Of a DNA stretch of 32,000 nt, positions 1 to 32,000 are shown in pieces (positions within the stretch are counted from its first letter, which is position 1; each line of letters starts with the position of its first letter). The notes beneath the pieces were generated by a model. It made no database searches. It saw only the letters and a list, made by a program, of their open reading frames with translations, and was not told the origin of the DNA. A program made the translations under genes and the position numbers. This DNA comes from Pseudodesulfovibrio mercurii (lineage in GTDB: Bacteria; Desulfobacterota; Desulfovibrionia; Desulfovibrionales; Desulfovibrionaceae): contig NC_016803.1 of the NCBI RefSeq assembly GCF_000189295.2, positions 2,880,001 through 2,912,000 on the forward strand, written 5' to 3'.

Positions 1-286
1 GTCTCCCGTGCCCGGCCTTTTTTTGCGACAAAAAAAGACCGTGGCGTTGCATCAGGCAGCCCGGCCGTCCCTGTGACCCATGTCACGCTCTATCCAGAGG
101 GACCCGTGGTTTTCCGTCTCCCGTCCGTGGGAGTTGGCAAATCCGAATCTTCAGCAAAATATAGTATACGCATTCGGTCCCATTTTGACAACCCTGGCGG
201 TTTGGCGCTACTAGCATAGACCCTGCCGCTGAATATTAGTCGGGGTCTCCGAGGGATGCCATTTTTTTAACCGCAAGAGAGAGCAC

Positions 287-1132
287 ATGGGTTACACGAT
301 TCTGAAAAAAGAGGAACTGATCCCGGGCCAGACCACCATGATGGTCATTGAGGCGCCCCAGATCGCCACGAAGGCCAAGCCCGGCAACTTCGTCATGCTC
401 CGCGCCAGCGAGCACGGCGAACGCATCCCCCTGACCATTGCGGACTGCGACCGGGAAAAGGGAACCATCACCATCGTTTACCTGGTCGTCGGCAAGACCA
501 CCGCCGAGATGAACACCCTCAAGGAAGGGGGCGAGTTCGTGGACGTGTGCGGCCCCCTCGGGCGGCCCACCCACATCGAGAAGTCCGGCACCGTGGTCTG
601 CGTGGGCGGCGGCACCGGCATCGCGGCCATGCACCACATCGCCAAGGGCCACGTGGAGGCGGGCAACCGGGTCATCGCCATCATCGGGGCGCGGTCCAAG
701 AACCTGCTCCTGTTCTGCTCCGAACTTTCTTCGTTCTGTCCCGAGGTGCGCATCGCCACCGACGACGGCTCCGAGGGCCACAAGGGGTTCGTCACCGAGG
801 TTCTCAAGGATATCCTCGAGACCGAGGACGAGGTGGCCGAGGTGGTCGCCATCGGCCCGGTGCCCATGATGGAGGCCGTCTGCCGCGTGACCCTGCCCTT
901 CAACGTCAAGACCACCGTGTCGCTGAACTCCATCATGGTGGACGGCATCGGCATGTGCGGCGCGTGCCGCTGCACCGTGGGCGGCAAGACCCTGTTCGCC
1001 TGCGTGGACGGGCCCGAGTTCGACGGCCACCAGGTGGACTTCGCCGAGCTCCGCACCCGGCTGTGGCAGTTCAAGAAGCAGGAGGAGGAATCCATGGAAT
1101 TGTTCAGCAAGGAGTGCCACTGCCATGGCTGA
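287..1132 (+). CDS. nfnA: NfnA-type small subunit of NADH-dependent ferredoxin:NADP+ oxidoreductase / sulfide dehydrogenase family (PyrK-like FAD/NAD(P)-binding domain plus C-terminal 2Fe-2S)
   Basis: 281-aa ORF with GGGTGIAAM nucleotide-binding motif and C-terminal CGACRC...C cluster motif. It has an 8-nt stop/start overlap (ATGGCTGA) with the GltD-like gene that follows. Confidence 0.85.
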   Translation: MGYTILKKEELIPGQTTMMVIEAPQIATKAKPGNFVMLRASEHGERIPLTIADCDREKGTITIVYLVVGKTTAEMNTLKEGGEFVDVCGPLGRPTHIEKSGTVVCVGGGTGIAAMHHIAKGHVEAGNRVIAIIGARSKNLLLFCSELSSFCPEVRIATDDGSEGHKGFVTEVLKDILETEDEVAEVVAIGPVPMMEAVCRVTLPFNVKTTVSLNSIMVDGIGMCGACRCTVGGKTLFACVDGPEFDGHQVDFAELRTRLWQFKKQEEESMELFSKECHCHG

Positions 1133-2540
1133 GAAGAAACAGAAGAAAGTTCGCGGCCGCACCCCCATGCCCCACCAGGACCCCCAGGTCCGGGCCGGTA
1201 ATTTCAGCGAGGTCGCCCTGGGCTACTCCCGCGCCCAGGCCATCCTGGAGGCCGAGCGCTGCCTGCAATGCAAAAAGCCCACCTGCACCGACGGTTGCCC
1301 GGTGAGCATCGACATCAAGGGGTTCATCGCCTGCCTGGTGGACGACGACCTCAAGGGCGCCTACGACGCCATCCGCAAGACCAACTCCCTGCCCGCGGTC
1401 TGCGGCCGGGTCTGCCCCCAGGAGAATCAGTGCGAGGGCAGCTGCATCCTGGGCAAAAAGCACGAGCCCGTGGCCATCGGCCGCCTGGAACGCTACGTGG
1501 CCGACGCCTACGCCGCCGAGTCCGCCTGCGAGGAGGTCACGGACCTGTCCACCTGCGCCCTGGAGCGCGACGACCTCAAGGTCGCCTGCATCGGCTCCGG
1601 CCCGTCCTCCCTGACCGTGGCCGGCTACCTGGCCGGACGCGGCATCAAGGTGGACGTGTACGAGGCCCTGCACGAGCCCGGCGGCGTGCTCATCTACGGC
1701 ATCCCCGAGTTCCGTCTGCCCAAGTCCGTGGTCGCCCGCGAACTGGACGGCCTGCGCAAACTCGGCGTGACCTTCCACACCAACTGGGTGGGCGGCAAGA
1801 CCATCACCATCCAGGACCTGTTCGACCAGGGGTACAACGCCGTCTTCATCGGCGTGGGCGCGGGCTTGCCGCGCTTCCTGAACGTGCCGGGCGAGAACCT
1901 CGTCGGCGTGTTCTCAGCCAACGAATACCTGACCCGCGTCAACCTCGGCCGGGCCTACGACTTCCCCAACCACGACACCCCGGCCTACAAGGCCCGCCGC
2001 GTGGCCGTCATCGGCGCGGGCAACGTGGCCATGGACGCCGCCCGCACCGCCCTGCGCATGGGCGCGGAAGAGGTCTCCATCGTCTACCGGCGCAGCGAGG
2101 ACGAAATGCCCGCCCGCCGCGAGGAGATCGACCACGCCGTGGAGGAGGGCATCCGCATCCGCTGCCTGTGCGGCCCCCTGAGCTTCCACGGCGACAACCA
2201 GGGCCGCCTCAAGGCCATGACCGTGCAGAAGATGGAACTCGGCGAACCCGACGCCTCGGGCCGCTGCGCGCCCGTCTGCCTGGAAGGCGAGACCGAACAG
2301 ATCCCCTGCGGCATGGCCATCATTGCCGTGGGCACCCGGCCCAACCCCATCCTGCTCGAAGCCACCCCGGACCTCAAACTGTCCAAGTGGGGCTACGTGG
2401 AAACCGACCCCGAAACCGGCGAAACCTCCATCCCCAACGTCTTCGCGGGCGGCGACATCGTCACCGGCGCGGCCACCGTCATCTCCGCCATGGGCGCGGG
2501 CCGACGCGCCGCCAAGGCCATCGCCGACCGCCTGCTGTAG
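1125..2540 (+). CDS. nfnB: NfnB / GltD-like large subunit (two 4Fe-4S sites plus FAD and NAD(P) Rossmann folds)
   Basis: 471-aa ORF with CLQCKKPTCTDGCP and CGRVCPQENQCEGSC cluster motifs and two GxGxxG/A folds (IGSGPSSL, IGAGNVAMD). Translationally coupled to nfnA. Confidence 0.85.
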   Translation: MAEKKQKKVRGRTPMPHQDPQVRAGNFSEVALGYSRAQAILEAERCLQCKKPTCTDGCPVSIDIKGFIACLVDDDLKGAYDAIRKTNSLPAVCGRVCPQENQCEGSCILGKKHEPVAIGRLERYVADAYAAESACEEVTDLSTCALERDDLKVACIGSGPSSLTVAGYLAGRGIKVDVYEALHEPGGVLIYGIPEFRLPKSVVARELDGLRKLGVTFHTNWVGGKTITIQDLFDQGYNAVFIGVGAGLPRFLNVPGENLVGVFSANEYLTRVNLGRAYDFPNHDTPAYKARRVAVIGAGNVAMDAARTALRMGAEEVSIVYRRSEDEMPARREEIDHAVEEGIRIRCLCGPLSFHGDNQGRLKAMTVQKMELGEPDASGRCAPVCLEGETEQIPCGMAIIAVGTRPNPILLEATPDLKLSKWGYVETDPETGETSIPNVFAGGDIVTGAATVISAMGAGRRAAKAIADRLL

Positions 2541-2557
2541 CAGGTCCGGCCGCATGT

Positions 2558-2596
2558 AAAAAAAGTCCCCCGCGCGGTGCGTGGGGGACTTTTTTG
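2558..2596. terminator. Bidirectional intrinsic terminator between nfnB and the convergent TAXI gene
   Basis: A7 run, then stem GTCCCCC (2565-2571) paired with GGGGGAC (2583-2589), then T6 (2590-2595). Confidence 0.65.
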
Positions 2597-2598
2597 AT

Positions 2599-2710
2599 GC
2601 CTCCGGCGGCCGGGGGAAGGGGAGGAAAAACCCTTTGAAAAGGGTTTTTCCTCCCCTTCCCCCGGACCCCCATCCCCTCCTTTTCCTAAACTTTTTGGCG
2701 CCGCTTCGCG
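2599..2710 (-). repeat. Family-A intergenic hairpin repeat, copy A1 (inverted orientation)
   Basis: The reverse complement reads CGCGAAGCGGCG..AAAAAGTTTAGGAAA..GGGGGAAGGGGAGGAAAAACCCTT-loop-AAGGGTTTTTCCTCCCCTTCCCCC-GGCCGCCGGAGGC. Nearly identical in layout to copy A4. Confidence 0.85.
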
Positions 2711-2725
2711 GGGTGTCCCCGGTGC

Positions 2726-2772
2726 GCGGCTTTCGATAGCCTGGCGACGTGCGTCAGCCTCAAGAAAAAAGG
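2726..2772 (+). repeat. Family-C short repeat, copy C4
   Basis: GCGGCTTTCGATAGCCTGGCGACGTGCGTC... resembles GCGGCTTCCGATAGCGGnCATCTGCAC at 7407 and 7468. Confidence 0.5.
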
Positions 2773-2816
2773 CAAGCTCTAGAAAAAAGACACAGATGGC
2801 CACACCGCACGGCCTC

Positions 2817-2900
2817 CGCGAAGCGGCGATAAAAAGTTCTGGAAGGGGAGTCCAGAGGGGGAACCTCTTTCAAGAGGTTCCCCCTCTGGCCGCCGGAGGC
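2817..2900 (+). repeat. Family-A intergenic hairpin repeat, copy A2
   Basis: CGCGAAGCGGCGATAAAAAGTT..., near-perfect palindrome 2852-2889 (CCAGAGGGGGAACCTCTT / AAGAGGTTCCCCCTCTGG), then GGCCGCCGGAGGC. Lies just 3' of the minus-strand TAXI gene. Confidence 0.85.
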
Positions 2901-2927
2901 ATTCCTCTCAGCCTGTCGGAATGCCGG

Positions 2928-4280
2928 TTATTCCAGGGGCGAGGGACTTTCCTCGCCGATCAGCTTTTCCAGTCGTTGCCGGATCATGCGGATGTGCAGG
3001 CGCAGGGAGTAGATGTAGTCGGTGTAGGACAGGGGCACGGAGGTTTCGAGGACGAGGCGGTCCATTTTTTCGAGTTGGGCGAGCATGTCCACGGCCTCGG
3101 CCGGGTCGGTCAGGTCGTAGGCGTGCATGTCCAGTTTCTTGAGCTGCTTGTACCATTTGAAGATGCGCCGCCGGATCTGCCAGCGGTAGGCGGGCGGGGT
3201 GATCTTGAACAGCGGGAAGAGCAGGGTCAGCAGCGGGATGAGCAGGATCTTGAGCCGTTCCACGGTGATGGCCGCCTGGAAGGGCAGGTAGCGCATGAGG
3301 AAGGGCGGGCCGGACTTGTAGAAGTTCCGGGCCTCGTCGCTCAGGGGGAAGAGCACGGCCTGGGCGTTGGGGAACTGGTTCGCGGCGGCGAACATGTCGC
3401 CCTTGCCGTGGACCTTGGCCGCGGCCAGGAGGAAGAGGTAGCGCAGGGCCGGGTGCAGGTCGTCGCGGATGACCAGGTTGGCCGAGGGCGCGAGCAGGGT
3501 CACGTCATGGGCGGGCAGGTCGCGCATGAGGTCGATGCCGCCCTGGGGCAGGGTCAGTTTCTCCAGGTAGCGGTGGGTGCGCGCGTAGGTCTCGGCCCGG
3601 TGGAAGGAGTACAGGTTCACCTGTTTGTGCGCCTCGCTCAGGGTGCGCACGGCCTGGGAGTTGACTCCGGCGATGACGAACAGGGCGTCGATCTTGCGGT
3701 CGAGCAGGTCGGGCACGGCCAAGTCCGTGCCTTCGGCCATGAGCAGGGCGGTTTCCGGGGTGACGCCGTTCTCGTCGAGCAGTTGGCGGACCAGGTGGCT
3801 GGTGCCGCTGCCCTCGGCCCCGACCGCGACGCGGCGGCCCTTGAGGTCGGCCAGGGTCTTGAGCCGGAGGCGCTTGGAGGTGAACAGCCAGACCGGCTCG
3901 TAGTACAGGGAGCCGAGGCTCTCCAGGTCCGGGTGTTCCTCGGGGGTGGTGATGCCGCCCTGCATGAACGCGGCCTGGACCCCGGCGTCCGGGTTTTCGA
4001 GGATGGCCAGGTTGTCCATGGACCCCTTGGAGGTGCGCACCTCGAGCTCGAAGCCGTGTTCCTTGAAAAACTCGGCGTACTGCTTGGCGAAGGCGTAGTA
4101 GGCCCCGCCCTCGCCGCCGGTGACCATGACCACCTTGTCTGGGGGCAGGGGCTTGACGAACTGGAAGGTCACCCACAGTGCCAGGGCGAGCACGCCCAGG
4201 GCCGCGCCGTAAATAAGGAACGACATGAGCACGTGGGAGCGCAGGAATTTGACGAGGCTGTTCAGATATGGATTTCGCAT
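2928..4280 (-). CDS. TAXI-family TRAP-type solute-binding protein with an N-terminal TM anchor, a C-terminal TM segment and a helical cytoplasmic tail
   Basis: Only the C-terminal 450 aa of the 747-aa track ORF. Start chosen at ATG 4280 (MRNPYLNSL...). TAXI signature VTGGEGGAYYAFAKQY...TSKGSMDNL. Hydrophobic segments LMSFLIYGAALGVLALALWV and LKILLIPLLTLLFPLF. The start is uncertain; ATG at 4343 is an alternative. Confidence 0.75.
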   Translation of the reverse strand: MRNPYLNSLVKFLRSHVLMSFLIYGAALGVLALALWVTFQFVKPLPPDKVVMVTGGEGGAYYAFAKQYAEFFKEHGFELEVRTSKGSMDNLAILENPDAGVQAAFMQGGITTPEEHPDLESLGSLYYEPVWLFTSKRLRLKTLADLKGRRVAVGAEGSGTSHLVRQLLDENGVTPETALLMAEGTDLAVPDLLDRKIDALFVIAGVNSQAVRTLSEAHKQVNLYSFHRAETYARTHRYLEKLTLPQGGIDLMRDLPAHDVTLLAPSANLVIRDDLHPALRYLFLLAAAKVHGKGDMFAAANQFPNAQAVLFPLSDEARNFYKSGPPFLMRYLPFQAAITVERLKILLIPLLTLLFPLFKITPPAYRWQIRRRIFKWYKQLKKLDMHAYDLTDPAEAVDMLAQLEKMDRLVLETSVPLSYTDYIYSLRLHIRMIRQRLEKLIGEESPSPLE

Positions 4281-4448
4281 GAGGATAGAATGTAGAGAAA
4301 AGCCGTTCCAGCGGCAAGACGGCAAATGCAGTTTTCGGCACATCGTCACCGATCCGGTACGCGCGGCCTCCTTGCGAAGTGCGGGAAATATGGGTAGGGA
4401 TGGAGGAGTGTTGGAGTTTTCCGCCACGCAACCCGGACCGGAAAGGCC

Positions 4449-5321
4449 ATGCCCAGGCTCAAGACGCTGCTCATCCACCCCGACCCCGAGGTCCGCACGG
4501 CCCTGCGCGACGTGCTCGAGGAGGTCCCCTTTGTCCAGGTCCTGGGCGAGGCGGTCTCGGCCTTCGAGGCGCTCGAACTGCTCGAGGCCATCCCCTACGG
4601 GGTGTTCTTCGTGGGCGTGGAGCTGCCGGGCGGGGCGAGCGGCATCGAGATGGCCCAGATGCTCGCCGGGCGCAGGAACAAGCCCGCCCTGGTGTTCATC
4701 TCCGGGTCCGAGACCCAGGCCTACGCCGCCTTCGAGCTGGGGGCCACGGATTACCTGCTCTGGCCGCCCGCGCCGGGACGCATGGCCCGGACCATGGACC
4801 GCATCCAGACCTTCAAGACGCGCTTCCGCGAGGTCCCGCCCCCGGTGCCCTATCCCGAAGACCCGGACGACGAGCCGGACGAGGACGGCGAGCAGACCGT
4901 GAAGCTGCCCCTGCCCGAGGAGGAGCAGGATTCCTTCCTGGCCGCGCTCCAGGCCGCCTGGGACCAGACCACCGGGCGCAGGCCCGAGATCGACAAGCTG
5001 GCCGTGAACCAGGACGGCCGGACCATCCTCATCCCCTACGACCAGATCATCTTCGTCGAGGCCTTCGAGGACTATTCCTACGTGCACACGGCCAACCAGA
5101 AATTTCTCTCCTCCTACCGGCTCAAGAACCTGGAGGACCGGCTCGGGCCGCACCGCTTCTTCCGCGTGCACCGCAAGTACCTGGTCAACCTCGACATGGT
5201 CACCGAGATCGCGTCCATGCCCGGCTCCAACTTCATGTTGCGCACGGCCGGACGCACGCGCATCGAGCTGCCCATCAGCCGGCGGCGCATCGCCGAGCTG
5301 AAGAAGATCATCGGGCTGTGA
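4449..5321 (+). CDS. LytTR-family DNA-binding regulator with a degenerate (pseudo) receiver domain
   Basis: 290 aa. N-terminal CheY-like fold, acidic/Pro-rich linker, and a C-terminal LytTR domain (ILIPYDQIIFVEAFEDYSYVHT...FFRVHRKYLVNL). RBS GGAAAGG lies upstream. Confidence 0.85.
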   Translation: MPRLKTLLIHPDPEVRTALRDVLEEVPFVQVLGEAVSAFEALELLEAIPYGVFFVGVELPGGASGIEMAQMLAGRRNKPALVFISGSETQAYAAFELGATDYLLWPPAPGRMARTMDRIQTFKTRFREVPPPVPYPEDPDDEPDEDGEQTVKLPLPEEEQDSFLAALQAAWDQTTGRRPEIDKLAVNQDGRTILIPYDQIIFVEAFEDYSYVHTANQKFLSSYRLKNLEDRLGPHRFFRVHRKYLVNLDMVTEIASMPGSNFMLRTAGRTRIELPISRRRIAELKKIIGL

Positions 5322-5481
5322 GGAGAGGGGTTCGACATCCGGGCCGGGCCGTGGCGGACGGTCCGACCGTTCAACCCGTCCCTGCGACCGCTGGCCGAAT
5401 AAGCCGGGAGTTGCGGGACGGACGTGCTATGAATGAGGCTCGCAAAATCGGGTTTCCCGGTTGATCCTGCGAGGAGGACAT

Positions 5482-7398
5482 ATGGACCAGTCAGGCGCAA
5501 TAGACAATTTACTGCAGGAGGAACGGGTCTTTCGCCCGCTCCCGCAATTGGTCATCGAAGCCAACGTCAATCCCCAGGAGCTGGAGGGGGCGCGCAGGTT
5601 CGCGGCCATGGACCCGGCCGGGTACTGGGAGGAGGCCGCCGACGAGCTGGACTGGTTCAAGAAGTGGGACCAGGTCCTGGACGACAAGGACGCGCCCTTC
5701 TACCGCTGGTTCCCCGGCGCGCGCTGCAACATCGTCTACAACGCCCTGGACCGGCACATCGAGACCGCCAACAAGAACAAGCTCGCGCTCATCTGGGAAG
5801 GGGAGCCGGGCGACCAGCGCAAGTACACCTATTTCGAGCTCTACCGCGAGGTCAACCGCTTCGCCAACGCCCTGCGGAGCTTGGGCGTGCGCAAGGGCGA
5901 CCGCGTGATCATCTACATGCCGCCCCTGCCCGAGACGGTCATCGCCATGCTCGCCTCGGCCAAGATCGGCGCGGTGCACTCCGTGGTCTTCGCCGGGTTT
6001 TCGGCCAAGGCCCTCAGAAAACGCATCAACGACGCCCAGGCCAAGCTGCTGATCACCTCGGACGGCTTCTACCGCAACGGCCGGATCATCAGCCTCAAGG
6101 AGACCGCGGACGAGGCCCTGGTCGGGGCCTGCGCCGACTGCGTGGAGGCCATGGTCGTGGTCCGGCGCTGCAACATCCACGTGGACATGGTCGACGGCCG
6201 CGACTTCCAGTACGAGGACCTGGTCCGCCAGGAGCGCAACGAGGCCCCCACCGAGGTCATGGACGCGGACGACCCGCTCTTCCTGCTCTACACCTCCGGG
6301 ACCACGGGCACGCCCAAGGGCGTGGTCCACTCCCACGCGGGCTACATGGTCGGCGTGCACCGCACCCTGACCACGGTCTTCGACATCAAGCCCACGGACA
6401 TTTTCTGGTGCACGGCCGATCCCGGCTGGGTCACGGGCCACTCGGCGGGCATCTACGGCCCGCTCATGGCCGGGACCACCTCGGTCATGTACGAGGGGCA
6501 CCCCAACTACCCCCAGGCCGACCGCCTGTGGTCCGTGGTGGCCAAGTACGGGGTGACCATCTTCTACTCCGCGCCGACCATGATCCGCATGCTCATGCGC
6601 TTCGGCACCCAGTATCCCAAGCAGCACGACCTCTCGTCCCTGCGTCTGCTCGGCTCCGTGGGCGAACCCATCTCGCCCGAGGCGTGGATCTGGCTGTACA
6701 AGAACATCGGCCGCTCCGAATGCCCGGTGCTCGACACCTGGTGGCAGACCGAGACCGGCATGTTCATGATCTCGCCCCTGCCCATCTCCGTGCTCAAGCC
6801 CGGCTCCGTGACCAAGGCCCTGCCCGGCGTGGAGGTGGACGTGGTGGACAGGGACGGCAAACCCGTGCCGCCCGGCAAGGGCGGGCTGCTCGTGGTCACC
6901 CAGCCCTGGCCGTCCATGATGACCGGCCTGTGGAACGACGACGACCGCTACAAGGAATACTGGACCCGGATTCCCGGCGTCTATTACGCGGGCGACGTGG
7001 CCCGCAGGGACGAGGACGGCTACATCTGGATTCAGGGTCGCGCCGACGACGTCATCAACATCGCGGGCCACCGCATCGGCTCGGCCGAGCTGGAGGCCGC
7101 CTTCGGCGTGCACCCGGCCGTGAACGAGTGCGCGGTCATCGGCGTGCCCGACCAGATCAAGGGCGAGGCCGCCAAGGCCTTCGTCCTGCTCAACGACGGT
7201 TTCCAGCCGGGCGACGAACTGATCAAGGAACTGAAAAAGACCATCCGCAACGAACTCGGCCCTGTGGCCGTCATCAAGTCCATCGAGTTCCGCGACTCCC
7301 TGCCCAAGACCCGGTCCGGCAAGCTCATGCGCCGCGTGCTCAAGGCCGAGGAAAACGGTTTTGAGTTAGGCGACCTGACAGGATTGGACGAGGATTGA
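5482..7398 (+). CDS. acs: Acetyl-CoA synthetase (AMP-forming)
   Basis: 638 aa from ATG 5482, with RBS GAGGAGG at 5471-5477; the track's 5461 start is a TTG. AMP-binding motif [11 protein letters not shown] and C-terminal [11 protein letters not shown] catalytic/acetylatable Lys motif. Confidence 0.92.
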
Positions 7399-7406
7399 TA
7401 CGGAGG

Positions 7407-7592
7407 GCGGCTTCCGATAGCGGCTCATCTGCACATTTTTTCCGAGGGTGTGGCCTTCGGAAGTGAAGCGGCTTCCGATAGCGGGCCATCTGCACATTTT
7501 TTCCCGGGGGCTTCCATCCTCACGTATGCCGCAATACGCTGCGGTGAAAGCCCCCAGGAAGAAAATGCACAGCTGACCCACTCTCGAAAGCC
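7407..7592. repeat. Family-C repeats: two direct copies (7407-7447, 7468-7510) and one inverted partial copy (7557-7592)
   Basis: GCGGCTTCCGATAGCGG(C/G)(T/C)CATCTGCACATTTTTTCC occurs twice. The reverse complement of 7557-7592 (GGCTTTCGAGAGTGGGTCAGCTGTGCATTTTCTTCC) is a diverged copy. Confidence 0.75.
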
Positions 7593-7619
7593 TATTCCGA
7601 GGGCGAGAGTGCGTCGGGT

Positions 7620-7663
7620 GAGAGCCGCTGTCGGGTGGCTGCGCCGCCCGAATCGCTCCAGGG
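7620..7663 (+). repeat. Family-B short hairpin repeat, copy B1
   Basis: GAGAGCCGCTGTCGGGTGGCTGCGCCGCCCGAATCGCTCCAGGG. Same frame sequence as the copies at 20379 and 25030. Confidence 0.75.
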
Positions 7664-7724
7664 AAGATGAAGACAGGGCCTTTGACTCGGTGGTGGGTCG
7701 GAGGCCTTTTGTTATGAATTGCCC

Positions 7725-7805
7725 CGCGAAGCGGCGATAAAAAGTTTGGAAGGGGGGTCCAGGGGGGAAACTTTTTCAAAAGTTTCCCCCCTGGCCGCCG
7801 GAGGC
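7725..7805 (+). repeat. Family-A intergenic hairpin repeat, copy A3
   Basis: CGCGAAGCGGCGATAAAAAGTTT..., palindrome 7759-7794 (CCAGGGGGGAAACTTTT / AAAAGTTTCCCCCCTGG), then GGCCGCCGGAGGC. Lies just 3' of the minus-strand LUD gene. Confidence 0.85.
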
Positions 7806-7815
7806 ATTCTTGCTT

Positions 7816-8448
7816 CTACAGGCCCAGATTCTGGTTGATCAGGATCACCTTGATCCGGCCTTTGGGCCAGCTCTTTTCGGTGATCGTCCAGACGTTGCAG
7901 ATGCGCTCCGGGGAGTTGCAGTCCATGCACCGGCCGGTCTTGGCGCAGGGGGTTTTGGCGTGGTGGCGGGCCGCGTTCCGGGGGGCGGCGATCTCGCGGA
8001 CGCGGCGGCGGGCGGCTTCCTCGTGATCCACGATCTTGTTCACGCCCACGGTCAGGATGACGTGTTCCGGGCCGAAGACGATGCCGCCCACGCGGTTGCC
8101 GACCATGTCGAGGTTGACCAGCTTGCCGGTGCGCGTGACCGCGTTGGTGCCGGTCAGGAACAGGTCGGCTGTCAGGGCCCGTTTCCGCCGCCGGATGATC
8201 TCGGGCCGGTCCACGCCTTTTCCGAAGGTCTCGATGAACTCGATGGCCGGGTCGGTGCGCAGCGCGTCGAGCACGCCGGTGGCGGCCAGGGTCATGGAGT
8301 CGCCGAAGGACACCACCCTGGGGGCGATGTCCGGCAGCAGCTCGCAGAGGATGAGTTCCCTGGCCCCGGCCGCGTCGGGCGCGGAATAGGCCTTGAAGCC
8401 GTTGGTCCGGAGCGCCTCCATGGTCTCCCTGAGTATGTCGCCGTGCAT
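7816..8448 (-). CDS. LUD-domain (DUF162 / LutC-like) protein
   Basis: 210 aa from ATG 8448, with RBS GGGAGGGG upstream. FLTGTNAVTRTGKLVNLDMVGNRVGGIVFGPEHVILTVGVNKIV is typical of LUD domains. The C-terminus is Cys-rich. Confidence 0.75.
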   Translation of the reverse strand: MHGDILRETMEALRTNGFKAYSAPDAAGARELILCELLPDIAPRVVSFGDSMTLAATGVLDALRTDPAIEFIETFGKGVDRPEIIRRRKRALTADLFLTGTNAVTRTGKLVNLDMVGNRVGGIVFGPEHVILTVGVNKIVDHEEAARRRVREIAAPRNAARHHAKTPCAKTGRCMDCNSPERICNVWTITEKSWPKGRIKVILINQNLGL

Positions 8449-8561
8449 GGTTCCCCTCCCGGGTGGTTGTTCGGGCAGTACAGCCCAGGGACGCGGGGAT
8501 TGCAAGCCGTTTGTCCGGGGTCGGCTTGCGCGGAACCGGGGGAAAGGATAGGCTTTTAGCC

Positions 8562-9287
8562 ATGACCCGCATCGCCATCATGTCCGACGTGCACGGCAAT
8601 TTCGAGGCCCTGAGGGAGGTCCTGGCCGACCTCGACGCCCACCCCGTGGACGCGGTTTATTGCCTGGGCGACATGATCGGGTACGGGCCGCAGCCCCAGG
8701 AGTGCGCGGACCTGTTGCGCGAGCGCGGGGTGCGGTGCACCATGGGCAACCATGAACAGGGATTGATCAACATCATCTACCTGCGCGGCTTCAACCAGCC
8801 CGCCGCCGACGTGTTGCGGCGCACCCGCGAGATGATCGACGAGGCCACCTATCAGTGGCTGATCACCCGGCCCAAGGCCATCGTGGAGCACGGCTGCCGT
8901 TTCGTGCACGGGCTGCCGCCGGACTCGGTCACGGAATACCTGTGGAAGTACCGGGACGAGATGGCCGGGGTCTTTTCGCGCTACGGCGAGGACGTCTGTT
9001 TCGCGGGCCACACCCACGACCTGATGCGCTTCACCTCGCGGCGGGGCGACATCGGGCGGTTTCCCCTGCCCGAGGGCTACACCCCGCTTGCCCCGGACCG
9101 CCGCCACCTGGTCAACATCGGGTCCGTGGGCCAGCCGCGCGACGGCGACAACCGGGCCAAGTACGGCCTGTTCGACCTGGACTCCCGGGTCCTGACCATG
9201 CGTTTCATCCCCTACGACATCAAGAAGACCGCCGACCTGATCGTGGCCAGGGGCTTCCACCGGGGCTTCGCCGACCGGCTGTGGTAG
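8562..9287 (+). CDS. Calcineurin-like metallophosphoesterase (YfcE/MJ0936-type)
   Basis: 241 aa from ATG 8562. Motifs DVHGN, GDMIGYG, GNHE, GHTH. Confidence 0.8.
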   Translation: MTRIAIMSDVHGNFEALREVLADLDAHPVDAVYCLGDMIGYGPQPQECADLLRERGVRCTMGNHEQGLINIIYLRGFNQPAADVLRRTREMIDEATYQWLITRPKAIVEHGCRFVHGLPPDSVTEYLWKYRDEMAGVFSRYGEDVCFAGHTHDLMRFTSRRGDIGRFPLPEGYTPLAPDRRHLVNIGSVGQPRDGDNRAKYGLFDLDSRVLTMRFIPYDIKKTADLIVARGFHRGFADRLW

Positions 9288-9308
9288 CCCGGCCCCTCTT
9301 GTGAAATG

Positions 9309-9345
9309 GAAAGCCCCCGCGCACGACTGCGCGGGGGCTTTTGCT
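9309..9345. terminator. Bidirectional terminator hairpin between the convergent phosphoesterase and OmpA-family genes
   Basis: Perfect 12-bp stem AGCCCCCGCGCA (9312-9323) / TGCGCGGGGGCT (9328-9339), loop CGAC, followed by TTTGCTTTC. Confidence 0.7.
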
Positions 9346-9370
9346 TTCGGGCCGGGCGCGGGGGCCGGGG

Positions 9371-9949
9371 TCAGCGGACCAGGACCTCCACCCGCCGGTT
9401 GCGCGGCTCGGACCTGCCGTCCGGGGTGGGGATGAGCGGGTTTTCCTCGCCGTGGGAGGTCATCTCGATGATGTCCTCGGGCATGCCGCCCTTGACCAGC
9501 AGGTCGCGGACCTTTTCCGCGCGGCGCACGGACAGGTCGTAGTTGTACTGCTTCTCGCCCAGGGTGTCGGTGTGGCCGACGACCGACACGTCGCGGGAGG
9601 AGCGGCTGCGCCAGCTCTCGAGAATGTCCGGGAGGAGGGCCTTGGACTCGTCCGTGAGCCGGGTGGAGTCGCTGTGGAAGTGCAGGATGAAGCGGGCCGT
9701 GGGCAGGGGCTGGGCGGCCATGGCCGCGCCGAACTCGGACTGGACCTCGGCCTCGCTCAGGGTGGTCACCCTGGTGGTCCCGGTGACGGCCTGGTTGGCC
9801 TGGGTCAGGGTGGCGGTCCTGCCGCCTTCGGAGGTGACCGTGACCTCGCCCACGTGGCCGTCCAGGTCGGGCAGCAGGACGATGGTCTGGCCGCCGCCGC
9901 AACCGGCGAGCCACAGGCAGGCGGCGAGGATCATGGCGAATTTCTTCAT
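9371..9949 (-). CDS. OmpA-family lipoprotein (peptidoglycan-associated C-terminal OmpA domain)
   Basis: 192 aa. Lipobox LAGC after the signal peptide MKKFAMILAACLWLAGC. OmpA_C motif GHTD...NxxLSxRRA...RRVEV. Confidence 0.85.
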   Translation of the reverse strand: MKKFAMILAACLWLAGCGGGQTIVLLPDLDGHVGEVTVTSEGGRTATLTQANQAVTGTTRVTTLSEAEVQSEFGAAMAAQPLPTARFILHFHSDSTRLTDESKALLPDILESWRSRSSRDVSVVGHTDTLGEKQYNYDLSVRRAEKVRDLLVKGGMPEDIIEMTSHGEENPLIPTPDGRSEPRNRRVEVLVR

Positions 9950-9958
9950 GGCGCGCTC

Positions 9959-10462
9959 CTAATCGACCTTGATCAGGAACCGGGTGCCCCGGATTCCGAT
10001 GGTGGACAGGGGGGTCTCGACGGCCATGCTCCCGGGCGAGAGCTTGGCGATCCGGCCGGAGATGAACTGGACCGTGCCCTTGTTCACCCTGGTCAGGAAG
10101 TCGAGATTTTCATGGGCCGGGTCGAAGACGAACCTGTCGATGGTCACCCTGGAGCCGGGGCCCAGGGAGAGGAGCGTGTCGTCGCGGAAGATCACGCCCA
10201 GGGTGGCGTCCTTGCCGGTGATCAGGGTGTCGCCCTCAAGCAGGGGGTCGCCGACCACGGCGGGTTTTTGCTCGGTCATGCGTTCCACCAAGGCCTCGCC
10301 GGTCGCGGTCTTGATGGTTCCCACGACCTGGGCGCGGTCCACGGCCCCGGCCGGTCGGACCGGGCAGCAGCAGAACAGGAGAACAAGGGCCGCGATGACG
10401 GCCCACGGACGTCCGCCGCGATGCGGTCGGCCGTCGGGCGTTGAGGTTCGGGCTGTGTGCAT
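9959..10462 (-). CDS. FecR-domain protein (secreted or anchored)
   Basis: 167 aa, RBS GGAGG 8 nt upstream, hydrophobic N-terminus. FecR-like GDTLITGKDATLGVIFRDDTLLSLGPGSRVTIDRF. A 9-nt gap to the OmpA gene suggests an operon. Confidence 0.72.
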   Translation of the reverse strand: MHTARTSTPDGRPHRGGRPWAVIAALVLLFCCCPVRPAGAVDRAQVVGTIKTATGEALVERMTEQKPAVVGDPLLEGDTLITGKDATLGVIFRDDTLLSLGPGSRVTIDRFVFDPAHENLDFLTRVNKGTVQFISGRIAKLSPGSMAVETPLSTIGIRGTRFLIKVD

Positions 10463-10600
10463 GGGCGAAACCTCCGGGCATTGTGCTGCAAAGAGTACGA
10501 TCTTATTTTTCTATAAGCCCTATCTCTTTTGAATGTCTACATCTATTGTAATCGTCGTTTATTTCCTACCGATTTTATCATGATTTTCTATGTCGGCCTC

Positions 10601-10629
10601 TTGACACCTATACCCGGTATGGGTATATC
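10601..10629 (+). promoter_or_regulatory. Sigma70-type promoter of the cytochrome c / molybdoenzyme operon, with an embedded operator palindrome
   Basis: TTGACA (10601-10606), 17-nt spacer, TATATC (10624-10629). It sits in the only AT-rich stretch of the window. The inverted repeat TATACCC-GGTAT-GGGTATA (10609-10627) fills the spacer. Confidence 0.5.
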
Positions 10630-10749
10630 GCAATCAAAGGCCCCTACCGGGTACAGGTTATAATGTCCAAGGATTTAAACAGACCATATGGTCTGTAAGA
10701 GTGTGAAAACCGTTTGTCGAATGTGCAACACGTCAACTTTGGAGGGAGC

Positions 10750-11070
10750 ATGAAAAGCAAGCTCGTCCTGGCCGTGGCAACGGCCCTGATCACCGTCTTC
10801 GCCGTGTCCATGGCCTTTGCCATGGGCGGTGGCAACGCCCGCAAGGGCAAGTTCCTGTACCGCAAGAACTGCCGTTCCTGTCACGGCACCACCGCCAGCG
10901 ACATGAGCCCGGCGGACAAGACCCAGGCCGAATGGACGGCCCTGTTCTCCGACACGGGCAAGATCAAGTGCAGCCCGGACTGGACCGTCAACGAAAAGGA
11001 CCTGAACGACATCTTCACCTACCTGCACGACTACGCCAAGGACTCCCCGTCCCCGGCCAAGTGCAGCTAG
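10750..11070 (+). CDS. Periplasmic monohaem c-type cytochrome
   Basis: 106 aa from ATG 10750, with RBS GGAGGGA at 10741-10747. Signal peptide MKSKLVLAVATALITVFAVSMAFA and a single CRSCH haem-binding motif. Confidence 0.8.
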   Translation: MKSKLVLAVATALITVFAVSMAFAMGGGNARKGKFLYRKNCRSCHGTTASDMSPADKTQAEWTALFSDTGKIKCSPDWTVNEKDLNDIFTYLHDYAKDSPSPAKCS

Positions 11071-11254
11071 GGCAGTGCGGCCATGGCCGCGCCGGGTGTA
11101 TCCGGCGCGGCCCATGCGCCCTCGGGGAGGAGACCAGGGCGCAGCTCGACACAAACGGTTCCGCCCGCCCGAGCCGGGAAGCGGGGCGGGGGGAACCCCA
11201 TCCGACGACAGTGCGGACAGTTGGAGGTACATAGTGCCCAGTGCAAAGCAGACG

Positions 11255-13429
11255 ATGTCCCGTCGCGATTTCTTCCGGGCCTCCGGCCTGGTGGCGGCAG
11301 GGGCCTTGGGCGGCCCGGCCCTGCTCGGCGGCCTGAAGAAGGCCCATGCGGCATCGCCGGCCAAGCCCGCCTGGGATTCCAGGTTTTCGGCTTGCGACAT
11401 GTGTTTCAACAAGTGCGGGCTCATCGCCCGCGTCGAGGACGGGGTGGTCACGAAGCTCGATCCCAACCCCAAGTTCCTCAAGTCCCGAGGTATGCTCTGC
11501 GCGCGTGGCAACGCGGGCCTGGCCCAGGTCTACGACCCGGACCGCCTCAAGCACCCCCTGCTCAGGAAGGGCGCGCGCGGCGAAGGCAAGTGGCAGCGCA
11601 TCCCCTGGGACGAGGCCCTGGACATGGCCGCGGCCAGGATGGCCGAGGTCCGCGACAAGTATACCCCCTGCGGCCACCTGTTCACCGCGGGCACGGACCT
11701 GCACTCGCAGTTCGTGGGCCGGTTCGCCGAGGTCTACGGCTCGTTCAACGTGACCTCGCACGAATCCCTGTGCCTGGTCTCGGGCAGCCGCGCCTTCCTC
11801 GACACCTTCGGCGAGGTGCCCTTCGCGGACGTGCTCAATTCCAAGTACATCCTGATGGTCGGGGCCAACCGCTTCGAGGCGCTGGTCACCCCGGACTCCA
11901 TCGATCTGATGACCGCCATTCGCGAGAACGGCTGCAAGCTGGTCACGCTCGATCCGCGCTACACCAAGACCGCGGCCCTGTCCCACGAGTGGTATCCGGT
12001 CAGGCCGGGCACGGACATGGCCTTCATGCTCGCGCTGGCCCACGTGATCATCAACGAGAAGCTCTACGATCCCGCGTGGATCGCGGAGAAGACCTACGGC
12101 ATGGAGCAGCTCACGGCCCACGTGCAGCAGTACACGCCCGGCTTCGCGGCCGAGCAGTGCGGCATCCCGGCCGAGGCCATCACCCGCATGGCCCGCGAGC
12201 TGGCCGCGGCCGCCCCGGCCTCCATGGTCTACCCCGGCCGCCGCACCTCGGACTACGAGGACTCCACCCAGATCCGGCGCAGCTTCGCCATCGTCAACGG
12301 GCTGCTCGGCAACTGGGACAGGCCCGGCGGACTGCTGGCCGCGCGCCAGGTGGGCCTCAAGGGCGTGTCCTATGACGCCCCGTGGTACGACGAGAACAAG
12401 GAGGACCGCATCGACGCGGGCAAGGTGCCCATGATGTTCGAGCACGAGGGGTCCTTCCTGGTCACCCGCGACTCGGTCCTGGCCGACGATCCATATCCCA
12501 TCCGGGGCTGGTTCATCTACAAGACCAACCCCATGGGCACGGCCCCCAACCGGAAGAAGACCATCGAGATGATGAACAAGATGGACTTCGTCACCGTGGT
12601 GGACATCGCCATGTCCGACACGGCCTGGATGGCCGACCTGGTCCTGCCGTCCCAGTCCTACCTGGAGCGCGAGGACCCGTGTTCGGGCCTTCAGGGCTCA
12701 GTGGCCTGCGCCTGCGTCATCAAGCGCGACCCGGTCATCGCCCCCATGTACGAGTCCCGGTCCCTGTTCGACATCATGAAGGGCATCGCGGGCCGCCTGG
12801 AGCTGGGCGAGTACTTCGACTTCACCATCGACGAGTACCGCCGGCAGCAGACCCGCGAGATTCCCGAGGCGCTCGGCGTCATGGACCGCGACGGCGTGTA
12901 CTACAACCCGTCCAAGGTCTACGGCATCTACGACGGGCGCATCTACAAGACCCTGTCCAAGAAGGTCGAGCTGTACAACCAGCGCTACGAGCAGATGGGC
13001 ATCGACCCGCTGCCCAACTACACGCCCCCGGCCGGGCCGCCCGAGAACCGCTTCCGCATGGTCCTCGGCCGCAACGCCATGATCACCCAGACCTCCACGG
13101 CCAACAACGCGCTGCTGCACGAGTTCCTGCCCACCAACACCCTGTGGCTGAACACCGAGGCCGCCGGGAAGCTGGGCATCGGCGACGGCGACCTGGTCGA
13201 GGTCTCAAGCCCCGTGGGCAGCCAGGAGCTCAAGGCCGAGGTCACGGACAAGATCCGCCCGGACACCGTGTACATGCTCTCGGGGTACAACACCCTGTCC
13301 ACCATGCAGCATCTGTCCCACGGCAACGGGGCGTCCATCAACGATCTGCTGGACGACGACTACGACGCCGTCACCGGCAACGCGTCCATGCACACGACCT
13401 TTGTCACCGTAACAAGGAAGGTGGCGTAA
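11255..13429 (+). CDS. Tat-exported molybdopterin (Mo/W-bisPGD) oxidoreductase catalytic subunit, PhsA/PsrA-like (thiosulfate/polysulfide reductase family)
   Basis: 724 aa from ATG 11255. Twin-arginine signal MSRRDFFRASG...AHA. N-terminal 4Fe-4S motif CDMCFNKCG...C. Candidate Cys Mo-ligand in SHESLCLVSG. The size fits the Psr/Phs clade. Confidence 0.85.
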   Translation: MSRRDFFRASGLVAAGALGGPALLGGLKKAHAASPAKPAWDSRFSACDMCFNKCGLIARVEDGVVTKLDPNPKFLKSRGMLCARGNAGLAQVYDPDRLKHPLLRKGARGEGKWQRIPWDEALDMAAARMAEVRDKYTPCGHLFTAGTDLHSQFVGRFAEVYGSFNVTSHESLCLVSGSRAFLDTFGEVPFADVLNSKYILMVGANRFEALVTPDSIDLMTAIRENGCKLVTLDPRYTKTAALSHEWYPVRPGTDMAFMLALAHVIINEKLYDPAWIAEKTYGMEQLTAHVQQYTPGFAAEQCGIPAEAITRMARELAAAAPASMVYPGRRTSDYEDSTQIRRSFAIVNGLLGNWDRPGGLLAARQVGLKGVSYDAPWYDENKEDRIDAGKVPMMFEHEGSFLVTRDSVLADDPYPIRGWFIYKTNPMGTAPNRKKTIEMMNKMDFVTVVDIAMSDTAWMADLVLPSQSYLEREDPCSGLQGSVACACVIKRDPVIAPMYESRSLFDIMKGIAGRLELGEYFDFTIDEYRRQQTREIPEALGVMDRDGVYYNPSKVYGIYDGRIYKTLSKKVELYNQRYEQMGIDPLPNYTPPAGPPENRFRMVLGRNAMITQTSTANNALLHEFLPTNTLWLNTEAAGKLGIGDGDLVEVSSPVGSQELKAEVTDKIRPDTVYMLSGYNTLSTMQHLSHGNGASINDLLDDDYDAVTGNASMHTTFVTVTRKVA

Positions 13430-14178
13430 TGGCACAGCAACTCGCCATGGTCATCGATGCGGCCAAGTGCATCGACTGCAAGGGGTGCGTGGCCGCCTGC
13501 AAGGTGGCCAACAACGTGCCCGAGGGCCAGTTCCGCAATTGGATCAAGCACGCCGACGTTCCGGTCATGCCCGGCATCGCCGGGGCCAAGGCCCGGTTCC
13601 AGCCGGGGGCGTGCATGCACTGCGAGAACCCCACCTGCGTGACCGCCTGTCCCACGGGCGCGACCTACAAGGACCCGGAGACCGGGGTGGTCGTCATCGA
13701 CGAGACCCTGTGCATCGGCTGCGGCAACTGCATTCCGGCCTGTCCCTACGACGCCCGGTTCCGCAACCCGGTCACGCGCAAGGCGGACAAGTGCAACTAC
13801 TGCCCCGAGCGGCGCGCCGCCGGGCTGCCCCCCGCCTGCGTGGACACCTGTCCGACCAAGGCGCGGGTCTTCGGCGACATCAACGATCCGACCAGCGCGG
13901 CGGGCATCCTGTACCGCAAGAACCAGGAGCGGCTGACCCGCGTGGCGGCCCGGACCGACACCAAGCCGAACATGTACTATATCGGCGACCCCGGCCCCGA
14001 GGCCTGGGGGCGCGAGGCCGTGGTCCCCGCGTCCATGGTGGCCATGAAGGAGTCCGCGCCGTTCATCAAGGGCATCGTGGCCCTGTCCGGCCTGGGCGTC
14101 CTGGCCATGCTCGGCCGCCAGCTCTTCGCCGGTTCCGGCGACCCGCACGACAGCCACAAGGAGGACAGCGATGCCTAG
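13429..14178 (+). CDS. 4Fe-4S ferredoxin-type electron-transfer subunit with a C-terminal TM anchor (FdnH/HybA-like architecture)
   Basis: 249 aa. TAATG stop/start overlap with the catalytic subunit. Four Cys clusters (CIDCKGCVAAC, CMHCENPTCVTACP, CIGCGNCIPACP, CNYC...CVDTCP). Hydrophobic helix FIKGIVALSGLGVLAMLG near the C-terminus. Confidence 0.85.
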   Translation: MAQQLAMVIDAAKCIDCKGCVAACKVANNVPEGQFRNWIKHADVPVMPGIAGAKARFQPGACMHCENPTCVTACPTGATYKDPETGVVVIDETLCIGCGNCIPACPYDARFRNPVTRKADKCNYCPERRAAGLPPACVDTCPTKARVFGDINDPTSAAGILYRKNQERLTRVAARTDTKPNMYYIGDPGPEAWGREAVVPASMVAMKESAPFIKGIVALSGLGVLAMLGRQLFAGSGDPHDSHKEDSDA

Positions 14179-14902
14179 CCGGACCTACAAGCGGCACGAC
14201 CGCTCCGACATCTTCATCCACTGGTTCAACGCGGCCTGCTGGCTGCTGCTCCTGCTGACCGGCGTGGGGCTGATCCAGAACCCGGACGTGGACCCGTTCG
14301 GCTCGGGCTATCCGGCCTGGCTGCGCTCGGTGGTGGGCGGCGGGGGCAACCTGCTGGCCATCCACGAGTTCATCGGCCTGGCCTGGATCGCGGGCTTCGT
14401 CCTCTACCTGCTGGTCAACTTCAGGGGGGCCCGCTTCTTCCTGGCCGAGGTCTTCGCGGTCAGCCCGGCCCGTGACATGGGCTGGATGCTCAAGAAGATG
14501 GTCCTCATGACCCTGGGGCCCAAGGCTCTGAAGGCCGTGGGCGTCAGCCCGGACCTGCCGGACCAGGGGTACTACAACATGGGCCAGAAGGCCTTTGCCC
14601 AGGCCTCGGTGGTCGGCGGCGTCGTCATTGCCGCGACCGGCGTGATCATGTACCTGTCCGACCGCACCTTCGGGGCCGAGTCCACGGGCATGATCGGCTG
14701 GGCCGTGGCCCTGCACTTCATCAGTGTGGGGCTGGTCTTCGCGGGGCTGCTGGTGCACGTCTACATGGCGGCGGTGTCGCCCGAGGAGCGCCCCGGCTTC
14801 AAGTCCATGTTCACCGGCGTGGTCCCCGGCGACTACGCCCGGCATCACCACCGGCTTTGGTGGGAAAAGGTCAGAACCGAGCCCGAGCAGGGTTCGGAAT
14901 AG
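14171..14902 (+). CDS. Membrane b-type cytochrome subunit (FdnI/PhsC, Ni/Fe-hydrogenase cytochrome b family)
   Basis: 243 aa. 8-nt overlap (ATGCCTAG) with the FeS subunit and RBS AAGGAGGA. Several TM helices with conserved His (IFIHWFNAACW, AIHEFIGL, ALHFISVG...LLVHVYM). Confidence 0.8.
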   Translation: MPSRTYKRHDRSDIFIHWFNAACWLLLLLTGVGLIQNPDVDPFGSGYPAWLRSVVGGGGNLLAIHEFIGLAWIAGFVLYLLVNFRGARFFLAEVFAVSPARDMGWMLKKMVLMTLGPKALKAVGVSPDLPDQGYYNMGQKAFAQASVVGGVVIAATGVIMYLSDRTFGAESTGMIGWAVALHFISVGLVFAGLLVHVYMAAVSPEERPGFKSMFTGVVPGDYARHHHRLWWEKVRTEPEQGSE

Positions 14903-14967
14903 CGACATAGAGGCATCCGCCCCGGCTGGGGAGCGGAAGAAACCAATCATCAGGAAGGGAGTTTATC

Positions 14968-16059
14968 ATGCACAGGAAGTTGATTGCCGCGGCCATGCTG
15001 CTGGCGTTCGTCGTGACGGCCCTGGCCGTCCCGGCCATGGCCCAGGAGAAGCCGAAGTTCAAGCAGTTCCACTCCATCGTGGACTACAAGTTCGTGGCCC
15101 AGTATGCGAAGATGCCGCAGCCCAAGGGCGTCATGATCATCGACTCGCGGCCCTACAAGCCCAAGTACGTGGACGGCTACATCCCCACGGCCGTGTCCAT
15201 CCCGGCCAGCCAGTTCGACAAGATGACCGACAAGCTGCCCAAGGACAAGGGCGAGCTGCTCGTCTTCTACTGCGGCGGCCTGGACTGTCCCCTGTCCCAC
15301 AAGTCCGCCTTCGCGGCCGAGGCCCTGGGCTACACCAACGTCAAGGTCTACGCCGCCGGGTTCCCGGACTGGAAGAAGCACGCCCCGTATTCCTCCATCG
15401 GCCTGGAAAACCTCGCCGCGCGGATCAATGAGGGCGGCAACTACCTGCTCGTGGACGCGCGGCCCTACAAGAAGTTCCTGGAAGGGGCCATCCCGTCCGC
15501 CATCGGCATCCCCGAGCGCGACTTCGCGGCCAAGCGCGGCCTGCTGCCCGCCGACAAGGTCAACACCACGCTGATCTACTACTGCGGCGGCTACGCCTGC
15601 GCCCTGTCCCACAAGTCCGCGGTCATGGCCCGTTCGCTGGGCTACAAGAACGTGCTCGTGGCCGAGGCCGGCTACCCCGGCTGGAAGGAGATGTTCGGGG
15701 CCACGGACAGCGCCGTGGTCGCGGGCGAGGCCGAGGGCGCGGTGGACACCGAGTGGTTCCTGAAGACCATCAAGGAGAACCCGTCCGCCATCCTGCTCAT
15801 CGACGTGCGCGATCCCGAGGAGTATGCGGCCGGTCACTTCCCGTCCGCCATCAACATGCCCGTGGACATGGTCGAGAAGCAGGCCAAGGAGATCCCCACG
15901 GACAAGCCCATCGTCTTCTCCTGCGCCTCGGGCGCGCGTGCGGGCGAGGCCTTCTACCTGTTCAAGGATCTGCGTCCGGACGTGGAAAAGGTCTACTACC
16001 TGGAGGCCACCAACTCGTTTGGCGGCGACAACAGCTACGAGGTCCATCCCAACAAGTAG
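14968..16059 (+). CDS. Periplasmic protein with three tandem rhodanese domains (sulfurtransferase-like)
   Basis: 363 aa with signal peptide ending AMA-QE. Active-site loops are YCGGLDCPLSHK (domain 1), YCGGYACALSHK (domain 2) and SCASGARAGEA (domain 3). Confidence 0.85.
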   Translation: MHRKLIAAAMLLAFVVTALAVPAMAQEKPKFKQFHSIVDYKFVAQYAKMPQPKGVMIIDSRPYKPKYVDGYIPTAVSIPASQFDKMTDKLPKDKGELLVFYCGGLDCPLSHKSAFAAEALGYTNVKVYAAGFPDWKKHAPYSSIGLENLAARINEGGNYLLVDARPYKKFLEGAIPSAIGIPERDFAAKRGLLPADKVNTTLIYYCGGYACALSHKSAVMARSLGYKNVLVAEAGYPGWKEMFGATDSAVVAGEAEGAVDTEWFLKTIKENPSAILLIDVRDPEEYAAGHFPSAINMPVDMVEKQAKEIPTDKPIVFSCASGARAGEAFYLFKDLRPDVEKVYYLEATNSFGGDNSYEVHPNK

Positions 16060-16117
16060 GGATCGGCCATGGACGGCCGGGGTCGGCCCCGGCGTAAACA
16101 CTGGGCGGGGAGCGCGT

Positions 16118-17125
16118 ATGTCGAGAAACATCACCTGTATGGCATGGCTGCTCCTCGCCTCGTGCGTCCTGGCCGCCGCGCCCGCCCTGGCCGACGAGAA
16201 CGAGGTCTGGTGGGCGTCGGCCCAGGTCGAGGCCGCGCGCGACGACTACCATCTGATCGACGATGACGGTCTGCGGAAACTGCTCGACGACAAGACGGAC
16301 ATGGTCCTGCTCGACGCCCGGGCGGACTACGAGTTCGAGGCCGGGCACATCCCCGGCGCGGTCAATCTGGAGTTCGACCTGGGCGACGACCTGAATCTCT
16401 CCCCGGAAAAGCGCCGGACCCTGGCCTCCCTCGTCGGGCCGGACAAGGACCGGCTGCTGGTCATCTACTGCCGGAGCTTCAGGTGACTGCGCAGCTCCAT
16501 TGCGGCGCGCTGGGCAGCGCGTCTCGGCTACACCCGGATCTACCGGTACCCGGCGGGCTTCCACGGCTGGCGGGAGAGGCACCCCGACCGGATTGAGGGC
16601 AAGCCCGACGCGGTCCATGTCCTGGCCGTGGGCGACGACTTCCCCACCTGCCGGGTGGCGGTGCTCAATGGCGACGAGGACCGGAACTACCTGGAACTGC
16701 CCGAGGGGGCCAGGTTCCTGCAACTGTCCGAGCTCAAGGCGAGCTTCGTGCTCATCCAGCTGTACAACACCCTGTGCAACGACTGCGTGGCCGAGACCAA
16801 GATGCTGACGCGCTTCTTCAAGAAGGTCGAGGCGGACCCGGAGCTGGCCGGGACGCTCAAGATCATCGGCATCGGGGTGTACGACTCCAACCTGGCCGTG
16901 GTCCGCTTCCGCAAGCATTACGACGTGGCCTACCCGCTGTTCTCGGACAAGAGCGGGCAGATCTTCGAGTGCCTGGGCCAGGCCGAGCTGCCCCTGGCCT
17001 ACCTGGTCCGGGCGCGGGGCGACGGCACGTGGCGCATCGAATTGATCAAGCGGGGATACTTCGAGCCGGACGAACAGTTCCTGGACGTGCTCCGCTCGGC
17101 GGTCAGGCTGCCGCCCAGGGACTAG
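16118..17125 (+). CDS. Predicted selenoprotein: secreted rhodanese (C-X4-U loop) fused to a TlpA/ResA-like thioredoxin-fold domain (CNDC). In-frame TGA at 16484-16486 read as Sec123.
   Basis: Track ORFs 15824..16486 and 16628..17125 share one frame and are separated only by that TGA; I translated 16487-16627 and found no other stop. The residues after the TGA (LRSSIAARWAARLGYTRIYRYPAGFHGWRER) complete the rhodanese fold. Signal peptide MSRNITCMAWLLLASCVLAAAPALA. If the TGA is a true stop or a sequencing error, this is a truncated gene or a pseudogene. Confidence 0.62.
16499..16528 (+). promoter_or_regulatory. Candidate bacterial SECIS hairpin downstream of UGA 16484
   Basis: Stem 16504-16511 pairs with 16516-16523 (8 bp including one G-U) and extends by 16500-16502/16525-16527 across one mismatch. 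The apical loop GGGC starts 25 nt after the UGA, which fits the reported bacterial SECIS geometry (G-containing loop about 16-37 nt downstream). Confidence 0.45.
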
Positions 17126-17736
17126 CCCTCGGCCACGACCGGGAGCAGGGCCAGGATCAGGTCCGCCCCGGCCGAAAAGACCGGGTCGGGATCGGCCTGG
17201 GCCAGGGCGTCGCGGAAGCGGCCCACCCACGGGAGCATGACCTCGCCCGCGAACCGGGCCGCCTGGTCGGCGAACTCCGGGTCCCCGGACCAGCCCTCGG
17301 CGCAGAGGTGGAAGAGAAATTCCAGCTCCAGAGTCAGGTGGTCGGGCGGCTCGTTGGAGGGCAGCGAGATTTCGAGCCCGGCCTCGGCCAGGCGGTCGCG
17401 CATGGCCAGGGCGCTCCTGCCCATGGTCCGCCCCTCGGGGCCGTGGCAGGACTCGTACAGCGGGGCCGGGACGCCGCCCGGTCCGGCGATGAACAGGCGG
17501 ACGTACTCCGCCTCCAGCGGCGAGAAGTTTTCGGCCTCGGCATAGGGGGCAAGCGCCTCGTCGAGGGCCGACAGGGGGTCGGCCGGGAAGCCGGGAATTT
17601 CCTGGACACGGTCGAGGAGTTCGGGCACTCCATGGGTGGCCAGTTCGGCCCACGCATGTTCGTCCGGCCCCCGAAATACGGAGACGCAGAGCTCCATCAC
17701 ATTGAGCAGAAAGAGTTTCGAGTGGGAAATGGACAT
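17122..17736 (-). CDS. TorD/DmsD-family redox-enzyme maturation chaperone
   Basis: 204 aa from ATG 17736 (ATG 17697 is an alternative). Family motifs EAEYVRLFIAGPGGVPAPLYES and PPDHLTLELEFLFHL. Convergent with the selenoprotein gene; the two stops share CTAG. Confidence 0.75.
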   Translation of the reverse strand: MSISHSKLFLLNVMELCVSVFRGPDEHAWAELATHGVPELLDRVQEIPGFPADPLSALDEALAPYAEAENFSPLEAEYVRLFIAGPGGVPAPLYESCHGPEGRTMGRSALAMRDRLAEAGLEISLPSNEPPDHLTLELEFLFHLCAEGWSGDPEFADQAARFAGEVMLPWVGRFRDALAQADPDPVFSAGADLILALLPVVAEG

Positions 17737-17766
17737 GACTGGGACCCCCGGATATACTGCGAACGA

Positions 17767-17786
17767 TACCCTACGACAGTACGGTA
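17767..17786. promoter_or_regulatory. Candidate CsoR-family operator in the torD-like / regulator divergent region
   Basis: TACCCTAC-GACA-GTACGGTA, an 8-4-8 inverted repeat with one mismatch. It shares the TACCC/GGTA core with the palindrome at 10609-10627. Confidence 0.35.
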
Positions 17787-17836
17787 AAGAACACGGCAGG
17801 GCAATGGGAACATGGCCTGAGACAAAGGAGAACGAG

Positions 17837-18130
17837 ATGGACGACCACCTGAGCGCCGAGGAACAGGCCCTGAAGAAGAACGTGTTGTCACGCATGAAGC
17901 GCATCGAAGGACAGGTGCGCGGCATCCAGGGCATGATCGAATCCGGCAAGGAGTGCCAGGACATCCTGGTCCAGGTGCGGGCCGTGCGCTCGGCCCTCCA
18001 GTCGGCCAACAAGCTGATCCTCAAGCGCTACCTGCTCAGGTGTTACGCCGAGTCCGTGGAGAGCGGCCAGGACGCCAAGGATTCCCTGGAAAAGTTCATC
18101 TCCGTGGTCACCGGCTTCATCGAAGGCTGA
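17837..18130 (+). CDS. CsoR/RcnR-family (DUF156) repressor with Cys40-Tyr65-Cys69 at the sensing positions (CstR-like, no His ligand)
   Basis: 97 aa from ATG 17837, with RBS AAGGAG at 17825-17830. RIEGQVRGIQGMIESGKECQDIL...LKRYLLRC aligns without gaps to the C36/H61/C65 spacing of M. tuberculosis CsoR (25 and 29 residues). Confidence 0.85.
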   Translation: MDDHLSAEEQALKKNVLSRMKRIEGQVRGIQGMIESGKECQDILVQVRAVRSALQSANKLILKRYLLRCYAESVESGQDAKDSLEKFISVVTGFIEG

Positions 18131-18156
18131 CGTATCGAACAATCTGGAGCAACTGA

Positions 18157-18414
18157 ATGAAAAAACTGTTTCTAGCACTGGCATTCGCCCTGCTTTTCTG
18201 CCAGCCCGTGGCCGCGAAGACCAACTACAACGTCTGCTTCCATTCCCTGGACGCGGACGTGGACGGCCGCATGTCCAAGGGCGAGTTTCTGGTGGCCTTT
18301 TCCGACGGCGACACCTCGGTCTTCGACCAGGCCGACGCCAACCACGACGGCTCGGTGACCCACGAGGAGTGGGAGGCCTACAAGGAAGCCCAGGGCTTCG
18401 AGGACCACGAGTAG
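18157..18414 (+). CDS. Secreted small EF-hand calcium-binding protein
   Basis: 85 aa. Signal peptide MKKLFLALAFALLFCQPVAA. Two EF-hand loops, DADVDGRMSKGEF and DANHDGSVTHEEW. It starts 27 nt after the regulator gene. Confidence 0.72.
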   Translation: MKKLFLALAFALLFCQPVAAKTNYNVCFHSLDADVDGRMSKGEFLVAFSDGDTSVFDQADANHDGSVTHEEWEAYKEAQGFEDHE

Positions 18415-18430
18415 CCGCACCCGCCCGGAA

Positions 18431-18478
18431 TGACGAAGGGGGCGCCGTCCATCAGGACGGCGCCCCCTTCGTCGTTTC
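18431..18478. terminator. Long terminator-like hairpin between the convergent EF-hand and era genes
   Basis: Perfect 18-bp stem ACGAAGGGGGCGCCGTCC (18433-18450) / GGACGGCGCCCCCTTCGT (18455-18472) with loop ATCA. The U-tract is weak. Confidence 0.55.
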
Positions 18479-18495
18479 GGCGTCCCGCGTTCGGG

Positions 18496-19404
<909 letters not shown>

Positions 19405-19413
19405 GCAGTTCCT

Positions 19414-19824
19414 TTACTGGTGTTCTTTGCCGGGCTTGCCGAACCGCTCCTCGGCGATGCGCACCTTCTCGACGATGCGGCGGTAGTAGTCGCCGGAGGT
19501 GTCCAGGGTCACCGGGCGGCGGCGCCGCTCGTTCATCTGCAGAATCATGACGTTCAACTTCTGCACCTGGCGGTACCGCTCCTGCTCGTCGTCCATATGT
19601 TCGAGCAGGTCGATGGCGCAGTTGATCTCCTTCTCCTCCAGGATGTCCGCAGGCAGATGCCCGGAACTCTTGAGGATTCTATAGGCCATGCGCAGGTCCG
19701 GCGGCAGGTTCGCGGCCTCGTCCGGCGCGAGCGGGCGGCCCATGCCTTCGAGGTCCTCGAATTTGCCCTCTTTTTCGGCCTTGCGGATGAGTTCCTCGGC
19801 GATCAGGGCCGTGACGTTGAACAT
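19414..19824 (-). CDS. DUF1992 (DnaJ-C28-like) domain protein
   Basis: AEELIRKAEKEGKFEDLEGMGRPL is the typical DUF1992 N-terminus. It ends 9 nt upstream of era. The start is uncertain (19824 or 19848) and neither has a clear RBS. Confidence 0.68.
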   Translation of the reverse strand: MFNVTALIAEELIRKAEKEGKFEDLEGMGRPLAPDEAANLPPDLRMAYRILKSSGHLPADILEEKEINCAIDLLEHMDDEQERYRQVQKLNVMILQMNERRRRPVTLDTSGDYYRRIVEKVRIAEERFGKPGKEHQ

Positions 19825-19923
19825 GGGGGGGATTTTCCCACACTCCATAGGGGGAAGTCAAAGGGTGGATTGCCCCTGGGGCGGGGCAATCCATCCATGC
19901 GTTCATGGAAAGGGGAAAATGCG

Positions 19924-20135
19924 GAGAGAGCCGCTTTACGGGCTGCGCCCGCTTGCTCCGGGTCGCGCCTTGCGTCGCGCCCAGGAACGCGCCTGCGGCG
20001 CGAGAGCCGGGAGGGAGCTGCGCTCCTCCCTCCGAGAGCCGTCGTGCGGGGCTGCGCCCCACACATTGCTCCATGCCCTCCCGGCGGGGTCCATTTTTTT
20101 GCTGGCCCAAAAAAATAGACGAAAAAAAGGGCCTT
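19924..20135 (+). repeat. Left arm of a modular inverted repeat (B-like module, 28-nt core, T7/A7 hairpin)
   Basis: The core GCGCCTGCGGCGCGAGAGCCGGGAGGGA at 19989-20016 is the exact reverse complement of 20989-21016. Flanking modules (GGAGCAAGCG..., T-run/A-run hairpin 20094-20115) recur in mirrored order in the right arm. Confidence 0.7.
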
Positions 20136-20378
20136 GGGGGGTAGCACGGCCGCCCGGGGAGGGGTCGCAAGAATCCGATCCGCTCGGGGCGGCTCCATCT
20201 GATCAAAGGTATAGAGCGTCTCCCGGAGCGGGATGGTCCCTTTTGGGGGAGACCGCGCTTCGGCGAGACTGGAGCCGCCACCCCTTCGCGGTCGGCTTCT
20301 ACGCGCCCCCTCCAGGGCTGTGACGGTGCGGGGAAGAGGTGCGGGGGGACGCGGCGGGGCGTGCTGGGGTGCGGGACA

Positions 20379-20423
20379 GAGAGCCGCTGTCGGGTGCCGG
20401 GGGCACCCGAATCGCTCCAGGGG
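20379..20423 (+). repeat. Family-B short hairpin repeat, copy B2
   Basis: GAGAGCCGCTGTCGGGTGCCGGGGGCACCCGAATCGCTCCAGGG, with internal stem CGGGTGCC/GGCACCCG. Confidence 0.75.
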
Positions 20424-20864
20424 GTGCGAGTTGGGGGAGTGTGGGCGGGGATGAGGGTTGAAAGTGGGAGTTTGCGTTGGAAGAGCCATGAAAGGGGGAT
20501 GGGATGCGGTGAGCTTTTCTACTTCTCCCTCGACGCGTTTCACCTGAGTTCCAGTGTTGGTTTTTCAGGACCGCCGCCAAGGTGATTCGCCACAATCCCA
20601 CAGTGCAAGCGCAGCCATTCTCCCGCATTGCCACACCCTTGTCGCGCCAGCGCGGCCAACCTTCCCGCACCCCACCTCTTCGTACCCGGCCATTGGCGTT
20701 GGCCCACTCCTCGCAGCCGAAGAGCGGTAATCGGCGGCGGACCCTAGAGCCCGTGTCCGGCGGCGGAAGCGCAGGTTTTATTGCGTCTGCGCAGCAGACT
20801 TTCCATCAAACCAGCGGGAGCCGCCTACGGGCTCTTGGGTCCGTCGGCGCGCGGCAGCACCGCA

Positions 20865-21080
20865 GCGCAGTTTTTGCTTCCTTTTTTCTGCGCCAGTAAA
20901 AAAGGAAGTCGCCGTAAAGGCGAAACACGATGTAGGGATGACACCCCAAAGTCTGGACGCGGATGCGCGGACAAATTCAAGGAGTTACTCCCTCCCGGCT
21001 CTCGCGCCGCAGGCGCATGCTTTGGAGCAAGCGCCGCAGACGCGCCGCTCTTATGCGTCGCGGCCGCCCGCCGCACCCCC
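20865..21080 (-). repeat. Right arm of the modular inverted repeat
   Basis: Contains hairpin CTTCCTTTTTT (20877-20887) / AAAAAAGGAAG (20898-20908), the 28-nt core at 20989-21016, and GGAGCAAGCG...GCCGCTCT. Confidence 0.7.
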
Positions 21081-21151
21081 AAAAAGGTGCGGCGGTCCAT
21101 CCTGGGGGATGTCCGCCGCACCGGGGGTTGGGGAGCTTGTACTGTCTCTGG

Positions 21152-21397
21152 TCAGTCGATGATCGGTCCCGCGTACAGGTAGCGTCCGCTGCATTGCGAG
21201 TCCGCGCACACCGCCGCCCCGATGAGGTAGCGGGCGGCGTCGTCGGCAACGGTTCGCGACATGGGCAGCTCGATGAACCGGCCCATGTACCCGACCTCGA
21301 CCGTGGACGGCGTCTCCGTGATCATGACCTCACCCCGGTCGATCACGGCCATCCCGGCCAGATGCGCCTCAGCCATTCGAATCACTTTGGAACGCAT
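21152..21397 (-). CDS. Small hypothetical protein (81 aa), family not recognised
   Basis: Codon usage and composition look genuine and an AAGGGG RBS lies upstream of ATG 21397. It lies 72 nt downstream of the 3D-domain gene on the same strand. Confidence 0.45.
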   Translation of the reverse strand: MRSKVIRMAEAHLAGMAVIDRGEVMITETPSTVEVGYMGRFIELPMSRTVADDAARYLIGAAVCADSQCSGRYLYAGPIID

Positions 21398-21469
21398 GGC
21401 AGCCCCTTGGTTTGGGGTGCATGGTATAGCATATTCGCTTTTTCGGCAATGCGGGCCGGAATCCGGCCG

Positions 21470-21862
21470 CTAGCGCCAGTAGATGCGCACCTTGCGGCGG
21501 CCGAATTCGCGCGCCGCCTTGACCCGTTTGCCGAAGTAGACGTCGATGCGCCGCCGGTACCGCCGGTTCATCTTGTCCATGACCAGGTAGGGGCCTTCAA
21601 ACCCCTCGATCCAGATCTCCGCCTGGTTGTCCAGGCCGAGCGGGATCAGGTCGCGCGAGACGGCCACGGCCTTCATGCCGGGCTTGAGGCGGTTGTTCCA
21701 GGCGGCGCGGTGCGGGTCGCCGTCGGTCTGGGCGCGGGTGGAGTTGTAGGCCGTGACCGTGACCTCCAGGCTGTTCCATAACACCCGGTTGGGCTGGCTC
21801 ATGCCGTAGCCCAGCAGGGCGAGCAGGGCGGCCGCGAGCAGGAGGATGAGGGCACGCTTCAT
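21470..21862 (-). CDS. 3D-domain (MltA-like / YuiC-like) cell-wall-associated protein
   Basis: 130 aa with a signal/anchor MKRALILLLAAALLALLG. TVTAYN...QTDGDP...AVSRDLIPLG...VMDKMNRRY..IDVYF matches the three-Asp 3D domain. Confidence 0.72.
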   Translation of the reverse strand: MKRALILLLAAALLALLGYGMSQPNRVLWNSLEVTVTAYNSTRAQTDGDPHRAAWNNRLKPGMKAVAVSRDLIPLGLDNQAEIWIEGFEGPYLVMDKMNRRYRRRIDVYFGKRVKAAREFGRRKVRIYWR

Positions 21863-21983
21863 TCATACCCTTGTAACCGGACGCGCGCCAATGGGCAAGC
21901 CGGGGCCAGACCGCCGCGATTCCTCCGGTTCCGTCAAGGTTCCCTTTGCCCGCCCCGATATCCCTGTGTTAGGGTCACGAGCA

Positions 21984-22784
21984 ATGAATCCCGTCCACCG
22001 CCACAGCCGGACCCTCCGCCGGGCCGCGACCGGCCGTATCCCGCTCGCCGCGCTCCTGGCCGCGTGCCTCGGCCTGTGTCTGCTCTGGGCGACGCCGGGT
22101 CCGGCCCGTGGGCCCTACCGCATAGGTTACGCGCCGGGCGCGCACATCCACGTGGAGGCCATGGAACGGCTCAAGGCGGTCTACGGGCGGGCCGGGCTGC
22201 CTGTGGAGTTCGTGCCCCTGCCCCAGAAGCGCTCCCTGGTCCAGGCCGTGGACGGGGTCATCGACGGCGACGCCGGGCGCATTCCGGACCTGGATGTGCA
22301 ATATCCCTCCCTGATCCGGGTGGACGTCAAGCTCCTGGACCTGAACGGGGCGGCCTACGTGGTCGGGAGGCAGCGGCTCGGGGACTACCGGCCGGAGCTG
22401 CTCGACGTCCTGCGCGTGGGCGCGGTGCGCGGGGTCCTCTGGGCCGAGAGGGTCATGGCCGGGCGTCGCCTGGAACAGGTCAACAATTACGAGACCCTGT
22501 TCGGCATGCTTCTGGAGGGGCGCATCGACATGGCCCTGGCCAGCAGGAGCAGCGCCGAGGTCGTCTTCAACGGCGATCGGGCGCGCTACGCCCGCATCCG
22601 CCGCCTGGACCCGGTCGTGTACCAGGTGCCGTTCTACCATTACGTGAACATGAAGAACGCGGACATCGTGCCGCTTCTCGAAAAGGCCCTCCGGGAACTG
22701 CGCGGCCGGGACTACTGGCACGACGGCGCTGCGCCGGACGGCCCGGCCCTGTCCGGGGACGCCGGTCAGCGGGCCAGGCAGTAG
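21984..22784 (+). CDS. Periplasmic solute-binding protein, family 3-like (orphan)
   Basis: 266 aa from ATG 21984, with an N-terminal hydrophobic signal. The overall pattern (RIGYAP..., VDGVIDGDAGR, RIDMALAS) fits SBP_bac_3. No adjacent permease or ATPase. Confidence 0.65.
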   Translation: MNPVHRHSRTLRRAATGRIPLAALLAACLGLCLLWATPGPARGPYRIGYAPGAHIHVEAMERLKAVYGRAGLPVEFVPLPQKRSLVQAVDGVIDGDAGRIPDLDVQYPSLIRVDVKLLDLNGAAYVVGRQRLGDYRPELLDVLRVGAVRGVLWAERVMAGRRLEQVNNYETLFGMLLEGRIDMALASRSSAEVVFNGDRARYARIRRLDPVVYQVPFYHYVNMKNADIVPLLEKALRELRGRDYWHDGAAPDGPALSGDAGQRARQ

Positions 22785-23482
22785 TCGGCGAACCGCTTGA
22801 GCAGGGAGGCGGAGTCCGGGGTGTCGCGCACCGTGGCCCGGATGGCGGCCGCGTCCCGGCCCGACGCCGTCAGGTCCGGCTCGCGCCGGGCGATGTATTC
22901 AAGGATGGCCGGGGCGTCGAACTCAGGATGGAACTGCACGCCCCAGGCGTTTTCGCCCACGCGGAAGGCCTGGTGCGGATCGTGGCTGCCCGTGGCCAGG
23001 AGCACGGCCCCCTCGGGCAGGCGCAACGCGGTCTGGGCGTGGGTCACGTGGCCCGGAAAGACCTCGGGCAGGTCGCGGAACAGCGGGTCTTCGCTCGATG
23101 CGCGGGTGCGGGTGATGTCCGCCGTGCCGATCTCCAGCCCGGCCGGATGGTAGTCGGCCCGGCCGCCCAGGGCATCGGCCATGAGCTGGTGGCCGAAGCA
23201 GATGCCGAACAGGGGCAGCCCGGCCTCCACGGCCCGGCGTACCCAGGCCGAGGTCTCCGCGATCCAGGGCAGGGCGTCCGTGACCATGTCGTGGGACCCG
23301 GTGATGACCGCGCCCGCGAACTCCGTGGGATCGGGCAGGGGTTCCCCGGCCTGCGCGTTGACGCTCGTCCAGCCGTGCTCGGCCAGCCCCATTCCGGCGG
23401 CGGCCCAGTCCTCGAAATCGCCGCGTTCGGCAGCGTAGTCGGCAAAGGTGCCGCCCGCCTTCACGATCAGTATCTTTTCCAT
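22766..23482 (-). CDS. Class-I glutamine amidotransferase (GuaA N-terminal-like)
   Basis: 238 aa. Catalytic GICFGHQ and the HPE triad element (VQFHPEF). Confidence 0.85.
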   Translation of the reverse strand: MEKILIVKAGGTFADYAAERGDFEDWAAAGMGLAEHGWTSVNAQAGEPLPDPTEFAGAVITGSHDMVTDALPWIAETSAWVRRAVEAGLPLFGICFGHQLMADALGGRADYHPAGLEIGTADITRTRASSEDPLFRDLPEVFPGHVTHAQTALRLPEGAVLLATGSHDPHQAFRVGENAWGVQFHPEFDAPAILEYIARREPDLTASGRDAAAIRATVRDTPDSASLLKRFADYCLAR

Positions 23483-23644
23483 TTTTGTCCCACGAAAATG
23501 TAGTTAAATTGCGATGCTAAGGGGATGATGGCCCATGCCGCAGGGGGTGTCAACACCGTCCGGTGGGCATCCCGGATCACCCCCTTGGGGTTGAATCGGG
23601 ACGCGGGTTTGCGGTACAAGAGGGACAACCGGAGGGAGACGACC

Positions 23645-24976
23645 ATGAAACCGATGACGATCCGTTCCCGTCTGTCGCGGCGGGACTTTCTCAAGGCCGG
23701 GGCCATGACCGTGGTCGGGGCCGGGGTGGCCGGGTGCGCCAAGAACCCGGTCACGGGCCAGAGCCAGTTCATGCTGGTCAGCGAGGAGCAGGAGATCCGG
23801 ATGGACCGCCAGGCCGCGCCCCAGCAGCTGTCCAACGACTACGGCACCACCCAGGACACCTTCCTGAACGACTACGTCTCCGGCGTGGGCCGCTCCCTGG
23901 CCGACGTCTCCCACCGGCCGCAGATGCCCTACAACTTCCACGTGGTCAACGCCAACTACGTCAACGCCTACGCCTTTCCCGGCGGGACCGTGGCCTGCAC
24001 GCGCGGCATCCTGCTGAACGTGGACAACGAGGCCGAGATGGCCGGGCTGCTCGGCCACGAGATCGGCCACGTCAACGCGCGGCACACGGCCTCGCGCATG
24101 AGTTCGCAGATGGTCATCGGCGGGCTGGCGGGCATCGGCGGGGCCGTGGTCGGGGCCAAGTACGGCGGGGCCTGGGGCACCCTGGCGGGCGGCCTGGGCG
24201 GGCTCGGGGCCGGGCTGCTCCTGGCCTCCTACAGCCGCGACGACGAGCGCCAGGCCGACGCCCTGGGGCTGGAATACATGACCAAGGCCGACTACAACCC
24301 CGAGGGCATGGTCGGGCTCATGGAGATGCTCAACGAGCAGCACTCCCGCGAGCCCAGCGCCCTGGAGGTCATGTTCGCCACCCACCCCATGAGCTCCGAG
24401 CGGCTGGCCACGGCCAAGCAGGCCGTGAGCAAGCAGTATTACGGGGCGCGGAAGTACGCCTTCTACCGCGAGCGGTACATGGACAACACCGCGGACCTGC
24501 GCAAGCTCGGCCCGGCCATCCGCGACATGCAGGACGCGGAAAAGCTCGGCGGCGAAAAGAAATACGGCCCGGCGGAAGAGAAGATGGACACGGCCCTGGG
24601 CCTGGCCCCCAACGATTACACCGGCCTGTTGCTCATGTCCAAGATCCTGATCGCCCAGGAAAAATATGACAAGGCCCTGCCCTATGCCGAGCACGCCAGG
24701 GAGGTCTATCCCGGCGAGGCCCAGGCGGGCCAGGTGGCCGGGGTGCTCCAGCTCAAGGCCAAGGAGTACGACAAGGCCTACGCCAGCTTCGAGGCCTACG
24801 ACAAGGCCCTGCCCGGCAACCCCTACGCGGGCTTCTACAAGGGCATGGCCCAGGAGGGCATGGGTCGCCGCCGTGAGGCGGCCGAGGAGTATTACGCCTT
24901 CCTCAAGCAGGTGAACCAGGGGGAGCAGGCGCAGCACGCCTACAACCGCCTCGTCGAATGGGGGTACGTGAAATAG
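23645..24976 (+). CDS. M48-family zinc metalloprotease lipoprotein with C-terminal TPR repeats (BepA/YfgC-like)
   Basis: 443 aa from ATG 23645, with RBS GGAGGGAG at 23631-23638. Tat-like SRRDFLKAG followed by lipobox VAGC. HEIGH zinc motif and a TPR-like C-terminus. Confidence 0.85.
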   Translation: MKPMTIRSRLSRRDFLKAGAMTVVGAGVAGCAKNPVTGQSQFMLVSEEQEIRMDRQAAPQQLSNDYGTTQDTFLNDYVSGVGRSLADVSHRPQMPYNFHVVNANYVNAYAFPGGTVACTRGILLNVDNEAEMAGLLGHEIGHVNARHTASRMSSQMVIGGLAGIGGAVVGAKYGGAWGTLAGGLGGLGAGLLLASYSRDDERQADALGLEYMTKADYNPEGMVGLMEMLNEQHSREPSALEVMFATHPMSSERLATAKQAVSKQYYGARKYAFYRERYMDNTADLRKLGPAIRDMQDAEKLGGEKKYGPAEEKMDTALGLAPNDYTGLLLMSKILIAQEKYDKALPYAEHAREVYPGEAQAGQVAGVLQLKAKEYDKAYASFEAYDKALPGNPYAGFYKGMAQEGMGRRREAAEEYYAFLKQVNQGEQAQHAYNRLVEWGYVK

Positions 24977-25029
24977 CGGCTGGCCCGCTCTCCCAAATCT
25001 ATTCCGGGGACGGGTGTGCGACGGGAAGA

Positions 25030-25075
25030 GAGAGCCGCTACGGATGCCTGCGGCATCCGGGTCGCTCCATGGCGG
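25030..25075 (+). repeat. Family-B short hairpin repeat, copy B3
   Basis: GAGAGCCGCTACGGATGCCTGCGGCATCCGGGTCGCTCCATGG, with internal stem CGGATGCC/GGCATCCG. Confidence 0.75.
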
Positions 25076-25083
25076 GGGCGTTG

Positions 25084-25110
25084 AAAGGAGCCTTGGGCTC
25101 CTTTTTGTTT
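25084..25110. terminator. Intrinsic terminator between the convergent M48 and DUF362 genes
   Basis: AAAGGAGCC-TTG-GGCTCCTTT followed by TTGTTT. Confidence 0.6.
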
Positions 25111-25112
25111 GG

Positions 25113-26126
25113 TCAAGCCAGCAGTTGTCGGCGGATCTGTTCGGCGAAGCCGTCGGCGTCCGGGCCCAGGGGGAGGAGGTCGATGTCCTGGGGGCGGGTC
25201 ACGCCGATGCGGGCCTCCACGGCGCGGCGAATCTGCTCCTGGGCGAAGATCGGGCCCCGTTGGACCTCGGGGGTGGTGCCGCTAAGGCGGAGGATGGCCA
25301 CGCCCACCGCGTCCATGGCCACGGGGTCCGTGCCCGCCAGGATGGTGTTGAAGGCCACCTCGGTGCCGCGATGGGGGCCGCCGTCCACGAAGGCGGTCAT
25401 GGCGTCCATGAGGATCAGGTCGTGGCGGAAGGCCTGGCTGATCTCGGCGATGAGGGTGCGTTGCAGGCGGGAGCCGTGCAGCTCGGCCATGTAGTTGTAG
25501 CCGCTTTCGGGGTCGTGCTTGGCGATGGCGCCCACGGCGTTCTTGAGGGACATGGTGAAGTGCCCGCCGAACTGGTGGGTCTTGAGGCAGCAGGTCTGGA
25601 CCACCTTGTCCGCCTCGGCGAAATGGCGTTCCAGGAGGAAGCCGCGCTTCCAGTGGGTGCACGGCGGGGTGCGGCGCACGAAGCCGTCCGCGCCGAGCCC
25701 GTCCATGACCACCACGTCGAAGCCCACGGTCTCGGCCGTGTGGTTCACGTTCATGCGGCGCAGGACCGAGGCGGTGTCGCCCATGCCGCTGCGTTCGACC
25801 AGGGTCATGGGTCCCGCGCCCGCGTCCTTGAGGGTCCGGGCCAGGGTGCGCAGGGTGTCCGGGTGGGTGGAGGCCGGGAACGGGTCCGCGCTGTTGTAGT
25901 TGGCCTTGAGCGCCACGGACGCGCCCCGGAAGCCGGTCAGGTCGAACTCGGCCAGGGCCGTCTCGATGCCCGCCACCCGGTTGTCGGTGCGGACCAGCAC
26001 GACCCTGGCGCGCGGCCGCGACTCGGCCGCCCCGGCCGGTCCGATCCCGGCCAGCAACCCGGCGCCCAGGCCCAGGATGGCCTTGACGCAGCGCCGCCGG
26101 TTCATCCGTGTTTCAAGAGATCGCAT
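25113..26126 (-). CDS. DUF362-domain protein with a Tat-type signal
   Basis: 337 aa from ATG 26126, with RBS GGAGGA 6 nt upstream. NRRRCVKAILGLGAG signal. DUF362 hallmarks LKTHQFGG..SLKNAVG and MDAMTAFVDGGPHRG...GTDPVAMDAV. Confidence 0.75.
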   Translation of the reverse strand: MRSLETRMNRRRCVKAILGLGAGLLAGIGPAGAAESRPRARVVLVRTDNRVAGIETALAEFDLTGFRGASVALKANYNSADPFPASTHPDTLRTLARTLKDAGAGPMTLVERSGMGDTASVLRRMNVNHTAETVGFDVVVMDGLGADGFVRRTPPCTHWKRGFLLERHFAEADKVVQTCCLKTHQFGGHFTMSLKNAVGAIAKHDPESGYNYMAELHGSRLQRTLIAEISQAFRHDLILMDAMTAFVDGGPHRGTEVAFNTILAGTDPVAMDAVGVAILRLSGTTPEVQRGPIFAQEQIRRAVEARIGVTRPQDIDLLPLGPDADGFAEQIRRQLLA

Positions 26127-26293
26127 AGCAGGTCCTCCACGTTCGCAGATTACGGACAACCCCGGCATCTGTAAAGCGGACCACGCCGAAGGGTCCCCCT
26201 CCCCAAGGACCGGGAGCACGTGCGCCGGGGACGGAACCAGCGGGTGCAGGCCATAATCCGGCCGTCCCGGCCGCCGGTTCGCCCGCGGGCGGA

Positions 26294-27772
26294 TCAGTGG
26301 ACCGTGTTCTTGTAGATCTTCCCATCCTTCATGATGACCAGGAAGTTGTTGTCCGGATCCGCAACCAGGTCGAGATTTTCCAACGGGTTGCCCTCCACCA
26401 GTATCAGGTCGGCAAGGGCGCCTTCCCTGACCACGCCCAGTTCGCCCGGATACGGGTCGCGCGGTCCGCAGAGCTTGAGCAGTTCGGCGTTGTCACGGGT
26501 GGCCATCTTCAGGGCTTCAAAGGGCGTGTACCACCGCTTGAGCTTGGCCAGGAACTTGCCCTGCTTGGCGGCCAGGGCGGGATCGAACAGCATGTCGGTG
26601 CCGAACGCCGTCTTGACCTTGTACTTCTTGGTATACTCGACAGCGGTGTCCAGTCCCTTGACCGCCTGTTCGTATTTGGCCTGGCTGCGGGGATTGTCGA
26701 ACACGAAGGCGTCCTCGTCATTCATCAGCGGCTGCATGCTCCACCATACGCCCTTTCGGGCCATGAGCTTCGCGGTGTCCTTCTCGATGAAGAACCCGTG
26801 CTCCACCGACATGGCCCCGGCCTCGACCCACTGCCTGATGGCGGCATCGGTGTTGACGTGGATCATGACGTAGGTGTTCCACGTCCTGGCCACGTCGCAG
26901 ACCGCCTTGGCCTCCTCGAAGGTATATTCCGTGACGTCCAGCGGATCGTATGCGGAGCTGACGCCGCCACCGGCATGCGCCTTGATCTGGCTGGCCCCCA
27001 TGCGCAGGATTTCGCGGGTGCGCTTGATCACTTCCGGCACGCCGTCCGCGATGAACGAATGCGTCCGCTGCAAGTAGTTGTATGAGGCGGTCGGCTTTTC
27101 AGGCACGGCGTTCGGGCCGCGAAAATCGCCGTGCCCGGAGGTCTGGCCGATATACGGACCGGAAGGATAGATTCGCGGGCCGTCGACCAGCCCCTCGTCG
27201 ATGGCCCGCTTGACGCCGAAGACGTTGCCGCCCGCGTCGCGTACCGTGGTGAAGCCGCGCAGCAGCGTCTCCCGCGACCCCTCGGCGGCGGCGATGGCGA
27301 GATAGCCCAGGTCGGTATTCATCATGGTACTGATGGTTCTGACGGCGAACATGGTGTGCCAGTGGGCGTCGATGAGTCCGGGCATCAGGGTGCGCCCCTT
27401 CCCGTCGATGACGTTGACCTTGACCGCATGCCTCTCCATCTTCACGGGATCGTAGATCATGACGTCCACGGCGCCGCTTGACATGAAATCGCAGGAATGG
27501 GTCTTTCCGGCCTCGGCCCGCCGCAGGCCGCCCGTCTTGACGTCGATCTCATAGGTGTCGGCCACCTCGATCTCCTCGGCTATCTTCTTGATACGATTCC
27601 CGACCACAAGGACGTCGTAATCCTCCAGGAGTTTCTCCCGCTCCCCGTCGAAGATGTTGACGTTCTTGAACAACGTCACTTCCGCCGGGATGTCGTATTG
27701 TTCGGCAAAAGCCGCCGAGGCAAGCGCAACCAGGAGCACGAACGCCGCCAACCCAAAGATACTCCTTCTCAT
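26294..27772 (-). CDS. Secreted amidohydrolase-superfamily metal-dependent hydrolase
   Basis: 492 aa, RBS AAGGAG, signal peptide ending AFA-EQ. PGLIDAHWH metal-binding motif and a later HxH/D pattern typical of amidohydrolase_1. Confidence 0.85.
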   Translation of the reverse strand: MRRSIFGLAAFVLLVALASAAFAEQYDIPAEVTLFKNVNIFDGEREKLLEDYDVLVVGNRIKKIAEEIEVADTYEIDVKTGGLRRAEAGKTHSCDFMSSGAVDVMIYDPVKMERHAVKVNVIDGKGRTLMPGLIDAHWHTMFAVRTISTMMNTDLGYLAIAAAEGSRETLLRGFTTVRDAGGNVFGVKRAIDEGLVDGPRIYPSGPYIGQTSGHGDFRGPNAVPEKPTASYNYLQRTHSFIADGVPEVIKRTREILRMGASQIKAHAGGGVSSAYDPLDVTEYTFEEAKAVCDVARTWNTYVMIHVNTDAAIRQWVEAGAMSVEHGFFIEKDTAKLMARKGVWWSMQPLMNDEDAFVFDNPRSQAKYEQAVKGLDTAVEYTKKYKVKTAFGTDMLFDPALAAKQGKFLAKLKRWYTPFEALKMATRDNAELLKLCGPRDPYPGELGVVREGALADLILVEGNPLENLDLVADPDNNFLVIMKDGKIYKNTVH

Positions 27773-27934
27773 CCCTCACTCCTTGCGTCTGGCATTGCCG
27801 TATCGGTATACTGTCTGACAATCAGTAGTTTGATACAGGAAGTCAAGCGACAAGCCGGGACCGCAACCGGTACCCGCCAAGCGAAATCGCCGGACACGGA
27901 CCGGCAACGGACACGCAACCGCGCCCGCACCACC

Positions 27935-28047
27935 CGCGAAGCGGCACCGAAAAGTTTAGGAAAGGAAGGGGATGGGGGTCCGGGGGAAGGGGAAGGAAAA
28001 CCCTTTGAAAAGGGCTTTTCCTTCCCCTTCCCCCGGCCGCCGGAGGC
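27935..28047 (+). repeat. Family-A intergenic hairpin repeat, copy A4
   Basis: CGCGAAGCGGCACCGAAAAGTTTAGGAAAGG..., roughly 24-bp stem GGGGGAAGGGGAAGGAAAACCCTT / AAGGGCTTTTCCTTCCCCTTCCCCC, then GGCCGCCGGAGGC. Lies immediately 3' of nrdJ. Confidence 0.85.
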
Positions 28048-28056
28048 GCGGCGGCC

Positions 28057-30306
28057 TTAGCCGCCGCACTTGGTGTATGCGCAGGATTTGCAGATGTGGC
28101 AGCCTTCCTCGAAGACCAGGGGCTCGCCGCATTCGGGGCAGAGCTCGCGGTTGAGGGAGGCGACCTGGCCGTCCACGTGGTCGCCGCTGAGGTAGCGGGA
28201 CTCGAACACGTAGGCGATGGCGTCCGGGATGGACTTGACCAGGTGCTTCTTCATGAATTTCGGGTTCTCGCCGCCGATGCCCTTGAGCTGCTGGACGATC
28301 TCGCGGACCTCCACGCCGGAGCGCAGGGCCAGGGAGACCAGGCGGCCGATGGCCTCGGCCTTGGCGGTGATGGACCCGCCGGACTTGCCGATGGTGGCGA
28401 AGACCTCGAAGGGCTTGTTGTCCACCTCGTTGACGGTCAGGAAGAGCATGCCCAGGCCGGTGGGGATCTTCTGGGTGAAGCCGTAGATGACGTCCGGGCG
28501 GTCCTTGACGATGGACTTGCCCTGCTTGGCGGCTTCCTTCTTCTTGTCGCCGTCGCCGGTGCACAGGACCTGGGAGGTCTTGGAGCCGTCGCGGTACACG
28601 GTCACGCCCTTGCAGCCGTACTCGTAGGCCTTCCAGTAGATGTCCCAGATGTCTTCCTTGGTGGCGGAGTTGGGCAGGTTCACGGTCTTGGAGACCGCGT
28701 TGTCCGTGTATTTCTGAAAGGCGGCCTGCATCTTGAGGTGCCAGATGGGCTCGATGTCCATGGAGGTCACGTAGACGTGGCGCAGGTGCTCGGGCAGGTG
28801 GTCCATCTTCTTGATGGAGCCGACCTTGGCGATCTCCTCCATGAGCTTGCCGGAGTAGGCGTCGGCGGAATTGAGGGCGGCCTCGAAGTACGGGTTGGTC
28901 TCGACCAGCTTGTCGTTGTCCATGACGTTGCGCACGAAGCTGAGGGCGAAGAGCGGCTCCACGCCGGACGAGCAGCCCGCGATGATGGACAGGGTGCCGG
29001 TGGGCGCGATGGTCGTGGTCGTGGCGTTGCGGTACGGGCCGAGGTTGGCCTTGCCGAAGGTGGACTCGGGGTAGGCCGGGAACTGGCCGCGCTCGGTCGC
29101 CAACTGCTTGGAGGCGCTGCGCGACTCGGCCTGGACGAACTTCATGACCCGCTCGGCCATGTCCACGGCGGTCTGGGAGTTGTAGGGGATCTGCAGCTGG
29201 TAGAGCAGGTCGGCCCAGCCCATGACGCCCAGGCCGATCTTGCGGTTCTTGCCGACCATCTCGGTGATCTGGTCCAGGGGGTAGACCGAGGCGTCGATGA
29301 CGTTGTCCAGGAAGCGCACGGACAGGTGGATGATGCGCTTGAGTTCGTCCCAGTCGATCTCCGAGTCCTTGCCGTTCCTGCCCTTGGCGAAGCACAGGCC
29401 GAGGTTGATGGAGCCGAGGTTGCAGGCCTCGTAGGGCAGCAGGGGCTGCTCGCCGCACGGGTTGGTGGACTCGATCTCGCCCAGCGCCGGGGTGGGGTTG
29501 TCGCGGTTGATGCGGTCCAGGAAGACGATGCCCGGATCACCGGATTCCCAGGCCTTCTGGACCAGGATGTTGAAGACGTCGCGGGCGTTCAGGGTGCCCA
29601 CGGCCTCGCCGGTGTTGGGCGCGATCAGGTTGTAGTCGGCCTTCTCGTTGACGGCCTGCATGAAGGCCTCGGTCAGCCCCACGGAGAGGTTGAAGTTGTT
29701 CAGCTCGCCGTCGCGCTCCTTGGCTTTGATGAACTCCATGATGTCCGGGTGGTCGATGCGCAGGATGCCCATGTTGGCCCCGCGCCGGGTGCCGCCCTGC
29801 TTGATCTGCTCGGTGGCGCAGTTGAAGATCTTGAGGAAGGACAGGGGGCCGGAGGCCACGCCGCCGGTGGAGCCGACCACCGAATCCTTGGCCCGCAGCC
29901 GGGAAAAGGCGAAACCCGTGCCGCCGCCGGACTTGTGGATCATGGCCGCGTGCTTGACCGCGTCGAAGATGCCCTCGATGTCGTCCGCCACGGGCAGGAC
30001 GAAGCAGGCCGCCAGCTGGCCCAGGTCCGTGCCCGCGTTCATCAGCGTGGGGGAGTTGGGCAGGAAGCGGTAGGAGGTCATCAGGTCGTAGAAATCCCGG
30101 GCCAGTTTGGCGGGTTTGACAGTGGACCGTTCGTACTTGGCCTCTTCGGCGGCGATGGCCGAGGCCACCCGCCAGAACAATTCCTTGACGGTCTCGTAGA
30201 CCACCCCTTCCGTATCCTTGCGCTGGTACCGGCGCTGCAAAACTATCTTTGCGTTTTCATTGATGATCGGGTCCGGAAGATTGGCTGGCATTTTGAGTTC
30301 TGGCAT
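28057..30306 (-). CDS. nrdJ: Adenosylcobalamin-dependent (class II) ribonucleotide reductase
   Basis: 749 aa. LPNSPTLMNAGT, CFVLPV, SGGGTGFAFSRLR, and NPCGEQPLLPYEACNLGSINL with the catalytic Cys. C-terminal Zn-ribbon CPECG...CHICKSC. Confidence 0.92.
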   Translation of the reverse strand: MPELKMPANLPDPIINENAKIVLQRRYQRKDTEGVVYETVKELFWRVASAIAAEEAKYERSTVKPAKLARDFYDLMTSYRFLPNSPTLMNAGTDLGQLAACFVLPVADDIEGIFDAVKHAAMIHKSGGGTGFAFSRLRAKDSVVGSTGGVASGPLSFLKIFNCATEQIKQGGTRRGANMGILRIDHPDIMEFIKAKERDGELNNFNLSVGLTEAFMQAVNEKADYNLIAPNTGEAVGTLNARDVFNILVQKAWESGDPGIVFLDRINRDNPTPALGEIESTNPCGEQPLLPYEACNLGSINLGLCFAKGRNGKDSEIDWDELKRIIHLSVRFLDNVIDASVYPLDQITEMVGKNRKIGLGVMGWADLLYQLQIPYNSQTAVDMAERVMKFVQAESRSASKQLATERGQFPAYPESTFGKANLGPYRNATTTTIAPTGTLSIIAGCSSGVEPLFALSFVRNVMDNDKLVETNPYFEAALNSADAYSGKLMEEIAKVGSIKKMDHLPEHLRHVYVTSMDIEPIWHLKMQAAFQKYTDNAVSKTVNLPNSATKEDIWDIYWKAYEYGCKGVTVYRDGSKTSQVLCTGDGDKKKEAAKQGKSIVKDRPDVIYGFTQKIPTGLGMLFLTVNEVDNKPFEVFATIGKSGGSITAKAEAIGRLVSLALRSGVEVREIVQQLKGIGGENPKFMKKHLVKSIPDAIAYVFESRYLSGDHVDGQVASLNRELCPECGEPLVFEEGCHICKSCAYTKCGG

Positions 30307-30748
30307 GAGGACACCCTTGTAACTGATTAAAATACTTAAAAATTATTGATAGATGCGCCGCCGAAAGCCTCTGGCGCTAGAGAATGTCTAGACTACAGAA
30401 GGCGCCCTGAAAACGCCAGCCAAAATTCCGTTTGGCGGACAAAAAACCGGTAACCCGCATGGTCCGGGAGTTCCGGGCGGCAGGGGTCAGGTGAGAACCA
30501 CTCCTGTTTCAAAAATGTCCTGAGAGAGGGGACGATTTTGTCGGTTGCCGGTCCGCTCCGGGTCCCTTTCCGGGGGCGCGGAACGGTCCGGCGGAGAGGG
30601 GTGGAGGCGGGGTGGCCGAGGGGGCCGGAACGGGGGCGGCCAACTTTTTTGCCGGGAGGGGGAAAACGCGATTTACCTCCGATTTTTTTTAGTCTATTGG
30701 CAAGCCAGCGGTCCCGTACATCAATCATCCAGTAAAGTGAGCTTTTCC

Positions 30749-31921
30749 ATGCGAATTTCCGAACGTCTGGCGAGGATCAAGCCGTCCGCCACCCTGGCGG
30801 TGAACACCAAGGCCCAGGAGCTCCAGGCCCAGGGGCGCGAGATCGTCAGCCTGGCCGTGGGCCAGCCCGACTTCTGCACCCCGCTGAACGTCTGCGAGGC
30901 GGCCAAGGCCGCCCTGGACGAGGGCTTCACCCGGTACACCGCCGTGCCCGGCATCCCCGAGCTGCGCGAGGCCGTGGCCGCCTACTACGGCCGGTTCTAC
31001 GGGGCCAAGGCCGCGGCGGCCAACGCCATCGTCAGCAACGGCGGCAAGCAGGTCCTGTACAACCTGATCATGGCCCTGGTGAACCCCGGCGACGAGGTGC
31101 TCATCCCGGCCCCGTACTGGGTCAGCTACCCGGCCATGGTCCAGCTGGCCGACGGCGTGTCCGTGTTCGTGCCGACCACGGCCGAGGACGGCTACCTGGT
31201 CACCCTGGAGGGGCTTGAGGCCGCCCGCACGGACAAGACCACGGTGCTCATCCTCAACTCGCCGTCCAACCCCACGGGCTGCTGCTACACCCAGGTCCAG
31301 CTGGAGGCCATCGCCGAGTGGGCCCGCAGGAACAACATCTTCGTCATCTCGGACGAGGTCTACGACCGGCTGGTCTACGCCCCGTTCGAGCCCGCCTCCC
31401 TGTCCAAGACCTGGGAGGCCCACCCCGAGACCATCGCCATCGTGGGCGCGCTGTCCAAGTCGTTCTGCATGACCGGCTGGCGCGTGGGCTACGCCCTGGC
31501 CCACGAGGACCTGGTCAAGGCCATGACCAAGATTCAGGGACAGTCCACCTCCAACATCAACTCCATCACCCAGCGCGCGGCCGTGGCCGCCCTGACCGGG
31601 CCGTGGGACGTGGTGGACGAGATGAAGCGGGCCTTTGTCCGCCGCCGCGACCTGGCTTACGAGATCATCACCGGCTGGGGCGCGCCCTGCCCCAAGCCCG
31701 ACGGCGCCTTCTACCTCTTCCCGGTGCTGGACCAGTTCTACACCGAGGACGCCCCGGACTCGGCGGCCATGTGCACCAAGATCCTCGAGGAGGCCGGCGT
31801 GGCCCTGGTGCCCGGCTCGGCCTTCGGCGACGACAAGTGCATCCGCTTCTCCTACGCCGTGGCCGACGAGGTCCTGAAGTCGGCCCTGGCCAAGGTGGGC
31901 TCGGTCCTGCTGCGCAAGTAG
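30749..31921 (+). CDS. PLP-dependent aspartate/aromatic aminotransferase (class I)
   Basis: 390 aa from ATG 30749. SPSNPTG, and SKSFCMTGWRVGY containing the PLP lysine. Confidence 0.9.
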   Translation: MRISERLARIKPSATLAVNTKAQELQAQGREIVSLAVGQPDFCTPLNVCEAAKAALDEGFTRYTAVPGIPELREAVAAYYGRFYGAKAAAANAIVSNGGKQVLYNLIMALVNPGDEVLIPAPYWVSYPAMVQLADGVSVFVPTTAEDGYLVTLEGLEAARTDKTTVLILNSPSNPTGCCYTQVQLEAIAEWARRNNIFVISDEVYDRLVYAPFEPASLSKTWEAHPETIAIVGALSKSFCMTGWRVGYALAHEDLVKAMTKIQGQSTSNINSITQRAAVAALTGPWDVVDEMKRAFVRRRDLAYEIITGWGAPCPKPDGAFYLFPVLDQFYTEDAPDSAAMCTKILEEAGVALVPGSAFGDDKCIRFSYAVADEVLKSALAKVGSVLLRK

Positions 31922-31946
31922 CCAGCCTCCTTACGGAAAGATATCG

Positions 31947-31975
31947 AAAGGCCGTCCTCATGGGCGGCCTTTTTC
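31947..31975 (+). terminator. Intrinsic terminator of the aminotransferase gene
   Basis: AAAGGCCG-TCCTCATGGG-CGGCCTTT followed by TTCGTGTG. Confidence 0.65.
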
Positions 31976-32000
31976 GTGTGGGGGGAGGCGGGGCTGCGCC

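Follow-up and report, generated by a model that had tools for sequence, protein, structure and literature searches.

The 32-kb window analyzed here (the whole stretch of 32,000 nucleotides from Pseudodesulfovibrio mercurii) carries a conserved cluster of redox and rhodanese genes that includes a candidate selenoprotein gene interrupted by an in-frame TGA (Table 1). The catalytic subunit of the molybdenum enzyme has NCBIfam PhsA as its best match (E = 6.4e-153), but since its score of 510.5 bits lies below the cut-off of 694, we describe it only as PhsA/PsrA-like. Orthologues of the 4Fe-4S subunit in two other loci (L022 and L023) carry Fer4 families, and the cytochrome b subunit scores 88 bits, below the cut-off, against the NCBIfam model of the formate dehydrogenase gamma subunit. 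The secreted triple-rhodanese protein has C-X4-C loops in domains 1 and 2 and a classical CASGAR loop in domain 3. The TorD/NarJ-type chaperone gene adjoins the candidate gene in nearly all loci; a CcdA/DsbD gene did not turn up in the cluster. The operon is kept with both Sec and Cys forms of the candidate protein, in Pseudodesulfovibrio, Desulfoferula, and other Desulfobacterota. A reading made from the sequence alone (hereafter the sequence-only reading) had placed the gene inside a sulfur-reductase operon; the Pfam domains and the below-cut-off PhsA match agree with such a PhsA-like setting.

Table 1. Features of the candidate selenoprotein gene and its neighbors (positions in the window)
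Feature	Position	Strand	Basis
Small periplasmic mono-haem cytochrome c (CRSCH), first gene of the conserved cluster	10750..11070	+	Pfam Cytochrome_CBB3; synteny
TAT-exported molybdopterin oxidoreductase catalytic subunit, PhsA/PsrA-like	11255..13429	+	Pfam Molybdopterin, Molydop_binding, Molybdop_Fe4S4; RRDFF twin-arginine motif
4Fe-4S subunit, PhsB/PsrB-like	13429..14178	+	CIDCKGCVAAC-type cluster motifs
Membrane cytochrome b subunit, FdnI/PhsC-like	14171..14902	+	Pfam Ni_hydr_CYTB, 70.4 bits
Secreted triple-rhodanese protein	14968..16059	+	Pfam Rhodanese, three stretches
Complete candidate selenoprotein gene: signal peptide, rhodanese, linker, ResA/CcmG-like redoxin	16118..17125	+	Frame, Cys homologues, orthologous loci
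Predicted Sec-type signal peptide MSRNITCMAWLLLASCVLAAAPALA, probable cleavage after ALA	16118..16192	+	Read by eye
Rhodanese homology domain, residues 52-153, interrupted by UGA	16271..16576	+	Pfam PF00581; PDB 6mxv, 8w14, 1qxn
TGC, Cys118, canonical rhodanese active-site position, first of the C-X4-U loop	16469..16471	+	Aligned with catalytic Cys of 6mxv
TGA, proposed Sec codon, residue 123	16484..16486	+	TGA/TGC distribution in orthologous loci; Cys column in homologues
SECIS-like hairpin, stem GGCGCGCU / AGCGCGUC, 8 bp including one G.U, GGGC apical loop at 16512-16515	16504..16523	+	
Thioredoxin-fold redoxin domain, residues 171-291, ResA/CcmG/TlpA type	16628..16990	+	Pfam, PDB sequence match, Foldseek
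C220-N-D-C223, CxxC redox motif	16775..16786	+	Aligned with CEPC of ResA
TorD/NarJ-type redox-enzyme maturation chaperone, convergent with the candidate gene	17122..17736	-	Pfam Nitrate_red_del, 86.8 bits
CsoR/CstR-family regulator (start 17804 or 17837 uncertain), conserved beside the cluster	17804..18130	+	Pfam Trns_repr_metal, 88.4 bits; synteny

Preceded by the Shine-Dalgarno sequence GGGGAG, the frame from ATG 16118 to the TAG at 17123-17125 comprises 335 codons on the forward strand, the 123rd of which is TGA. It reads MSRNITCMAWLLLASCVLAAAPALA followed by DENE...LLVIYCRSFR up to the TGA and continues as LRSSIAARWAARLGYTRIYRYPAGFHGWRER..., free of stops as far as the TAG. Translation bears out that the open reading frames at 15824..16486 and 16628..17125, which a gene caller would treat as separate, lie in one frame parted by this single TGA, and that the 141 nt between them (16487-16627) contain no stop; the peptides encoded between the TGA and GTG 16628 include IYRYPAGFHGWR and HPDRIEGKPDAVHVLAVGDDFPTCR. 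UGA terminates 6 of the 22 other genes in the window, which argues against a global reassignment of the codon. In DNA of 66% G+C, a stop-free stretch taken alone and a stable hairpin taken alone are both unremarkable.

That the mature protein has about 310 residues and two domains is strongly supported. Homologues begin with equivalent hydrophobic N-termini ending in AxA. A lipoprotein signal at LASC (residues 13-16) was considered and rejected, position -1 being L or F in homologues. When Cys is placed at the TGA, residues 52-153 match the Pfam Rhodanese family (PF00581) with 63.7 bits against a cut-off of 22.2, and because this span runs past codon 123, a stop there would cost the domain about its last 30 residues. 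Read-through restores them, much as the sequence-only reading had proposed for the missing C-terminus.

The active-site loop, C118-R-S-F-R-U123-L-R-S, exceeds the CGG-GFRS of 6mxv by two residues, and CRSFRULRS does not fit the classical six-residue loop C-x-x-G-x-R/T. As had been claimed from an alignment with the neighboring gene, the TGA lines up with the second Cys of the C-X4-C loop in both domain 1 and domain 2 of the triple-rhodanese protein, and it does so in stand-alone homologues as well. The canonical position, Cys118, is Asp in some distant homologues, and column 123 is still Cys in these. Position 123 is thus the family's one invariant Cys/Sec; that it is hence the key catalytic residue, with Cys118 as its usual partner, is strongly supported.

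The C-terminal half matches Pfam AhpC-TSA with 28.2 bits (cut-off 26) and Redoxin with 20.4 bits, and is recognizably similar to ResA by sequence (E = 2.7e-8). A Foldseek search with the AlphaFold model of a homologue (P0001; pTM 0.57, with uncertain inter-domain geometry) returned ResA and CcmG at target TM-scores of 0.83-0.86. The more specific NCBIfam cut-offs are missed, with 42.3 bits against 170 for ResA and 20.5 against 123 for DsbE. Both cysteines of the CxxC motif, C220 and C223, are invariant in 32 aligned sequences, and the earlier description of this half as ResA-like with a CNDC motif is upheld by the Pfam and ResA matches.

An alignment of orthologues had been called for by the sequence-only reading as one of its checks. 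At the codon in question it contains only TGA or TGC, with a conserved downstream frame, and the outcomes that would have spoken against a selenoprotein (another sense codon, TAA, TAG, or a frameshift at the site) occur in none of the loci. Every one of the 19 orthologous loci without Cys has TGA at this very codon; they are drawn from Pseudodesulfovibrio genomes, metagenome-assembled genomes (MAGs), and metagenomes at 59-88% protein identity together with a more distant single-domain form; scans with the single protein yielded only close relatives (9 genome and 4 metagenome loci). A TGA form (locus L002) is carried by the complete genome CP195092.1 ('Desulfovibrio caledoniensis' lm2024). TGC takes its place in the five Cys-form loci (L003, L007, and L022-L024), and Desulfoferula mesophila (AP028679.1) is among the Cys-form genomes. 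Likewise, all 22 full-length database homologues (317-356 aa) have Cys at position 123, in the context YCRSFRCLRS, in keeping with the proposed Cys/Sec correspondence. In a single genome, one in-frame stop inside a domain would resemble a nonsense mutation. The same TGA recurs, however, across species at 59-88% identity and beyond, be it in independent isolates, in MAGs, or on metagenome contigs, and selection is intact on both of its sides. On these comparative sequence data the idea of a sequencing or assembly error, or of a pseudogene, is already refuted, and we give it practically no weight.

Public databases present the locus differently. A 120-122-aa "rhodanese-like protein" is followed by a "redoxin domain protein" of about 200 aa, and neighboring split calls of this kind were found on contigs. 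At least 165 protein clusters end in [YF]C-X4, that is, four residues past the loop Cys, and among the best 150 representatives (at 50% identity) about 40 break off at profile position 119-121; the matching C-terminal fragments of about 200 aa among database homologues begin at variable codons. We attribute these split records to gene callers stopping at UGA.

Taken at face value, the records would mean that the TGA is a true stop, yielding a 122-aa truncated rhodanese and an independently initiated redoxin protein, as gene callers and the NCBI annotation have it in many genomes; an in-frame GTG or ATG does follow the TGA in every orthologue. Yet the first possible restart ranges from codon 11 to codon 48 after the TGA among orthologues and is nowhere conserved, and in the window's copy of the gene a restart would come only at GTG 16628, at the cost of 47 conserved residues. 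Purifying selection on these 47 codons equals that on their flanks (pN/pS 0.415, vs 0.407 upstream and 0.434 downstream). The upstream product would also be a rhodanese without about its last 30 residues, the stop would always be TGA and never TAA or TAG, and the homologues with Cys are continuous single proteins. We regard genuine termination as highly improbable.

We therefore conclude, with a probability of roughly 85%, that 16118-17125 is a single gene encoding a predicted secreted selenoprotein in which the UGA is decoded as Sec123. What lifts this reading above chance is the comparative evidence: the TGA/Cys conservation, the split clusters, and the selection after the TGA.

The nature of the inserted residue was considered separately. 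A UGA might instead be read through by near-cognate Trp or Cys insertion or by low-level suppression, giving a full-length product without selenium. One homologue, P0114, indeed has Trp at the site (YCRNYQWLRS), and the hairpin downstream is indecisive as a SECIS element; the Trp, though, may be a TGA translated under another code table, and the TGA forms keep a G-rich-loop hairpin whose distance from the UGA is compatible with a SECIS element and which a rare codon maintains. Sense-codon homologues are otherwise strictly Cys, which is the standard Sec/Cys signature, and in TsoB, the closest curated family and a recognized selenoprotein, Sec occupies the corresponding loop positions. Members of the Desulfovibrionaceae are known to use Sec. 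For the related Salidesulfovibrio, 10 selenoprotein genes have been listed (PMC12013277). A tRNA scan and profile searches found none of selA, selB, selC (tRNA-Sec), and selD in the 32-kb window. On balance we judge insertion of a residue other than Sec to be very unlikely, and retain Sec123 as the preferred reading.

The sequence-only reading had further described a stable, SECIS-like hairpin beginning 25 nt after the UGA. A hairpin does lie at 16504-16523, but the distance of 25 nt from the UGA is that of its apical loop; the stem begins at 17 nt. Its stability is not special: it is no greater than that of dinucleotide shuffles (fold z = +0.97), synonymous recodings fold as stably, any G+C-rich coding of IAARWAAR would give the same result, and when 60 nt are folded together the energy minimum goes to a competing structure. 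Because no thermodynamic test supports special stability, we dropped the "stable hairpin" as evidence.

What survives of that description is a conserved geometry and a rare closing codon, and these are the only properties of the hairpin that argue for selection. Of 17 distinct Sec forms, 16 have SECIS-like geometry, whereas it occurs in 1 of 5 Cys forms and in 30% of synonymous recodings, so that across orthologues it goes with the TGA forms; the exceptions are the Cys form L022, whose hairpin is equally good, and one Sec form (L013/L018) with a stem mismatch. The Ala codon closing the loop is GCA in 15 of 16 Sec forms, a codon that accounts for 1.5% of Ala codons in the window's genes. The consensus stem has 7 bp, one pair of which runs through G-C, G-U, and A-U across the sequences; covariation is thin, with two pairs changed on both sides among related sequences. 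bSECISearch looks for an apical loop 16-37 nt after the UGA with a G in its first two positions. With a stem of 7-8 bp and a GGGC loop at 25 nt the hairpin falls within these bounds, as do 30% of recodings. Rfam returned nothing relevant, either for the whole window at the gathering threshold or around the site at E-values up to 10. Sec decoding at the UGA is probably aided by this hairpin.

How might such a protein work? Domain identities, loop conservation, and gene context suggest a model in which its place of action would be the periplasm and its partners the co-encoded triple rhodanese and the complex of cytochrome c, PhsA-like molybdenum enzyme, FeS subunit, and cytochrome b, the likely substrate being the sulfane sulfur of thiosulfate or polysulfide. 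The Sec/Cys loop would take up sulfane sulfur as a perselenosulfide or persulfide; attack by the second chalcogen would then release sulfide or pass the sulfur on, leaving an Se-S bond within the loop. This bond could be reduced by the CxxC of the ResA-like domain fused to the rhodanese, and a CcdA/DsbD-type membrane system, or else the respiratory complex, might re-reduce that domain in turn. We tentatively propose, while considering it rather doubtful, that the protein represents a sixth, widespread, and undescribed form of rhodanese selenoprotein in which the Sec position is catalytic and an Se-S/S-S switch, coupled to the fused CxxC, makes a periplasmic persulfide or thiosulfate reductase.

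If this proposal is true, the reductase would be an obligatory and overlooked part of a conserved molybdenum-enzyme pathway of thiosulfate or polysulfide respiration, or of disproportionation, in Desulfobacterota. For enzymology, it would offer a rhodanese whose conserved nucleophile lies five residues past the canonical Cys, is paired with a second chalcogen, and is coupled to a thioredoxin-fold reductase; together with TsoB, it points to a class of redox-active "dichalcogenide" rhodaneses. For physiology, a fixed operon member across Desulfobacterota is a testable candidate for the periplasmic handling of thiosulfate, polysulfide, or sulfur, and a selenoprotein gene within a sulfur operon would tie selenium supply to sulfur cycling. 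For annotation, the Sec reading of the gene by itself makes the at least 165 public clusters miscalled fragments, named Pseudodesulfovibrio and Maridesulfovibrio genomes among them; one curated model would mend these and add to the known selenoproteomes of sulfate reducers.

Among described families, TsoB (WP_332113227.1) comes closest; Haft and Tolstoy reportedly gave a description of it in 2025. Residues 6-154 match positions 5-152 of the 572 in the NCBIfam model seleno_TsoB (NF045694) with E = 3.7e-30; at 104.6 bits the match falls far short of the 805-bit cut-off. A 2026 review (PMC13188914) lists five rhodanese selenoprotein forms, one of which is TsoB, given as a U-X4-U rhodanese with a fused DsbD-like domain. 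Both proteins have a secreted N-terminal rhodanese of the same subfamily with Sec in an X4-spaced two-chalcogen loop, and in both the rhodanese is fused to a component of an extracytoplasmic thiol-disulfide reduction pathway. TsoB, however, has two Sec residues, whereas the protein described here has one (C-X4-U, from a single UGA), and the partner of TsoB is a DsbD-like membrane domain rather than a soluble ResA/CcmG-like CxxC domain in a protein of 335 aa in total. TsoB is also named alongside the selenoproteins TsoA, TsoC, TsoX, and TsoY, none of which is present in the cluster here. The architecture, which the sequence-only reading did not recognize as described, thus has a precedent in TsoB, where an equally spaced loop is joined to a thiol-redox partner of the same kind; the fusion of a C-X4-U loop to a redoxin is absent from the forms listed.

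Forms 1-4 of the same list (UxxS, UxxG, CxU/NF041203, and UxxG; PMC13188914) likewise have a rhodanese domain whose Sec lies within the active-site loop or beside it, and come largely from Desulfobacterota and metagenomes. The list gives neither a C-X4-U loop nor a fusion to a redoxin for any of them. The model NF041203 represents the LYCAU type with C-x-U; its score on the protein here, where the motif is C-X4-U, is 31.5 bits, and the cut-off is 115. An overlap is possible with form 1 (UxxS, Geobacter sulfurreducens WP_010941598.1), as U-L-R-S formally fits UxxS; no Geobacter proteins were among the family matches, by cluster names or in the profile search.

Sud of Wolinella succinogenes (PDB 1QXN; sequence match E = 8.4e-6) is likewise a periplasmic rhodanese associated with a PhsA/PsrA-type molybdoenzyme, but it is a single domain with one catalytic Cys in a classical loop, and has no Sec, second loop chalcogen, or thioredoxin-fold domain. 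Sud is a polysulfide-sulfur transferase that works with the polysulfide reductase PsrABC as a carrier of sulfane sulfur. By analogy, this carrier role may serve as a model for the operon's rhodaneses. We also considered that the molybdenum enzyme may belong to the MOLY cluster, to which a part in sulfur disproportionation has been ascribed (PMC12998232); a membrane anchor is absent from the description of that cluster, whereas the cluster here has a cytochrome b. With ResA, CcmG, and TlpA, finally, the C-terminal domain shares the thioredoxin fold, the CxxC motif, and an extracytoplasmic location; those proteins are membrane-anchored stand-alone reductases that serve cytochrome c maturation and similar processes, whereas here the domain is fused behind a rhodanese and carries a CNDC motif and an extra Cys pair, C178/C285.

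The reading frame opens at ATG 16118, with a Shine-Dalgarno sequence (GGGGAG) 8 bases before the start, and runs as MSRNITCMAWLLLASCVLAAAPALADENE...LLVIYCRSFR to a TGA at 16484-16486 (codon 123), beyond which it continues as LRSSIAARWAARLGYTRIYRYPAGFHGWRERHPDRIEGKPDAVHVLAVGDDFPTCR... to the TAG at 17123-17125. Both mechanically listed ORFs, 15824..16486 and 16628..17125, lie in this frame, and the sequence-only reading, which joined them into one selenoprotein gene, had described the split and its coordinates correctly. Stopping at codon 123 would cost the rhodanese domain its last third. As UGA terminates six other window genes, the genetic code is not reassigned; TAG is the commonest stop among the 22 window genes (TAG 13, TGA 6, TAA 3). 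The cluster's seven other genes (cytochrome c to TorD, the regulator left out) all stop at TAG or TAA. At the 66% G+C of the window, stretches without a stop and stable hairpins are to be expected, so its sequence by itself proves little, and it is comparative evidence that decides for recoding of the UGA.

When the read-through protein was searched against the database, its matches fell into two classes. Some 25 are full-length, at 317-356 aa, with sources that include Pseudodesulfovibrio, Desulfarculaceae and Desulfoferula mesophila; each of them carries Cys at the TGA position (YCRSFRCLRS). The other class comprises some 40 fragments (196-203 aa), labelled "redoxin" or "peroxiredoxin", that start a few residues past this position. 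At the DNA level we compared 25 related loci, taken from metagenomes as well as from genomes and MAGs, the closest being those of P. karagichevae 9FUS and 'D. caledoniensis' lm2024 (85-88% identity in the selenoprotein). Codon 123 is TGC in L003, L007 and L022-L024 and TGA in 19 of the 19 loci without Cys, never TAA or TAG, and to either side of it the frame stays open and conserved. Across 16 Sec-form orthologues, pN/pS is 0.415 in the 47-codon stretch that separates the TGA from GTG 16628, against 0.407 in the 40 codons before this stretch and 0.434 in the 100 codons after it. The first possible restart codon falls anywhere from codon 11 to codon 48 after the TGA. Taken jointly, the comparative findings exclude a pseudogene, an assembly error and two separate genes. 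They agree with the classical Sec/Cys criteria, and the Sec reading of the TGA is supported: we put the probability of a single gene with Sec at residue 123 at roughly 0.85-0.9. P0114, a 163-aa stand-alone homologue, carries Trp in the Sec/Cys column (YCRNYQWLRS), so that either UGA has changed to UGG or the source pipeline translated a TGA with a different code table. In L020 (JGI 3300047674 contig, 1099-1464), the N-terminal part of the orthologue is disrupted by an additional stop and what look like frameshifts, both probably due to misassembly; its TGA and downstream frame are intact.

The gene is split in every public record that we retrieved. N-terminal-domain searches gave over 100 clusters of "rhodanese-like" proteins, each 120-122 aa long and terminating in ...YCRSFR, with examples in P. 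indicus, P. hydrargyri, P. cashew, P. sediminis, P. nedwellii, P. portus and Maridesulfovibrio salexigens; P. sediminis carries both fragments under neighbouring locus tags (PSDVSF_25600 and PSDVSF_25610). In a library clustered at 50% identity, some 40 of the top 150 representatives end at profile position 119-121, before the Cys/Sec column, and 165 of all clusters fetched end in [YF]C-X4. This rhodanese-redoxin selenoprotein is unusually widespread and systematically misannotated.

The hairpin proposed as SECIS-like (16504-16523; GGCGCGCU-GGGC-AGCGCGUC) starts its stem 17 nt and its apical loop 25 nt past the UGA. Its stability exceeds neither dinucleotide shuffles nor synonymous recodings of the same peptide at window codon usage, a competing structure beats it in a 60-nt context, and Rfam gives no match to it. 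Any G+C-rich coding of IAARWAAR folds, so stability alone is worthless as evidence. Covariation is limited to stem pair 26:35 (G-C / G-U / A-U) and one A-U cell at a second pair. Since a ribosome paused at the UGA would cover the first dozen bases, we also folded the RNA from +12 and asked for a stem of 7 or more unbroken pairs and a loop that begins with G 16-37 nt past the UGA. This geometry is found in 16 of 17 distinct Sec-form sequences, one of five Cys forms and 30% of random recodings; two Sec forms, L019 (GGU loop) and L025 (GUG loop), keep it by a different sequence solution. The loop-closing Ala codon is GCA in 15/16 Sec forms, a codon that makes up 1.5% of Ala codons in window genes, and the two Ala codons of the 5' arm are mostly GCG, the usual codon being GCC. 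We take geometry and codon choice as signs of RNA-level selection consistent with a SECIS, a supportive but not conclusive result, the Sec-form sequences being phylogenetically non-independent; the hairpin claim is downgraded to this extent. Among the Cys forms, L007 retains the rare GCA at the loop-closing position and L022 a strong hairpin at the SECIS position, which may be relics of Sec-to-Cys conversion.

The product is a secreted two-domain protein combining an X4-spaced Cys/Sec pair in a rhodanese loop with a CxxC thioredoxin-fold domain. Read by eye, its first residues resemble a Sec-type signal peptide that ends in ALA|DE, and those of homologues are similar. In profile searches run with Cys substituted at the TGA, Pfam Rhodanese matches residues 52-153 (63.7 bits), and the domain aligns with the solved rhodaneses 6mxv, 8w14 and Sud (1qxn). 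The loop reads CRSFRULRS, exceeding the classical CGGGFRS by two residues. The C-X4-C counterpart occurs in stand-alone homologues and in the first two domains of the adjacent triple rhodanese (YCGGLDCPLSHKS, YCGGYACALSHKS), whose remaining domain is classical (SCASGARAG); the operon thus encodes three X4-spaced two-chalcogen loops. Distant full-length and stand-alone relatives (P0095, P0097, P0098, P0099, P0121) replace the canonical Cys by Asp (YDRSLQCVRS) and keep an invariant Cys at the Sec position, which argues that the Sec site, not the classical one, is the subfamily's conserved catalytic residue, as expected for a selenoprotein.

The AhpC-TSA/Redoxin match covers roughly residues 171-291, and ResA is a sequence match for the C-terminal domain (E = 2.7e-8). 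For the Cys homologue P0001 (66% identical), an AlphaFold model (mean pLDDT 87.6, pTM 0.57) matches ResA, CcmG, DsbE and TlpA-like structures with target TM 0.83-0.86. Proteins of this type are extracytoplasmic reductases whose reduced state is normally maintained by CcdA or DsbD. Whereas C220 and C223 are invariant, C178 (16649-16651) and C285 (16970-16972) are nearly so, and joint loss of the latter two from the most divergent homologues, P0062 and P0063, suggests a structural disulfide.

Genes of the selenoprotein cluster and its flank
Feature	Position	Strand	Remark
Cytochrome c	10750-11070
PhsA/PsrA-like molybdoenzyme	11255-13429		TAT-exported; best NCBIfam match PhsA, 510 bits, below the 694 cut-off
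4Fe-4S subunit	13429-14178
Cytochrome b	14171-14902
Triple rhodanese	14968-16059	+
Selenoprotein	16118-17125	+	last forward gene of the cluster
TorD-type chaperone	17122-17736		convergent with the selenoprotein gene
CsoR/CstR-family regulator	17804-18130	+
Small secreted EF-hand protein	18157-18414	+

The selenoprotein is invariably encoded with a periplasmic thiosulfate/polysulfide-reductase-type Mo enzyme and further rhodaneses. All Pseudodesulfovibrio loci share the whole gene order, and Desulfoferula mesophila and further contigs of Desulfobacterota have it with the Cys form. At the more distant L025 (ENA ERZ4787356, 8001-8600), the operon (here cytochrome c, Mo enzyme, FeS, cytochrome b and TorD) holds a single-domain C-X4-U rhodanese (...YCRSFR-TGA-LRSGIAASRAVGLGYTNIMHLPHGYFGWRDFAKE-stop) without the redoxin domain and with a different hairpin (GUG loop), which lies 30 nt past the UGA. 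The regulator and the EF-hand protein adjoin the operon in most Pseudodesulfovibrio loci. With two Cys and Tyr, not His, four residues before the second (KRYLLRC), the regulator looks CstR-like and may be a persulfide sensor controlling the cluster. Farther on, about 1.3 kb (19860-21150) lack a convincing gene and are flanked by 41-nt inverted repeats (19977-20017 and 20988-21028, 88% complementary), with two shorter inverted pairs inside; possible identities are a small mobile element and a structured non-coding region.

We tentatively propose a redox relay, a specific mechanism that we regard as possible rather than probable. Sulfane sulfur of thiosulfate or polysulfide would be taken up by the loop, on Sec123 or Cys118; the partner chalcogen would resolve the adduct, releasing sulfide or passing it on and forming an intraloop Se-S bond, which the CxxC of the fused ResA-like domain would then reduce. 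Analogy with TsoB, a rhodanese selenoprotein with a DsbD-like part, supports servicing of the loop by a thiol-disulfide pathway. Alternatively, the protein could act as a Sud-like sulfur carrier feeding the Mo enzyme.

Rhodanese-domain selenoproteins have been known since the mid-2000s, and a 2026 review lists five forms: UxxS, UxxG, CxU, UxxG and TsoB (UxxxxU) (PMC13188914). Neither C-X4-U nor a redoxin fusion is among these five (PMC13188914), and no selenoprotein-specific NCBIfam model (June 2026 release) reaches its cut-off on the protein. U-L-R-S formally fits UxxS, so some overlap with that first form is possible. The view that the architecture had not been described holds for the C-X4-U/redoxin fusion among the reviewed forms, but needs qualifying for TsoB, which also joins an X4 loop to a thiol-redox partner and belongs to the same rhodanese subfamily (residues 6-154 match the TsoB model, E = 3.7e-30). 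TsoB has two Sec in a U-X4-U loop and a DsbD-like membrane module, whereas the protein described here has one Sec in a C-X4-U loop and a ResA-like CxxC domain, and the genomic contexts also differ. Our selenoprotein is therefore an X4-spaced Cys/Sec rhodanese related to TsoB but distinct from it in Sec count, fusion partner and context.
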